DNA of 64,000 nucleotides. Source: Candidatus Nanoarchaeia archaeon. GTDB taxonomy: Archaea; Nanobdellota; Nanobdellia; Woesearchaeales; UBA525. The number at the start of each line of letters is the position of its first letter. Within the stretch, counting starts at the first letter, position 1. Location of the stretch: NCBI GenBank assembly GCA_028279755.1, contig JANQNB010000018.1, positions 134,611-198,610 on the forward strand, read 5' to 3'. Position numbers and translations under genes: made by a program. The notes beneath the pieces are model-generated. The model was given only the letters and a program-made list of their open reading frames with translations. It had not been told where the DNA came from and did not search any database. Shown here in pieces: positions 1 to 64,000 of this stretch.

Positions 1-1344
1 TTCTGTCGCTCTTTCAGTGCCGACCACGCATGGGATGCCGAGCTCGCGCGAGATGATCGCTGCGTGGCAGGTGCGCCCGCCGCTGTTCGTGACAATCGCT
101 GCTGCTTTCTTCATGATCGGTTCCCAATCCGGATCAGTCATCTCAGTCACGAGCACCGCTCCCTCTTGGAAGCGGTGGATCTCCTTGACGTCAGTGATCA
201 CGTTCACATGGCCCTGGCCGATGCGCTTGCCGACGCTGTGGCCAGTCACGAGCACGTTCTTCTGGTCAGCTTTCAGGTGATAGGTCTTGTAGACATTCTT
301 GGCTTTCTGGCTGTGCACAGTCTCAGGCCGTGCCTGCACGATGAACAGGTCGTTGGTCTTGCCGTCTTTCGCCCATTCCATGTCCATGGGCTTGAACTTC
401 CCGGCTTTCTTGCTGTAATGGTTCTCGATGATGACAGCCCACTGCGCCAAGGTGATGACTTCGTCGTCGCTGAGGCAGAACTTCTTCTGGTCTTCTGGCG
501 AGACCGGCACGTTCTTGGTCGCCTTATTGCCGTGCTCGTCGTAGATCATGCGCTTTTCCTTAGAACCGACTTCCTTGCTGATGATCGGGCGCGCACCCTG
601 CGACAGCGTGGGCTTGAACACGTAGTACTCGTCAGGGTTGACCGCGCCTTGGACCACGTTCTCGCCAAGGCCGTACGCGGCTGTGATGAAGACCGCGTTC
701 TCGAACCCGGATTCGGTGTCGATGCTGAACATGACGCCGCTCGTGGCGAGATCAGAGCGGACCATCTTCTGGACCCCGATCGAAAGCCCGATGCTGAAAT
801 GGTCGAAGCCCTTGTCCTGGCGATAGCTGATGGCGCGGTTCGTGAACAATGAGGCGAAGCATTTCTTGCACGCTTCGATGATCGCGTCGTCGCCATGCAC
901 ATTCAGGTAGGTCTCTTGCTGGCCGGCGAAGCTCGCGTCTGGCAAGTCTTCTGCAGTGGCGCTGCTTCTCACCGCGACATCGGTGTTCTCGCCGTATTCT
1001 TTGCACATGGCCTGATAGCCTTCAAGGATGGCATCCCTGAGTTCTGGCGGGAATTCCAGGCCTTTGATCAATTTCCGCACCTTATCGCCGCGCTCAGCGA
1101 GATTGTTCATGTCATGCGTGTTCAGGTCGCTGAGGATCTCTTTGATCCGGTCCATGGCGTTGTTCTTCTCGAGCAGATAGCGGTAGGCGTGCGCGGTAAC
1201 GGCGAAACCGTTCGGCACCTTCACGCCCTGCGCTGCCAGCTCGCTGTACATCTCGCCCAGGGAGGCATTCTTGCCACCGACTAAGGGCACATCCTCATTC
1301 CTCAATTGATCAAACCAGAGAATAAACGCTTGTGATTTGTCCAT
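1..1344 (-). CDS. ppsA: Phosphoenolpyruvate synthase (pyruvate, water dikinase), N-terminal ~448 aa. The C-terminus runs off the window start.
   Basis: The minus-strand frame is open from the window edge to an ATG at 1344..1342. The translation begins MDKSQAFILWFDQLRNEDVPLVGGKNASLGEMY and ends at the window edge with GGRTCHAAIISRELGIPCVVGTE, the PEP-utilizing His swivel motif. This frame is absent from the ORF track because it is edge-truncated. Confidence 0.85.
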   Translation of the reverse strand, partial: MDKSQAFILWFDQLRNEDVPLVGGKNASLGEMYSELAAQGVKVPNGFAVTAHAYRYLLEKNNAMDRIKEILSDLNTHDMNNLAERGDKVRKLIKGLEFPPELRDAILEGYQAMCKEYGENTDVAVRSSATAEDLPDASFAGQQETYLNVHGDDAIIEACKKCFASLFTNRAISYRQDKGFDHFSIGLSIGVQKMVRSDLATSGVMFSIDTESGFENAVFITAAYGLGENVVQGAVNPDEYYVFKPTLSQGARPIISKEVGSKEKRMIYDEHGNKATKNVPVSPEDQKKFCLSDDEVITLAQWAVIIENHYSKKAGKFKPMDMEWAKDGKTNDLFIVQARPETVHSQKAKNVYKTYHLKADQKNVLVTGHSVGKRIGQGHVNVITDVKEIHRFQEGAVLVTEMTDPDWEPIMKKAAAIVTNSGGRTCHAAIISRELGIPCVVGTERATE

Positions 1345-1460
1345 ACGACACCCACCTCTTCTTGAGTAGGCTGCCCGTCTGAGAATATATAAAGGTTTCG
1401 TTGGGAAAATGGTGTTTTCCATTAAAAAGACTTAAAAAACTCAAGAATAAGTGGCTACTC

Positions 1461-2078
1461 ATGCCTCGCGCCCAAGCAGCTCTGGAATTTCTCGTCACCT
1501 ATGGCTGGGCGATCCTGGTCGTGCTGGTGATGATCGGCGCTCTGGCGTATTTCGGCGTGATTGATGCGAAGCGATTTATCCCCCAGAAATGCATGGTGAG
1601 TCAAGGTTTTTCATGCACAGATTACTACTTATCAAAGTGGGATGGTGGAGTCAATCAATGCGAGGTGAGCTTCATCCTCAAGAACAATATGGGCAGGCCT
1701 ATCAGGATCCTGGCGAACAGCACGAACATCACCTGCGACAACTGCGAATACCATCCTGATATTCAATATTGGAGGAATTGCGGGCATTGGCGCTTGCAGG
1801 ACACGACCCTTGTCGCTGTCAATCACGGAAATGATGCTGTTATCGGCACTGATGAGACCTTTATCCTCGAATGCAACTCAGGAGATGTCTATTACATTGA
1901 TTTTGACACTGTGGGTCATAAGGAACGCGTGCGTTTCACTTTTGACTATGCATTGCTCGACAGTAACTTCCCGCACCGGGTCGAGGGCGAGATTCTCGCG
2001 ACAGTCCAGGAACAGAAATGCGGGATGCGCCGGTGTGTCTATCCGCCCGGTGATCCAACCGGGGATACGACATGTTGA
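1461..2078 (+). CDS. Archaeal type IV pilin-like protein with a class III signal peptide and a Cys-rich C-terminal domain.
   Basis: The N-terminus MPRAQAALEFLVTYGWAILVVLVMIGAL matches the PibD/FlaK-type prepilin signal (KR-QA..EFL.TYGWAIL). An ATG at 1461 lies inside the longer ORF 1401..2078. A TATA-like AATATATAAAGG sits upstream. Confidence 0.7.
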   Translation: MPRAQAALEFLVTYGWAILVVLVMIGALAYFGVIDAKRFIPQKCMVSQGFSCTDYYLSKWDGGVNQCEVSFILKNNMGRPIRILANSTNITCDNCEYHPDIQYWRNCGHWRLQDTTLVAVNHGNDAVIGTDETFILECNSGDVYYIDFDTVGHKERVRFTFDYALLDSNFPHRVEGEILATVQEQKCGMRRCVYPPGDPTGDTTC

Positions 2079-2104
2079 AAGAGAAAAAAGAATTCTGAAA
2101 AGGT

Positions 2105-4144
2105 TTACCCGAGCCAGCTGCCCACAGCGAGGAAGACCGGCACGAAGACAAGCGCGACGATGGTCATGAGCTTGAGCAGGATGTTCAAGCTTGGCCCCGA
2201 CGTGTCCTTGAACGGGTCGCCGACCGTGTCGCCTGTCACGGCTGCTTTGTGCGCTTCGCTGCCCTTGCCGCCGTGCTTGCCAGTCTCGATGTACTTCTTC
2301 GCGTTGTCCCACGCGCCGCCGGCATTGGCCATCATCAGAGCGAGCATCACGCCGCTTGCGAGCGCGCCGGCGAGCATGCCGCCAAGCGCCTGGATGCCGA
2401 GCACGAGGCCGACCACGACTGGTGCGATCACCGCCAGGAGTCCTGGCAGGATCATCTGCTTCAGCGCGCCGGTGGTTGCGATGTCCACGCACTTTGCGTA
2501 GTCAGCTTTGGCTTTGCCTTTCATCAGGCCCTTGATCGTGCGGAACTGTCGTCGCACTTCCTCGATCATGTCAAAGGCTGCGCGGCCCACCGCTTTCATG
2601 CTCATGGCACTGAACAGGAAGGGAAGCATGCCGCCGATGAGGAGTCCGATGATGACGAGCGGTTCGGTCAGGCTGATCATCGTGAGCCCGGCTTGCTGCG
2701 CGAACGCAGTAAAGAGGGCCAAGGCCGTCAGTGCCGCGCTGCCGATAGCAAAACCCTTGCCGATAGCAGCAGTCGTGTTGCCAGCGCTGTCAAGCGCGTC
2801 AGTGCGCTTCCTGATCCGCGGACCAAGCTCTGCCATCTCTGCGATGCCGCCAGCATTGTCTGCCACAGGGCCATACGCGTCCACTGCCAGGCTGATGCCA
2901 AGCGTGCTGAGCATACCAACGGCTGCGATGGCGATGCCGTAGAGGCCGCCAGTATAGTACGCGACGCCGATAGCAGCGACGAGCACGAGGACTGGCCAGC
3001 CAGTGCTGCGCATGCCAACAGCGAGGCCTTCGATGATGTTCGTGGCTGCGCCGGTCAGGCTCGACTTGCTGATCTGCTTGGTCGGGCCGTAGTGATAGCT
3101 TGTGTAATACTCGGTCAGGAGACCGATCACCACGCCTGCGACAAGCCCGGAGAGCATGGCCCAGAACAGCGCGAGGCTGCTGAAATAATAGTTGGCCAGG
3201 AAGTAGGTGCCGATCGCGACCAGCACGCTCGCGACGATCACTCCCGAGTGCAAGGCCCAGTTGATCCGCTTGTCGTTGTTCGTGCGCACGAAGAACGTGC
3301 CGATGACGCTTGCGACAATGCCGAGGCCCGCAATCACGAGCGGGAAGAGGATGCCCTTCATGCCGAACGCGACCACGCCGAGGAGCATGGCGCTGATCAG
3401 ACTGCCCACGTAGCTCTCGAACAGGTCAGCGCCCATGCCTGCAACGTCGCCGACATTGTCGCCGACATTGTCTGCGATCGTCGCCGGATTTCTCGGATCG
3501 TCTTCCGGGATGCCTGCTTCCACCTTGCCCACAAGGTCAGCGCCGACATCAGCAGCTTTCGTGTAGATGCCACCGCCGACACGAGCGAAGAGCGCGATGG
3601 ATGATGCGCCGAAGCTGAAGCCCAGGATGAGTTCCAACGCTGCAGTGTCTGCTTCCACGCCAAAGGCGAGGAAGAGGATAAGCAAGCCGAGAAGGCCGAG
3701 GCCGACGACCGCGAGACCCATCACGCTGCCGCTCTTGAACGCGACGTTGAGCGCGCTGTTCAGATTTTTCCTCGCTGCTTGCGTCGTTCTGACAGCGGCG
3801 TGCGTGGCGATGCGCATGCCGATGTTGCCGGCGATAGCGCTTGCCAAGGCGCCGACGATGAACGCGATCGCCGTGGCTGGGAAGGGCGTGGTCGTGCCCA
3901 GGAAGACCAGGCCGGTTCGCGCGTCGACCGTGAGCCATAAAATAATGGCGACGATCAGCACGAACGCTGAGAGAATGTAGTATTCCCGTCGCAAAAAGGC
4001 CATCGCGCCTTCGCGGATATAGCCTGCGATTTCCTGCATGCGTTCAGTGCCTGCTTTCTGTTTTTTCACGTTGTTCGCCAAGAAGGCGCAATAAATCAGT
4101 CCGAGGACTGCAATCACAATCAAACCGTAGATCGTCAATATCAT
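2105..4144 (-). CDS. hppA: Membrane-bound proton-translocating inorganic pyrophosphatase.
   Basis: 679 aa and polytopic. The signature [35 protein letters not shown] is diagnostic of V-type H+-PPases. Confidence 0.92.
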
Positions 4145-4253
4145 TCAACTCCCTCCGCTATCCCCTAAGGATTCTGGGCACAGCGAGCCGGAGCTCTATA
4201 TAAAGATTACTGTCGCTGAGTGGGGAAGATGATGTTACTGGATGATCCACGCC

Positions 4254-4805
4254 TTACTTGTAGGTTTCAGGGATCTCTTGACAGGCCTTTTCCAGCTGAG
4301 ACACGCGGTCCTGAAGCATGGTTCGAGATTTCTCTAGAGACGCAACAGTCTGCGTATGCGTTCCTTCTATGTCCGAGAAGAGCTGTTTCTCGATGTACGT
4401 TCGAGCGAAAGTAGGAGCCAGATGTTCTATATATGGTCCTGTACTGGTTGTATGGGGTCGGATTGTTATTTTTGTAGTGGCTTGCAATGGTGAGCACAAC
4501 ATGACTTGGCCCACTGCAATCAAATCAAATTCTTGACCATTCTCGGGAAGATAGGAGAATTCAAAAGCATCCACGCCACTGATTTTTGAGTATCGCCCGA
4601 CAATTGTAGCTTCATTATTACTGATCAGATCTTTATCTCTAAGATCGCTGGCATCAATGGAGGAGTCTTGTTCCCTGCCCAGTTCCACGACTGTATCGTA
4701 GATGTCTTTGGCACTATTGAGTTGAGCAATCCAGTCTGTTGCGAACTCTTTCGCCAATTTTTCCGCTTTGTTTAGGACTTGTTCGCGAATCATGAGCTCA
4801 CCCAC
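4254..4805 (-). CDS. Hypothetical protein, last gene of a three-gene low-GC operon.
   Basis: 183-aa ORF with no recognisable motif. Its start overlaps the stop of the upstream gene by 8 nt. Local GC is about 45% against about 60% for the rest of the window. Confidence 0.55.
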   Translation of the reverse strand: MGELMIREQVLNKAEKLAKEFATDWIAQLNSAKDIYDTVVELGREQDSSIDASDLRDKDLISNNEATIVGRYSKISGVDAFEFSYLPENGQEFDLIAVGQVMLCSPLQATTKITIRPHTTSTGPYIEHLAPTFARTYIEKQLFSDIEGTHTQTVASLEKSRTMLQDRVSQLEKACQEIPETYK

Positions 4806-5334
4806 CGACTTTGTCCAGGGTCTGTTGGCACAGGGACCTGTATGCCAGCTGGTCTATGCTTCCCCTGGGTGTTGTTCTGCTCATTGACGTAACCTGCACG
4901 CTCGCTTCTTCAATGGCTCCACAAGCGCTATGTGTACTGACCGTCACTTTATGCTGCAGAGCATCACCCAACCATTCACCGTCTACTGGATCTTCTCCGA
5001 AGTAATGTTCGATAGTGTATCCATTATATTTCTCTTGGAGTATGATTCCGAATTGTTCTTCGACTTCCGGATCTCCAGGAATGCGGTACTTGTCGGGAAA
5101 TGCTTTCTCGCTCACTTTCACCGCTATGTAGCTCTCCCGCGCCCTTGTGTGCTCTTCAGGAACTCTGAAGCCGCCGTAGTATACGTTGCCTTGTGCAAGA
5201 TCCCACTTGACTATTCTGTTATCCCAATTCTTCCCTTTTTTCAGCGAACCAATGATACGTTCTGTGAGGTTCTTCATTGTTGTACCACCATCCTCGCCTT
5301 CTCTTGTGTATCCGAACATCTCAGCACCTACCAT
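4798..5334 (-). CDS. Hypothetical protein, middle gene of the three-gene low-GC operon.
   Basis: 178-aa ORF that overlaps both neighbours by 7–8 nt, consistent with translational coupling. No recognisable domain. Confidence 0.55.
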   Translation of the reverse strand: MVGAEMFGYTREGEDGGTTMKNLTERIIGSLKKGKNWDNRIVKWDLAQGNVYYGGFRVPEEHTRARESYIAVKVSEKAFPDKYRIPGDPEVEEQFGIILQEKYNGYTIEHYFGEDPVDGEWLGDALQHKVTVSTHSACGAIEEASVQVTSMSRTTPRGSIDQLAYRSLCQQTLDKVGG

Positions 5335-5819
5335 CGTAATGTCGCTAACTGTACTGTATGTAAGACATCACGGCATAGACTGGAGTAGTTTCTCTGATCC
5401 CTTGGATTGTCAAGTCCTGTTCTGAAATCACTGGATTTGATACCTCGTCCATAGGATGGGCCTTCCAGAGAAGGATTTGCACCCTCATCATACCCATTTT
5501 CAATTTTACTCTTGTACATGACCTTTCCTTTCCATTCTCCATCAATTTTGAGTTCAAAGCATCTTTTCGTGCGTTCTAAGGAGTCTGTTTTTTCCTTTGT
5601 AATAATCTCAAGCATCGGTTTCCCGACAAGATTTGGGTGTTGTGAGGTTGAGCCGGCTGATCCGTCCTCTTTATAGTGAACACTTATCGAACCCTGGTCT
5701 GATGGTACTTCGAGCAGATAACCAAATCCTTGTTCTGGATGATCTTCATCAAGAGCTGTTTTTTCTCCATATTGGATAGCCAAGTCAACAAGGCGTTCTA
5801 CGAGGTTTTTTGTTCCCAT
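5328..5819 (-). CDS. Hypothetical protein, first gene of the three-gene low-GC operon.
   Basis: 163-aa ORF. The AT-rich divergent promoter region 5820..5944 is shared with the Lrp-family regulator. Confidence 0.55.
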   Translation of the reverse strand: MGTKNLVERLVDLAIQYGEKTALDEDHPEQGFGYLLEVPSDQGSISVHYKEDGSAGSTSQHPNLVGKPMLEIITKEKTDSLERTKRCFELKIDGEWKGKVMYKSKIENGYDEGANPSLEGPSYGRGIKSSDFRTGLDNPRDQRNYSSLCRDVLHTVQLATLRW

Positions 5820-5944
5820 GGTTCTGTCCCCATTCTTTGCTACTTTATAGTGGTCATAATATGTTTTGATGTATAATAATATATATTGTCAATTTTTTTG
5901 TCAAATATCGGAATATTTATATAATTCAAGAAAAATCTGAACCT

Positions 5945-6898
5945 ATGCGGCTTGATCTCAAAGACAAAAAGCTCCTCTTTGAACTCAGCAAGAACTCACG
6001 ACTGCCCTACACGAAACTAGGGCGCCTCACCAGAATGTCGAAACAAGTCGTGGAATACCGCATCAAACGGCTTCAGGAAGCGGGGATCATCCTCGGCTAC
6101 CTGACAGAGCTCAATTTCTCAGCCTATGGCCAACCAATAGTAGGCAGGGTCTACATGCAACTCCATAAGCTCGGTAGCAGGCGGGAACAACGCATCACAG
6201 CGCACCTGCACAACTTCGAGGAATGGAGCTTCTACGAGCGTTTAGACGGCCGATACGATCTCAACATCGCGATCATGGCAAGCACGCTGCAGGAATTCCA
6301 ACGAAAAGCCGACATGATTACGAAAGCCTTTCGCTCTGAAATCAGGGAAGAACATATCGTCATCCGCTACCAAGCATATCAATATGACTTCAAAGTCTTG
6401 CTGAACAGCAAGCAATCAGGAGAGTCCGCCATCGTCGATGAACGGCCTCCTGTGGCCTTGGATGAACTCGATGAAGCCATCCTGAAACAGCTCGTCAACA
6501 ATGCACGCATGGAAACCACGGAAATTGCGCATCGTCTCGATAAACCGTATGCAACTGTGCATGGGAGAATCCAACGTCTGATCTCCAAGGAAGTCATCAA
6601 ACGTTTCACAGTAGCGCTTGACTGGGAAAAAATGGGCTATCTCACAACGAGATTCCTCATCAACTTCGTGCATGTAGAGAATCATGAAGAGTTCCGGCAT
6701 TTCTGCCGAAATCATCCTAACATCACCTATCTTGTTTTTGCATTAGGAGCATGGAATGCAGAAATATATACCTGCTTCCCTTCAGTCAAAGCCTATCGCG
6801 CGTTTCGAGCAGAACTCAGGAACAAGTTCGGAAAACACATACGAAACATCGAGATGGTGGATGCGCTTTCCGCCCATCCTGCACAAGAGTTTTCGTGA
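5945..6898 (+). CDS. Tandem-duplicated Lrp/AsnC-family transcriptional regulator with two HTH+RAM modules.
   Basis: Two AsnC-type HTH segments are present: LDLKDKKLLFELSKNSRLPYTKLGRLTRMSKQVVEYRIKRLQEAGII and LDELDEAILKQLVNNARMETTEIAHRLDKPYATVHGRIQRLISKEVI. Each is followed by a RAM-like domain. Confidence 0.8.
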   Translation: MRLDLKDKKLLFELSKNSRLPYTKLGRLTRMSKQVVEYRIKRLQEAGIILGYLTELNFSAYGQPIVGRVYMQLHKLGSRREQRITAHLHNFEEWSFYERLDGRYDLNIAIMASTLQEFQRKADMITKAFRSEIREEHIVIRYQAYQYDFKVLLNSKQSGESAIVDERPPVALDELDEAILKQLVNNARMETTEIAHRLDKPYATVHGRIQRLISKEVIKRFTVALDWEKMGYLTTRFLINFVHVENHEEFRHFCRNHPNITYLVFALGAWNAEIYTCFPSVKAYRAFRAELRNKFGKHIRNIEMVDALSAHPAQEFS

Positions 6899-6950
6899 AT
6901 GCCTCGCAAGGACACAGTTCTTGTGACCACATTCTTTTCATAAAGTATAT

Positions 6951-8621
6951 ATGTGTGTCCACATTCCTCGTCCTATGCCTTTCATCGAGAAACAAGTCAA
7001 GGGCAAGAAGGAGTATTACTATCTCACAAAGACCTCGAGAACAGGTGCAGGCTTCAAGAAAGAGCGAGTACGCTTGTCAGGCCCGAACCCTTCGAAAGCA
7101 GAACTGCGCGAGAAAAGCCAGCAATTGCGGAAACCGTTTTCTGTCCAACGGATCAGTGATTCCCGGATTCCGAACAAGAAGATGATCTGGGAGCGACCCT
7201 GCTATCCATTCTTGGTCTGGTGCGCTGCCGAGGCGCTTGTCGCACCCCAGAAAGAAGAGTTTGGCCATAGCTGGGGCCACACGCAAGGCTTTTTCCAGAA
7301 CGGTATGGTCAAATATGTCTGGGATCGAAAACACATGATCAAGTCCGGCATCCACATCATCAACAATCTGCTCGAGGAGGAGTATTTCAAGACCAAGAAG
7401 AAGCGACACGATGATGCATTGCAGAGATTGAAGCGAACCTACAAGCGATTCCCAGAACTCGCGCGTCTGAGCGACAGGGAACTCTGCAAAGAACAGCTGG
7501 CATTCTACGCAACCTTCATGGAGTGGTGGGGCAAAAGCCAGGTTGCCGAATGCATCGCTCTTGGTGCTGAATACCTTCTCGGCGCAGAAGTCGATGAGAA
7601 TACGGTGAGCATCATCACAACGCCTTCCGAGAAGTCATACTCCACAATAGAAGAGGAAGAGTTGCTCGCAATAGCTGATGAGATCATGAAAGATCAACGA
7701 CTGCGATCGATGTTCGAGAAAGAGACCGTTACTCTCAAGAGCTTTCCAGCACTGCGCACACGACTGGAAAGACATGTTCAGGACTATTACTGGCTGCAAA
7801 ACAATTACGCAACAATCACCTATTGTGATATACAGTACTTCATCCAGGAGATCAAGAAGATCCTGGCACAGAAGAAAGCGCCCAGGAAAATCATCCAGGA
7901 CATGAACTCCCGGTTGGACCGGATCAGAAAAGAGAAAAAAGAAATGATTGCAAAGCTCGACCTTCCGGACGAGTATCTCGGCTTGCTGAGACTGGTCGAC
8001 TACTACAGTGCTCTCCAAGACATGAGAAAAGCGATCTCTATAGAGGGGAATTACTATACATATCGGTTCATTGAAGAACTTTCGAGACGTACCGGAATCA
8101 ACAGCAATCTGCTCCTGTTCATCTCACCCTTCGAATACGCTGACATACTGAAGGGAAGCTTTGATGTCTCAGAGCTGACAAGAAGAAAGACCGGATGCGT
8201 CATGATCATCACTGAGCGATTCGTGCACATGCATACTGGAGAGAAATATGAGAACGCGTACAAGAAAATACGCGGTCCAGAGACGAGTGAGATCACAGAA
8301 TTCGAAGGAAAACGAGCAGAAGGAGGCACAGTCACCGGCAGAGCCAAAATCGTCCTCGACCCCAGGAACGCGCCAGCATTCAAAGACGGAGACATCCTGG
8401 TCACGACAATGACCAGCCCTGATTTCCTCACCTTCATGAAAAAATCAAAAGCCATCATCACCGACGAAGGCGGCATCACCTGCCACGCAGCGATCATCTC
8501 ACGCGAACTCGGCATTCCGTGCATTATCGGAACCAAGATCGCAACTGAAGTTCTGAAAGATAACGATTTCATTGAAGTCAACGCGAACCACGGCCTCGTG
8601 CGCATTGTGTCGAGAGCATAA
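6951..8621 (+). CDS. PEP-utilizing enzyme (His swivel domain) family protein, paralog 1. The N-terminal ~400 aa is uncharacterised.
   Basis: The C-terminus reads GRAKIVLDPRNAPAFKDGDILVTTMTSPDFLTFMKKSKAIITDEGGITCHAAIISRELGIPCIIGT, which is the mobile PEP-utilizers domain. The N-terminal region shares YY..R..YF-type motifs with the 40822..42282 paralog. The true start may be internal, for example M at 6975. Confidence 0.75.
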   Translation: MCVHIPRPMPFIEKQVKGKKEYYYLTKTSRTGAGFKKERVRLSGPNPSKAELREKSQQLRKPFSVQRISDSRIPNKKMIWERPCYPFLVWCAAEALVAPQKEEFGHSWGHTQGFFQNGMVKYVWDRKHMIKSGIHIINNLLEEEYFKTKKKRHDDALQRLKRTYKRFPELARLSDRELCKEQLAFYATFMEWWGKSQVAECIALGAEYLLGAEVDENTVSIITTPSEKSYSTIEEEELLAIADEIMKDQRLRSMFEKETVTLKSFPALRTRLERHVQDYYWLQNNYATITYCDIQYFIQEIKKILAQKKAPRKIIQDMNSRLDRIRKEKKEMIAKLDLPDEYLGLLRLVDYYSALQDMRKAISIEGNYYTYRFIEELSRRTGINSNLLLFISPFEYADILKGSFDVSELTRRKTGCVMIITERFVHMHTGEKYENAYKKIRGPETSEITEFEGKRAEGGTVTGRAKIVLDPRNAPAFKDGDILVTTMTSPDFLTFMKKSKAIITDEGGITCHAAIISRELGIPCIIGTKIATEVLKDNDFIEVNANHGLVRIVSRA

Positions 8622-8655
8622 CGTTTAAAAACAGCTTCTTGTTCGCGTAGCGCAG

Positions 8656-8752
8656 GCCCCTGTAGTGTAGTCCGGCCAATCATACCGCCCTCTCGAGGTC
8701 GCTTCGGCGCCAGAGCAAGGCGGTGACTCGGGTTCGAATCCCGGCGGGGGCA
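8656..8752 (+). tRNA. tRNA-Glu (anticodon CUC) with a ~22-nt intron at 37/38.
   Basis: The acceptor strands GCCCCTG and CGGGGGC pair (one G-U) and are followed by discriminator A. The anticodon stem is CCGCC/GGCGG with loop CU-CUC-G, interrupted by AGGTCGCTTCGGCGCCAGAGCA. The T arm is TCGGG-TTCGAAT-CCCGG. A TATA box TTTAAAAA lies about 25 nt upstream. No CCA is encoded. Confidence 0.75.
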
Positions 8753-8815
8753 TCGAGTGTAACGAGATGCACTCGCCGGTCCCGAAAGCTCTGCTTGAGG
8801 ATATCGGCGGGGGCA
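8753..8815 (+). repeat. tRNA 3' trailer element: a hairpin with a conserved loop followed by an 11-nt direct copy of the tRNA-Glu 3' end.
   Basis: The sequence is TCGAGTGTAACGAGATGCACTCGCCGGTCCCGAAAGCTCTGCTTGAGGATAT + CGGCGGGGGCA. The last 11 nt equal the tRNA 3' terminus. An oligo-T stretch CACTTTTTCT follows. Confidence 0.7.
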
Positions 8816-8840
8816 TTACACTTTTTCTGATATCGAAAGG

Positions 8841-9206
8841 CTATTTATCGCATTTATCGCAGATGCCTTTCACTTCAAGCTGGAAGCTTGTGATGCTTCC
8901 TGGTATCTTGTTCTTCAAGAAATCGATATTATCGATGTCGAAGTGGATAACTTTTCCTGTCTTCTCACATTCGAAATGGCAGTGGCTTCGCTTGCCTTTT
9001 GAGTAGACGCTCTTTCTGTTGCAGGTATATGTATGTAACTCTCCATTCTTCACCGCCTCTGCAAGGTAGCGGTAGATAGTCGCCATCCCGATGTTTTGGA
9101 GTGTACTTCGTGCATGGAGGTCTGCCGCGCTGAAGAAGGAGGTAGTCTTCTCCACTTCTTGTCGAATCAGCTCTTTCTGTTTTGTCGCTCTGCTAGCCCG
9201 CACCAT
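8841..9206 (-). CDS. Fur-family metalloregulator (Fur/Zur/PerR-like).
   Basis: Translation MVRASRATKQKELIRQEVEKTT...HCHFECEKTGKVIHFDIDNIDFLKNKIPGSITSFQLEVKGICDKCDK shows the Fur fold with a C-terminal Cys/His metal site. The ATG at 9206 is preferred over the TTG at 9224. Confidence 0.8.
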   Translation of the reverse strand: MVRASRATKQKELIRQEVEKTTSFFSAADLHARSTLQNIGMATIYRYLAEAVKNGELHTYTCNRKSVYSKGKRSHCHFECEKTGKVIHFDIDNIDFLKNKIPGSITSFQLEVKGICDKCDK

Positions 9207-9260
9207 AATGAGAACGAGAATCAATAAGATATATAAATATTATGGAAAGCCGGAAGATTT
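9207..9260. promoter_or_regulatory. Divergent promoter region between the Fur-family gene and the CobW-family gene, containing a Fur-box-like operator and a TATA element.
   Basis: AATGAGAACGAGAATCAATAAGATATATAAAT shares AATGAGAA..GAGAATCAATAAGAT[A/T]TATAA with the element at 10619..10652. It resembles the Fur consensus GATAATGATAATCATTATC. Confidence 0.55.
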
Positions 9261-9267
9261 GATACTC

Positions 9268-10572
9268 ATGAAAGGATTAACATTACTAGGAGGCGCTCTC
9301 GGTGCAGGAAAAACAACATTCCTTACCAACGTGCTTCTTGCAGATGGATTTACACCAAAAAGAGAAGGCATAATCGTCATGGACGCTGCCGGCAAGATTG
9401 ATTATTCCATACTAGAAAACTTGGCAGAGAGCAAGGGTGTGAGAATCGCCGACGCAACATCAGGATGTACTGTGTGCGATGGGCCGGAAAGCGCTATCAG
9501 GGAACTCGCAACAATGCAGGATCTTGACCACGTCGTCATTGAACTCTCAGGTCAGATGCCACTCACCACCATGATGAGAGGTCTCGCCTCAGAAGGAGTT
9601 GTAGATCCACAAACTTTCTACCTCCTCGACCCGAGGAACTTCACACTTGTGCAGGCGGCAGACGAAGTACCCTATGCGCACGTCATCGGGATCACAAAGA
9701 GCGATGTAACTCCCGATGTTGTTCGTCACGCACCAAATGCGAGAATAGTGAGAATCCATGAGCAAGGAGTATATACTTTGGATAAACTCTTTGAAGGAGT
9801 CGACACAGCACCTTTTGCAGTTGCGTCACACCATCACCACCATCACGGATCGAAGGGGATGGTCACAAAATGGTTTGGCAAAGTGCTGAACCCTTACCAT
9901 ACGGCTGATCAAATTGAAGCAATCATCAAATCCTTGGCTGGAAGATACGATCGCATCAAAGGCCACGTTGCACTCGATGCAGAGAGGATCCTCAGGCTCC
10001 ATACCGTATTCGGCGAATGCACATTCAAGGTTGAGCAGGACGCAAGTGCTGGCAATGGGACATTGCTCTTCGTAAACCAATCAGAGCGCTACTTCCCAGA
10101 AGCCCAGGCAGTAGAGGATGCACACCCGTTTATTGATAGTCCTGACATCGTTCCTGTTCTGAGACGAGGAAGTACACGTGAGAGCTTCGTCAATTATGTC
10201 GGCATGGCACTTGCAGCTCAGCAGTATGATGATGCAATGGGTGCAGCAGCGCAACTCCGCTACGAGCAGGAGGATGAATCCCTGGTCGTGGAAACACTCC
10301 CAGCATACGCCGAAGGCAAGCTGAAACTTATCCAAAGTGGTCAGCACTCCCGGTCTCAACGACTCCTCGAAGGAATGAGTGCCTTATGGTTCTTACAGGA
10401 GAACCCTGGCGTCGTCGAACCCACGATTCAGCATACTTTGGAGAGAATCTATTGTCGGGACTTCGCAGCAATGACTGGAGCCGACTGGAAAGAGATCGAG
10501 CGTGGGTCGGATCCGGAAGAGACAAGATGGTACATCAAGGATGTCCATCAGAAGATTCCGACAAGGTCGTAA
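9268..10572 (+). CDS. COG0523 G3E-family GTPase (CobW/YciC/ZigA-like putative zinc metallochaperone) with a His-rich linker.
   Basis: The sequence MKGLTLLGGALGAGKTTFLTNVLL carries the P-loop, GCTVCDG carries the CxCC motif, and a run of six His (HHHHHH) is present. The ATG at 9268 is preferred over the longer ORF from 9091. Confidence 0.85.
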   Translation: MKGLTLLGGALGAGKTTFLTNVLLADGFTPKREGIIVMDAAGKIDYSILENLAESKGVRIADATSGCTVCDGPESAIRELATMQDLDHVVIELSGQMPLTTMMRGLASEGVVDPQTFYLLDPRNFTLVQAADEVPYAHVIGITKSDVTPDVVRHAPNARIVRIHEQGVYTLDKLFEGVDTAPFAVASHHHHHHGSKGMVTKWFGKVLNPYHTADQIEAIIKSLAGRYDRIKGHVALDAERILRLHTVFGECTFKVEQDASAGNGTLLFVNQSERYFPEAQAVEDAHPFIDSPDIVPVLRRGSTRESFVNYVGMALAAQQYDDAMGAAAQLRYEQEDESLVVETLPAYAEGKLKLIQSGQHSRSQRLLEGMSALWFLQENPGVVEPTIQHTLERIYCRDFAAMTGADWKEIERGSDPEETRWYIKDVHQKIPTRS

Positions 10573-10618
10573 GGATCGAGTTCTCTAGAAGAGCAAAAAG
10601 AAAGGGAAATACTTTAGT

Positions 10619-10652
10619 CTTATTGATAATGAGAATCAATAAGATTTATAAC
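10619..10652. promoter_or_regulatory. Fur-box-like palindrome overlapping the TATA box of the CooC-like operon.
   Basis: TCTTATTGATAATGAGAATCAATAAGATTTATAAC contains the inverted repeat CTTATTGA/TCAATAAG. GATAATGAGAATCAATAAG matches the Fur-box consensus at 15 of 19 positions, and TTTATAAC follows directly. A second partial copy ATTGATTATTGAGAA lies at 10690..10704. Confidence 0.6.
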
Positions 10653-10728
10653 ATACACATCATTTGAGGCGAGGGATAGAGATGATGCTATTGATTATTG
10701 AGAAATATACAAAGAAGAGGTGGATTCG

Positions 10729-11673
10729 ATGAGAGTCGTCTTTCTCGGCAAAGGCGGGAGCGGGAAGACCTCACTCTCAGGCGCATTTATCGAGTTTGCC
10801 ACAAAAAAAGGGCCTGTGCTCGCAATCGACGCTGATGTGAATCGTCACCTCCCCTCATTCCTCGAGATCGAGAGAAAGAGAGATGTCGGAGATGCCTATG
10901 AAGAGGTTGCCTCCTATCTCTACGGGAAACGAGAGGATATCGAACAAAAACATATGGTCGCAACAACACCCCCCTCACGGAACTCACACTTCATTCGAGT
11001 GGAGAAGGATGATCCCTTCCTCAATCGCTTCTGCTCCAAGGGAGAAGGAACGCATCTCCTCGTCGTCGGCAACTACCATGAGAAGGATGTTGGGCACACG
11101 TGCTATCATGGGAAATTGAATGTTCTGGAGATGATCTATCACCACCTGCTCGACACTGAGGATGAGATAGTAGTTGCAGACGCAACAGCAGGAATCGACA
11201 ATATCGGGACATCGCTCTACTTCTGCTACGATCTCTCAGTTTTCGTCGTCGAGCCGACTATAAGGAGCATCGAGGTCTGCAAGGAGTATCTCGCTCTCGC
11301 AGAGCAGAACGAAGTGGCAGTGGCCATTGTTGGAAACAAGATTGAGACGCCTGAAGACGAGCAGTTCATCGAACGAGAACTCGAGGGCGCAAGGATTCTC
11401 TGCCACATTCCCTATACACAGGAGTTGAAAGCGTACGAACAGGGCGATCTCTCTGCAAAGGAGCGCTTTTCGTCGATGGTCGTACCACAGATGGAGATCA
11501 TCCGCAACGCACTTGCAGAAGAGAAAAGAGATTGGAACGCCTATTATGAGCGGCTCCTCAAGACCCATAAAGTGAACAGCATCGAATGGTGGGACTCCTA
11601 TTACGGCGAACCTATCTCCGAGCAGCAGGATCCGACATTCACCTATCAAGAAGTAATGGAGGGAAAGAAATGA
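10729..11673 (+). CDS. CooC/MinD/ParA-type P-loop ATPase (deviant Walker A).
   Basis: MRVVFLGKGGSGKTSLSGAFIEFAT carries a KGGxGKT-type deviant Walker A. The stop overlaps the next gene's start (ATGA at 11670). Confidence 0.7.
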   Translation: MRVVFLGKGGSGKTSLSGAFIEFATKKGPVLAIDADVNRHLPSFLEIERKRDVGDAYEEVASYLYGKREDIEQKHMVATTPPSRNSHFIRVEKDDPFLNRFCSKGEGTHLLVVGNYHEKDVGHTCYHGKLNVLEMIYHHLLDTEDEIVVADATAGIDNIGTSLYFCYDLSVFVVEPTIRSIEVCKEYLALAEQNEVAVAIVGNKIETPEDEQFIERELEGARILCHIPYTQELKAYEQGDLSAKERFSSMVVPQMEIIRNALAEEKRDWNAYYERLLKTHKVNSIEWWDSYYGEPISEQQDPTFTYQEVMEGKK

Positions 11674-13100
11674 AGATAGAGGCGAAAAGCTCAGAGCTGC
11701 TCCGAACCCTCCTTGAGAAGAAGGACTTCCTCTTCGAAGCAGCCAGCCTTCACCAAGGACCAGTCCATCTCCTCCTCCCAGAGCAGCTTTCACGCAATGT
11801 CGAAGAGGTGAAGAGTCTCCTAGAAGAGTTTGACTGTATCAATCATATCTTCTTCGCTCACAAGTCAACAAAGTCGTTGGCCCTGCTCAAAGAGGCCCGG
11901 TTTGCCGGCATCAATCTCGACGTCGCCTCTCTCGGCGAGTTGACCAATGGACTTCGCGCAGGATTCACCGGGACGCAGATCGAGTGCACAGGTCCCAAAT
12001 CCTCTGAGTATCTCGAGGCAGCATTGCTCCATGGCTGCGCAATAAGCGTTGATTCACTCTCCGAGCTTCAGAAAATCGTACGTTTCACAAAGAGATTGCC
12101 GATCAAGCAAGCATCCATTCTGCTCAGGATTGGAGATCTCTCTCCCACTCATAAGGTACTCAAGAAAAGGGATTCGCTGTTCGGCCTTCCGAGGACAGCG
12201 CTTCCCGAAGCCTATGCTATGCTGAAGGAGAATCCGCATATCACTTTCAAAGGAGTCCACTTTCACAATGACGTACGCGATGCTGAGACACAGGCAGGCA
12301 CACTCTTATGCGCGATTGATATCCTCGTAGAGGCGATACAGCAGGGCTTTGAACCAACCATCATCAACATCGGCGGCGGATTGCGGACCGCCCAATTTGC
12401 AAACAAGCAACAAGTGCGGGCGTTTATCCAGCATCTGGAAGAAGGAGTCTCCAAACAAGAGCCTCTTGAGACCTGGCGCAATTACTCATATGGTATCTAC
12501 CTGAATCAACGCGGAACCATCTCGGGAAGGAAAGGACTGAGCGGAAAAATTGAAGTTCCTGAATACACCTCATTTCTTCGAGCCCTGCTCACAACACAAG
12601 GGAGAGATGGACGTCCACTCCTGGAGTTCATGGCCGAGAATATGATCGACCTCGCTCTCGAACCCGGCTTTCTTCTCTCCCAACAATGTGGACTGACACT
12701 TCTCCGTGTCGAGTCGGTCAACCAAGGAGCTGAAGGAAGACTCATCGTCAAGGTGGCAGGAAACATGTACAATCTCTCCTCTCAGATGGTGGAGCAGTTG
12801 ACAGACCCGATTCTCATCTCCAAAACAAAAGAGAAGAGCCCGTGCAGTGCTTTGATTGCAGGAAACCTGTGCAGAGAAGAAGATATGCTCTCGAAACGGT
12901 TCATTCCTTTTGAGCAGCGACCAAAGCAAGGAGACCTCATCTGTTTTCTGAACACCGCAGCGTACGCGGGAGGTTTCGAAGACGGAACGCCAATCCTGCA
13001 ACCAGAAGGAAAGCGCTTTGTCGTCACATTCAAGGATGGAAAGCCAACCCTTCTTTCAGAGGAGCTCTACTCTCCCTGGGAGGAACGAGATGATCTATAA
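11670..13100 (+). CDS. Type III (alanine-racemase-fold) PLP-dependent decarboxylase of the Orn/DAP/Arg decarboxylase family.
   Basis: FFAHKSTKSLALLKEARFAGINLDVASLGEL resembles the N-terminal TIM-barrel region with the PLP lysine. It is about 477 aa. Its start overlaps the upstream stop (ATGA). Confidence 0.65.
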   Translation: MKIEAKSSELLRTLLEKKDFLFEAASLHQGPVHLLLPEQLSRNVEEVKSLLEEFDCINHIFFAHKSTKSLALLKEARFAGINLDVASLGELTNGLRAGFTGTQIECTGPKSSEYLEAALLHGCAISVDSLSELQKIVRFTKRLPIKQASILLRIGDLSPTHKVLKKRDSLFGLPRTALPEAYAMLKENPHITFKGVHFHNDVRDAETQAGTLLCAIDILVEAIQQGFEPTIINIGGGLRTAQFANKQQVRAFIQHLEEGVSKQEPLETWRNYSYGIYLNQRGTISGRKGLSGKIEVPEYTSFLRALLTTQGRDGRPLLEFMAENMIDLALEPGFLLSQQCGLTLLRVESVNQGAEGRLIVKVAGNMYNLSSQMVEQLTDPILISKTKEKSPCSALIAGNLCREEDMLSKRFIPFEQRPKQGDLICFLNTAAYAGGFEDGTPILQPEGKRFVVTFKDGKPTLLSEELYSPWEERDDL

Positions 13101-14400
13101 CTCTCCTTTCGAGCTGATCGGGAATACTCCCCTCCTGCTTATCCCTGAAGAGGTGCATGGGCTGCCAAAGACGAAAGTCTATGCAAAGCTCGAGTATATG
13201 AACCCGTTTGGCTCGCTCAAGGACCGGATTGCTCAGGGGATGCTCGAACCCCATCTCGATATGCTCAAGGAGAAGGGATTGACAGTGCTTGAGGCATCGA
13301 GCGGCAATACTGCCAAGGCTCTCTGCATCCTCTCAGGATGCTTGGGAGTGCCATTCAAGACCGTCACCAACAGGATCAAAGTGCCCGGAATTCGAATGAT
13401 GCTCCAGACCCTCGGCGCTGAAATCGAAGAATTGCCCGGTCTCAGTGACTGTCCTGATCCGCTTGATCCGAACGATTATACGACAGTGGCATCCAATCTG
13501 GCCAAGAGCCATCCTGACAAGTATTTCTATACTGATCAATACTTCAATGAGCGAAATAGGGGAAGTCAAGAGTCGACAGGAGAGGAGATAGCTGCAGATC
13601 TCGAACGCGTCGATCACTTCTTTGCCTGCCTCGGTACTTGTGGTTCGTCGATGGGCGCCGGCAAGGTCCTGAAGGAGCGAATGGAGGATATCAAGATTCA
13701 TGGTGTTGTCGCCGCTGCTGGCCACCATCTTCCTGGTGGGAGGAACATGGAGGAACTCTGGGAGGTCGGCTTCTTCAGAAAGGATTTCTACTCATCAATT
13801 GAGAGCGGGACGACCCAAGAGGCCATTGATGCTATGCTTGAACTGAACAGGCGATGCGGCATGCTCTGTGGTCCAACAACAGGCCTCACCTACCATGCAC
13901 TCAAAGAGGCGTTGAAGCAAGTCCCAAGCGAGAAGGAGCGTGTTGCAGTTTTTATCGCGTGCGATAGAATCGATCCCTACATGCAGTACCTGAAGCAACA
14001 CCGTCCGGAGCTCTTCTCAAAAACTGGATCGGTGAGACCCACTGTGGATGGCCAAGCTGTCGAGGAGGTGATGCATACAGAGGAGATGACACCGGAGAAA
14101 CTGAAACAGATGCTTGATCAGGTTCTCCTCATAGATATTCGCGGTAATTTTGCCTTCCATCGTGGACATATTCCTGGCTCAATCAACATCCTGAACGAGG
14201 TCTTCACAATGATCGTCGAAGAGGGACCATCATTCCCAGAAAGGAAGATTGTCATCGTCTGTCCGAACGGCACCCTTTCCAAGAAGTACGCTTCCTTCCT
14301 CTCAGAACAGGGGTATGAAGCATACTCGGTAAAAAAAGGACTGCTCGGATGGAGAAAGGCAGGTTTCGCTCTCGAGAAGAGCAAGGAGTTGGGAGGATGA
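13090..14400 (+). CDS. Cysteine synthase/CBS-family PLP enzyme fused to a C-terminal rhodanese domain.
   Basis: The N-terminus MIYNSPFELIGNTPLL...KLEYMNPFGSLKDR is the PALP fold (CysK/CysM-like). The C-terminus LIDIRGNFAFHRGHIPGSINI...VIVCPNGTLSKKYA is the rhodanese active-site Cys loop. It overlaps the upstream gene by 11 nt. Confidence 0.75.
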   Translation: MIYNSPFELIGNTPLLLIPEEVHGLPKTKVYAKLEYMNPFGSLKDRIAQGMLEPHLDMLKEKGLTVLEASSGNTAKALCILSGCLGVPFKTVTNRIKVPGIRMMLQTLGAEIEELPGLSDCPDPLDPNDYTTVASNLAKSHPDKYFYTDQYFNERNRGSQESTGEEIAADLERVDHFFACLGTCGSSMGAGKVLKERMEDIKIHGVVAAAGHHLPGGRNMEELWEVGFFRKDFYSSIESGTTQEAIDAMLELNRRCGMLCGPTTGLTYHALKEALKQVPSEKERVAVFIACDRIDPYMQYLKQHRPELFSKTGSVRPTVDGQAVEEVMHTEEMTPEKLKQMLDQVLLIDIRGNFAFHRGHIPGSINILNEVFTMIVEEGPSFPERKIVIVCPNGTLSKKYASFLSEQGYEAYSVKKGLLGWRKAGFALEKSKELGG

Positions 14401-14990
14401 TGCAACCGTTGAAGAAGGTGTTGGCACTCACGATCCTTCCTTTCTTGTTGCTTCTAGAGTTGACTCCTCTCGTTCGGAACAGCGTGCTCGCGTTTTTCGG
14501 AGGTGTTCTCATCCTGATTTTCGCGCCGCAGCTGATAGTTTTTGCAGTCTTCCTCTTCCTTGTCATCTTTATACAATTCCTCAACATGGCGATCGAGCCG
14601 ATTAGCTATCTTGGCATAGAGCTGGGCTACTTCTTCACTTTCATGTCAGGCTACCTCTTCGGCCCAATGTCTGGCTTCTGGTTCGGCGTTCTCTTCCTCA
14701 TCGCGCATCTTGTCCAACAATTACAGTGGGAATCCAACCCCTTCGATCTCCTTTTCAAAATCTTCGGCATTCCCGGCCTCGGTTACCTAGCAGGTTTGGT
14801 CAGCGGTATTAATGTAGTCTTCGCTGGCACGACTGCTGTAGTCGGTATCGCGATAGCCATTTTCATCATCAACATGTTGAGCAGTTTCGAGTCTGATCTG
14901 ACTGTTTTCTTTTGGTGCGTCGGTTTGGTCTTCTTCAACTTTATCCTGTTCAAAAGCCTTGCCCCGGTTATGACTGGCTTGCTCGGATAA
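14397..14990 (+). CDS. Small polytopic membrane protein, last gene of the coupled operon.
   Basis: MMQPLKKVLALTILPFLLLLELTPL... is strongly hydrophobic. The ATG overlaps the upstream TGA (ATGA). Confidence 0.6.
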   Translation: MMQPLKKVLALTILPFLLLLELTPLVRNSVLAFFGGVLILIFAPQLIVFAVFLFLVIFIQFLNMAIEPISYLGIELGYFFTFMSGYLFGPMSGFWFGVLFLIAHLVQQLQWESNPFDLLFKIFGIPGLGYLAGLVSGINVVFAGTTAVVGIAIAIFIINMLSSFESDLTVFFWCVGLVFFNFILFKSLAPVMTGLLG

Positions 14991-15259
14991 ACGAGGCGTC
15001 ACCGTCGCAGCGGCGCTTTCACACATCCTCTGACATTATTTTATAAACAAAAACGTATCCTTCCTGGTGGGGGCATAAGGGGGATCTTGCACCCCACAGT
15101 ATTAGCATTCCAAGAATTTATCGAGGAACGCTGTTTGATCTCCTTCAATATTGCCATACATCTGCGATGCCGAATTTTTTTAAAAGCCTTATCTTTGACC
15201 TATCACTGCGCAAGGCTTTTAAACCCATTTCTTGTTCCACGGCCCGGAGTTGTTTTTTT

Positions 15260-16312
15260 ATGCCTGTCACTGACAAAGAGCTCACAGAGATTAAAGCCGC
15301 ACTCGATGCGAGCGCCCGGCCGTTATTCTTCTTCGACGATGATTGCGACGGCGTCACAAGCTTTGTGCAGCTCTACCGATACAAGAAGGACGGACGCGGC
15401 GTGCCGGTGAAGGCAAGTCCGGTACTTGAGGAGAAGTACGTGCGCAAGGTGGAGGAATACGAGCCAGACCTGATCATCATCATGGACAAGCCAGTCGTGG
15501 AGGAAGAATTCTTCGACAAGGTGCAGACGCCGATCATCTGGCTGGACCATCACAAGCCCCACGACGTCAGCAAGTGGAAGAACGTCTCATATTACAATCC
15601 ACGAATCCACGACGACAAGGACAACTTGCCAACAACGTACTGGGCGTACAAGCTGGTCGGCGGTCCCTTATGGTTGGCAACTGTCGGCGCGGTCGCTGAC
15701 TGGCACCTCCCTGACTATCTCGACGCATTCAAGGAAGAGTACGGGGACTTGCTGCCGCCAGCATACAACAAGGTGGAAGATCTCTTGTTCAACGAGGAGA
15801 GCAAGGTCGGCAAGCTCGCCAGGATCATCAGCTTCAACCTGAAAGGCACGGTCGGCGACACGATGAAAAGTGTGCTTGTCTTGACTCGGATAGAGACTCC
15901 TTACGAGATCCTCGGGCAGACAACACCGCGCGGCAAATACCTGTTCAAAAAATATCAACGCCTGGCTGATAAGTACGATGCCCTGTTGCTGCGGGCAAAA
16001 GAGGAGTTCAATGAGAACGATCCCATCCTGCTCTTCACCTATGAAGACGACCAGATGAGCCTGACAAGCGACCTGAGCAACGAATTATTGTACCTCTATC
16101 CTGAACACTTGATCATGATCGCCCGCAAACATAACGGTGAATACAAATACTCGTTGCGCAGCGCAGGCAAATACGCGATCCCGCCCATGCTCGAGAAAGC
16201 GCTTGAAGGCGTTGAGGGCTATGGTGGCGGACACACCTATGCCTGCGGCGGCTGCGTGAAAGAACGCGATAATGAGAAATTCGTCGAAGCGATCCGCGCG
16301 GAGCTCAAATAA
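15260..16312 (+). CDS. DHH-DHHA1 family phosphoesterase (RecJ/NrnA/GAN-like).
   Basis: The FFFDDDCDGVTSF, IIIMDKP...WLDHHKP (DHH) and GGGHTYACGG (DHHA1 GGGH) motifs are present. Start chosen at ATG 15260. Confidence 0.8.
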   Translation: MPVTDKELTEIKAALDASARPLFFFDDDCDGVTSFVQLYRYKKDGRGVPVKASPVLEEKYVRKVEEYEPDLIIIMDKPVVEEEFFDKVQTPIIWLDHHKPHDVSKWKNVSYYNPRIHDDKDNLPTTYWAYKLVGGPLWLATVGAVADWHLPDYLDAFKEEYGDLLPPAYNKVEDLLFNEESKVGKLARIISFNLKGTVGDTMKSVLVLTRIETPYEILGQTTPRGKYLFKKYQRLADKYDALLLRAKEEFNENDPILLFTYEDDQMSLTSDLSNELLYLYPEHLIMIARKHNGEYKYSLRSAGKYAIPPMLEKALEGVEGYGGGHTYACGGCVKERDNEKFVEAIRAELK

Positions 16313-16343
16313 TCATAAATAGTATTTCTTCCAGATTTCTGTC

Positions 16344-16616
16344 ATGAAGACCCTTCGTCTCATCCTCCACGGCCGCGTGCAAGGCGTGACCTACCGCTGG
16401 TTCACACGGAGAGCAGCGCAGAAGCATGGGGTGCAGGGCTTTGCCCGGAATCTTCCTGACGGCACGCTCGAGATTGTTGCGCAAGGCAGTGACGAGGATC
16501 TTGCGCCGTTCCTTGCCGAGGTGAAGAAAGGCCCGATGTGGGCGCGCGTCGACAAGATCGTTGAGACGAAAGCGCTTGCAGAAGACTTCGACGATTTTGA
16601 TGTCAGATGGTGGTGA
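16344..16616 (+). CDS. acyP: Acylphosphatase.
   Basis: 90 aa. LILHGRVQGVTYRWFTRRAAQKHGVQGFARNLPDGTLEIVAQG is the classic acylphosphatase signature. Confidence 0.9.
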   Translation: MKTLRLILHGRVQGVTYRWFTRRAAQKHGVQGFARNLPDGTLEIVAQGSDEDLAPFLAEVKKGPMWARVDKIVETKALAEDFDDFDVRWW

Positions 16617-17373
16617 GCAAATCAGACAACTGCTCTCGGGATCTCGCTAACCATTCCGGTCGCACGCACTCGAGCATATACGGACCATCAAAGCCACGTC
16701 CTTTCAAGGACTTCAGATGTGGAGTGAAGGTGATTTCGCCCTCGCCGATAGAGCGATGTTGGTCGACGCCACGAAAGGTGTCTGTCACATGCACTTCTTC
16801 AGGCTTGAACGCTGAATAATCACGGCAGTGCATTTCCGCATGCGCGATATCGTAGCAGAATCCTACAGGAAGATGTTCCATGATGTACTGGATCTCTTCA
16901 GGTGTGTTCCCCAGCTCGTTCTCACCACCAGTATTCTCGATGAGGACTCTCGGTGCTCCTCGCTGCGTCAGCAATGGCTCCACCCGTCGGATAAACAGAT
17001 CGAGCAGAGCCAATCTGCTCGGGCTGTCTACACCCATCCGGTAGCCGAGCATCGCCTCGCCTGCATGCATGACAACCTGTGCGCATTCAAGGTCAGCAGC
17101 CACGTACAGCGAGGCTTTGAGCATGTCAAGATGCGGCTGTGCTCGCAATATGCTTGGATGCGCAGGCGCGAAGGCTATGAATGGCGCGTGCATCGTGTAG
17201 GTGAGGTCTGTTCCTGACCTGATTCGTTTCAGCGCCCTCCGCTCCTCGAGCGTGAAATCTCCAGGCTTTTCAAACATGAGTTCTATGAGATCGAATCCGA
17301 GCTCATCGAGTGTGCGGACAGCATTGACTTGCGAGCCGTTCATGCCGAAAAACGTGGATGCGCCGATGTGCAT
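16603..17373 (-). CDS. Sugar phosphate isomerase/epimerase (xylose-isomerase-like TIM barrel).
   Basis: 256 aa with an AP-endonuclease-2/TIM-barrel pattern (HAPF.., ..VLIEN.GG..). Confidence 0.65.
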   Translation of the reverse strand: MHIGASTFFGMNGSQVNAVRTLDELGFDLIELMFEKPGDFTLEERRALKRIRSGTDLTYTMHAPFIAFAPAHPSILRAQPHLDMLKASLYVAADLECAQVVMHAGEAMLGYRMGVDSPSRLALLDLFIRRVEPLLTQRGAPRVLIENTGGENELGNTPEEIQYIMEHLPVGFCYDIAHAEMHCRDYSAFKPEEVHVTDTFRGVDQHRSIGEGEITFTPHLKSLKGRGFDGPYMLECVRPEWLARSREQLSDLLTTI

Positions 17374-17471
17374 GCGTGGCGAAACCCTGGCCAGTTTTTA
17401 TTATTTATTATAAAGTGATGACAAGCACGCGAATCTTTTAAAAAGACCTCTTGTTCTCCAGCGCTTGCACT

Positions 17472-17540
17472 GAGGGGGTGCCGACAACCTCACGCGTTCC
17501 GCGTTCGGAGCCGCCACTCCCTCTCGGTGCTACGCACCTC
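17472..17540 (+). ncRNA. tRNA-Leu 5' leader element: a tRNA-like acceptor-stem mimic that begins with a 12-nt copy of the tRNA 5' end.
   Basis: GAGGGGGTGCCG at 17472 is identical to tRNA nt 1–12 at 17541. The leader ends ...CCACTCCCTCTCGG, which can pair with its own 5' GAGGGGG. A TATA TTTAAAAAG lies about 30 nt upstream at ~17436. Confidence 0.55.
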
Positions 17541-17624
17541 GAGGGGGTGCCGGAGTGGTCAAACGGGCTGGGTTCAGGACCCAGTAGCTTAGTGCTTGCG
17601 CGGGTTCGAACCCCGTCCCCCTCA
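17541..17624 (+). tRNA. tRNA-Leu (anticodon CAG) with a long variable arm.
   Basis: The acceptor is GAGGGGG/CCCCCTC plus discriminator A. The anticodon arm is CTGGG-TTCAGGA-CCCAG, the variable arm is about 16 nt, and the T arm is GCGGG-TTCGAAC-CCCGT. Confidence 0.85.
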
Positions 17625-17678
17625 TACGAAGTAGAAGGGGGACGGTCCCGAACGCTAGTGAGGATATCGTCCCCCTCA
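17625..17678 (+). repeat. tRNA-Leu 3' trailer element: a hairpin with a conserved loop followed by an 11-nt direct copy of the tRNA 3' end.
   Basis: The sequence is TACGAAGTAGAAGGGGGACGGTCCCGAACGCTAGTGAGGATAT + CGTCCCCCTCA. GGGGGACG and CGTCCCCC form an 8-bp stem around a loop that carries GGTCCCGAA..GAGGATAT. Confidence 0.7.
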
Positions 17679-18395
17679 TCATTCCTTTCTAGAAATGGTA
17701 CCTATCAGTGCTTTATGGTCGCTCACGCCGTCGATGACCTGCACGTCGCTGACACGGTAGTGCTTTGTCGAGAAGATGCTGTCGACAGCGAGCTGCAGGC
17801 CAGGCTTGCGATGCAGTTTCGGATCAAGGGTCGATTCCACGTCTGCTGGCAAGTTGTCTGTATAGTGCTCAGCGAGCTTCGTGAAGATCTCCCTGCCGCG
17901 CGGCGCGTTGAAATCGCCGCAGAGCACGAGCTCTTCCGGCGCGAAGCTGAGCAGCTTGGCCAAGGCCACGCGCTGCTTGTCATTCGCCTCGCCGTCGGGC
18001 GTCCAGGTGAAATGCGTCGTGCCGATGGTGAACGACTCGCCGTCTTTCCTGACTGTGGTGAACGCCAGCATGCGATCCTCGTCATCAGGATGTAAGTGCT
18101 CAGGCGCAGTCCCAGTGCCGACGTAGAACTTGATGGTGATCGGGTCGTGCTCGAGCGCTGTGAAGTATGCGAGCCCTTGCACGCCGCGAGCCTCCGCACT
18201 GAACTCGTTGACTCCGCTCTTTGTATGCATTGCCACGAAATGGCCCTCGCAGCCGATCGCCGCTGCGAGCTTCGGCATGTCTTCCTTGAACACTTCCTGG
18301 AGGCACACGACATCTGCAGAGTGCTGTTTGAGAAAAGGAAGCACGCGCTCGAGATGCATGCCGCCTTCGATGTTCAGGCAGAGGAGGGTGATCAT
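17679..18395 (-). CDS. Endonuclease/exonuclease/phosphatase (EEP) family protein.
   Basis: The CLQEV, GDFNAPRG and SDHKAL motifs are present. Confidence 0.75.
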   Translation of the reverse strand: MITLLCLNIEGGMHLERVLPFLKQHSADVVCLQEVFKEDMPKLAAAIGCEGHFVAMHTKSGVNEFSAEARGVQGLAYFTALEHDPITIKFYVGTGTAPEHLHPDDEDRMLAFTTVRKDGESFTIGTTHFTWTPDGEANDKQRVALAKLLSFAPEELVLCGDFNAPRGREIFTKLAEHYTDNLPADVESTLDPKLHRKPGLQLAVDSIFSTKHYRVSDVQVIDGVSDHKALIGTISRKE

Positions 18396-18450
18396 GCTGA
18401 GAATTCTTTTGCAAATGAATATAAAGCTTTGCCTGATCGCTCACAAGGAC

Positions 18451-18528
18451 GCAGCCGTGGTGCAGTAGTTCAGCGTCGCTACCCTGGGAAGCAGGGGTTT
18501 CGGCGCTTCGCACCTCAAGCCCCTTAAC
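18451..18528 (+). ncRNA. tRNA-Gly(CCC) 5' leader element: a tRNA-like RNA that begins with a 16-nt copy of the tRNA 5' end.
   Basis: GCAGCCGTGGTGCAGT at 18451 is identical to the tRNA 5' end at 18529. The core CAGCGTCGCTACCCTGGGAAGCAGGGGTTTC is identical to that of the element at 56798..56881, and both end TCAAGCCCCTTAA. A TATA AATATAAAG lies about 25 nt upstream. Confidence 0.6.
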
Positions 18529-18600
18529 GCAGCCGTGGTGCAGTGGTTAACATTCAAGGTTCCCAACCTTGCGACCCGGGTTCGACTCCCGGCGGCTGCA
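18529..18600 (+). tRNA. tRNA-Gly (anticodon CCC).
   Basis: The acceptor is GCAGCCG/CGGCTGC plus A. The anticodon arm is CAAGG-TTCCCAA-CCTTG and the T arm is CCGGG-TTCGACT-CCCGG. Confidence 0.85.
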
Positions 18601-18628
18601 TGTTCAACAAAAACGTTTATAAATCCTG

Positions 18629-20395
18629 GTGTGGGTGAGTGTTGCTGTGGGTGTCGCTGACGATATGAAGAAGCTGGGCAAGAACCAGCTCGCTCTGCAT
18701 CAGAGCTTTGAATATCTCCAGAAGAAAGTGAAAGCGCTCGAACGACGCGTCGCCACGCTCGAAGGCCGCGAACCAGAGCCTGAGCCCGAGCCGGTCAAGA
18801 AGAAGGTCGAGCAGACAAGCGTGAAAGAAACGCACAAGCCGATCGAGAACCTCGGCTTCAAGATCTTCGGCGGGGTGGGCTTCGCCCTCATCCTCCTCGG
18901 CATCTTCTTCCTCTATAGATATGCGGTCGATCAGGGCTGGATCGGCATCCTTGGCAGGATTGTGCTCGGCATCGTGTTCAGCCTTGTCATTCTCGGCGCA
19001 GCCGAAGTCTTCCGCAAGAAGGAATACGTGAAATTCTCGCAATTGCTCACTGGCGGTGGGCTCGCTCTGCTCTACTTCACGTTCTACGCAACATACGCGT
19101 TCCGGGAGTATCGCGAAGCCTTAGGTATGACACAGACCATGAACTTTGTCCTGCTCCTCGTCGTGATGGTCGTCGCTGTCGTCCTGGCATTGCGACAGGA
19201 CTCGATGCTGCTCACGTGCTTTGCCTTCCTGATGGGGTATCTTTCACCGATTCTCATCGGCATCATCGCACAGTCAGGAAACTATCACGTGCTGCTCATC
19301 GCAACACTCATCCTGTCTGTCGGCATGGCAGTCATCCTCTGGAAGAAGAACTGGCCGCTCGGCTCCTTCCCCGTCGTGATCTCATACCTCATCTACGCAT
19401 TCTTCTTTGCTGAAGAACGGGTCCTGCGATACACGCAAGATGGGACTGCGCCTGACGTCGTGGGCCCGGCTTTTGTCTATCTCCTCCTGTTCTGGCTCCT
19501 CTTCAGCGTGCTCAGTCTAGTGCTCAAGGATGACAAGAACCACATCCAGAACATTCTCATTTCCGTGGGCAACGCCTTTGCCTTCTTCGGTTTCGGGCTC
19601 GCCATGGTCTGGGAGTACTTGCATTCCTGGCGCGGCCTGTTCGTCATCCTCATCGCCGCAGCTTATCTGTTCATGGCAGGCCTTGCCAAACGGCGAGAGC
19701 TCAAGAACCTGTTCGAAACCTTGTTCGTGCTCGCGATCACCTTCCTCACGATCACCATCCCTGTGCAACTGCAAGGCGCGTGGATCACCGCGGCGTGGGC
19801 GCTCGAGGGCGTGCTCCTGCTCAAGGCCAGCGCCAAGCTCAAGCATAACGGGCTCGCGATCCTCGGCTATCTCGTGCTGGGCATCGGCACCTTGCGTCTC
19901 CTGTTCTGGGACACGTGGCAGCTCGATTATGGCTGGCGCACCTTCTCCTTCCTTGTGGTGATCGCTGCGCTGGCAGGCGGCGCGTACGTGCTGTCCAGAT
20001 CAGAGATCGCAGGCAAGGACGAGATGAAAGGCGTGCTCGGCGTCGGCGCAGCCCTTGTGCTGACCGTCATGCTCGGCGTGGAGATTCTCGACAGGAACGG
20101 CATGTTCACCAACTGGACGTCGAACGCGCGCCAGGTGCTCTGCTCGATCGCGTGGGCAGTCGAAGCGATCATCCTCATCATCGCCGGCTTCCTCAACAGA
20201 GCGACCGCGTTCAGGATCACCGGCCTCTTGCTCTTCGGCCTGGTCCTTGTCAAGATCCTCATCTTCGACCTGGGAGCGCTCAACGACATCTCACGCACCA
20301 TCGTCACGATCATCGTCGGGATCATCGCCTTGGTCGGGGCCTTTGTCTATGTGAAGAACAAGGAGAAGATCAAGGCCTTCCTGGAAGAGGGATAG
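18629..20395 (+). CDS. DUF2339-like polytopic membrane protein with an N-terminal coiled coil.
   Basis: An N-terminal LQKKVKALERRVATLEGREPEPEPEP segment is followed by more than 15 predicted TM helices. The true start may be MKKLGK at about 18665. Confidence 0.65.
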   Translation: MWVSVAVGVADDMKKLGKNQLALHQSFEYLQKKVKALERRVATLEGREPEPEPEPVKKKVEQTSVKETHKPIENLGFKIFGGVGFALILLGIFFLYRYAVDQGWIGILGRIVLGIVFSLVILGAAEVFRKKEYVKFSQLLTGGGLALLYFTFYATYAFREYREALGMTQTMNFVLLLVVMVVAVVLALRQDSMLLTCFAFLMGYLSPILIGIIAQSGNYHVLLIATLILSVGMAVILWKKNWPLGSFPVVISYLIYAFFFAEERVLRYTQDGTAPDVVGPAFVYLLLFWLLFSVLSLVLKDDKNHIQNILISVGNAFAFFGFGLAMVWEYLHSWRGLFVILIAAAYLFMAGLAKRRELKNLFETLFVLAITFLTITIPVQLQGAWITAAWALEGVLLLKASAKLKHNGLAILGYLVLGIGTLRLLFWDTWQLDYGWRTFSFLVVIAALAGGAYVLSRSEIAGKDEMKGVLGVGAALVLTVMLGVEILDRNGMFTNWTSNARQVLCSIAWAVEAIILIIAGFLNRATAFRITGLLLFGLVLVKILIFDLGALNDISRTIVTIIVGIIALVGAFVYVKNKEKIKAFLEEG

Positions 20396-20396
20396 C

Positions 20397-20735
20397 GTGG
20401 ACATTCCTGAGATCAAGCCCTTAAGTGATGATGCTCCAAGCTCCACAGCTGCCACTACACCGTCGGATACTCCCTTCTTCTCGTTCTCCAGAAAACAGAA
20501 CTATTACACAACAGGAGGGCGTGTTGCTGGCGACTTAGCAGTCGGCGCGTTCGCACCCCTTGCTGCGTACTTCGTACTCTTGATATTCGGATTCCTTGTC
20601 ATCCCGGCACAGTTGATCGCGATCATCCTCTGCTTTGTGTTCCGACGACACTGGCTGGCAGTCGGACTGCTCCTCAACTTTGGCGTGTTGCTCTTGATAA
20701 TAATACTATACATCTCACTGTTCGGACTGTTTTAG
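20397..20735 (+). CDS. Small hypothetical membrane protein.
   Basis: 112 aa with two hydrophobic helices. It lies immediately downstream of the DUF2339 gene. Confidence 0.45.
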
Positions 20736-20746
20736 GTGGTGATACG

Positions 20747-22381
20747 ATGAAACGATTACTCTGGTGCCTCGCACTCCTGCTGTGCCCGCTTGTCGTGAGT
20801 GCGGCATTCGACAGCAGCTCGTGGCAATACATGCAAGAGATCAGCGTCGATGCTGACGAACCGGTGAAGCTCGTCCTCGATCCGAGCCTGCTGGCCAATG
20901 CGCAGCTCGACGGGCACGACCTCCGCGTGACAGAAGACGCGGTCGAGATCCCGTACAAGCTCTCGTTGGAAGGCAGTGCAGAACAGCAACGAACCATTGC
21001 GAGCATGACTGCCTCGTCGACGCGGCCGGACTTCCGTTCAGTCTCGTATGCGCCGGTCAATATGATCGATGGTGACGCATCCAATAGCGAGGGCGCGTAT
21101 TTCCAGATCGACGGCACAGTCGATACGGAAGTCTCGTGGATCGTCGCAGACCTCAGCTCTTCTGTGTTGAGTACAAAAGCCCGGTTCACGCTTGGGAGCG
21201 CGCGCTTTACGCATGTCCAAGTCCAAGGCAGCAACGACCTCGCGTCGTGGACCTTGCTGAAGCAGAAGACGAAAAGCGGCAGCCAGGTGAGCTACGCGCC
21301 GAGCAGCTTCCGCTACGTTCGCTTCACGCTCTGGCACAAGGGCGATCTCGTGATCAACGAGCTGACGATGTATGGCGAGAGCAGCGGCTGGCTCCTGTTC
21401 AACGCGCAGACCGGCAAGACCTACATGATCTATTACGGCAATGCGCAAGCAGGCGTGCCTGACTATGATCTTGAAGGATTGTATACTGTCGCGACCACGC
21501 CCTTCGTGTACACGCTCGGCGAGTGGGTGAACCCGTTGTTTGTCGGCGACGCTGATGAAGACGGCGTCGGCGTGGGCGACAATTGTCCGTCAGTCGCCAA
21601 TCCTTCGCAGCTTGACAGCGATAATGATGATCTTGGCGATGACTGCGACAATTGCCCTGGCGTGAGCAACCCTGGCCAAGGGGACCGTGATCACGACGGT
21701 GTGGGCGATGCGTGCGACAACTGCGCAGCGATGTACAATCCCAACCAGTATGACGACAACTTCAATGATATCGGCTGGGTATGCGACGACGAGGATCGCG
21801 ATGGCGTGGTGAACAGCGAAGACAATTGCGTGCCTGGCGCAAACCGTGATCAGCAGGACGTCGACCGTGACGGGGTTGGCGATGCGTGCGAGGACGACGA
21901 CGGCGACGGGGCTGCAAACTATATGGATAATTGCCCAGAGCTTGCGAACGCTGACCAGGCTGACAGCGAAACAGAGAATGGCAGGCTGGTTGGCGATGGT
22001 GTTGGCGATGCGTGCGACAATTGCGTGAACGTCAGGAATGCGGATCAGCGCGATACTGATGAAGATGGTGTCGGAGATGCCTGCGAGGACGACGACCAGG
22101 ACGACGTGCGCAATGATGCTGATAACTGCCGGCTTGTCGCGAATGCTGACCAGGTCGACTGGGACAGCGACGGCTTGGGCGATGCCTGCGACAATTGCCC
22201 GGAACATAAGAACCCGAATCAGCGCGATGTCGACAGCGACGGGCTTGGCGATGCCTGCGACGAGACTGAGAGCAGGCTGCTCGAGCAGAAGTGGATCGTC
22301 TGGAGCATCATCATCCTCGCGATACTCGTGCTCGGCTTCTTCGCCTACCGGATGTACCAGACGCCGGGAGGGAAGGAATGA
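20747..22381 (+). CDS. Secreted, membrane-anchored surface protein with an N-terminal discoidin-like domain and about 10 thrombospondin type-3 (Ca-binding) repeats.
   Basis: There is a signal peptide [19 protein letters not shown]. Repeats of the form [24 protein letters not shown] recur, and a C-terminal TM helix is present. The DNA shows matching internal repeats. Confidence 0.75.
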
Positions 22382-23076
22382 AACGCTTTTTCTTCTTGTT
22401 GGTGATCGTCCTCTTGCTCGCAGGCTGTTCGTGGGACGATTTTGCGAGTGGCGGTGCGAAGAAGACGCCACGAGTTGATCGGTCGCAAGTGGTCGAGACC
22501 ATGATCACCTGCACTGATCCTGACGGCCTCGACCCATTCGTGAAAGGTGTGACCAAAGGCGCGAGCACCCCTGTCAGCCAGGACGCGGTGAGCGCGACTG
22601 ATCGATGCATGGTCGAGCGGGAATACCCAAGCCATGTCATGGAGTATCACTGCGAGGGCTCTCTGATCAAGTTCAAGATCATCGAATGCGAACATGGCTG
22701 CGAGGATGGCGCCTGTATTCAGGAAGAAGCCGTTCCAGCACCCCAACAAGTGCCGTCGCAAGAAGTCCTCCAACTGGCCTTTCCAGTGTTGGTGAATGGC
22801 CAATACCCGCCGCCGAGCTTGGCACGTGGCGAGGAATTCACCGTGTCCTGGGATGCTGCAGGGCTTCGCGACTGCGCAGGCAGCGGGAATTACATCATGC
22901 TCCCTGATGACACGCTCTGGACAGACCAGAGCAACCTGCCAAGCACTGGCAGCATGCGCTTGACTGCACGCCACAAGAACCTGCCCAACACGCCGTCCCT
23001 GCAGCTCATGGTCCGCTGCTTCGACGACACGGGGAATTCGTACCCTGTCTCAGTCATCATTCCTGTGACAGACTAG
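22378..23076 (+). CDS. Lipoprotein-type secreted hypothetical protein.
   Basis: [19 protein letters not shown] carries a lipobox-like LAGC. The ATG overlaps the upstream stop (ATGA). Confidence 0.6.
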
Positions 23077-23691
23077 TTATTTTTTCTATATGGAAGATAA
23101 ATAACTTCCTTTCTATTTCTACTCTGTAGTGGTATCAAAACGAAACATTTATATATCTGTACTACCATACAGTAGTCAGGGGGTTTGGGAGCTGGTCTTG
23201 ATCTCTACGATCATACGCTTCTACCACCTCACCTCACCACCCTTCGAGCGTTCCACGCTCCTGGCCCCCCACTTCTTTTTTATTCTCGGAAATCCTACGT
23301 GTTCTCATCTTCATCACTTATAAGTAGATACAAACGAAAGCTTTTTATAGGATGAATGCCTTAGAGAATGAATGGTACTCAGTACGACGCCAGTGGAGCA
23401 GGAGAAGGAACACCGTTCTTTCAGCGCACAGATAGCGCAAGCGGAAATCCTTGCTGCCAATAACAAATCCATAACTGAGTATTTCCCTTCAGATTCTCCG
23501 TTCTACACCGCAACACCCGCTTCTGGAACACCAGTCACAACGAGTACTCCTGTGCAGAGCACATATTTTACGAACACAACGAGTGATGTTAAGGATCCGA
23601 GACGGCAACCTGCAGAACTCGCTCCAATAGCACTTGTCGCTGCAGCATATCAAGAACGCACCCCCCAGAATTATGGCGCGTGCTGCCGCCG

Positions 23692-25077
23692 TTAGAACTT
23701 CATCTTCTTGCGGGACATGCGTCCGCCCATCTGACCCTTCTGGATCTTCTGCATCATTTTTTCCATTCCCTTCTCAGACTGCGCGCCCTTGAACATCTTC
23801 ACCATCTTCTTGCTCTGCTTGTACTGCTTGAGCAAGCCGCGCAATTCCTGGATGGACTGGCCGCTGCCTTTGGCAATGCGCTCTAAGCGGCCGCCGGAAA
23901 CAGTGCTCGGATCCTCTAGTTCTTCCTTGGTCATGGAATCCATGAGGAAACGCCACTTCTTCAGCTTGTCTTCCTGCACATCGAGCATCTCTTTCGGGAT
24001 GTCCATCTGGCCCATGCCAGGGATCATCTTCATCACCTTATTCAAGGGCCCCATCTTCTTCATCGCAGCCATCTGCTCATAGAGGTCCAGCAGGTTGAAC
24101 TCGCCTTTCAGGAACTTTTTACCTAAATCTTCAGCACGATCCTCGTCGATCGCATCCTTCGCTTTCTCGAGGAGCGCTTCAAGATCGCCCAGTCCCAATA
24201 AGCGGCCGACAAAGCCCTGCGGCTTGAACTCTTCGAACTCCTCGACCTTCTCGCCGGTGCCGATGAAACGCACTGGTGCGTCAGTGACTGCGCATGCTGT
24301 CAACGCGCCACCGCCTTTCGCAGTGCCGTCGAGCTTGGTGATGATCACGCCCGAAACCTTGACAGTGTCGTGGAACGCCTGCGCTTGCTTCTGCGCCGCT
24401 TGCCCGACATCGGCAGCCATCACGAGCAATGCCTCGTCGGGTTTGACGAGCGTGTTGATGCCATTGAGTTCCTTGATCAGGTCGTCGCTCAACGCGTCAC
24501 GGCCAGCAGTGTCGACAATGATCAGGTCGTATTGCTTGAGCTCTGGCTGGACCTTTTTCCAGATCTTCTCAGGATCCTTCTCGCCCTTGATGCCATACAC
24601 CGGGACGCCGACCTGTTTGCCGAGCTGCACGAGCTGGTCGTACGCAGCTGGTCGCCAGGTATCGGTCTGGATCAACGCGACTTTCAGCCCGCGCTTCTTG
24701 TAGTAGAGTCCGAGCTTGCCCGCAGTCGTCGTCTTTCCATTGCCGAACAGGCCGACCAGCATGATCGTGAACGGCTTCTTCTTCGTCTCTGTTGTGAACT
24801 GTTCAGCCTCGCCGCCTAAGAATTTCACGAGTTCCTCATACACGATGTTGACGATGAACTCCTTCTTCTGTAACGCAGAGGGCGCTTTTTCCGACAGCGC
24901 GCGCTCCTTGATCTGATTGCTGACTTCGAAGACGAGCTTGACATTCACGTCTGCCTGCAACAACGAGCGCTGTATCTCTTTCACGAGCTCGTTGATGGCT
25001 TTCTCATCGATGAAGGCTTTGCCTGTCAGGGTGCGCAGGCTGGCTTTCAAGGCATCTCCTAGTTTGTCGAGGACCAT
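23692..25077 (-). CDS. srp54: Signal recognition particle protein SRP54.
   Basis: 461 aa. The GTPase domain motifs IMLVGLFGNGKTTTAGKLG and DLIIVDTAGR are present, and the C-terminal M domain is Met-rich. Confidence 0.92.
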   Translation of the reverse strand: MVLDKLGDALKASLRTLTGKAFIDEKAINELVKEIQRSLLQADVNVKLVFEVSNQIKERALSEKAPSALQKKEFIVNIVYEELVKFLGGEAEQFTTETKKKPFTIMLVGLFGNGKTTTAGKLGLYYKKRGLKVALIQTDTWRPAAYDQLVQLGKQVGVPVYGIKGEKDPEKIWKKVQPELKQYDLIIVDTAGRDALSDDLIKELNGINTLVKPDEALLVMAADVGQAAQKQAQAFHDTVKVSGVIITKLDGTAKGGGALTACAVTDAPVRFIGTGEKVEEFEEFKPQGFVGRLLGLGDLEALLEKAKDAIDEDRAEDLGKKFLKGEFNLLDLYEQMAAMKKMGPLNKVMKMIPGMGQMDIPKEMLDVQEDKLKKWRFLMDSMTKEELEDPSTVSGGRLERIAKGSGQSIQELRGLLKQYKQSKKMVKMFKGAQSEKGMEKMMQKIQKGQMGGRMSRKKMKF

Positions 25078-25129
25078 TGGACGGAGAGAACCAAGAACGA
25101 TTTATAAAGGTAGAGGAGAACAAGGGCGA

Positions 25130-25176
25130 TGCACCCGCCGATGTCCTCAACCCTGTTTCGGGACCGGCGAGTGCTA
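25130..25176 (-). repeat. tRNA-Gly(UCC) 3' trailer element, same family as 8753..8815 and 17625..17678.
   Basis: In tRNA sense the sequence is TAGCACTCGCCGGTCCCGAAACAGGGTTGAGGACAT + CGGCGGGTGCA, a copy of the tRNA 3' end. GCACTCGCCGG is a near-reverse-complement of that 3' end. Confidence 0.65.
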
Positions 25177-25292
25177 TGCACCCGCCGGGACTCGAACCCG
25201 GGTAGCCGGCTGTCTTCGCCGCAGGCGGAGGCCCAGCGGGACCTCGTTCCGCGCGTGGAAGGCCGGAATCATAGCCACTAGATCACAGGTGC
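25177..25292 (-). tRNA. tRNA-Gly (anticodon UCC, tentative) with a ~44-nt intron at 37/38.
   Basis: In tRNA sense the acceptor is GCACCTG/CGGGTGC plus A. The anticodon stem is CCGGC/GCCGG with loop CU-UCC-A, then an intron, then A38. The T arm is CCGGG-TTCGAGT-CCCGG. A TATA TTTAAAAAG lies about 25 nt upstream. Confidence 0.65.
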
Positions 25293-25348
25293 GTTGCCTG
25301 GTGAGGACCGGACAAGCTTTTTAAACATACCGTTCTCTACACCTGTTC

Positions 25349-26005
25349 ATGGCCACGATAGTCATTTTCGCAGCGCATAACGATGACCACGCGCTCGCAA
25401 TGGGCGCCACGATCGCAAAGCACTACAAGGAGAAGGACAAGGTCCACACCTTTATCGGCTCGTTCGGCGAATTAAGCCATCCGCATTTCAAGCCAGAAGT
25501 GATCAGGAAGACCCGCGTGAAGGAAGCGCAAAGAGCCGACCGCGCCTATGGCGGTAAGGGACACGTGCAATTCCTGGGGCTCAAGGAATTCTCGTTCGAA
25601 GAGGAATTCAAGCGGAAAAAGCTGGACACGCAGCTCGTGAAGAAGATCAGGAAACTCAAGCCCACGAAGATCTACATCCCGGGAGAGAACGAACTGCACC
25701 CTGACCATCGCGCGATCGCAAAGCTCGTCCTGAAAGCGCTGGACAAGGCAAAGCTGAAATATGAAGTGTACGCCTATTATACCTATCCGAACCTGCACCA
25801 CCCGAAGAAAGCGAAGATGGTTGTGGATGTGAGCGGCTTCTACCGCAAGAAAGTGGACGGCATCAACGCGTTCAAGAGCCAGATCCACATCTTCACCCAC
25901 GCGTTCGGGAACAACATCCTCTACGTGTACCAATTGAGCAGGAACTGGCTCCAAGGCTTCCTGCGCGGCACGCGCTTTGTGGAAACCTTTTACAAACTGA
26001 GGTAA
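25349..26005 (+). CDS. PIG-L/LmbE-family N-acetylglucosaminyl deacetylase.
   Basis: IVIFAAHNDDHALAMG matches the AHPDDE-type motif region. A later HPDH is also present. Confidence 0.75.
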   Translation: MATIVIFAAHNDDHALAMGATIAKHYKEKDKVHTFIGSFGELSHPHFKPEVIRKTRVKEAQRADRAYGGKGHVQFLGLKEFSFEEEFKRKKLDTQLVKKIRKLKPTKIYIPGENELHPDHRAIAKLVLKALDKAKLKYEVYAYYTYPNLHHPKKAKMVVDVSGFYRKKVDGINAFKSQIHIFTHAFGNNILYVYQLSRNWLQGFLRGTRFVETFYKLR

Positions 26006-26009
26006 GCTG

Positions 26010-27170
26010 ATGGCTGAAAAACAAAAACCCCGGCTTGTCATCGCGACCGACAACTACCTGCCGCGCTGGGACGGGATCGCACGCTTCCTGGCAGAGCTCA
26101 TCCCGCGACTGCTCGACGAGTACGACGTCACAGTCATCAGCCCTGACTACGGCGTGACCGATCTTGACATCAAGACCCGGCGCATCCTCATACCGACGCG
26201 GGACAAGAAATACGGCGACTATAACCCGGCGCAATGGCAACCAGAACCCATCATGAAAGCCATCGCCGACGCAGACCTTGTCTTCACGCAAACCATCGGC
26301 CCGATCGGCTACCTCGCGCATCGTTACGCGCGCAAGCTGAAAAAGCCAGTGGCGAGCTTCATCCATAGCATCGAGTGGGAGCTTGTGCCCAAAGCATTGG
26401 AGCATCGCTTCCTCAAGCGCTTCGCCTCCCCACTGACCAAACTGTTCACCCGCTTCCTCTACAACCGCGCCAGCTTGTTGATCGTGCCGTCAAAGAATAT
26501 CGCAGAATTGCTGACCTGGCAGCACATCGAGACCAAGAAGACAGTCGTGTATCTTGGCGTCGACACCAAGCGCTTCATCAAAGGGAACAAGCAGGAAGCG
26601 AGAAAGCATTTGCGCATCCCCAAGGACGCGCTGGTCGTCGGCTTCCACGGCCGCATCGGCTACGAAAAGAATCTGCTGACGCTCAGCAGGGCATACCTGC
26701 GCCTTGGCGCCAAGAACAAGCGACTGCTCATCGTCGGCGAGGGCGTTGACGAGCTGCGGCAACGGCTGAAGAAGATCAAGGGCAGCATCATGCCTGGGAG
26801 CACGAACGAGATCATCCCCTACCTGCAGGCCATGGACATCTATGTCATGCCCAGCTTTACAGAAACAACCTCGCTTGCTGTACTCGAAGCCATGAGCTGC
26901 GAACTCCCGGTTGTTTCGAGCCCGGTCGGCTTCATCCAGCAGTACATCAAGCATGGCCAGAACGGCTTTTTCTATGAGACCAAGAACGCGTTCGACCTGA
27001 GCCGGAAGCTTGAACTCTTGGCCCAGGACGAGATGCTGCGCAGCAGGATCGGCCGGGCAGCCCGGAAGACCGTCAGGGAGAAATTCGACTGGGACCGCAC
27101 GGCTGAAGGTATAGCTAAGGCGCTGCGCTCGCTGCTGCCTCAGAAGAGCAGGACGACGAAGAAGACATAG
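26010..27170 (+). CDS. Family GT4 glycosyltransferase (PIG-A/MshA/BshA-like).
   Basis: The C-terminal ETTSLAVLEAMSCELPVVSSPVG is the GT4 EX7E region. Confidence 0.8.
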   Translation: MAEKQKPRLVIATDNYLPRWDGIARFLAELIPRLLDEYDVTVISPDYGVTDLDIKTRRILIPTRDKKYGDYNPAQWQPEPIMKAIADADLVFTQTIGPIGYLAHRYARKLKKPVASFIHSIEWELVPKALEHRFLKRFASPLTKLFTRFLYNRASLLIVPSKNIAELLTWQHIETKKTVVYLGVDTKRFIKGNKQEARKHLRIPKDALVVGFHGRIGYEKNLLTLSRAYLRLGAKNKRLLIVGEGVDELRQRLKKIKGSIMPGSTNEIIPYLQAMDIYVMPSFTETTSLAVLEAMSCELPVVSSPVGFIQQYIKHGQNGFFYETKNAFDLSRKLELLAQDEMLRSRIGRAARKTVREKFDWDRTAEGIAKALRSLLPQKSRTTKKT

Positions 27171-28075
27171 AGCATGAAGAGGAGCCAGCCCTCCCAACGC
27201 GTCACTGTTCTGTCTCGTGCTGTGACAAAATACATCATGAGTGTGGCGACGAGGAGCATGGGCAAGGCAAAGACCAGGATGGTGTAATCGACAGCAAGGG
27301 TGCCGAACAGGCCAGTGATACCCGTAACCCCAAAGATGTTGAACATATTGCTGCCGATGATGTTGCCGAACGCGAGCTCCTGCTTTTTCTTCAGCGCCGC
27401 GACGATCGTCACAAAGAGCTCTGGCAAGGAGGTGCCGACTGCGACAGCTGTCACAGCGATGATGCTGCTCGGCACGTGCGTGATGGTCGCGATATTGACC
27501 ACGCTCTTGATCACCCAGGTGGCGCCGAAATAGATCAGGGTTGCGCCGATGAGCAATGGCCAGAGGATCTTGTAGAACGTGGCTTTCTGCTGCTGCTTGC
27601 TCAGCTTGTGGATGCCCACCTTGTGCTTGTGATGGAGATAGTTCAGGTAGACGCCGTAGCCGAAGAGCATGAACACGGCTTCCATGAATGTGAACGTGCC
27701 GTCGAGGCACATAAGGATGAGCAAGAATGTTGCCGCGAAAAGAATGGGGAAGTCCACAGTGCGCATCTCCCACTTTGTCGAGAGCTTTCCTGCTATGATC
27801 GCGCCCAGCCCGAGCACGAGGAAGATGTTCGCGATGTTACTTCCGACGACATTGCCCAGCACGATTTCAGACTCCCCAGCAGCGACCGCGGCGATGCTTG
27901 ACGCGAGCTCTGGCAAGCTCGTGCCAACACTGACGACCGTGACGCCGATGATGAAGGGGCTGATTCCGAGCTTATGGCTGAGCTTTTCCGCAGCCTGCGT
28001 GAACCAGTCAGAGCCTTTGATCAGCACTGCCAGTGCGATGACAAAGACAAGAATCCACAGGAGGAGCATAGTCAA
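27140..28075 (-). CDS. Ca2+/cation antiporter (CaCA/YrbG family).
   Basis: There are two alpha repeats, each with GTSLPEL. Confidence 0.8.
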   Translation of the reverse strand: MTMLLLWILVFVIALAVLIKGSDWFTQAAEKLSHKLGISPFIIGVTVVSVGTSLPELASSIAAVAAGESEIVLGNVVGSNIANIFLVLGLGAIIAGKLSTKWEMRTVDFPILFAATFLLILMCLDGTFTFMEAVFMLFGYGVYLNYLHHKHKVGIHKLSKQQQKATFYKILWPLLIGATLIYFGATWVIKSVVNIATITHVPSSIIAVTAVAVGTSLPELFVTIVAALKKKQELAFGNIIGSNMFNIFGVTGITGLFGTLAVDYTILVFALPMLLVATLMMYFVTARDRTVTRWEGWLLFMLYVFFVVLLF

Positions 28076-28112
28076 TCAAGAGACGCCCAGGTTTATTAAG
28101 CTTCTGCCTCTT

Positions 28113-29036
28113 TCAGCACACTTGGCGCTTCTGACCGTGTTCTTTAACACAAGCAAATGCTTCTCCTAAGAATTTCGGTGTAGTTTCTATTATGATTGGA
28201 ACGTCTCGCCCGATAGCGTACGGGAAAACCGCGTCAAACTGCTGACTGTTCAGCGTGCTCATAGATCTTGGGTGCTTTCGAAGATCATAGAGGTCAATAC
28301 CTCTTGTATGGATAACTTCTGGCTCCAGTTTAAGAAAGTCTGCGACAGCTCTCACTTGCAACCCCTCCTTAAATCTTGTCTCGTGTTGTACAAGATCAAG
28401 CGGCTCTGCAATTCCTTCTGCATTAAGTATGAAAATATTGTGAGGGGGGAGCTGGAAGTCTCTGTCTGGGGGATCATACATGTGTTCGGGGTAGCAGTTT
28501 TGTGTTAAGCCAACATTAGCCAGATCCAGGCAGAAACCAAAACCTGCTGCTTTCATACTCTGGTAGAAAGGGCTTAGTGGTGTTGCGAAGATTGATTCCT
28601 GATTTCCTGACCAGCGAGGCATGTTCTCCACGAGCACTCTCACAGGACCTTTCCGCTCTGCTATCCACTTTGTCAGTGCATCAAATTGCTCTTCGATTCT
28701 CATCGAGAGTTGATAATCTCGCCATTCTTCTCTCGTGAGGAAGCCAGGATGAAGAATGAGGTGGGATGCTCTGAGGTATGTCGCACTCTCAAACGCCTCC
28801 TCCAATATCGTTCTGTTCTTCTCAGTCGCTCCTCGAGGATAATTGAATCCGTGCGCTTCATGTGCTGCATGGACTATAACAGCCAGACCAGAATCCTTTA
28901 CTGCTTCCAAATCATGCTTCTCTGTGCCTGGTTCGATATAGACTTGTATTTGAGTGAGGCCCATTTCAACAAATCGGCAGAGTTTCTCTTCTTTGTCCGG
29001 TTCTCGTGAGCTGATTGTTGTCCCTATTTTGATCAT
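28113..29036 (-). CDS. Sugar phosphate isomerase/epimerase-like TIM-barrel protein (xylose isomerase-like).
   Basis: 307 aa. It resembles the fold family of 16603..17373. The region is lower in GC. Confidence 0.55.
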   Translation of the reverse strand: MIKIGTTISSREPDKEEKLCRFVEMGLTQIQVYIEPGTEKHDLEAVKDSGLAVIVHAAHEAHGFNYPRGATEKNRTILEEAFESATYLRASHLILHPGFLTREEWRDYQLSMRIEEQFDALTKWIAERKGPVRVLVENMPRWSGNQESIFATPLSPFYQSMKAAGFGFCLDLANVGLTQNCYPEHMYDPPDRDFQLPPHNIFILNAEGIAEPLDLVQHETRFKEGLQVRAVADFLKLEPEVIHTRGIDLYDLRKHPRSMSTLNSQQFDAVFPYAIGRDVPIIIETTPKFLGEAFACVKEHGQKRQVC

Positions 29037-29076
29037 GCTGTAGGGAATCAGGGAGAAACATATAAGGATTCCTAAT

Positions 29077-32000
29077 CTAGATCTTCAAGCTCGTGACTTT
29101 CGACACGCCGTGCTCGTTCATGCTCACGCCGAAGAGGTTGTCGGCTTCGCTGATGACTGAGTCGTTGTGGCTGATGATGATGTATTGCGCGTGGTCGCAA
29201 TACTTGCGGATGAGGCGCGCGAGCTTCTCGCTGTTATGCTTGTCCAATGCAGCGTCGACCTCGTCCATGATGTAGAAGCTTGCCGGTTCGTGCTCCTGCA
29301 CTGCGAAGAGGAAGGCGAGCGCTGTCAGGGTCTTCTCGCCGCCGCTGAGTGAGCGGATGTCGAGGAATTTCTTTCCGGTGAGCTTCACCTTGATCGTCAT
29401 GCCGGCCTGGAACGGGTCGTTGTGATCCTCCAGGTCGAGGTAGGCGTCGCCTTTCGCGCTGAGCTGGCCGAAGAAATGCTTGAAGTTCTCGTTCACGACC
29501 TCGAAGGTCTTCATGAAGAGCTCTTTCTTCTTCGCGTCGATCTCGTTGATCATGACGAGCACGTCTTCCCTTTCCGAGCCGAGCTTGTCCTTCTTCTCGA
29601 TCAGGTTCTTGTACTCGTGCTCGACCTGTTCGTAGATCTCCAGGGCTTTCATGTTGACTGCGCCGATGTTCTCGACAAGGCGTTCGAACTGGCGGACTTC
29701 CAGGAGAATATCCTCTTCTGATTTCTCTGCCTTCTTGTACGGCTCCACGCCTTCGTACTGGCGCAGCTCTTCCTCGAGTCCGGCGAGCTCTGCTTTCAGG
29801 CGCGCCACTTCGAGCGAGCTCCCGGTGTTCTTGTGCTCGATGTCGCGGGATTTCTCATCCATGCTCTTGATGTCCGCTTCCCGCTTGGTGATCTCGTCGC
29901 TGAGCTTGGTGCGTTTCGTGAACAATTCCTTAAACTGGCTGAAGAACTTCTCTTCCTGCTTCTCCTTTTCCTTGAGCGCTTTCTCCTGCTCCTTGATCTT
30001 CGCTGTGAGCGCGGCTTTCTCCTTCTTGAAGGATTCACCCTCCTTGTCGTGCTGCTTGAGGATGTCCCGCACCTTCTCGGTTTCCGGGCCGAGGATGTTC
30101 TTGACCTCGCTCTCGCTCGTGCGCAGCTCGCCATTGAGTTCAGCAATCTCCTGCTGGAGCTCTTGCTTCTTCTCCTCGAAGCTGTTCAGTTCTGCGAGCA
30201 CGGTCGGGCTTCGCAATGCCGAAATCTTGTCGCGGAGCTTCTGCTTCTCGATCTTCAGCGTGCCGAGTCCGCTCGTCTTGTCAGTGATATCGTTCACCAC
30301 CTCATCGAGCTCCTTGTCGACTTTGACGAGCTCCTGCTGCAGGCGCTTCTTCTCGTCCTGCGACAAGCCGATGTCGTCGCTGTCAAGATGCAGGCTCTTC
30401 TCGCTCTTGATGATCTCGCCTTCGAGGTTGGCTTTCAGTTCACGCAATCTCGTGATCAGCTCTTCGTTGTCTGCGCGCTTCTTCTCGAGCTTGCTGACAA
30501 TGCCTTCAGTGTCTGCCACCTCTGCCTCGAGCTTTTCGATCTTCTCGCTCGTCTCCTTCTGCTTGAAGCCGATGCCACGGCGCTCTTTGGAACGGAAACC
30601 ACCGCTCATCGCGCCGCTTGTCTCGAGCAGGTCGCCGTTGAGGGTCACCATCCGAGCCTTGCCCACACCCAAGCGGCGCGCCGCCTCGATGTTGCTCATC
30701 ACGACCGTGCTGCCGAACACGTACGAGAACACCTTTGCGTATTTCGCGTCGTGATCCACGAGCGTGGAGGCGAGGCCGATGACATCGCCGCCTTTCGCTA
30801 CCTTCGCAGGCTCTGGCGAGCGCAGCTTGTTGAGCGGGAGGAAGGTCGCGACTCCTAATTTATTCTGCCGCAGGTACTTGATGCATTTCGCCGCCACTTC
30901 GTCGGTGTCGACCACGATGCTGTTGACTCTCGGGCCAGCGGCGATTTCCAAAGCAAGAGCGTATTCTTCCTTCACCTTGCCGAGGCCTGAGACTGTGCCG
31001 TGGATGCCCTTGATTGTGCCCTTGGCCTTGAGATCGAGGATCGTGGTGATGGCAGTGCCGCCGGCGATGCGCTCCATGATGCTGCTCTGCTGCGCTTCGA
31101 GCTTGGCGAGTTCCTCTTTTCTACTCAGGAGTTTTGCTCTCGCTGTTTGCAGCTGCGCATGGAGACTGCTGTCCTCGGTGACTGCCGTGTTGAGCTCTTT
31201 TGTCGTCTTCTTGAACTGCTCTTTCTTACTCTTCAAGGCGTCGAGCTCTTTCTTGTGCTCTGCAGCGATGCCGGTCACGCGCGAAATTTTCTCGTCGATC
31301 TGCTCGAGCTGGATCTCGGCCTTGTCTTTTTCCCGAAGCAGTTCCTGCTGCTGCTCGCGCAGCTTCGCGATCTCTTCCTGCAGCTTCTCTGCCTGCTTGT
31401 CGATCTCTTCCACGCGCGAGTCGATCGCTGCCGCGTCTTCGACATGGTGCTTTTTCCTGAACTCGTTGATGCGCGTGTCGAGCTTTGCGATCGATTCTTC
31501 CCGTGTCTTGATGCGCTTCTCGACATCCTTGCGCTCGTCCTCGATAAGCTTGATCTTGTCGAACAATTCCTTGTTCGTGCGTATGAGCTCGTCCTTCCGG
31601 TCCTCGAGCTTTGCCAATTCCTGTTCGAGGCTTTCGACGCGCTGTTTGTTCACTGCGAACTCGACCTTTGCTGCTTCGATCTCTTTATGGAGCTTGACCT
31701 GTTCCTTCTCGCCGCGCTTCTCGACTTCCTGGTTGATTGCTTCGACGCCTTTCTTCCGCTCCGCGATCTCAGCCTCGAGCTTTGTGCGCCGTTCCTCGAG
31801 CTTTGTCAATTCTGCCTGGTGCTTGCCCACCTGCTGGTCGAAGCCTGCCAGCTCTTTCTCCCGCTTCTTCTTCTTGATCGTCAATAAGGTGCATTTGTTG
31901 CGCTTGATCTTCTCGTCGAGTTCCTTGAATTTGAGCGCTTGGTTTCGTTCTTTTTTCAGCTCGCGCAGGTAGGTCTTTCGTTCTGCCAGGACGATATCCG

Positions 32001-32571
32001 CCTCGTTGAGCTTGTCCTCGACACGCGTGAGCTCGCGGAGCGCCTTGTTCTTCTTTTCTTCATAGATTGAGATGCCGGCGATCTCTTCGATGATGCCTCT
32101 GCGTTCGATCGTGCTCATCTCGATCAAGTGGTTGATGTCGCCTTGCAGGATGATGTTGTACCCGTCAGGATTGATCTTGTCCCTGCTGAGCATGTCCAGG
32201 ATTTCCTGCCTGCTGGAATTCTTGCCATTGATTTTATACTTGGATTGGCCGCTCTTCTGCACGATGCGCGTGATCATGAGCTCGTCGAAATCGCCAAAGA
32301 CGCCCTTGCTGTTCTCGAAGACAATCGTGACCTCGCCGGACTTGGCTGGCTGCTTCTTCTTGCCGCCATTATAGATCAGATTGGCCGATTTCTCAGCACG
32401 GAGCCCTTTAGCCGAGCCCTTGCCCAGGACAAAGCAGAGCGCGTCCAGGACATTGCTCTTCCCGCTGCCATTCGGCCCCAGAATGCAGTTAAAGCCCTCG
32501 CCGACCATGATCTCGGTCTTGTTGGCGAAGCTCTTGAATCCCTTCATCTCAAGTCGCTTGATTCTCGTCAA
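29077..32571 (-). CDS. smc: Chromosome segregation protein SMC.
   Basis: 1164 aa. The N-terminal Walker A is FNCILGPNGSGKSNVLDALCFVLG. It also has long coiled coils, a hinge, and a C-terminal LSGGEKTLTALAFLFA signature with Walker B. Confidence 0.95.
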   Translation of the reverse strand: MTRIKRLEMKGFKSFANKTEIMVGEGFNCILGPNGSGKSNVLDALCFVLGKGSAKGLRAEKSANLIYNGGKKKQPAKSGEVTIVFENSKGVFGDFDELMITRIVQKSGQSKYKINGKNSSRQEILDMLSRDKINPDGYNIILQGDINHLIEMSTIERRGIIEEIAGISIYEEKKNKALRELTRVEDKLNEADIVLAERKTYLRELKKERNQALKFKELDEKIKRNKCTLLTIKKKKREKELAGFDQQVGKHQAELTKLEERRTKLEAEIAERKKGVEAINQEVEKRGEKEQVKLHKEIEAAKVEFAVNKQRVESLEQELAKLEDRKDELIRTNKELFDKIKLIEDERKDVEKRIKTREESIAKLDTRINEFRKKHHVEDAAAIDSRVEEIDKQAEKLQEEIAKLREQQQELLREKDKAEIQLEQIDEKISRVTGIAAEHKKELDALKSKKEQFKKTTKELNTAVTEDSSLHAQLQTARAKLLSRKEELAKLEAQQSSIMERIAGGTAITTILDLKAKGTIKGIHGTVSGLGKVKEEYALALEIAAGPRVNSIVVDTDEVAAKCIKYLRQNKLGVATFLPLNKLRSPEPAKVAKGGDVIGLASTLVDHDAKYAKVFSYVFGSTVVMSNIEAARRLGVGKARMVTLNGDLLETSGAMSGGFRSKERRGIGFKQKETSEKIEKLEAEVADTEGIVSKLEKKRADNEELITRLRELKANLEGEIIKSEKSLHLDSDDIGLSQDEKKRLQQELVKVDKELDEVVNDITDKTSGLGTLKIEKQKLRDKISALRSPTVLAELNSFEEKKQELQQEIAELNGELRTSESEVKNILGPETEKVRDILKQHDKEGESFKKEKAALTAKIKEQEKALKEKEKQEEKFFSQFKELFTKRTKLSDEITKREADIKSMDEKSRDIEHKNTGSSLEVARLKAELAGLEEELRQYEGVEPYKKAEKSEEDILLEVRQFERLVENIGAVNMKALEIYEQVEHEYKNLIEKKDKLGSEREDVLVMINEIDAKKKELFMKTFEVVNENFKHFFGQLSAKGDAYLDLEDHNDPFQAGMTIKVKLTGKKFLDIRSLSGGEKTLTALAFLFAVQEHEPASFYIMDEVDAALDKHNSEKLARLIRKYCDHAQYIIISHNDSVISEADNLFGVSMNEHGVSKVTSLKI

Positions 32572-32637
32572 TAGAGCCCACCTACCTCTTACCAGTCAGA
32601 CTTGCTCAAGAAGGGTATTTAAATGTTTTGGGCAGAA

Positions 32638-34101
32638 CTAGGCAGCACGCGACGGTGCCGGGATATAGCAGGGATTACTGACTGCGCAACTGGCAGTGCG
32701 TGTCTTCACTCCTTCAGCTTCTGAAACCTCCCGAATGGAGTAATTGCCTTTGAACGGATCATGCTCGACTGCTATGGCCATCCACTCGTCCCCCAAGGGC
32801 TCTGGGCAGCGGACGACTATGTTTGCTTCTCTGCTGCTGTCAGGATACAGTACTTCTCCGATCTCGACAGGATCCTGAAGAGGACGGTACCTGCCTGCCC
32901 ACCCTCCCTGGGTTCGGAGAATGTGAAGCAGTTCCCTGCCTGAAGAATTGCCTGTTCCGACATTGTAGGTTCGAAACTGTAAATTGACGTCTGTCGGACC
33001 CTTGCTACGTCTCCACCGGGCCTTGATGAATTCGAATGCCAGTGCTGACTGCGGTTGGATTGGCACGACAACATCCGGCTGCTTTGTCACTCTGTCTTCT
33101 TCATAATCGAAGTAACTTGGATGCCACATTCCCAGCTGGAAAGCCGGATCCACTAATTCGTACGGAACCCAGAGCCCTGTCTCGTGCTGCAGCGCATGAG
33201 GAAAATTCTGAAGGATTATATCATGGTATTTGTGAGGAAACTCGATTGCCGGTGTCACGTGGCCACCGCGCTTGGTCGGATCGCTTGCACAGCGTTCGCC
33301 ATAATAGAAGAGGAGGGCTGTTCTGAACATATGGGCTTGCGGATGAAACTGAAGCAATGTGAGGAAGAAGGTGGCGAGATCTTCACAATCATGGCCTGCC
33401 TGCACACCCTGGTAGAAGAGTCGATGGAGAACCTCGACTGGTTGAAACGGGCATTCCACTCTGGCAGGATCCTTTCCGTACCCCAGCGCCTGGGTTGTGC
33501 GTGCGGCCATATGAATCCAATGCTCCCACTCTCGTATGCTATTCCACTGTTCCAAAATCTGCCGATCCCGTTCACGGTTCCGTTGCAGGCCTCCAGGAAA
33601 CCGTGCCAGCCGCCATTCAAGCCGTTGATATTTTTTCTTTTTCTCCCTCAGTTTACTGGTGATCTGCTTGCCAAGATGGCTCATGACTCTGACGTCTTCC
33701 TGACGGCCGACCTGGGACCAGATCGGACGCCGAAACTCCCATCGTTGTCTGGGTGAGAATGGATCACTCCGGTTGTCGCTGCAGTTAAAGTAGATTTTAC
33801 TTACTGTCTCCCGGGGGACATGAAGCGCTTGCTCAACGTCGGCGAGCGGCTCTGCCTGATCCTCCCGTACCATTTGGGAAACCGGCCTGAGCGGTATGGC
33901 GCGACACGCCTCGACGTCTTCATCAAACACGAGAACCTCAAGCCGTGAACAGCCGAAATAATTGACTTCGATGACTGGAAAGACATTCCCGTTAGGAAAA
34001 GGTGCGGCGTGGCCTAATCCTGCTGATAGTGCAGTGGCTGCTCCAGCACCTGCCAATATGCGAATCATGTGCCGTCGATCAAGGCCTGCCTGCTGCATCA
34101 T
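32638..34101 (-). CDS. Tat-signal secreted hypothetical protein, His-rich and possibly a metalloenzyme.
   Basis: MMQQAGLDRRHMIRILAGAGAATALSAGLGHAAP has a twin-arginine motif followed by a hydrophobic core. The rest has no firm family assignment. GC is lower than the surroundings. Confidence 0.55.
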   Translation of the reverse strand: MMQQAGLDRRHMIRILAGAGAATALSAGLGHAAPFPNGNVFPVIEVNYFGCSRLEVLVFDEDVEACRAIPLRPVSQMVREDQAEPLADVEQALHVPRETVSKIYFNCSDNRSDPFSPRQRWEFRRPIWSQVGRQEDVRVMSHLGKQITSKLREKKKKYQRLEWRLARFPGGLQRNRERDRQILEQWNSIREWEHWIHMAARTTQALGYGKDPARVECPFQPVEVLHRLFYQGVQAGHDCEDLATFFLTLLQFHPQAHMFRTALLFYYGERCASDPTKRGGHVTPAIEFPHKYHDIILQNFPHALQHETGLWVPYELVDPAFQLGMWHPSYFDYEEDRVTKQPDVVVPIQPQSALAFEFIKARWRRSKGPTDVNLQFRTYNVGTGNSSGRELLHILRTQGGWAGRYRPLQDPVEIGEVLYPDSSREANIVVRCPEPLGDEWMAIAVEHDPFKGNYSIREVSEAEGVKTRTASCAVSNPCYIPAPSRAA

Positions 34102-34312
34102 TTTTTTCCTCCGCGACTGAGAATGGCGTCGCGGCTCAATAAAACCGGTTGACGGGCCAGCGAGAAAGCAGAATACTATGCCAATATGCAACCATGCTAG
34201 CCCCTCCAATTGCTGCGTCAGTCGTAACTGCTGGGAAGACGCAGTTTTCCATTTTCGAGTGAAAACTGCTTATAATGGTTGCGACCAGATTCAGGAAATT
34301 TCAGTCGAGAAT

Positions 34313-35215
34313 TCACGATTTCTGGCTTTTTCTTGCGACAAGCTTTTCCACTCTGGCTTTGCCCTTACCCTGAATGACGAGCTTGCCAGTCGTGTATTTG
34401 ATGATGCTCGCATCGCTGCTTTTCATCCGGACGACCTCGTATTGGCTCTTTGGCGCCTGGAACTCGAAGCCGTGCTCTTTGAGGAATTCGAACTCTTTGA
34501 GTTCCTTGGCGTGCTCTTCCTGTGCTTTCCCACTGAACTGGAACAGCCTGCTTTGCTTGCCCTGCTCCACGAGTTCCTTGTAGCTGGCCCAGGAAGTCCG
34601 GAAAAAATCCTTATACTCCTTTTTCTTGTAATTGTTTCTGAGGAAATCTTGCGTAATCGGATCGGCAGGATAACCAGAACCGATGCTTTTCTTGATCTTC
34701 TTCTGGATATTTTCAATTTCCTTGTCGCGCGTCACTTTCGCGATGATGCTTGCGGCGCTGACGACTGGGTAGTTCTCATCAGCCTTGTGCTCAGCGATGA
34801 CAGTCATCTTCTTGTTCAGCAATGCTGCGATGTCAGCTGCGTATTTCTCGGTGTTCTTCGCCGGGCAATCGATGAGCGCTTTCTTGATCGCGTTCTTTTG
34901 CAGCGCTTTGTTGATGAGCTTGGCTGTTGTTCGCAGTTCGAGCTTGTTCAGATTGTCGTTCTTGGTGTCGACAGCAGCGTCGATCTCTGTTGGGGGGAGA
35001 ATAATTATTTCAAAATTAATTTTTTTTTCTTTTTTGAGTTTTTGCGCACGCTCAAGAAAACCTTCGCGCTGCATCGCGCTGAGCTGCTTGCTGTCTTTGG
35101 CGCCAGCTTCAATTAGGAGCTTCTCATTCTTTTCTTCGACCCAGCAGCAGGCCATCACCATCGGCCCGAGCACCGGGCCACGCCCCGCTTCCTCAACGCC
35201 GCAGATCCACGCCAT
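34313..35215 (-). CDS. rnhB: Ribonuclease HII with a C-terminal extension.
   Basis: MAWICGVEEAGRGPVLGPMV matches the GxDEAGRGP motif of RNase HII. Confidence 0.88.
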   Translation of the reverse strand: MAWICGVEEAGRGPVLGPMVMACCWVEEKNEKLLIEAGAKDSKQLSAMQREGFLERAQKLKKEKKINFEIIILPPTEIDAAVDTKNDNLNKLELRTTAKLINKALQKNAIKKALIDCPAKNTEKYAADIAALLNKKMTVIAEHKADENYPVVSAASIIAKVTRDKEIENIQKKIKKSIGSGYPADPITQDFLRNNYKKKEYKDFFRTSWASYKELVEQGKQSRLFQFSGKAQEEHAKELKEFEFLKEHGFEFQAPKSQYEVVRMKSSDASIIKYTTGKLVIQGKGKARVEKLVARKSQKS

Positions 35216-35585
35216 GCTGCCTTGCCAGCAGGCCCTGTATAAAAACTTGGCGGCAAGTTTTATATAGCGTGCCCTGATCGCGACGATTATGGATTACACT
35301 GTTATGTCGGCGCTTACTGACGCATGGCAGTATGCGCAAGCACGGCCGTATGAGTCAGCATGCATTGGTGCAATCGTTGGATCGAGTGTCATCGCAGCAG
35401 GCACCGCTATCGGACAATGGGTTCCGACCTGGCGACAACAGGTTGCAGAATTCCTGCGTCATGAGCGGCAACGAGAGCCGCGATACGAGCGTCTGGCATT
35501 TCTCCAGTAGCGGCTGTGCAGTTTTCATGCACGCTTCACCCTTCAACAATGCTTTTTTAAACCAAACTTTGCTCCATCTTCTCTG

Positions 35586-36920
35586 GTGATTATTATGGTC
35601 AAGAAAAAATCCACAAAAAAGACGCCCAAGGTTCACACCAATGGCGTGTTCGCCAACGCGATGCAGCAGCTCGAGCACGCGTACCAGTACATGAAAGTGA
35701 GCAATGACGCGAAAGAGACGCTCGCGAAACCGACACGATTCATCGAAGTCTCGATCCCTGTCAGGATGGACGATGGCTCGTTGAAGGTCTTCACTGGCTA
35801 CCGTGTCCAATACAATGACGCGCGCGGCCCGGCAAAAGGCGGCATCCGCTTTCATCCGCAAGTCGACCTGAGCGAGGTGAAGGCGCTCGCGTTCTGGATG
35901 ACGATCAAGACCGCAGTCGTCAACATCCCGTTCGGCGGGGGCAAAGGCGGCGTCATCGTCAATCCGAAAGAATTGAGCAAGCACGAATTGGAGCGGCTCA
36001 GCCGCGGCTACATCCGCGCAGTCGCAGACATCATCGGCCCGGATGTCGATATCCCTGCGCCAGACGTGTATACCAACCCGATGATCATGGGTTGGATGGC
36101 AGACGAGTACGGCACGATCGCGCGCCGCTACCAACCAGCTGTCATCACTGGCAAGCCATTGGCGCTCGGCGGCAGCAAAGGCCGCAACGAAGCGACAGCG
36201 AAAGGCGCGTTCTACACCTTGATGGAAGCAGTCAAGGTGAAAGAGATGACGCCGGCAGAGACGACCGTGGCGATCCAGGGTTTTGGCAACGCTGGCAGTT
36301 ATCTTGCGAAGATGCTGCACGAAGCCGGCTTCAAGGTCGTGGCAGTGAGCGACAGCAAAGGCGCAGTCTATGATAAAGACGGCCTTGACCCGTTCCAGCT
36401 CGCGAAAGTGAAACAAGGCAAGGGCAAGCTCAACGGTGTGTATTGCGAAGGCAGCGTATGCTGGGGTAAGGATCACAAGGAGATCAGCAACGAGAAACTC
36501 CTCGAACTGGATGTCGACATCCTCGCGCCTGCAGCGTTGGAGAATGTCATCACCAAAGCCAACGCTCGCAAGATCAAGGCGAAGATCGTGCTCGAGGTCG
36601 CGAACGGCCCGACAACGCCGGAAGCAGACACGATCCTGCACAAGAAAGGCGTGCTCGTCATCCCTGACGTGCTTGCCAATGCAGGCGGCGTGACAGTCAG
36701 TTATTTCGAATGGGTGCAGAACAAGCAAGGCTATTACTGGAGCGAGGAAGAAGTGTTCGACAAACTCAAAGAGTTGATCGTACCGGCATTCCACGAAATC
36801 TATGCAGGCATGGAGGAACACAGCTGCCTGATGCGGGATTCAGCCTTTGTGCACGCAGTCAAGCGGATCGTCGAGGCGATCGAGGCGAAAGGCACTGAGG
36901 ATCAGTACAAGACAGACTGA
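35586..36920 (+). CDS. gdhA: Glutamate dehydrogenase.
   Basis: 444 aa. The [21 protein letters not shown] and GFGNAGSY (NAD(P) Rossmann) motifs are present. Confidence 0.93.
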
Positions 36921-36977
36921 GCGGATATTGGTCAATAGCTTTATATAATCTCGGCGAGCGCAAGCGCCTGGCTCCAT

Positions 36978-37367
36978 ATGATACATTCGACACTTGAGGA
37001 ACAACTCGATACAACCTGCCCTAATTGTGGGCATGATCATCACGCGAAATTCTTCAGCCTCCTCCTCGATCGGATGCATTACGTGATCGGCGACTGCGAT
37101 TCGTGCGGGTATCGGATCGAATTCCGCAAGGATGAGCTCGGCGCGGGCTTGTTCATGCCGGATGGCAAGGTCGCGACAGTCAAAGAAATGTTCAAGAAGG
37201 AGCATGTCGATCACATGAAAGAACGGTTAGCAAGCGGTGAACACGCGAGCGATCCGCGAGAGAAGCCAGTGAATTGGGGTGAGGAGAAAGTGTTGAACAC
37301 GTTCAGCACGATGCGATTGCGATTCTTAGATGACGAGCCGATTCGTGAAGAGCGCGAACGGCATTAG
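36978..37367 (+). CDS. Zinc-ribbon hypothetical protein.
   Basis: CPNCGHDHH ... GDCDSCGY forms a CxxC..CxxC pair. Confidence 0.5.
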   Translation: MIHSTLEEQLDTTCPNCGHDHHAKFFSLLLDRMHYVIGDCDSCGYRIEFRKDELGAGLFMPDGKVATVKEMFKKEHVDHMKERLASGEHASDPREKPVNWGEEKVLNTFSTMRLRFLDDEPIREERERH

Positions 37368-38266
37368 GGCTGTGTTAGAATTCTACAACCGTCCTTCTCT
37401 ACCAGCACGGTGTGTTCTGATTGGCTCACAAGGCCTTTGCTCTCTTCTGGCAAGGGCGGGTATTCGTGCAGCATGTTGTTCCGTTTCAATTCCATCAATG
37501 CGAGCTTTGTCTTGCCTGCGCCGAATTTTGTGGTGAGCCATCGTGTCGTGAACGGCAAGCCGTTCCACTGCTTCAGGAGTTCGAGCACTTCCCGCGCTGC
37601 CGGACTTCGAACTGGCTTGACGCTAGTGAGCGAGAACAGGGTTGGATTGTCTGAGGAATAGATCAGGCCTTTGCCTGTCGTGGCGAATGGCTCGATCGCG
37701 ATGACCTGACCCTCTTCCAAGGGCTTGGTGTCGCCGCTTGCGTAATTGGGAATGTTCGGCGCGGTGTGGATCTGGTATTCCGCAACGCCATGACCGCTCA
37801 GATTCCTGATAGGCTGGAAACCGCGCTTCGTGATCTCATGCTCGATCGCTTTCCCGAGCTCGTCAGGCGTCACGCCCGCTTTCACAAGCTTGATCGCTGC
37901 GTCCCGCGCTGCTTTGCTCGCTTCCACGAGCAGTTCCTTCTCCTCATTGTCCGGGTCGAGGTTGACAGTGAGGGCGTTGTCGCCGACATAGCCGTCGACA
38001 TGCGCGCCCACGTCGAGCTTGACAAGGTCGCCAGGAACGAATGTGGTGTCGTCGTCTTCTGCAGGGCAGAAATGCGCCGCCACCTCGTTGATGCTGATCT
38101 GCGCTGGGAATGCCATGGCAGCGCCGTGCTCGAGAATGAAGGCTTCGATCTTGTCCAGCACCTCGCGGACTTTTTCTCCGGGTTTGATAAGAGAAGCACC
38201 GTATTCAAGGGCTTGCGCCGCTATCTTGCCGGCTCGAATGTACTTATCAAGTATTTCTTGCTCCAT
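37364..38266 (-). CDS. map: Methionine aminopeptidase, type 2 (archaeal).
   Basis: 300 aa with pita-bread-fold motifs: FPAQISINEVAAH..., DLVKLDVGAHVDGY and HG.G..H. Confidence 0.88.
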   Translation of the reverse strand: MEQEILDKYIRAGKIAAQALEYGASLIKPGEKVREVLDKIEAFILEHGAAMAFPAQISINEVAAHFCPAEDDDTTFVPGDLVKLDVGAHVDGYVGDNALTVNLDPDNEEKELLVEASKAARDAAIKLVKAGVTPDELGKAIEHEITKRGFQPIRNLSGHGVAEYQIHTAPNIPNYASGDTKPLEEGQVIAIEPFATTGKGLIYSSDNPTLFSLTSVKPVRSPAAREVLELLKQWNGLPFTTRWLTTKFGAGKTKLALMELKRNNMLHEYPPLPEESKGLVSQSEHTVLVEKDGCRILTQP

Positions 38267-38299
38267 TCAGAACGTGAAGAAGGAAGTCTTTAAAGAGTT

Positions 38300-38824
38300 T
38301 TAGTAGAGCAATACTGCGACCACGCCAACGATCTCATCCAGTCGGACCTTGCACGGATCCGCTTCTTTGAGGTTGTCGCCCTTAGTGATCCAATACGGTC
38401 CGAGCTGGTCCTCGCCCTGCTTGATCACGCGGTGGATGATCGTGCCGCCATCTGTGCACGTGTTCTTGTATGCGATGATGTCACCTTCGCGCACTTGCTC
38501 AGCGCTTTCCGGCTTGATCTCGATCGCATTGGCTTCAGTATCGAGCACTGGCTCCATGCTGTTTGTCGGGCCGAATTTTGCATAGATGGCATTTGGGAGA
38601 TCGATCACGATGCGGTCCTTGTAGACGTGGATCTGGTCCTCGCTGATGTGATTGCTCGGGCTGAGACGTTCGACTGCCCTGCCAGTGATGCCGCTATAGA
38701 CATTGCTCGGGAAGGCCACATCGTCGTAGTTCGTCGGGTCCAGCGCTGCCTGGGTGGCATGATAGCCTTGGCCAGCCAGGATGCCGGCGACGAATGCAAT
38801 CAACAGGATAATTCCTCGTTTCAT
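38300..38824 (-). CDS. Signal peptidase I (S26 family, archaeal Sec11-like).
   Basis: It has an N-terminal TM anchor MKRGIILLIAFVAGIL, a catalytic-Ser region near NSMEPVL, and the YWITKGDN motif. Confidence 0.65.
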   Translation of the reverse strand: MKRGIILLIAFVAGILAGQGYHATQAALDPTNYDDVAFPSNVYSGITGRAVERLSPSNHISEDQIHVYKDRIVIDLPNAIYAKFGPTNSMEPVLDTEANAIEIKPESAEQVREGDIIAYKNTCTDGGTIIHRVIKQGEDQLGPYWITKGDNLKEADPCKVRLDEIVGVVAVLLY

Positions 38825-39024
38825 ATCGTACCCCCTAGTCTTTCTATGGTGACGCAAGTATATAAACTTTTCCTTTTTTGACTACTTTAAAGTAAAAACA
38901 AATAAAGTGTCTTTACTATTCAAAAAACTATTAATATGATTAGTAATTAAATAAATTCTATATAGAAAAATAATAATTGTGTCCAAGGACAATCTTTATT
39001 AGCAGGAAGTGCTCGGACACAGGC

Positions 39025-39795
39025 ATGACACTCCTGCAGATCAGCCTGACACTCGCGCTGTTATTGCTCATCTACATGACTGTGTGGTGGCTCATTGCCT
39101 CGCTGCTGAAAGACATGAGCCTGGTGGACATCGCCTGGGGCCCTGCCTTCGTGCTCGTCGCCTGGTTTATGTTGTATTTGAGTAATACTGCAGCGCCGAC
39201 GCAGTTGCTCGCTACCTTGCTCGTGACGATCTGGGGCATTCGTTTGGCCATGCATATCGGCTCACGCAAGATCGGCGCGCCTGAGGACTGGCGCTATGCA
39301 CGCTGGCGCAAGCAGTGGAAATGGGTGAAGACCAAGAGCTTCTTCTATGTCTTCCTGCTCCAGGGCTTCCTTGTCTTGCTGCTGAGTCTGCCGATCATCC
39401 TGATCAACATGCACGCCGGACCCTACTTTCACTGGCTCGCTTTTGTCGGCTTGTTGGTCTGGCTGAAAGGCTTTATGTGGGAAGTGCTTGGCGACTGGCA
39501 ATTGACCCAACACCTCAGGCTCAAGCGCAACCACGGCAAGTTGCTCACAAAAGGCTTGCGCAAGTACACGCGGCACCCGAATTACTTCGGCGAAGCCACG
39601 CTGTGGTGGGGTATCGGCCTGATGGCTGCGAGCATGGGGCAGTGGATCGCGCTGCTCAGCCCCGCCTTGCTGACCTTCTTGTTGATTCGTGTCAGCGGCG
39701 TTCCGCTTATCGAAGAGCGGCACGCGAAGAAGAAAGGCTGGGATCGCTACAAGAAGAAGACAAGCATGTTCATCCCCTGGCTGCCGAAGGCGTGA
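39025..39795 (+). CDS. DUF1295 / steroid-5-alpha-reductase-like membrane protein.
   Basis: The RHPNYFGE signature and a polytopic topology are present. Start chosen at ATG 39025. Confidence 0.7.
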   Translation: MTLLQISLTLALLLLIYMTVWWLIASLLKDMSLVDIAWGPAFVLVAWFMLYLSNTAAPTQLLATLLVTIWGIRLAMHIGSRKIGAPEDWRYARWRKQWKWVKTKSFFYVFLLQGFLVLLLSLPIILINMHAGPYFHWLAFVGLLVWLKGFMWEVLGDWQLTQHLRLKRNHGKLLTKGLRKYTRHPNYFGEATLWWGIGLMAASMGQWIALLSPALLTFLLIRVSGVPLIEERHAKKKGWDRYKKKTSMFIPWLPKA

Positions 39796-40729
39796 GCTGT
39801 TCGAGTATTTCTTTGTCAGTGAATTGCCGTAGCCACTGCAGTGTTTTCTTGCTTGCGCCGATGTATTGCTTGATGTACTCGTTGTCCGGGTGCTCCTTGG
39901 TCTCATGGCTCGCTTCTGCCAGGAGGAAGGCGATGCGTGTCTTAATCAGGCTTGGCAATAATTGCTGTTCTGCAGCGTTTATCGATCGTTCTGAGATGTA
40001 TCCTGTGTAAAGATGTGCAGCAGTGGCGAAATCCTGCTTGATAAGCAGGAAGGTTGCCAGGCAGACTGCGAGACCATTGATCACTTGGGTCTTGACCATG
40101 TCGCCAAAATCGATCAGGCCTGCCACTGTGCCGTTGTTGACGACGAGATTGTGCTGATGTCCGTCGTTGTGGATGACGTGTTTCGGCAAGTCCTGCAAAG
40201 CGGGCAGAACCTGTTTCTCAAATTCATGAAAGATCTGTGTGACATCAGGATCGTCGAGTTCTTCGACGTATGGTATGTTGATCAATGCCTGACTGATGTC
40301 GGCTGTGATCTCATGATCTGCGCTGGGATGGTCGAAGTCAGCGAGCGCGTTATCGATCTTCGCCACGAGCGCGCCAGCTTGTCGAAGTACTTCAGGAGGC
40401 CAGTCTTTCTTTCCCATCTGCTCGCCAGGGATCCAGGTGAGCACTCTGAGGAGCAGACCGGCATGTTTGACGATGAGCTTGCCGTCCTTGTTCGGGATTG
40501 GTTCTGGCACTGACATGCCCTTTTTGCGCAAGTGCAGCATCGCTTTGTTCTGCAGGTCGATAATATCTTCAGAATCATACACTGTCGCCTTGAAGACAAA
40601 ACTCTTATCCCTTGTCACGACGCGGCGATTGATGTCGAAATACCCCTCGAGCACGTGGAGTTCGTCAGCATCGATATCCCATTCTTCTTTGAGAATGCGC
40701 TTGATCTCGGCATCGTCGAGGCTTGTCAT
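39770..40729 (-). CDS. Aminoglycoside/homoserine-kinase-type phosphotransferase (APH family, protein-kinase-like fold).
   Basis: HNDGHQHNLVV carries the Brenner HxDxxxxN motif, and GLIDFGDM carries the DFG motif. Confidence 0.7.
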   Translation of the reverse strand: MTSLDDAEIKRILKEEWDIDADELHVLEGYFDINRRVVTRDKSFVFKATVYDSEDIIDLQNKAMLHLRKKGMSVPEPIPNKDGKLIVKHAGLLLRVLTWIPGEQMGKKDWPPEVLRQAGALVAKIDNALADFDHPSADHEITADISQALINIPYVEELDDPDVTQIFHEFEKQVLPALQDLPKHVIHNDGHQHNLVVNNGTVAGLIDFGDMVKTQVINGLAVCLATFLLIKQDFATAAHLYTGYISERSINAAEQQLLPSLIKTRIAFLLAEASHETKEHPDNEYIKQYIGASKKTLQWLRQFTDKEILEQLTPSAARG

Positions 40730-40821
40730 TATCTCTCGCTTTTTGCGAAGGAGGGTAGCTCTAAAAGGGTTTCGTTTTGTGCCCAAACCTTTTTATTTGA
40801 CTCTTTGTTTCGCGCTGTCTT

Positions 40822-42282
40822 ATGACAACGTACAAAACACTCGGGACCTACTCTATCAGTTTGCTGCATTACAGCCTGTTCTATGAGGATGAGCGAAAGC
40901 TCGTGTTTCACCAACCGATTCGCGTGCACAAGGGCATCGAATGCGAATACTACTTCGCCGAAGAAGACGGGAAGCAGTTCATGGCCACGATGCGGAAGAA
41001 GCTCGAGGATCCGAAATTCATCTACGAGTTCCACGCGCAGCACGAGAAGGACTGGGAAGCCCTGATGCGATTCATCGAAGAGATCATCCAGGAGCAGCCG
41101 ACCGAGAAGCTCGGCGAGCTCTTCGAACAATACTGGCACCTGCTCCAGCAGAGCCAGCCATTGGGCGACTGCTTCATCACTGTGGACAACGTCTACATGG
41201 AAGGCACCAGGCAGTGGGTCGAGCAGCGCCTGACAGCGCTTGGCCGTGCAGACGAGATCAACCATGCCATGACCATCCTGAGCTGGCCATGGAAGAACTT
41301 CGAGACCCTCGAGCAGGAGATCGAGTTCTACGCGTTGGCAAAGAAATTCAAAGGCAAGGACGTGCCGACAACGTTCGCCGAATTCCGGGAGAAGATCGAT
41401 GAAGACTTGCTGCTCGCGTTCGACAAGCATCTGGAGCGCTGGTGCTGGATTCCGCACTGGTACGACAACGAGCCATTCGATGAACAATTCCTCTTGGACC
41501 AGTTGCACAAGGCATTGAAAGAGGACGTTGATGCGCGCTACGACGACTTGTACAACAAGACTGCTGAGATCAAGAAGGAAGCTGAAGCGCTTGTGAAAGA
41601 CTTGCAGCCTGACGAGAAAATGCAGGAATTGATCGATGGGCTCCGCGAGTTCACGTATTTCCGGACAGCGCTTGACCTCCACACGAGCCGCGCATTGTAT
41701 TATGCGCGTCCGTTCTACGAACAGATAGCTAAAGCCTTAGGCGTCACCTTCTATGACCTGAAACTCCTTGTGGCTGAAGAGATCATCGACTTCCTCAAAG
41801 GGAATAAGGACACAGCCCTGATCAAGGGACTCCTTGCTGCACGCAAGGACATGGTCATCGACATGTATGAAGGCGATGAGCAGACCGTGCTTGTGGGTGA
41901 AGCTGCTGAAAAACTGTACAAAGACGTGCTGGCGAAGCTTGAGAAAGAAGACACCGGCACAGCCGACAGCCTCACTGGTGTCGGAGCCAGCCCTGGCGTG
42001 GCAGAAGGACCTGCACGCGTCATCACGTCGGTGCAGGAAGTCTCGACTGTGCAGGAAGGCGATGTTCTTGTCGTGCCGTCGACCAGCATCGATTTCCTCG
42101 TCGCGATGAAGAAAGCGGTGGCGATCGTCACAGAAGTGGGCGGGCTCACAAGCCACGCTGCAATCGTGTCGCGCGAACTCGGCATCCCGTGCGTGGTAAA
42201 CACGCAAGTCGCGTGCGAGAAGCTGCAAACCGGGCAGCAGATCAAGGTCGATGGCAAAGCAGGCACAGTAGAGGTCGTCTAA
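40822..42282 (+). CDS. PEP-utilizing enzyme (His swivel domain) family protein, paralog 2.
   Basis: The C-terminus GVGASPGVAEGPARVITSVQ...GDVLVVPSTSIDFLVAMKKAVAIVTEVGGLTSHAAIVSRELGIPCVV is the mobile His domain. The N-terminal region is paralogous to 6951..8621 (LREFTYFRTALDLHTSRALYYARPF against LRLVDYYSALQDMRKAISIEGNYYTYRF). Confidence 0.75.
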   Translation: MTTYKTLGTYSISLLHYSLFYEDERKLVFHQPIRVHKGIECEYYFAEEDGKQFMATMRKKLEDPKFIYEFHAQHEKDWEALMRFIEEIIQEQPTEKLGELFEQYWHLLQQSQPLGDCFITVDNVYMEGTRQWVEQRLTALGRADEINHAMTILSWPWKNFETLEQEIEFYALAKKFKGKDVPTTFAEFREKIDEDLLLAFDKHLERWCWIPHWYDNEPFDEQFLLDQLHKALKEDVDARYDDLYNKTAEIKKEAEALVKDLQPDEKMQELIDGLREFTYFRTALDLHTSRALYYARPFYEQIAKALGVTFYDLKLLVAEEIIDFLKGNKDTALIKGLLAARKDMVIDMYEGDEQTVLVGEAAEKLYKDVLAKLEKEDTGTADSLTGVGASPGVAEGPARVITSVQEVSTVQEGDVLVVPSTSIDFLVAMKKAVAIVTEVGGLTSHAAIVSRELGIPCVVNTQVACEKLQTGQQIKVDGKAGTVEVV

Positions 42283-43352
42283 AGCGCTTTCTTCACTTGC
42301 GCCCAGACCTTGACAGGATCGCTCGCGACAACACTCTGGCCAAGATAGAGCTCCATGATGCCGATGTCAGTCGTGCGCGCATTGAGATTGCCGCGATCGA
42401 CGATGCGCACGATGACTGGAAAACCAGGCCAGGATTTATCGAGTGGGGGCATGATCACTGCGACATTGAAGGACTCGACGCCCATCTTCCGATAAGAATT
42501 CAAGACCTTGTAGATCGTTCGGAAGAGCTGTTCGTCAGCAGATTTTGAGATGAGAATGATTTCTTTTTCTTTTTTTGGAGTCAGCGAGGCGAAGACCTTC
42601 ACCCCTTTCTTCTCTGCGGCCAGGCCGAGCGTCTTATGCACGGCGTAGAGTTCCTGCCAGAACGTGCGTTTGTACCGGCCCTTATAGACCTCAGCGCCAA
42701 GCTTCCACAAATGGGTTGCGGCATAAGGCTCGTGCTTGCCGACCATGACCTGCATGTGGCCGTGCACCAGGGAAGCGGCAGCTTTCCACAGGCAGTTCCA
42801 GCCGATGACTGGGTAGTGCGCTTCCGGATGCTCTGCATGCGCTGCAGCGATCCACGACAGCGCGGCGTTGAAATGATCGACCGTCTCTTCTTCAGTGAAT
42901 GCCAAGGGATCTGCCTTGTTGAAGATCACCAGGCCGTGGAGGCTATCGTATTTCGCGACATTACTGGCCGAGACTTCGCTCTTGCCATACAATCTGCCGA
43001 ACGTGTCTTCCGGCGTGTTCTTCTCGACATCAGCAAAGGGCTCTTTTGCTGCCAAATCCTTCAGGGCCTTCTTGGTGATACCCTTCCCGCTCTGGATCGG
43101 CCGGTCCGCACGCAACTTGTTGAACAGCGCGCCTTCATGGAGCACGTGGTTCGTGACTTTCAGAATGGGCTGTTGCTCGAGCTTCGCCACAGCGCCGAAC
43201 TGTTTCTTTGCCCAGGGCTTCATGCTGTCCGGCACGACAAGCTCGCCTGCATCCATGCTGAACGAGAAGATGCTGTCGAACCTTCTTTTGTCCCGCGGAT
43301 TGAGCTTCTTGTAAGCCTTGGACAGATCGAGCACGCTCTTCATGGTCACCAT
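42279..43352 (-). CDS. HIT-superfamily nucleotidyltransferase/phosphorylase (GalT-like, HxHxQ motif).
   Basis: ASLVHGHMQVMVGK matches the GalT/ADP-glucose phosphorylase active-site motif (H-phi-H-phi-Q). It converges on the paralog-2 gene with a 4-nt overlap. Confidence 0.5.
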   Translation of the reverse strand: MVTMKSVLDLSKAYKKLNPRDKRRFDSIFSFSMDAGELVVPDSMKPWAKKQFGAVAKLEQQPILKVTNHVLHEGALFNKLRADRPIQSGKGITKKALKDLAAKEPFADVEKNTPEDTFGRLYGKSEVSASNVAKYDSLHGLVIFNKADPLAFTEEETVDHFNAALSWIAAAHAEHPEAHYPVIGWNCLWKAAASLVHGHMQVMVGKHEPYAATHLWKLGAEVYKGRYKRTFWQELYAVHKTLGLAAEKKGVKVFASLTPKKEKEIILISKSADEQLFRTIYKVLNSYRKMGVESFNVAVIMPPLDKSWPGFPVIVRIVDRGNLNARTTDIGIMELYLGQSVVASDPVKVWAQVKKAL

Positions 43353-43450
43353 TCCTGGTTATTGCTTTTAATAGTTTTAGCTTCCACTATCTTTATAAAT
43401 CCTTTCACAGGACTTCGAGGCGTTTTACAAGCATTACCGAGGTAATATCC

Positions 43451-44449
43451 ATGAAGGTACTTATACCGCTCGCAGGGAAAGGGTCGCGCATGCGACCGCA
43501 CACGCACAGCAAGCCGAAACCGATGCTCCCGGTCGCGGGCAAGCCGAACATCGACCACATTCTCGACCTGCTCAAAGATATTGAGGTGTCGGAATACATC
43601 TTCATCACCGGGCATCTCAAGGAATACGTCGAGGAATACATGAGGGAGAAAGGCATCACGAACGCGCGCTACATCGAGCAAAAAGTGCGCAATGGTCCTG
43701 CTGGCGCGATCAAGCTCGCGGAAGAATTCATCAACGAACCCTTGCTCATCATCTACGTTGACACAATCTTTGACATCGACCTGAGCATCCTCAAGGACTG
43801 CACAGACGACGGCATCATCTGGGCGCAGGAAGTCGAGGATTACCAACGCTTCGGCGTCATGGTGACTGACGACGATGATTACCTCGTCAAGATCGTGGAG
43901 AAGCCCAAGGAACCCATCTCTAAATTGGCGAACATCGGCATGTACTACATGCACGACATCAAGAAGTTCTGGGACGGCATGCACTACATCTTCGACAACA
44001 AGAAGACTGTGAAAGGCGAGTATTATCCTGTGGATGCGTTCCAGCGCATGGTCGACACCGGCGCCAAGATCAAGATCGTTGAGGCGAAAGGGTGGTACGA
44101 CTGCGGCAAGCCCGAGACGACGCTCGAAAGCAACGCGATCCTGCTCAAGAAATTCCACGAGATCAAGAGCAAAGCGAAGAACAGCAAGATCGTCGAACCA
44201 GTGTTCATTGATTCAGATTGCACGATAGAGGATTCTGAGATCGGACCGAATGTGCACGTCAGCAAAGGCTGCGTGGTGCAGAACGCGAAATTGCACGACT
44301 GCATCCTTGACGAGGACTCGACTGTGAAAGACATCTCGCTCGGCGAGAGCATCCTCGGCAGCAATACCTTCATTGAGGGGGAAGGCAAGGACAAGAAATT
44401 GACACTGCTTGCCGGCTGCCACAGCAATCTGAACCTGAAACCGAAATAG
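43451..44449 (+). CDS. Sugar-1-phosphate nucleotidyltransferase (NDP-sugar pyrophosphorylase) with a C-terminal left-handed beta-helix.
   Basis: MKVLIPLAGKGSRMRPHTHSKPKPMLPVAGKP matches the G-x-G-x-R-L nucleotide-binding motif. Hexapeptide-like repeats follow at the C-terminus. Confidence 0.8.
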   Translation: MKVLIPLAGKGSRMRPHTHSKPKPMLPVAGKPNIDHILDLLKDIEVSEYIFITGHLKEYVEEYMREKGITNARYIEQKVRNGPAGAIKLAEEFINEPLLIIYVDTIFDIDLSILKDCTDDGIIWAQEVEDYQRFGVMVTDDDDYLVKIVEKPKEPISKLANIGMYYMHDIKKFWDGMHYIFDNKKTVKGEYYPVDAFQRMVDTGAKIKIVEAKGWYDCGKPETTLESNAILLKKFHEIKSKAKNSKIVEPVFIDSDCTIEDSEIGPNVHVSKGCVVQNAKLHDCILDEDSTVKDISLGESILGSNTFIEGEGKDKKLTLLAGCHSNLNLKPK

Positions 44450-44477
44450 GGCCTGTACCGCGGCCCTCTCGCTGCGC

Positions 44478-46316
44478 ATGTCGGGCCAGGGCGGTACAGG
44501 CGCTAGTGCTACCAAAACCTTTTTATCCCGTAGTTCTTCAGAGCATACAAAGAGGTGGGCAGTGGTTCGTATTATCCACGAATTCGGAAAACAGCACATC
44601 GAAGGCGAAGGCGACGGCCTGTTCGTGCTGACTGACAAGAAAGGCAGCTTCTTCTCAGCCTGTGGCGAGAACCTGACCAAGTACAACGGGCTGCAGCACT
44701 ACGATCCGCAACACGGCTATGTCAAGAGCCTTGAACGATTGTCCCTGCCTGCGAAAATCACGACAGTCATCAACCGGGTGACGAATGTCGAGCGCCAGTA
44801 CGACAACGGCGCCGTTGAAACGTACTGGATGAGCAGCAAGTCCCTGCATTACACCGTGAAGAACTACCACGGCCAGCTGGAAGTCGTGCTCGACATGCGA
44901 AGGGATGAAAAGACCGAAGGCCGGGTGTATCACGTCACGCACGAAGATGATGTCCTGCTCATCCGCTACGAGCAAGAAGGCGACTATGTCGACGTCCTCG
45001 CGATCAAGGGCGTGCACGGCTTCACCGCGACCGGCACCTGGTCTGAAGAACGCTACGCATACGACGAGCGGCGCAAAGACAAGAGCGCGTACTGGGTCTA
45101 TCACGCCGGCACGATCTCCGTCGAGGGCGAAGCACATCTCATCATCGCGCGCGGGCATAGCGCCGAGCACGCGACCACCCTGGTGCAGACAGCGAATGCC
45201 GAAGAATCGCACCTGCAGAACAGCATCGAGCACTACGCGTTCACAGAATTCACAGCGCAGCATCCTGGGCTCTTTGCGCACACAGCTCTTGACGCGCTTG
45301 TCACCAACAAGCCAGGCGAGAAAGTCACTGGCATCTTCGCAGGCCTGCCGTGGTTCACGCAATACTGGAGCCGCGACGAGCTCATCAGCCTGGGCGCCCT
45401 GATCAGGATCGAGAAGTTCGGTCTCGTGAAAGAGATCCTGACACGCTATTACGAACTGCTCGACAAGCCCCTGCAGGCGCACTACCCGAGCGGCGGCCTG
45501 CTCGCTGCCGACTCGCTAGGCTGGCTGGCGAAACGAACGCTTGACCTGTTACAGGCGCTTGACGAACGCGGCATCAGGAAGAAACATTTCACTCGATTGG
45601 AATTGGCGTACATCAAGGATCGCATGGCCACTGCTGTGGAAGAATTGCTTGCAGTGCGCGGCGAAGATGGCTTGGTACGCAATGGTCCAGGAGAAACGTG
45701 GATGGACGCGGCTTTTGATGGCGATCACCGCGCAGGTATCCGTGTCGAGATCCAAGCATTGACACTTGCCTGCTACCGGCTGTTGCGTGTTCTCGACGAG
45801 AAATGGCACGAGGAAGGGCACGCCTTCGCTGAGAGAGCGCGCACGAAACTGTATCGGGAAGGCAGGCTATTGGACGGCGTGCGTGACGAGACAACACGAC
45901 CGAACGTGTTCATCGCATACTATGTGTATCCTGAACTCTTGAGCGCAGCACAGTGGAAGAAGGTGTTCGATGACGCTCTCGCAAAGCTCTGGTGCTCGTG
46001 GGGTGGGCTCGCGAGCATCGACACAAACGATCCGCGCTACTGCGAACGCTATTCCGGCGCCGACGACAAGAGCTATCACCGCGGCGATTCCTGGTACTGG
46101 ATCAATGCGCTTGCCGCCATCTGCCTCAAACGCCTGGATGCCAAGAAATGGCAGGATGCGATTTCTCAGCTCAAAGACGCGTGCCTGAACGACCTGCTCT
46201 GGCAGGGCGCGCTCGGGCATTGCTCGGAATTGAGCAGCGCAAAACAGCAAGAATGGGCAGGCACGTTTTCTCAGGCATGGAGCGCCGCGTTGCTGTATGA
46301 GCTGCTGACAGAATAG
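44478..46316 (+). CDS. Six-hairpin glycoside hydrolase (amylo-alpha-1,6-glucosidase / GDE C-terminal-domain-like).
   Basis: GLPWFTQYWSRDELISLGAL and YHRGDSWYWINALAAICL resemble the GDE_C / (alpha/alpha)6-barrel catalytic region. Confidence 0.6.
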   Translation: MSGQGGTGASATKTFLSRSSSEHTKRWAVVRIIHEFGKQHIEGEGDGLFVLTDKKGSFFSACGENLTKYNGLQHYDPQHGYVKSLERLSLPAKITTVINRVTNVERQYDNGAVETYWMSSKSLHYTVKNYHGQLEVVLDMRRDEKTEGRVYHVTHEDDVLLIRYEQEGDYVDVLAIKGVHGFTATGTWSEERYAYDERRKDKSAYWVYHAGTISVEGEAHLIIARGHSAEHATTLVQTANAEESHLQNSIEHYAFTEFTAQHPGLFAHTALDALVTNKPGEKVTGIFAGLPWFTQYWSRDELISLGALIRIEKFGLVKEILTRYYELLDKPLQAHYPSGGLLAADSLGWLAKRTLDLLQALDERGIRKKHFTRLELAYIKDRMATAVEELLAVRGEDGLVRNGPGETWMDAAFDGDHRAGIRVEIQALTLACYRLLRVLDEKWHEEGHAFAERARTKLYREGRLLDGVRDETTRPNVFIAYYVYPELLSAAQWKKVFDDALAKLWCSWGGLASIDTNDPRYCERYSGADDKSYHRGDSWYWINALAAICLKRLDAKKWQDAISQLKDACLNDLLWQGALGHCSELSSAKQQEWAGTFSQAWSAALLYELLTE

Positions 46317-46383
46317 AGTTGTCTCTTTAAAGTGGTAACAAATAGAAAAGCTTAAATACCTGGGGTAGTTCTAGGTACGTGAT

Positions 46384-46527
46384 GAAGATCAAGACGAGTG
46401 TGGCCTTGGGAGAAGACACCCTTCATTCTATGCGTGAACTCGTCCGTGACGGCCGTTTTCGGAACAAGTCGCACGTGATGGAATTTGCCATCAAACAGCT
46501 GCTCAGAGAGGTCTCCAATGGGAACTG
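46384..46527 (+). CDS. Ribbon-helix-helix (CopG-like) small DNA-binding protein.
   Basis: 47 aa: MKIKTSVALGEDTLHSMRELVRDGRFRNKSHVMEFAIKQLLREVSNGN. The ORF track omits it because it is under 60 aa. Its stop overlaps the downstream start. Confidence 0.5.
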
Positions 46528-47624
46528 AGATGTTCTTTGATCAATTTGGCAATACGACTGTTGTCGACTCTATTGATGGTGTAGAGATATGGAATGTTAC
46601 AGAAGAGACTCGCTTCATGTTACCCGGGGCCTTGACACGGACGGAACGAGAGGTGCTTGAGGCGCTCCGCGGAGACGCGCTTCCACACCCGAGGAATGGA
46701 GAAGACATCCACGAAGGCACTGCTTTTGCCCATTATCATGGACCCCGAAAGCCAGGAACCGGAATTCCGGTAGACTTGCTTCTGGGAACAGTTGTGGAAC
46801 GCGACAATGCCTTGCATGTTGAAGGGGACACGGTGATAACATATCACGCAAATGATGATCCCTGGTTTTCGCCTGCTATAATCGGACTTGACATCGGAGA
46901 AACGCAACAGAGACGATTATTCATAGGCGACACGCTCCATGGAACTCCGCTCGACAGTGAGCGCTACACTGCAATCATGGAAACGATCGGCGGCATCTCT
47001 CGAGAGCGATCTATTGCACACCCTGCGACAAAGGAAGGTCGTCGGTACAGCGAAGAATACGACGCGCTTGTTGCACGCTGTGCTCACGCTGGCTTGCAGG
47101 AGATCGAAGGAGGCATGTTCAACTCAAAAGGTCTTGAAAGCCCTGGTCCAACACTCGTGGCAGTCCATCCGTTTTACATGGAATATCATAATTCATTCGG
47201 AAATAGGACGAGGCTGTCAATCCAGCAACGCGATGCTCTCATGCAACGTTATGATGACTTGTTTACACGCCATGAGGGTCCGTTAGTTGTGGTCGAAGAG
47301 GAAGGACGCATTTGTGATACACTGCAACGAATACGGGCGAATGGCCGTGCAGGCGACATTTACTTTGTCCCAACAATGAATCGATCGTCTTCGCTGTTTC
47401 CGTTTACAGACGACAGAGAGTTCATTGACCTGCTGCAAGGTTTAGGCGTTGACGGCCTGAAATTTGTCGGCGGTCATGACGCTGGCAACAGACGCTATAC
47501 TTCAAGAGATCCTATGACTGGCGAAACAACGCGGTATTCCGGATGCTTGAGAGGTCTGGCGAACCGGATTGAGAAGCTCGGATTTCCGGCTGTGGAAACA
47601 ATTCCGGCATATGTTTACTCGTAG
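46518..47624 (+). CDS. Hypothetical protein in a low-GC islet, translationally coupled to the RHH gene.
   Basis: About 369 aa with no recognisable domain. The ATG at 46518 overlaps the RHH gene's 3' end. Confidence 0.5.
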   Translation: MGTEMFFDQFGNTTVVDSIDGVEIWNVTEETRFMLPGALTRTEREVLEALRGDALPHPRNGEDIHEGTAFAHYHGPRKPGTGIPVDLLLGTVVERDNALHVEGDTVITYHANDDPWFSPAIIGLDIGETQQRRLFIGDTLHGTPLDSERYTAIMETIGGISRERSIAHPATKEGRRYSEEYDALVARCAHAGLQEIEGGMFNSKGLESPGPTLVAVHPFYMEYHNSFGNRTRLSIQQRDALMQRYDDLFTRHEGPLVVVEEEGRICDTLQRIRANGRAGDIYFVPTMNRSSSLFPFTDDREFIDLLQGLGVDGLKFVGGHDAGNRRYTSRDPMTGETTRYSGCLRGLANRIEKLGFPAVETIPAYVYS

Positions 47625-47726
47625 ATCTGATGTATGGACGCGATGAGGAGAACACACGAAATATATTTCTATATAGAAAACAATCCATCCCCCAAACGCT
47701 TTTAAAGCGCCTGCTCATCCATCTCG

Positions 47727-48278
47727 GTGATGGGGATCCTCGACGGGTTGGAAGGGTTTATGGAGCGATTCACGCCCTACCTGAACAAGATCGTCATCTT
47801 CTTCCTCATACTCTTCATCGGCTTCCTCGTTGGCAAGATCATTGGCAGGCTTGTCAGGAAGATCCTGCGTGACATCAAGACAGATGCGTTTGTCAACCGC
47901 ACGCTCGGCTGGAAGCTCAGCCTGGAACGCACGATCAGCAGTCTGGTTGCAGGCCTCGTGTACCTGGTGAGCTTCATCCTCGCCCTGAACGCAGTCGGCC
48001 TGACGACATTGGTGCTTGAGATCATCCTTGGCGTGTTTGTCCTGGCCATTGTCCTGAGCTTCCTCATCGCGTTGAAGGACATCATCCCCAATGCCGCTGC
48101 TGGCCTGACGATCCGGCAGAAAGTCAAGGAAGGCGTCAAGGTGAAGATGGACGACGCAGAAGGCAAGGTGAAGGAAGTCAACCTCTTGGAGACGATCGTG
48201 CAGACCAAGAACGGCGACACGATCGTGGTGCCGAACGCGCTCTTTGCAAAACAATTGATACGAATCAAACGAAGGTGA
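47727..48278 (+). CDS. Small-conductance mechanosensitive channel (MscS family, short archaeal type).
   Basis: TM helices are followed by LTIRQKVKEGVKVKMDDAEGKVKEVNLLETIVQTKNGDTIVVPNALF, the MscS beta domain. Confidence 0.7.
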   Translation: MMGILDGLEGFMERFTPYLNKIVIFFLILFIGFLVGKIIGRLVRKILRDIKTDAFVNRTLGWKLSLERTISSLVAGLVYLVSFILALNAVGLTTLVLEIILGVFVLAIVLSFLIALKDIIPNAAAGLTIRQKVKEGVKVKMDDAEGKVKEVNLLETIVQTKNGDTIVVPNALFAKQLIRIKRR

Positions 48279-48282
48279 TACC

Positions 48283-49008
48283 ATGAAGTACGTACTCGTT
48301 GCATTGGCAAGTCTCCTGCTGCTCGCAGCATGCGGCGGCGACACTGGCGATGACCAATTGCCACCACCGCCGACAACCGACGCTGACGACGTCATCCGGG
48401 ACATCCAGGAGAAGAGCCAGGAGCAGACTGCGCTGGAAGAGTATCTGTCCAAAGGCAAGAACCGGGGATTCAGCGTGACGTACGACACGATGGACAGCTT
48501 TGCCGGCAAGAGCGGCGAGCTCGCCATGTATGTCAAAGGCGACAATGCGCGCACTGACGTCACCATGGAGGTCGAGGGTGACAGGATCGAAGCACGGCAG
48601 TACCAGCTGGCTGGAGAGCTCATCAGCTGCGACAAGCAAGAAACGTGGTCGTGCATGATCATGGACTTCGGCGACGACGCCGGCAACACGCCCTTGGACA
48701 TGCAGTCATCGTTCGAGGAACCGGATGTTGACGTCACCAAGAAAGCATCACGCACCATCGCAGGCGCAACAGCAGAATGCTTCCTCGTCGAGTTCGGCGA
48801 CGGCATGTTCGGCGACATGTCCACAGAGCAATGCTTCAGCGAGGAAGGCGTGCTTCTCTACAGCGAGATGATCATGCCGCAGGGCACGATCAAGTGGGAA
48901 GCCACTGAGTACTCGCTCAGCGTCTCTGACAGCGATTTCGAACCGCCAGCAGAGCCGCAGACCATGGAAGACTTCCTTGCTGGCATGATGGGCGACATGC
49001 CGACGTAA
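48283..49008 (+). CDS. Secreted lipoprotein, hypothetical.
   Basis: MKYVLVALASLLLLAACGG carries a lipobox (LAAC) and a Pro-rich linker. Confidence 0.6.
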   Translation: MKYVLVALASLLLLAACGGDTGDDQLPPPPTTDADDVIRDIQEKSQEQTALEEYLSKGKNRGFSVTYDTMDSFAGKSGELAMYVKGDNARTDVTMEVEGDRIEARQYQLAGELISCDKQETWSCMIMDFGDDAGNTPLDMQSSFEEPDVDVTKKASRTIAGATAECFLVEFGDGMFGDMSTEQCFSEEGVLLYSEMIMPQGTIKWEATEYSLSVSDSDFEPPAEPQTMEDFLAGMMGDMPT

Positions 49009-49054
49009 TCATTCCACAGTAAACAATTTAAACCTCTTCCTGATTTCTTTCTTT

Positions 49055-49852
49055 GTGAGAATCGGAATTAGGACTGGACACGATTCATATTTCTCTTCAG
49101 AGTTGCATGGATGGGAAAGTCATGCGTTCGGGGTTATTGATACTGACTTGCCCATGCTTGTTGAAGAATTATTGCTCTCATGCGGAGCAGCACTGAACCA
49201 CGATCGCACACCAGTAGCCTGGCTCGGCGCAGCAGGCCACGAAGATATTGGTTTAGTATTCAACATCGTGGACGTTAAACGGTACAAGACGAAGTTTGTC
49301 CATCATGGAACTGTCGCGCGCATTTCGTATGGCGCTGGCCGCGGCGGATATCATCCTCAGGAAAAAGGTCGCTGGGACATCGACAAGCTCGGACGGTTGC
49401 ATATCAGCGCGTATGGCTACCGGCGTGTGTTTCCGACAGACTGGGAAACGCTTGGCATTTCGGAGGATCAGAGCGTAGAGAATATCGTGCACGTGCCGCT
49501 TCGTTGGATTGATGGTCAGTTCGACACGTCCTTGACAGGAGACAAAAACTATGCCCATACGCCGACAAGGACGTGTTTCTTGCTCTCGGAAGCGACGAGG
49601 AAAAAGAATGATGAGTTCCCAGAATTCCCTCGCCGAGAAAACCGACTGCCACTTTCAGAAATTCGTCCTGGAGGCTTCGGCAAGCGTGATGCTGCGTATC
49701 CAACAATTGGCTATCAGCCAGCGCTCGAATTCCTTTCTCAGTTTGGCACTGTTTCTTCTGGGGATGCCATTCCGCGCATGGACATGAAACAAGGGGTTGA
49801 GTATTTTATCACCGAACTCCTGCCAGCAGTACATGCCTTCTCACGCAGCTGA
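49055..49852 (+). CDS. Hypothetical protein.
   Basis: 265-aa ORF in a lower-GC segment with no recognisable motif. Confidence 0.4.
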   Translation: MRIGIRTGHDSYFSSELHGWESHAFGVIDTDLPMLVEELLLSCGAALNHDRTPVAWLGAAGHEDIGLVFNIVDVKRYKTKFVHHGTVARISYGAGRGGYHPQEKGRWDIDKLGRLHISAYGYRRVFPTDWETLGISEDQSVENIVHVPLRWIDGQFDTSLTGDKNYAHTPTRTCFLLSEATRKKNDEFPEFPRRENRLPLSEIRPGGFGKRDAAYPTIGYQPALEFLSQFGTVSSGDAIPRMDMKQGVEYFITELLPAVHAFSRS

Positions 49853-49918
49853 TTTTTAGTATTGATTAGTAGTGATTATTCGGAATACTTATAAAGCCCC
49901 TCTTTTCCACACGTTCGC

Positions 49919-50980
49919 ATGGCACGACGACGAATGCGAGCAAAGGTAGCGCCACGCCGAAAAGGCATGACCCGGCGGCAGCTCTGGGGTTGGGGTGCAG
50001 GCGGAGCTGCAGCTGCACTGCTCTTTGCACTTGGACGCGACAAGCCGCCAAGTCAATCACGGCTGCCAACACCAATACTTGATGAGGAATGGCTCTTCCT
50101 GAACCATCCCCTGACCACAGCAGACCACATACCGGCGTCGCAGGTCGTGAAGGTCGGTGTTCCTTTGGGCACCAGCGAAATGGTCTATTCTCCTAACAAA
50201 TGGCGGGAGCACGTGACCTCGGCAGCACCGAAGATCGGACAAAAGCTGCTCTCAGAAGGGCTGGTTCCGAATGACTTTGAGCTCCGCCTCACCAGCCAAT
50301 CCTATGGCATGCCTGCGCCGCATCGCGTTGCCGCAAGCCTTGAACAATACTCTCAACAAGCCCTGGCATACCTTGAAGCAAGTGTCGAAGGACTCACGCA
50401 TGGGGATCTCGAGTTTGTCATCCTGAAACATGGTGATGACTTCACGCATGATCCAGATAGGAAGATCTTTCTCGGAGATCACTATTACGAAGTGTTTCGC
50501 GTTGCTGCGTTTGACAAGGCCACTGGTGAAATGAACTGTGAAGTTGCACGATCAACACGCGAATTTGGCAACGCGTGTGTCATCCGATTCAGTTCTCCTG
50601 ACAATACTATCTATGAACGCTTCGGCTTCCTGTATACTCAGCCCGGCGCTATCATCGGCATCCCCTCTGAGGTCATCCCACACACTACTTGTCAACGCAG
50701 TCTCGCATTCGGTGAAGAGCGCGGACGGGACAATTCGAGACTTGCTGAAGAATCGCTTGTCGAAGGCATGAGCCTCTGCCTGGGCTATCGCATGGGACGC
50801 GCATTCGACATCCCGGATTTTGAACAGCACCTGCAATCACAACGACATGCTTTTGCACAACATCGCATCTATCGCTATGTCGAGCAATCGCTCGCCTGGT
50901 TCCAGAAGAACAGCCTGCAGGCAGGCTTCGATCTCTACATGGACAACCCGGATAAATTCATGCAAGCGATCCTGAAGTGA
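49919..50980 (+). CDS. Hypothetical protein with a possible Tat-type signal.
   Basis: MTRRQLWGWGAGGAAAALLFALG has an RR followed by a hydrophobic stretch. Confidence 0.5.
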   Translation: MARRRMRAKVAPRRKGMTRRQLWGWGAGGAAAALLFALGRDKPPSQSRLPTPILDEEWLFLNHPLTTADHIPASQVVKVGVPLGTSEMVYSPNKWREHVTSAAPKIGQKLLSEGLVPNDFELRLTSQSYGMPAPHRVAASLEQYSQQALAYLEASVEGLTHGDLEFVILKHGDDFTHDPDRKIFLGDHYYEVFRVAAFDKATGEMNCEVARSTREFGNACVIRFSSPDNTIYERFGFLYTQPGAIIGIPSEVIPHTTCQRSLAFGEERGRDNSRLAEESLVEGMSLCLGYRMGRAFDIPDFEQHLQSQRHAFAQHRIYRYVEQSLAWFQKNSLQAGFDLYMDNPDKFMQAILK

Positions 50981-50981
50981 C

Positions 50982-51959
50982 TCAGTCATGCATTCGCATG
51001 AAATCATCGATCTCTTCTCTCGTCGGAATGACAGAACAGGTGCCTGGTCGCGAGATCGCGATCGCGGCTGCAGCGCTGGCAAAGCGCGCGGCTGTCAGCA
51101 AGGCTTTGAATGGTACTGTGTCGATGGTGCATCGATGCTGTTCGCAGTATTCGATGACTTTGTAGCCGAAGATGCCTCTGAACGTGTCGCCGACCCCGCC
51201 GCCATCCACAGCCTCGACTTCATACACTGGTAGGATGCGGTATCCTTTTCGATCTGAGACAAAGACGCCTTCCTTGCCGAGCGTGACTACGACAATCTTC
51301 ACGTGTTCCAAGAGCTGCTTGGCGCCTTTCACCAGATTCTTCTTGCTGTCTGGCTTAATGCCTGTCAAAGCCTCGACCTCAAAACGATCTGGCATGAGTA
51401 TGTCGGTGTTCGGCAGGACCTCGTTGAAGAGCATCCACCGTCCCTGGTCGTCATTCGGCACGACTGACGGGTCAAGCAGGGTTGGCACATCTTTCTCTTT
51501 CGCCAAGCGGAATGATTCTGCCAATGTCTCGATCGTGTTCTCGATCTGGCCGATGACCAGCGCTGCACCCTGAATAACTTTCTTCGCCTTCTGCACATCC
51601 TCGATCGTGAGCAGACGATTCGCGCCTGGCTCGATGCCGACCATGATCTCGCCGTTGCCATAGATGTATTCGAGTACGATGCCGGTGATGCCTGGCTTTT
51701 CGAAGACGAAGCGTGCGTCCACGTCCATCTCTTCCAGGCGTTGCATGACATAGCTGTTCCAGCGATCCTTGCCGACGCAACCGACAAGCAGCACTTCTCG
51801 TGCTGGCACGAATCGCTTGATCGCGCAGCAGGTGTCGCAGCCTTTGCCGCCGAGATCTTCGGAATACTCGCCGAAAAAGGTCTTCGGGCCTTTCATGTCC
51901 GGCGTGGTGAGCTTGAGATCAGGATTGATGCTGCCAGGACAGCAGACAATGGGCTTCAT
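50982..51959 (-). CDS. PfkB-family carbohydrate kinase (ribokinase-like).
   Basis: DGGGVGDTF matches the PfkB DTxGAGD signature 2. An N-terminal GG motif region is also present. Confidence 0.8.
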   Translation of the reverse strand: MKPIVCCPGSINPDLKLTTPDMKGPKTFFGEYSEDLGGKGCDTCCAIKRFVPAREVLLVGCVGKDRWNSYVMQRLEEMDVDARFVFEKPGITGIVLEYIYGNGEIMVGIEPGANRLLTIEDVQKAKKVIQGAALVIGQIENTIETLAESFRLAKEKDVPTLLDPSVVPNDDQGRWMLFNEVLPNTDILMPDRFEVEALTGIKPDSKKNLVKGAKQLLEHVKIVVVTLGKEGVFVSDRKGYRILPVYEVEAVDGGGVGDTFRGIFGYKVIEYCEQHRCTIDTVPFKALLTAARFASAAAAIAISRPGTCSVIPTREEIDDFMRMHD

Positions 51960-52795
51960 ACGCCTGACACCTCGCGCAATTGCTGATGCAATGCCTTGTT
52001 CGAGGCGACGATGTCGAAGCGGCTGCCGAAATAGGTCATGCCACTTCGGTGCCTGGCTGTCAGCACGCCACCAGCCTCTTCGAGGATGAGCTGGCTGGCA
52101 AGATAATCATGCGGTGACAAGCTCAGGAATGTGAGGCCGTCGATCCTTTCGTCTGCTGGAAGACTTTCTCCTGCAGCGATGTATGCGAGCACTGCTGCAG
52201 AACTGTACGGGCGAATCCTGCCTTTCATTGGCAAGCCAGCAAAACGCCGGAAATCAGGGCTTCTTTTCTCGTCATCCCATCCTTCCTCTTCAGCGATGAC
52301 TGCGTCGACAAGCGAGCTTGTTCCTGCAACACGGATCTCGCGATCGTTGAGTTGGGCGCCATTGTCTTTGACTGCTTTGAACAGCTGGTGTCGGTGCGGC
52401 AGCAGGGTGAAGCCGAAGATGGTCTCGTACTTATTGCCTTCTCGATACTGCACAGCAAGGGTGATCGAATAGAAGTCTGAGCCTTCATCGAAGATCTTTG
52501 AACCGTCGATTGCATCCTGTACAATAAGGTAAGGTTTGCCAGGATTCCACCAGCCTGCTTCTTCGCTGTAGAGTGAGATGTCTGGGAATGTGCCGGTAAT
52601 CTCTTTGCGCAGAAAAGCATCAATTGCCTTATCACCAGGCGTCACGATCCGCTGCGAGAGATTCGGGCCATCCTTTGCTTCTTGCCCTACTCCTTGTCCA
52701 TGATACTGGAACGCGAGTTGTCCAGCGTTGAGAATAACATCTATCAGGTGAGTGTATAAATCGTACTCAAATCGGCTTGACATATGATGAGGCAA
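51956..52795 (-). CDS. Inositol monophosphatase / FBPase-family (FIG) phosphatase.
   Basis: The LIVQDAIDGSKIF (DPIDGT-type) and WNPGKPYL motifs are present. A 4-nt overlap with the pfkB-like gene suggests an operon. Confidence 0.75.
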   Translation of the reverse strand: MPHHMSSRFEYDLYTHLIDVILNAGQLAFQYHGQGVGQEAKDGPNLSQRIVTPGDKAIDAFLRKEITGTFPDISLYSEEAGWWNPGKPYLIVQDAIDGSKIFDEGSDFYSITLAVQYREGNKYETIFGFTLLPHRHQLFKAVKDNGAQLNDREIRVAGTSSLVDAVIAEEEGWDDEKRSPDFRRFAGLPMKGRIRPYSSAAVLAYIAAGESLPADERIDGLTFLSLSPHDYLASQLILEEAGGVLTARHRSGMTYFGSRFDIVASNKALHQQLREVSGV

Positions 52796-52832
52796 TACAT
52801 AATACTATATAAGAATTATCACTGAGGAGTGC

Positions 52833-53078
52833 TCATTCCTCGATGTCTTCGAGCATTGAACTGATGCTCCAGAGCTGTGTCCTGACGTAGCTCGGAATGT
52901 TGACATCGCTTTGCAGCTCGTCGAGCTGGCTCAGGAGCTTGTCAGCCTTCAGGCGCGCTTCTCCCGGCTCAGCAATCGCAGTCAGCATGCCCTGCACTTT
53001 CTCACGTACGTTCTTCGGCGTGCCCTGCTCTTCAAGTAACATCTTCAGTCCCTGCGCAACGTTGTCAAAGCTTGTCAT
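52833..53078 (-). CDS. Small conserved archaeal protein (UPF0147-like).
   Basis: 81-aa helical protein located in the conserved pfdB–pcc1–rpoP–rpl37ae cluster. Confidence 0.5.
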   Translation of the reverse strand: MTSFDNVAQGLKMLLEEQGTPKNVREKVQGMLTAIAEPGEARLKADKLLSQLDELQSDVNIPSYVRTQLWSISSMLEDIEE

Positions 53079-53081
53079 TTC

Positions 53082-53411
53082 TCACTCCCCCTTTTCCATC
53101 TCCTTCATGATCTCCTTCTGCAGTTTCTCAGCCTTCTCCTTGAGCTGCTTCTCCTGCTTCTCCAAGGCCCCGATCCGGAGCTTCACGCGCTCCATGCGCT
53201 CGGCAAGATCCTTCTTGAGCACATCGCTCGGCTGCTCGACCATGATGTTGCCGATGATCTTATAACCCTGCTTGGCAGTGCTCATCGCCTCGGTCGCGCT
53301 CTCGATCTCCATCAATTGCGCCTGCGCCTGCTGCTTCTGCGCCAGATAATTGTGCAGGTTCTCCTCGATCAGCTGGAGCTTCTGGACCTTTTCATGCGTG
53401 TCTTTCTCCAT
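53082..53411 (-). CDS. pfdB: Prefoldin beta subunit.
   Basis: 109-aa coiled coil whose sequence (QKLQLIEENLHNYLAQKQQAQAQLMEIESATEAM) is typical of GimC beta. Confidence 0.8.
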   Translation of the reverse strand: MEKDTHEKVQKLQLIEENLHNYLAQKQQAQAQLMEIESATEAMSTAKQGYKIIGNIMVEQPSDVLKKDLAERMERVKLRIGALEKQEKQLKEKAEKLQKEIMKEMEKGE

Positions 53412-53412
53412 C

Positions 53413-53628
53413 TCAGATCCCTTTCGCTTTCTCGTACATGGTGATGACGCGGCACAAGGAACTGACGGCCGTCTTCAACGCGACCGCGTCTTCAGCTTCG
53501 ATATCGATGTGCAGCGTCTTCCCTTTGTTGTGAATGTCATACCGGGCGCGTGGGTGCTTGAACTGCTCGGTCTCGAGGAGGTGGAAGAGCGCTTGTTCAG
53601 CCGGCAGGCTGATGCTCGTCTTGATCAT
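53413..53628 (-). CDS. pcc1: KEOPS complex subunit Pcc1.
   Basis: MIKTSISLPAEQALFHLLETEQF...GKTLHIDIEAEDAVALKTAVSSLCRVITMYEKA matches the Pcc1 pattern (..L.IEA.D.VALRAA.NS.LR..). The ATG overlaps the rpoP stop (ATGA). Confidence 0.65.
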   Translation of the reverse strand: MIKTSISLPAEQALFHLLETEQFKHPRARYDIHNKGKTLHIDIEAEDAVALKTAVSSLCRVITMYEKAKGI

Positions 53629-53759
53629 CGCGCGTGCACATGCGTGGTGACTGTGCGCTCCTTGAAGATGATCTTGCTGCCGCAATAGATACAGCGCACC
53701 TTCTTCTTGATGTGCTCCTCCTTGATCCCCTTGCCGCAATAGAAGCACTTGTATGCCAT
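53625..53759 (-). CDS. rpoP: DNA-directed RNA polymerase subunit P (Rpo12/RPC10).
   Basis: 44 aa: MAYKCFYCGKGIKEEHIKKKVRCIYCGSKIIFKERTVTTHVHAR, a CxxC..CxxC zinc ribbon. It is too short for the ORF track. Confidence 0.85.
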   Translation of the reverse strand: MAYKCFYCGKGIKEEHIKKKVRCIYCGSKIIFKERTVTTHVHAR

Positions 53760-53760
53760 C

Positions 53761-54012
53761 TTACACCTCAAGGCTCTGCTCAGTCTTGACCGCGCCTGGC
53801 TTGGTCACGTTATAGGCTCTGCTGGTGAATGTGCTCTTGCACTTGCCGCAATGCCAGATGCCGGCAGATTTCCTGGACACTTTCGGATAGCGACAGTATG
53901 GACAGGTATGGGCTTTCTTCTGCTGGGCTTCGATATGGCCGAGCTTTTTCTTCGTGGTACGGCCGTAGCGGACGCCGTAGCGTTTGATGCCCTTCTCGTG
54001 CTTTTCTGCCAT
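53761..54012 (-). CDS. rpl37ae: Ribosomal protein L37ae (eL43).
   Basis: MAEKHEKGIKRYGVRYGRTTKKKLGHIEAQQKKAHTCPYCRYPKVSRKSAGIWHCGKCKSTFTS. Confidence 0.93.
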   Translation of the reverse strand: MAEKHEKGIKRYGVRYGRTTKKKLGHIEAQQKKAHTCPYCRYPKVSRKSAGIWHCGKCKSTFTSRAYNVTKPGAVKTEQSLEV

Positions 54013-54107
54013 GACCGCGCACGAATCGAGAACTGTTTATAAAGCTTGCCGTTAGGAAACAAGCAAGTATATAAGGAGAAAACGCCGTCCAATGCACAGC
54101 GATCACA

Positions 54108-54746
54108 GTGCAGCAAACATCCGCATACTACCAAGCGGTCGAACGCCACGGTGTGACCAGGTTTCTGGAAGTCAATCCCTTGCTGCGCGACGGCGCCTTC
54201 TTCTACCTCTGCACGCTCAGATACTTATTCCATCAAAAAGCGCCAGAGCACGCTTGGCACAGCAGCCGTGTCGGACAGCAAGTCGGCCTGATTCTTGATC
54301 CCTCTGCAGCCTTTGCTGCTGACCTGCACGACATCGGGAAACTCGGTATCGATGAAGCCATTCTGAACAGCAAGCAACGCCTCACTCCAGTACAATTTGT
54401 CGAGATGCAGCGCCACAATGAATACACCAGGGAGCTGCTCCGACGCGTGGAGCCACACGGATTCCCTTTGCTGAGCACCATGGCGGCGAGCGCGCACGAC
54501 TATCGCCGCCGCCGACGCATGCCGATCACGTTCCCAGACCGGCGACGCAATGATCCCTATCTTGCCATTGTCGCGCAAGTGCTGCAGGCCTGCGACGCTT
54601 TTGATGTCTTCATCCATGGCCGGCCGTACCAGCCGCCAATCGAGTTCGAGGAAGCGCTCGACAAGCTGCGGCAACTACGTATCGAGCAAGGCCTGGTCGA
54701 GGAGATCCGGGATTCCCACCGCTTCCGGACGCGAAGTGTGGCTTAA
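54108..54746 (+). CDS. HD-domain phosphohydrolase.
   Basis: ADLHDIGKLGI (HD motif) and the surrounding His/Asp residues are present. Confidence 0.6.
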   Translation: MQQTSAYYQAVERHGVTRFLEVNPLLRDGAFFYLCTLRYLFHQKAPEHAWHSSRVGQQVGLILDPSAAFAADLHDIGKLGIDEAILNSKQRLTPVQFVEMQRHNEYTRELLRRVEPHGFPLLSTMAASAHDYRRRRRMPITFPDRRRNDPYLAIVAQVLQACDAFDVFIHGRPYQPPIEFEEALDKLRQLRIEQGLVEEIRDSHRFRTRSVA

Positions 54747-54789
54747 GGACAATATTCTTAAATCATTCCACATTACACATTTTTAGGGG

Positions 54790-55344
54790 GTGGTGTTTGT
54801 GAACAAAACACTCATGTTAATAGTTCTGATAGCAGTAGGTGCCATGCTGGCAATGCCGGTGCATGGCGCAGCCTTTGCCAAGTACGACGGCATCGATGGC
54901 GAATCGAAAGACGCAGACCACGACAAGTGGATCGACGTGCTCAGCATCGACTGGGGCGTCCACAAGCCTGGCGGTGGCATGACCGGCCAGTCACGAAGGC
55001 GTGGCGCGGCTGTTGTTGAGGATCTTGTCCTGACGACAGAGTTTGAGAAATCGAGTCCGAAACTGCAGGAGAAATGCCTGAAAGGAGAAGTGATCCCGAA
55101 GCTGGAGATCGAGCTGACCTCAACCTATGGCGGCGCGCGCGCGACCTATCTCCGCTACGAGCTGAAGAACGTGATGATCACGAGCTATAAGATGACTGCG
55201 TCTGGCAACGACGAAGCAGGGCCGCCGACCGAGGAATACGGCGTCAACTTCGAAGAGATCAAGGTGACGTACACCGAATACGACGGATCCGGCTCGAGCC
55301 TGGGCAATGTCGAGATGGAGTACAAGGTCGAAGAGGGCGAGTAG
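54790..55344 (+). CDS. Hcp-family (type VI secretion tube protein-like) protein with an N-terminal signal peptide.
   Basis: After the signal sequence MVFVNKTLMLIVLIAVGAMLAMPVHGAAFA comes YDGIDGESKDADHDKWIDVLSIDWGV....FEKSSPKLQEKCLKGEV...YLRYELKNVMITSY...SGNDEAGPPTEEYGVNFEEIKVTY. This aligns with Hcp1 (GESKDK.H...IDVLS..WG; DKS.P.L...C; L.IT.K.V.ISS; E.V.LNF..V.V.Y). Confidence 0.75.
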   Translation: MVFVNKTLMLIVLIAVGAMLAMPVHGAAFAKYDGIDGESKDADHDKWIDVLSIDWGVHKPGGGMTGQSRRRGAAVVEDLVLTTEFEKSSPKLQEKCLKGEVIPKLEIELTSTYGGARATYLRYELKNVMITSYKMTASGNDEAGPPTEEYGVNFEEIKVTYTEYDGSGSSLGNVEMEYKVEEGE

Positions 55345-56193
55345 ATGCGTCTCGCTGTTGCCATTTTGATGTGCTTACTCATCATCCCCGTAGCAGCAGC
55401 GATGCCATACGTCCCTGACTATTCGATCTTCTATGAGAAGTCGGCTGGATCACCTTTGCTTACAGAAGGTGATTATTACAACCTTTTCGTTCTGTCTATA
55501 CATCTGCCTGATGGCGGCACAGGGCCAACACGGCGCCGAGGCGCTCCAGTGACTGGCGCTGAAGTGACGCGCGAGTTCGACAAGGCAAGCCCGAAACTGC
55601 AAGAAGCTATCCTGAAAGGCGACACCTTCGCAGCAGTCAGGCTCACCATGCCAGGCAGCAGCGATATGATCCTGCACAACGTGACCTTCACGAATTACTC
55701 GTTCCACGCATCTGGCAACGACGAGGCAGGACCGCCGACAGAGACTATCACCTTGGATTTCGAGGAGATAACCTGGGGTGAGAACGTCACCAATACGACC
55801 AACACCACGAACCTGACCGCGCCTTTCACTGTGACGATCGAGCCAGACTACGCGAAGATCAAGAAAGGCGAGAACGTGAAGTACCTTGTTGTGATCGACG
55901 CTGACGAAGGATTCAACGAGCTCGTGCAGCTCGAAATGGACCTTGACATCCCACTCGGCGACCAACACTATATTATCGACACCTACGGGCCGGACTATCC
56001 GGTGCGACTGAACTACACGCTGATCGTGCCCTCGAACCTGCCGTTCGGCTTTGTCGCGCACGGCACGATCATCGGCATCAGCGAACCCTATCAAGCGACA
56101 GACGACTTCATCGTCGTGGTCGAAGGTCCGGCCATGGGCGTGGGCAAGTTCCTGAACGGGATTGACAGATTCTTTGAAGGATTGTTTGGTTGA
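55345..56193 (+). CDS. Second Hcp-family domain protein with a signal peptide and a ~130-aa Asn/Thr-rich C-terminal extension.
   Basis: After MRLAVAILMCLLIIPVAAA comes TRRRGAPVTGAEVTREFDKASPKLQEAILKGDTFAAVRLTM...HNVTFTNYSFHASGNDEAGPPTETITLDFEEITW. The extension carries NVTNTTNTTNLT sequons. It starts directly after the stop of the first Hcp-like gene. Confidence 0.7.
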   Translation: MRLAVAILMCLLIIPVAAAMPYVPDYSIFYEKSAGSPLLTEGDYYNLFVLSIHLPDGGTGPTRRRGAPVTGAEVTREFDKASPKLQEAILKGDTFAAVRLTMPGSSDMILHNVTFTNYSFHASGNDEAGPPTETITLDFEEITWGENVTNTTNTTNLTAPFTVTIEPDYAKIKKGENVKYLVVIDADEGFNELVQLEMDLDIPLGDQHYIIDTYGPDYPVRLNYTLIVPSNLPFGFVAHGTIIGISEPYQATDDFIVVVEGPAMGVGKFLNGIDRFFEGLFG

Positions 56194-56198
56194 TAAGA

Positions 56199-56600
56199 AT
56201 GTACACTGCTTCTGAACGGCGACGCCTGTACTTTGACGAGGCGACGAATCGCCGATTGCTGCTGCAGCTTGGACTCGAGCAGCTCACCACACCTGACGGC
56301 GCAAGCGACTCCCCGCTCATCGGCGTGCTCGAATGGTCATTCGCACCGCATTACAACCACCTCGAGAAGCCGCCCAACATCGTCGTTCTCGGTCCACCGG
56401 TCAGAATGAGCCTTCAGCAACCAAAAGTCCGCCTGCAGCACGACGGGGCTCGCTGGTACTACCATTTGCCACCGTTTGGTTTGCCGCTCTACGTTCGCCG
56501 CGGGAAACCAAGGCCTCAACCCTATTTCCTTCGCGCCATCAATCTCTTTCTCGCTTCAGAAGCACAGCGACAGAGGTATTTTCCTGAAACTCAGACGTAA
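56199..56600 (+). CDS. Hypothetical protein immediately downstream of, and overlapping, the Hcp-like pair.
   Basis: ORF 56190..56600 has a TTG start overlapping the upstream stop. The ATG at 56199 is chosen instead. Confidence 0.4.
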   Translation: MYTASERRRLYFDEATNRRLLLQLGLEQLTTPDGASDSPLIGVLEWSFAPHYNHLEKPPNIVVLGPPVRMSLQQPKVRLQHDGARWYYHLPPFGLPLYVRRGKPRPQPYFLRAINLFLASEAQRQRYFPETQT

Positions 56601-56669
56601 TGGGGCTACGAGGATAACTCGAGCGGAGCTCTCGTAACCTCTCATCCCCAGTTCTCACTATGTTCGAAC
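56601..56669 (-). repeat. tRNA-Pro 3' trailer element ending in a 14-nt direct copy of the tRNA 3' end.
   Basis: Plus-strand TGGGGCTACGAGGA at 56601..56614 repeats 56670..56683. In tRNA sense the trailer is GTTCGAAC...GAGAGCTCCGCTCGAGTTAT + CCTCGTAGCCCCA. Confidence 0.6.
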
Positions 56670-56787
56670 TGGGGCTACGAGGATTTGAACCCCGGTTGCC
56701 AGGTGTTTTGATCTCGGATCAAAACCCGCGAGGACTTTGTCCGAGCATGCCCAAACCTGGAGTGATACCAAGCTACACTATAGCCCC
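56670..56787 (-). tRNA. tRNA-Pro (anticodon UGG) with a ~45-nt intron at 37/38.
   Basis: In tRNA sense the acceptor is GGGGCTA/TAGCCCC plus A. The anticodon stem is CCAGG/CCTGG with loop UU-UGG-G then an intron. The T arm is CGGGG-TTCAAAT-CCTCG. Confidence 0.7.
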
Positions 56788-56797
56788 GGTGAATCTG

Positions 56798-56881
56798 TTT
56801 AAGGGGCTTGACTGAGCGTCAGCGAAGGAAACCCCTGCTTCCCAGGGTAGCGACGCTGATACCGAGCTACACTATAGCCCC
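56798..56881 (-). ncRNA. tRNA-Pro 5' leader element: a promoter-proximal tRNA-like RNA that begins with a 17-nt copy of the tRNA-Pro 5' end.
   Basis: In tRNA sense it reads GGGGCTATAGTGTAGCT (= tRNA-Pro nt 1–17) CGGTATCAGCGTCGCTACCCTGGGAAGCAGGGGTTTCCTTCGCTGACGCTCAGTCAAGCCCCTTAAA. Its 5' GGGGCT and 3' AGCCCC can pair like an acceptor stem. A TATA CTATATATAGG lies about 33 nt upstream. The 31-nt core is identical to that of 18451..18528. Confidence 0.6.
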
Positions 56882-56929
56882 TGTATAAGCTCTAGCACTT
56901 CAGGCTCGCCCAGCCCTATATATAGATTT

Positions 56930-57322
56930 CTACGAGAATGCTTGTTGCAGCAAGTCACCAAGCTGTTCGCGATTACGGACAGCATCTATGTATCGATCAT
57001 CTGGCTGGACTGTCTGTGGTGTCAAAGGGCCGCCTATCATTATCGTCTCGACCATAACAATGGGCTTGCCTTCTCTCCGCAACGTCTTGTAAAGTATTCC
57101 ATATCTATCCTGAACCAGATTTGAGGTGACAAGAACCACTCCCCGAGCCCCCCGAGCATACGAAGAGACTGCAGTGAAATCGCCGCAATGTTTATCCAGC
57201 TCAAAGCTCTCAACTGCGTGTCCAGCCGAGACAAGATGATTCCTTACCCTGCCCAGCATTTTATAGCTCGGGTCGTTCGTGTACATATCTGTCGCGCAAA
57301 GAATGTGTCCTGCATCAGCCAT
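56930..57322 (-). CDS. Hypothetical Rossmann-like protein.
   Basis: 130 aa with no firm family assignment. Confidence 0.4.
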   Translation of the reverse strand: MADAGHILCATDMYTNDPSYKMLGRVRNHLVSAGHAVESFELDKHCGDFTAVSSYARGARGVVLVTSNLVQDRYGILYKTLRREGKPIVMVETIMIGGPLTPQTVQPDDRYIDAVRNREQLGDLLQQAFS

Positions 57323-57502
57323 TACTCATCCCCCCGTGGCAACGGGGGGTGTCGCATGAATTCTTAAGCGTTTCGACAGGAAGCTTTTTAAACGAATCAG
57401 GGTTCGCAAAGCGTACCATTTTACCTGGCAGCCAGAGCTGCGGTCCGCGTATCTAAGCCAAGGGGGCTGGACGACCCCGTCATGTTCATAGGTGATACTC
57501 AC

Positions 57503-58258
57503 ATGGGAAAAGACAAGAAGGACAAGAAAAAGAAAGAGAAGCCGAAACGGCAGATCGTGAAGAAAGCGGCGAAGCCGAAAGCCAAGAAGAAATGGTTCAG
57601 CATCGTCGCACCGAAGAGCTTCAATAACCACGTGCTCGGCGAGAGCCTGGTGGAGAACGCGGACAAGCTCGTGGGCAAGAGCATTACAGTGAATCTGATG
57701 CACCTCACGAACGACATGCGCAACCAGGGCATCGAGATCCGGTTCAAGGTCGTGAAGACCGACGAGGGCAAGGGCCTGACGTCTGTGACTGGCTACGAGG
57801 TCCTGCCAGGCCAGATGAAGCGCGTCGTGCGACGCGGGCGTTCGAAAGTCATGGACAGTTTCATTGTCCGGTGCGGCGACGTGCTCGTGCGGATCAAGCC
57901 GATCGTGTTCACCGCGAACCGCGCATCAGCAGGAGCGCAGACCACGATCAGGCTCGCAGTGCGTGAGAAGATCAAGCACCTGCTCAAAGGAACGACCTTC
58001 GACCAGCTTGTGCAGGAACTGATCCAGCACAAGCTCCAGCGAACCCTGAAGGACGTCGGGCTGAAGACGCACCCGATCAAGAGCGTCGAAGTCAAGAGCT
58101 GCGCCATTCTCAGGCAGAAGCCGAAAGAAGCGGCTGAAGAGCCTCAGGAGCCAGAACCTGCAGTTGAGAAAGCAGAGGAACCTGCGCCGGCTGAAAAACA
58201 GGAAGAAGCTGAACCTGCGAAGAAAGAAGCGGCAGAACCAGCTCCTGAAGAAAAGTAA
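57503..58258 (+). CDS. rps3ae: Ribosomal protein S3Ae (eS1) with a Lys/Glu/Pro/Ala-rich C-terminal tail.
   Basis: MGKDKKDKKKKEKPKRQIVKKAAKPKAKKKWFSIVAPKSFNN...GKSITVNLMHLTND is the canonical S3Ae N-terminus. Confidence 0.88.
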   Translation: MGKDKKDKKKKEKPKRQIVKKAAKPKAKKKWFSIVAPKSFNNHVLGESLVENADKLVGKSITVNLMHLTNDMRNQGIEIRFKVVKTDEGKGLTSVTGYEVLPGQMKRVVRRGRSKVMDSFIVRCGDVLVRIKPIVFTANRASAGAQTTIRLAVREKIKHLLKGTTFDQLVQELIQHKLQRTLKDVGLKTHPIKSVEVKSCAILRQKPKEAAEEPQEPEPAVEKAEEPAPAEKQEEAEPAKKEAAEPAPEEK

Positions 58259-58306
58259 GGAAAACCTTTTTATTCTCTCCTTCCGACCATGGTGAGAGGT
58301 GAGGAC

Positions 58307-59590
58307 ATGGGCTTTGTGCTAGACTGGCAGAAAAAACTCGGCTACAAGAAAGACCCCTTCATGCCAGAGCCTGACAAGAAGATTTCTACGTACTTTGTCG
58401 ATCGCGAGCAAGAGCGCGAGAAGCTCAACCTCTTCGTGATCAAGCAGCACCGCTTCGGCATTGTGCACGGCCCGAAAGGCGTTGGCAAAAGCACGCTTGT
58501 CGGCTGGCTGCAGGAACAGCTCGGGGTGCGCGTCCGCCGTGTCAGCTTCGCAGGCAAGGTCGTGACCAAGCCAAAAGACTTCTTCGAGCAATTCCTCCAT
58601 GAAAGCCTGAACGTGGTCGAGAAGAAAGTGACCAGGCCGCAGGAGAAACTCAAGAAGGACGAGATGGAGCCCTTTCTGCTCCAGAAGCTCAGGAAGAAAC
58701 GAGTGCTGGTCATCGTCGACGACGCGCAACTGCTCGTCAAGCAGAACAAGGATCTGCTCAAGCATTTGCTCGAGGCCTGCCCGCAGAGCCAGGTCTTGCT
58801 GGTGCTGGAACGCGTGCTGAAAGAGCACGAGCACTATGGAGCCGATCAGCTCAAGCTCGCGCTCGAAGACATGTCAGAAGCAGGGCTGGAAGCGATGCTC
58901 AAGCGGCGCATCGAGCTTGCCGGCGGCGTCGGCACCTATCCCTTCGATAAGAAGGAAATCCAGGGGCTCATCACGAAAGCGAAGAGCAATCCTGTCAAGC
59001 TGCTCGAGCTGGCACGGGAGCGCGCGATCGAGCTCAGCCTGAAAGCTGGGCCGCCGCCGAAACCAAAGCCAAAACCAAAACGGAAGCCTGTGAAGAAAGC
59101 GCCAACTCCAAAAGCATCAAAAGAAGCAGGCCCTGTACCTGAAACTGCGGAGGCAGAAGCCATCGAAGTCCATGAGGAATTGCAGGAGGAACAGCAGCGA
59201 GTCCCAGAAGCGAAGGACAAGCCGAAGAAATGGTTCTCGATCAAGTTTGTCAAGGACGATGAGGAAGAGAAAAAGGGCATCACGCTCCGGAAGGCGGACG
59301 AGCGAAGCCCGACTGAGATCCACAAAGAGCATAAGCAGAAAATGCTGAAGGCGGCACGACCGAAAGAACCGGAGAAAAAGCAGAAGGACGAGCACCACTA
59401 CCTCGACGAGGAACTGCTCTCGCCCAGCAATGAGGCGGACGCAGAGATGCTCAGCGAGATCGTCGAAGCGGCAGGCGAGGAGATAGAAGTCGAGCAGGAA
59501 GTCAAGAAGGAGAAGAAACAGCCTGAAGACGGCGTGGAAGTCGAGGACGTGATACAATCACTGGTCAAGGAAATGGATAAGAAAGGGTGA
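58307..59590 (+). CDS. P-loop AAA-type ATPase with a long low-complexity K/E/P-rich C-terminal region.
   Basis: FGIVHGPKGVGKSTLVGWL is the Walker A and RVLVIVDDAQLL is the Walker B. The tail contains PKPKPKPKRKP and is KE-rich. Confidence 0.6.
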   Translation: MGFVLDWQKKLGYKKDPFMPEPDKKISTYFVDREQEREKLNLFVIKQHRFGIVHGPKGVGKSTLVGWLQEQLGVRVRRVSFAGKVVTKPKDFFEQFLHESLNVVEKKVTRPQEKLKKDEMEPFLLQKLRKKRVLVIVDDAQLLVKQNKDLLKHLLEACPQSQVLLVLERVLKEHEHYGADQLKLALEDMSEAGLEAMLKRRIELAGGVGTYPFDKKEIQGLITKAKSNPVKLLELARERAIELSLKAGPPPKPKPKPKRKPVKKAPTPKASKEAGPVPETAEAEAIEVHEELQEEQQRVPEAKDKPKKWFSIKFVKDDEEEKKGITLRKADERSPTEIHKEHKQKMLKAARPKEPEKKQKDEHHYLDEELLSPSNEADAEMLSEIVEAAGEEIEVEQEVKKEKKQPEDGVEVEDVIQSLVKEMDKKG

Positions 59591-59594
59591 TCGC

Positions 59595-60386
59595 ATGGGA
59601 GAAATCATCATAACATACCGATCGTTGGAACGCGTGGCATACTGGATCGCCATTGTCGTACTGCTCGTGCTCCTGATCATGAGCTATGTCGGCGACAAGA
59701 ATTGCGACGACGCCGAAGAGATTACCGCTGAGACTGATGACGACGTCGAAGCTGGCAGCGACGCAGGCGAAGACGACGAGACGCCGCCGGTCGTAGAAGA
59801 TGACCCTCCAGAACCTGATGAGACCTGCACCGACGGAATCGAGAACCAGGACGAGACTGACGTCGACTGCGGCGGCAGCACCTGCGACCCCTGCGCTGAA
59901 GGCAAGGACTGCTCCTTGAATCGCGACTGCGAAGAAGGCGAGTGCAAGAGCGGCGAGTGCGATGCAACGCCAGACCTGAGCGGCGACGTCACTGTCGAGA
60001 TCGTGGGCACGCCGCAATACACTGCGAACGAGGACACGAACGTTGCCAAGCTCACAGAGCTCAAGGTGAAGATCGAGAACGGTGAGGACAGCATGTTCAG
60101 AGGCACCCTTGAGATGTGGGTGAAATCGCCGAACGAGCTGTATTACCTCAACCAGCCGATGGGTGACGAAGGCGAAGGGTCCAACCCCTATGCTGAGATG
60201 AGCATCTCATCCATCGCGAGCGGCGCCAGCCTGAGCAAGACCTACACTGACGACAACTTCGACCAGGGCTACCTGTTCAGTCTCACCGGCGACTACGTCG
60301 GCGGCGATGACTTCTGGATCGAGGTCGTGTTATACGACAACGACCATTCCCTGGTGGACGTGGCCAAGAAGAAAGTGACGGTCTAA
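59595..60386 (+). CDS. Membrane-anchored secreted protein with an acidic linker and a Cys-rich module.
   Basis: It has an N-terminal TM segment IAIVVLLVLLIM, an Asp/Glu-rich stretch, and CTDGIENQDETDVDCGGSTCDPCAEGKDCSLNRDCEEGECKSGECD. Confidence 0.5.
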   Translation: MGEIIITYRSLERVAYWIAIVVLLVLLIMSYVGDKNCDDAEEITAETDDDVEAGSDAGEDDETPPVVEDDPPEPDETCTDGIENQDETDVDCGGSTCDPCAEGKDCSLNRDCEEGECKSGECDATPDLSGDVTVEIVGTPQYTANEDTNVAKLTELKVKIENGEDSMFRGTLEMWVKSPNELYYLNQPMGDEGEGSNPYAEMSISSIASGASLSKTYTDDNFDQGYLFSLTGDYVGGDDFWIEVVLYDNDHSLVDVAKKKVTV

Positions 60387-60434
60387 GCAAAACATTTTTA
60401 AATCCCTTTCCCTATTTTTCTTATTGCGACAAAG

Positions 60435-60935
60435 GTGGTAGACATCCAGCGAACCGTACTATACGGACTACTATTCCTGCTCATAGCAGGCAGTGCGACT
60501 GCCGCGGGCGTGTGGATCAGCGCGAGCCCGCCAGAAGCGCGTCTGAACGACATAGCGTATTACCATTACCAGGCTGGCGAATACGAGGCTGCAGAAACCA
60601 GCTATCTCGAAGCCCTGACAGAGAATCCTGACTATGAGACTGCCCGGTACAATCTCGCGATATTGTATTTCAGGCAAGGATTGTATGAACAGGCTATTCC
60701 GCAGTTTGAGCGCTTGCTGGAACAAAACGGGAACAATCCGAGCTATCACTTCGATTACGCAGTGACGATCGTCGAGCAGATGCGCGAAACAGGCTATTGG
60801 GACCGTGAGGTGCTGGAACGCGCCATCTACCATTACGAAACCGCGGAGCGCTTGCAACCAGGCTTTCCCCACGCTGCGGAGAACGCCGTCTTTCTCCAGA
60901 AACCCTTGGCTGATCTTGAAAGCATAGGTATATAA
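60435..60935 (+). CDS. Secreted TPR-repeat protein, first member of a tandem paralog pair.
   Basis: It has a signal peptide followed by YEAAETSYLEALTENPDYETARYNLAILYFRQGLYEQA. The C-terminus ends PGFPHAAENAVFL. Confidence 0.6.
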   Translation: MVDIQRTVLYGLLFLLIAGSATAAGVWISASPPEARLNDIAYYHYQAGEYEAAETSYLEALTENPDYETARYNLAILYFRQGLYEQAIPQFERLLEQNGNNPSYHFDYAVTIVEQMRETGYWDREVLERAIYHYETAERLQPGFPHAAENAVFLQKPLADLESIGI

Positions 60936-60969
60936 ATCTGGATTCGTCCCTTTTCATGGGGGTGAGTCA

Positions 60970-61452
60970 ATGAAACGACTCTTACTGACAGTCATCGTTC
61001 TCTTGGTCCTAATCGGCAGTGTCAGCGCATATACAGTGCTTGTTCAGGAAGACCTGACACCAGTTGAATTGAACAATATCGCGTACTACGCCTACCATGA
61101 TGGCGATTACGCAGCTGCGGAAGCGGCGTATCTTGCTGCACTGGCTTTGGATCCGTCATATGAGAAAGCGCGCTACAACCTCGCGCTGCTCTTGTTCGAA
61201 CTCGAACGATACGAAGAGGCGCATCCCCATTTTGCGCAGACGCTCGCACTCGCGCCAGGGAATGCAGGCTATCACTTCGACTATGCTGCTAATTATGTCG
61301 CCTGGTTCCGCCAGCTTGATCGGGCAAGCGCAGCAGACTTTGACCATGCGATTGCTGAGTATGATCTTGTGGAGCAATTATCACCCGGCTTTCCGCATGC
61401 AGCTGAGAACGCTGCAGTCTTGCGCGCGATCAAGGCAGAATTCTTCGGATAA
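60970..61452 (+). CDS. Secreted TPR-repeat protein, second member of the tandem paralog pair.
   Basis: YAAAEAAYLAALALDPSYEKARYNLALLLFELERYEEA ... PGFPHAAENAAVL is paralogous to 60435..60935. Confidence 0.6.
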   Translation: MKRLLLTVIVLLVLIGSVSAYTVLVQEDLTPVELNNIAYYAYHDGDYAAAEAAYLAALALDPSYEKARYNLALLLFELERYEEAHPHFAQTLALAPGNAGYHFDYAANYVAWFRQLDRASAADFDHAIAEYDLVEQLSPGFPHAAENAAVLRAIKAEFFG

Positions 61453-61484
61453 AACTTATTAATCGCTTCTTTATCCTTACCCAC

Positions 61485-61742
61485 ATGCCAGATTATGATT
61501 TGTCGGTCGACGAGATCGTCGCCACGATCAGGAAAGAGAAGGCAAAACGAGTCCTGATACAACTACCTGATGGACTGAAGCCAGAAGCTGCTGCGTTGCA
61601 GAAAGCTGTGCTGTCTGCATTGCCTGACACTGAACTCTTTTTCTGGGGAGGCAGCGCATATGGTGCGTGCGACGTACCACTGGATGTTGACAAACTCGGT
61701 TTCGATTTGTTACTGCACCTGGGTCATGCGCAGTGGCGCTGA
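61485..61742 (+). pseudogene. dph2: Truncated diphthamide biosynthesis gene dph2: only the N-terminal ~85 codons are present.
   Basis: MPDYDLSVDEIVATIRKEKAKRVLIQLPDGLKPEAAALQ...FFWGGSAYGACDVPLDVDKLGFDLLLHLGHAQWR* aligns with the first ~85 residues of archaeal Dph2 (..AKRVLIQ.PEGL.....YGACD......GCDALIHLGHS..). It is then terminated and followed directly by the promoter of the K/R-repeat gene. No downstream continuation exists in any frame. Confidence 0.6.
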
Positions 61743-61843
61743 AACATCTGTTTTCTCGGGAAATACGTCGTAAAAAAGTAAACTTTAAATAAGGTTATTG
61801 CCGGGATACGAACTTAGGTAATGATTTATTTGAGGTGAACACC

Positions 61844-62485
61844 ATGGTGGCACGAAAGCGTAAGGTCGTCCGTAAGACGAAGCGCAAACCTGCCAAACGC
61901 AAGACAAAGAAGCGTGTTGTCAAGCGGAAGGTAGCCAAGCGCAAGACCGTCAAGCGGAAGACTCGCAAGAAGGCTGCGAAGAAACCGGTGAAGCGCAAGC
62001 GACGAGTCGTGAAGAAAAAGGCAGTGAAGAAGAAACCTGTCAAGCGACGGAAGCGACGAGTCGTGAAGAAGAAGGCTGCGAAGAAACCGGCGAAGCGCAG
62101 GAAGCGACGCGTTGTTAAGAAGAAAGCGGCGAAGAAGAAGCCGGTTCGACGGAAGCGACGAGTCGTGAAGAAGAAGACTGCGAAGAAGCGAACGGTGAAG
62201 CGCCGAAAGGTCGCGAAGAAGAAACCGGTCAAGCGCAGGAAGCGACGCGTTGTTAAGAAGAAAGCGGCGAAGAAGAAGCCGGTTCGACGGAAGCGACGAG
62301 TCGTGAAGAAGAAGACTGCGAAGAAACCGGCGAAGCGCAGGAAGCGACGCGTTGTCAAGAAAAAGGCGACGAAAAAGCGGACGGTGAAGCGGAAGGCGAA
62401 GCGAAAGGTTGCCAAGAAGAAACCTGTGCGACGCAAGAAGCGAGTCGTGAAGAAAAAACCGGTGCGACGCAGACGACGCAGATAA
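61844..62485 (+). CDS. Highly basic K/R-rich tandem-repeat protein, a possible DNA-binding or chromatin protein.
   Basis: 213 aa made of about 10 repeats of roughly KRRKRRVVKKKAAKKKPV, with a DNA period of about 60 nt. A TATA TTTAAATAAGG lies about 45 nt upstream and GAGGTGA lies 7 nt before the ATG at 61844. The mirror ORF on the minus strand (61795..62436) is rejected. Confidence 0.65.
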   Translation: MVARKRKVVRKTKRKPAKRKTKKRVVKRKVAKRKTVKRKTRKKAAKKPVKRKRRVVKKKAVKKKPVKRRKRRVVKKKAAKKPAKRRKRRVVKKKAAKKKPVRRKRRVVKKKTAKKRTVKRRKVAKKKPVKRRKRRVVKKKAAKKKPVRRKRRVVKKKTAKKPAKRRKRRVVKKKATKKRTVKRKAKRKVAKKKPVRRKKRVVKKKPVRRRRRR

Positions 62486-62490
62486 ACTTT

Positions 62491-64000
62491 TTACTTTTTA
62501 TCCTTACTTTTATGATTCCCATTCGCAGGCTCAGTATGCCTGCATTTCGGGAATCCTGAACAGCCCCAGAACGCGCCATACACGCTCTTGCGCAAGACGA
62601 GTTTCTTCTCGCATTTCGGACAGATCTTGCACGTGCCTTCCGCGTCAGCCTCTTGCTGCGCATCCTTCTCTTCCTTGAGCTTCTGCGGGCATTCGTTATT
62701 GATGCACACGAGCTGCTTCCGTCTCCCGGAACCGATCATGATCATCGGCGCCTGGCAGTGCTCGCACTGCTTGTCTGTCGGCTGGATCATGCCCTTCTGC
62801 GGCAGCGGGTATGTCTGGTCACAATCAGGATACCGGTCGCAGCCGCAGAACCGTTTTCTTGTCTTCTTGGAGAACGTGACTTTGATCGTGCCCTGCTTGC
62901 ATTTGATGCACGGCCCGAGCGTGTTCATCATGTCCTGCTCTTCGCGATAGGCCGCTATGAGTTCCTCGCCGACCTCCTTCTCGTTCTTCTTGAACTTTGC
63001 GAGCAGCTTGTCCAATTCCTTCTTGGCAGTATTGAGGATCTGTTCGCCGTTCTTTTTCTGCGCCTGGATCTCTTCCATCTCTTCCTCGAACTGCCGTGTC
63101 AGCGCCTCGTCGATGATCTCTGGGCTGTGTTTCTCGAGAATCTTGACCATCTCCATGCCGAGCTCAGTGCCTTCGATGTTTGCGTCGCCCTTGACATAGT
63201 TGCGCTTGAACAAGGCCTCGACAACGTCGGCGCGTGTCGCTTTCGTACCGAGGTTGCGCTTCTCGAGCTCGTTGATGATGGACGATTGCGTGTACCGCTT
63301 CGGTGGCTGCGTCTCTTTCTCGTGCAGGTCGAGCTTTGTGATCGGGAGAGATTCGTTCTCCTGGAGTTTCGGCAATTCCTCTTCCTTGAGGTTCACGTAC
63401 GGCGCGTAGTAGAGGTGCCAGCCTGGCGCTGTTGTCCTGGTGCCTTTCGCGACGAACGGTTCGGTGTTTGCATCCAGGTGTGCGGTCACTGTTTCCCTTG
63501 TCGCTGGCTCTGCGAACGTTGCCAGGAAACGCTTGACAATGAGATCGTAGATCTTCAGGTCCCAATCCTTGCCTTTGACTGGTTGTCCTGTGGGGTGGAT
63601 GGCTGGATGCGCCGGATCCGATTTCTTGCCCTCGTTGGGTTTGAGCGTCTTCAGTTTCAGGATGTCGCCAGCGAGGCTTGCGTAGTCCTTGTTCTTTGAG
63701 AGTGCGGTGAGTATCTTCTTGTAGCCCAGCTTTGCCGGCAGTTTCTGGCTGCTGGTGCGCGGATAGCTGATGCTGCCGTCAGTATAGAGCTTCTGCGCGA
63801 CTTCAAGCGTCTGTTTCGGCTTGATCTTGAAGCAGCGATACGCTTCTGTTTGTAGCGAACCGAGATCGAACGGGTGCGGTGGCTGTTGCTTGAAAGATTT
63901 CGCATCGACCTTTTTGACTGTGGCGTCTTTCGCTTCCTTTGCCTTGCCAAACGCGGTCTTGGCTTCGTCTTCTTTCCAGAACTTGTCTGTTGCGTGCCAG
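62491..64000 (-). CDS. topA: DNA topoisomerase I (type IA), C-terminal ~500 aa including zinc-ribbon repeats. The N-terminus runs off the window end.
   Basis: The minus frame is open from 64000. It contains the ...TDGSISYPRTSSQKLP.. topoisomerase core, then multiple CxxC...CxxC zinc ribbons (CIKCKQG..CGCDRYPDC; CEHCQAPM..CINNEC; CKICPKCEKK..CSGFPKC). Confidence 0.8.
   Translation of the reverse strand, partial: WHATDKFWKEDEAKTAFGKAKEAKDATVKKVDAKSFKQQPPHPFDLGSLQTEAYRCFKIKPKQTLEVAQKLYTDGSISYPRTSSQKLPAKLGYKKILTALSKNKDYASLAGDILKLKTLKPNEGKKSDPAHPAIHPTGQPVKGKDWDLKIYDLIVKRFLATFAEPATRETVTAHLDANTEPFVAKGTRTTAPGWHLYYAPYVNLKEEELPKLQENESLPITKLDLHEKETQPPKRYTQSSIINELEKRNLGTKATRADVVEALFKRNYVKGDANIEGTELGMEMVKILEKHSPEIIDEALTRQFEEEMEEIQAQKKNGEQILNTAKKELDKLLAKFKKNEKEVGEELIAAYREEQDMMNTLGPCIKCKQGTIKVTFSKKTRKRFCGCDRYPDCDQTYPLPQKGMIQPTDKQCEHCQAPMIMIGSGRRKQLVCINNECPQKLKEEKDAQQEADAEGTCKICPKCEKKLVLRKSVYGAFWGCSGFPKCRHTEPANGNHKSKDKK

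Follow-up and report, generated by a model that had tools for sequence, protein, structure and literature searches.

An 85-codon dph2 gene in a Woesearchaeota-type genome: very probably the N-terminal half of an anciently split Dph2, next to an independent polycationic repeat gene

Archaeal Dph2 is the radical-SAM-type [4Fe-4S] enzyme with which the synthesis of diphthamide on EF-2 begins. The locus described here raises the question of how to read a dph2 frame that ends after 85 codons and is followed by a gene for a repetitive protein made largely of lysine and arginine (the K/R gene). The original prediction saw in this arrangement an insertion or replacement that had inactivated diphthamide synthesis, and offered a genuinely split gene as the alternative. 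Comparison of the window (the whole 64-kb stretch of DNA that was analysed) with its relatives favours the alternative: the 85-codon ORF is very probably the complete and functional N-terminal gene of an anciently split DPANN Dph2, and the K/R gene an independent neighbour. The first two features are the following.

61485..61742, plus strand: dph2-N, the 85-aa N-terminal-domain gene (85 codons plus stop), with matches to PF01866 and TIGR00322
61455..61463, plus strand: TATA-like element CTTATTAAT, read from the sequence, about 22-30 nt upstream of the dph2-N ATG

The product of dph2-N ends in ...LHLGHAQWR* (the translation closes with DLLLHLGHAQWR*). It covers profile positions 1-56 of 302 in PF01866 (Diphthamide_syn; E 1.1e-8, 35.3 bits against a gathering cut-off of 33.2 bits) and positions 1-81 of 320 in TIGR00322 (E 6.7e-19, 68.4 bits against a cut-off of 35); with 53.7 bits it stays below the 202.8-bit cut-off of the equivalog TIGR03682 because only about 63 of the 308 positions are covered. 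The protein aligns with residues 5-81 of Pyrococcus horikoshii Dph2 (PhDph2; the query was checked and is identical to 3LZC) at 40% identity, its C-terminal end falling at about residue 83, and also aligns with the M. smithii (6Q2D) and Ca. Methanoperedens (6BXM) enzymes. The prediction that the frame is Dph2-like up to ...LHLGHA and then stops was accurate, the match extending over the first 83 or so residues. What is absent is the three-domain architecture in a single polypeptide of about 310-340 aa, since the 85 aa correspond to PhDph2 residues of about 5-83 only. An AF2 model of the protein (pLDDT 80.5) displays an alternating helix-strand (alpha/beta) pattern, and the best 15 Foldseek matches to this model in the PDB are all Dph2 (TM 0.68-0.79, rmsd 1.5-2.8 A). 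The predicted fold is that of the N-terminal part of the Dph2 crystal structures; compared with the full-length archaeal enzymes (3LZC/3LZD, 6Q2D, 6BXM), on whose N-terminal part it superposes, the window protein represents one domain of three. The element CTTATTAAT probably serves as the dph2-N promoter, which would make the transcript leaderless or nearly so, and a similar TTTAAAT box lies about 27 nt 5' of the dph2-N ATG in the related locus L002.

One of the residues retained by the short protein belongs to the catalytic site. Cys62 (codon 61668-61670) aligns with PhDph2 Cys59 and, as stated in a passage of PMC7575589 that cites 3LZD, the PhDph2 cysteines C59, C163 and C287, one per domain, ligate the [4Fe-4S] cluster. 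The equivalent of C59 is present and invariant, while equivalents of C163 and C287 are absent from the 64-kb window. With Cys163 and Cys287 necessarily supplied by a second polypeptide, the enzyme would work as a hetero-oligomer and not as a homodimer.

The window protein is a member of a large family with the same extent. A database search with the 85-aa sequence returned at least 132 homologue clusters, the best 120 of which span 78-126 aa, with most at 84-88 aa, and share 40-79% identity with the window protein; those with names among these 120 belong to Woesearchaeota or Nanoarchaeota. Eleven columns are invariant in the alignment of 120 homologues (Q26, L27, P28, D29, G30, K32, G60, C62, D63, G80 and H81), making up the motifs QLPDG.K, G.CD and GH and including the Fe-S ligand Cys62. 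A scan of the GTDB species representatives yielded at least 584 stretches encoding dph2-N relatives; the best 80 are all DPANN loci, and the closest lie in records titled Candidatus Woesearchaeota, Nanoarchaeota or Pacearchaeota. Many GTDB-representative MAGs with a Woesearchaeota-type dph2-N (L007, L012, L014, L025 and others; 'binchicken', SRP co-assemblies) are titled 'uncultured Methanosarcinales archaeon', and these titles look like placeholder or wrong organism names.

The complementary part of Dph2 exists as a family of its own. In locus L054 a gap of 109 nt separates an N-terminal gene of 84 aa from a downstream ORF of 225 aa, and this second ORF corresponds to PhDph2 residues 97-309. 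Adjacent, separate N- and C-terminal Dph2 ORFs are also seen in L088 (4-nt overlap) and L090 (11-nt gap), placing the two-ORF arrangement in three lineages. With the L054 C-terminal ORF as the query 618 C-terminal-only clusters were recovered, and a C-terminal profile search at E <= 1e-10 gave 3143 clusters. The C-terminal-only proteins among the matches listed are all 208-257 aa long and come from Woesearchaeota, Nanoarchaeota and Diapherotrites; 107 of the 120 listed start at PhDph2 residue 88. C-terminal proteins that start at residue 88 and N-terminal proteins that end at about residue 83 indicate a clean fission at a fixed position. The conserved GQxLGC and NTACPR motifs of the C-terminal family hold the counterparts of PhDph2 Cys163 and Cys287. 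No C-terminal gene lies within 10 kb of dph2-N in the 85 other loci (L001-L086 apart from L054), from which it follows that the two halves of Dph2 are usually unlinked. A Peptidase_U32 gene adjoins the Dph2 C-terminal gene in two unrelated lineages (L087, 10654-11844; L090, 1-610), with an overlap of 4 nt between them in L087.

Where, then, is the partner of the window gene? The C-terminal stretch of about 250 aa, which the original prediction had missed downstream of the stop, turned out to be absent from the entire 64-kb window: neither tblastn with PhDph2, nor tblastn with the C-terminal DPANN protein of L054, nor hmmsearch --max of all six-frame ORFs with a profile built from 120 C-terminal proteins gave a C-terminal Dph2 match. 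Recoding or read-through of the dph2-N stop was rejected as well, there being no Dph2-like sequence downstream in any frame. Any C-terminal partner is accordingly unlinked to dph2-N, at a distance above 2.2 kb in one direction and above 61 kb in the other, and the partner gene of the window genome is expected outside the 64-kb window. Among the best 120 matches of either database search, no C-terminal protein comes from the 375,498-bp source contig or from the 1.84-Mb chromosome of a Woesearchaeota relative. None of the first 120 listed C-terminal proteins has the GC-rich amino-acid composition expected for the window's clade; a partner from this clade is thus unseen among those listed. Pairing of N- and C-terminal proteins by proximity of their NCBI accessions gave no pair from the same MAG. 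The notion that L087 and L058 (132,649 and 132,627 bp) are one contig was discarded, given their GC of 0.29 and about 0.41 (the latter taken from the isolate name '41_17') and the lack of any blastn overlap.

These negative results bear on a rival explanation, in which the C-terminal gene has been lost, the 85-aa protein has taken on a different function, such as that of an Fe-S or EF-2-binding accessory, and the organism lacks diphthamide. It would account for the failure to find a partner for the window genome or for any member of its GC-rich clade in the regions and listed matches searched, and other archaea are known to have lost dph genes (PMC6143161). However, the partner search covered 64 kb of the window genome, 10 kb on either side of the relatives' loci and the best 120 of the 3143 C-terminal clusters, and the clade retains precisely those residues, the Fe-S cysteine included, that are invariant in lineages that demonstrably possess the partner. 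An N-terminal domain that works alone is therefore an unlikely reading.

Split Dph1/2 is not new to these organisms. It has been published for Woesearchaeota and other DPANN (Narrowe et al. 2018, PMC6143161), Parvarchaeota, Pacearchaeota, Woesearchaeota and Altiarchaeota have been named as its carriers (Dombrowski et al. 2019, PMC6349945), and a split Dph2 was described in the nanoarchaeote Nst1 (Podar et al. 2013, PMC3655853). The window dph2-N is one more instance of this published arrangement of separate NTD and CTD genes. Here, too, a Woesearchaeota-type genome carries a stand-alone N-terminal gene of about 85 aa, its break point is the one seen in hundreds of relatives, and the same phyla contain a family of C-terminal-only proteins to match; nothing essential differs, and the break point at PhDph2 residues 84-88 is not described in those papers. 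The prediction's alternative of a genuinely split gene is in this way upheld by the N-only and C-only families, by the adjacent pairs and by the earlier literature.

The course of events in the split-gene reading may be sketched as follows. Dph2 would have undergone an ancient fission at about PhDph2 residue 84-88, in the window's Woesearchaeota lineage as in many DPANN, leaving two genes, an N-terminal one for about 85 aa and a C-terminal one for about 220-240 aa. The small and the large polypeptide would associate and rebuild the three-domain protomer. The cluster would be ligated jointly by Cys62 from the small subunit and by the cysteines in the GQxLGC and NTACPR motifs of the large one, and this shared cluster would then cleave SAM, yielding the 3-amino-3-carboxypropyl radical. 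Nothing was interrupted by the K/R gene, which has its own TATA box and Shine-Dalgarno (SD) sequence and is convergent with topA; the length of its protein changes through tandem duplication of units of 45-51 nt. The eukaryotic Dph1-Dph2 heterodimer likewise consists of two different polypeptides of the PF01866 family; however, it is built from two full-length paralogues that go back to a duplication, whereas here the parts are complementary fragments of one protein that go back to a fission.

The position of the stop and the pattern of substitution in dph2-N speak to the reading put forward by the original prediction, namely a recent truncation or pseudogenisation in which insertion of the K/R gene, or replacement by it, removed about 250 C-terminal codons and inactivated diphthamide synthesis. 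This scenario agrees with the lack of C-terminal Dph2 sequence, both downstream and elsewhere in the window, and with the repetitive, 'foreign' appearance of the K/R gene. Against it, the stop falls within a few codons of the GH[AS]xW motif in 86 of the 86 loci examined (GC 23-68%, 44-79% identity), and the end point is the same throughout these loci and in about 120 clusters whichever gene lies downstream. The close clade of the window has the K/R gene in that place, the 1.84-Mb Woesearchaeota chromosome has a gene of the DHH family, and other unrelated ORFs are found there elsewhere. The catalytic-site residues are invariant, and pN (0.19-0.32 against ten relatives) is far below pS (0.71-0.92, synonymous sites being saturated), with a dN/dS of about 0.1 where it could be computed. 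Judged by these substitutions, dph2-N is under strong purifying selection and is no pseudogene. The K/R gene, for its part, occupies the same position in relatives, in some of them with only 37 aa. Inactivation of dph2 by the K/R gene consequently has next to nothing left in its favour.

A false stop, a frameshift or a chimeric join within the repeat can be dismissed almost entirely: short-read contigs do break in the K/R repeat, where L007 also carries a run of N, yet an independent Logan assembly of the same sequencing run (SRR20820740; L001) encodes the 85-aa protein exactly as in the window and shows 100% identity in the K/R gene over its first 261 nt, and the order dph2-N, K/R gene, topA is fully assembled in L008, L010 and L011. 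The recurrence of the same 85-aa protein in L001 means that the dph2-N stop codon is no assembly error. The contig of L001 then ends inside the repeat and, as short-read contigs of the window genome and its relatives break or carry N runs there, the repeat copy number in the window is to be taken with caution.

With dph2-N very probably a complete gene, the K/R gene can be considered in its own right. It starts after a spacer of 101 nt, and the predicted TATA box, GAGGTGA sequence and 213-aa repeat protein 3' of the stop were all found at the positions given below, along with the neighbouring topA and the counterparts in relatives.

61783..61791, plus strand: TATA box CTTTAAATA of the K/R gene; six related loci share CTTTAWATA and the adjoining bases without change
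61832..61838, plus strand: Shine-Dalgarno-like GAGGTGA, 5 nt before the K/R ATG; conserved in five of six related loci
61844..62485, plus strand: K/R-repeat protein gene, 213 aa, 26 kDa; ATG at 61844, stop at 62483-62485
61967..62403, plus strand: tandem-repeat core of the K/R gene, with a 51-nt (17-aa) unit by TRF
62491..64000, minus strand: 3' part of topA (DNA topoisomerase I, C-terminal zinc-ribbon region); the ORF runs off the end of the window
L008 6519-7133, L010 4322-4435, L011 4723-4836, L009 3217-3324: K/R-type polycationic ORFs in relatives
L023 12240-12461, L027 12431-12838: K/A-rich versions of about 70-125 aa in distant loci

The protein contains 86 K, 52 R, 35 V, 20 A, 10 P and 9 T, no D, E, G or S at all, and K and R together make up 64.8% of its residues. 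Tandem repeats had been predicted correctly, although their unit is 17 aa and not about 18 aa; TRF also detected higher-order periods of 102, 138 and 189 nt. Comparison of repeat copies 189 nt apart, without gaps, shows 12, 4 and 25 differences in codon positions 1, 2 and 3, respectively, corresponding to 24 synonymous and 9 non-synonymous codon changes. Orthologues sit in the same position in L002/L003, L007, L008 (204 aa), L010 (37 aa), L011 (37 aa) and L009 (31-35 aa), and all of these positional orthologues start with M[VA]AKK. Wherever a contig includes both, the K/R-family ORF is convergent with the 3' end of topA; the window topA is matched at 62539-63999 by tblastn with the 804-aa topA product of L010. 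In the wider set, 15 of the 80 GTDB-representative loci (L007-L086) have topA no more than 10 kb from dph2-N, as does the window, in both relative orientations.

On these sequence features the K/R gene is a real, independent and conserved gene, and the composition of its product suggests that it probably binds or condenses nucleic acid non-specifically in the manner of H1 tails or protamines. In its extreme K/R content the protein resembles the C-terminal tails of histone H1, protamines, Chlamydia Hc2 (PF07382), AlgP and the mycobacterial HupB tail, and it shares with them the short K/R/A/P/V repeats, the lack of acidic residues and a length that varies with the number of repeats. Unlike them, it gives no significant model match, has no globular domain and is arginine-rich with VV dipeptides. 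The likeness is probably compositional and convergent. Searches of Pfam and NCBIfam with the window K/R protein gave no match at E <= 1, and it matches none of the curated H1-type models (HC2 PF07382, Hc1, linker histone, NCBIfam H1-like); for its relatives the best curated-model match is HC2 (PF07382) at E 0.7-0.9, with 10 bits against a 40-bit cut-off. The sole phmmer match among 1.84 billion representatives, P0245, is evidently compositional, and a search of the Woesearchaeota and DPANN literature for H1-like or lysine-rich proteins found nothing relevant.

Some doubt attaches to a role in the nucleoid, and it is possible, if not the favoured option, that the ORF encodes an RNA- or ribosome-associated polycation or is a spurious frame in a simple repeat. 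The absence of a family match would suit either version; small and very basic proteins are typical of ribosomes, and K/R-coding repeats leave several frames open, with a 213-aa ORF on the opposite strand as well. A spurious frame is difficult to reconcile with a TATA box, SD sequence, ATG and M[VA]AKK start that are conserved across related loci (the SD sequence in five of six) or with repeat divergence that is biased to the third codon position, and a length range of 31-213 aa would be hard to fit with a fixed ribosomal site. The 37-aa versions were considered as ribosomal protein eL41, which is similar in length; this was rejected because there is no Pfam match, expansion beyond 200 aa does not fit, and the sequence pattern is presumably dissimilar. 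The K/R protein is not a detached basic C-terminal tail of TopA either, as it is encoded on the opposite strand with its own promoter.

A nucleic acid-binding K/R protein could be a protamine/H1-like or topoisomerase-modulating factor, with repeat expansion as a fast evolutionary route to a different dose of positive charge. A tentative and more far-reaching view joins two proposals: that an undescribed polycationic family of Woesearchaeota (M[VA]AKK start, 31-213 aa, conserved promoter, usually convergent with topA) condenses the nucleoid or modulates topoisomerase and, separately, that the GC-rich clade has lost its Dph2 C-terminal gene and uses the N-terminal domain in a new role. The polycationic neighbour is in any case a small unexplained item of possible interest for archaeal chromatin.

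For genome annotation the preferred reading, a complete N-terminal gene of a split Dph2, has practical consequences. An 85-aa Dph2 match in a DPANN genome should be recorded neither as a pseudogene nor as a sign that diphthamide has been lost, and should not serve naively as a single-copy marker, and a warning against marker-gene use was already given by Narrowe et al. (2018, PMC6143161). The present comparison adds precision by placing the fission point at PhDph2 84-88 and one of the three cluster-ligating cysteines on the small subunit, and by distinguishing some lineages that hold the Dph2 halves as a translationally coupled operon from most, in which they are unlinked.

The remainder of the window provides several further observations. 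Upstream of dph2-N lies a conserved block of genes.

57482..61452, plus strand: S3Ae, AAA_22/ORC-like ATPase, 263-aa protein and two TPR proteins (Pfam)

The order of this block is also found in L002-L004, but with one TPR gene there compared with two in the window. Its ATPase (58289-59590, plus strand) has a long disordered tail, first K/P-rich and then E/K-rich, and the Cys/Asp-rich 263-aa protein (59595-60386, plus strand), which has no family match, is conserved together with the ATPase in L002-L004. Further upstream a 282-aa ORF (55345-56193, plus strand) matches Pfam T6SS_HCP (Hcp) over residues 62-144 with E 2e-8, which is unexpected in a DPANN archaeon. The window additionally encodes a thrombospondin type-3 repeat protein (20747-22381, plus strand), SMC (29077-32547, minus strand) and an H+-pyrophosphatase (2105-4144, minus strand), the three sets of coordinates being given in the order in which the proteins are listed. 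The GC content of the window is 53.6%, which is high in comparison with the median of 39% for related loci.
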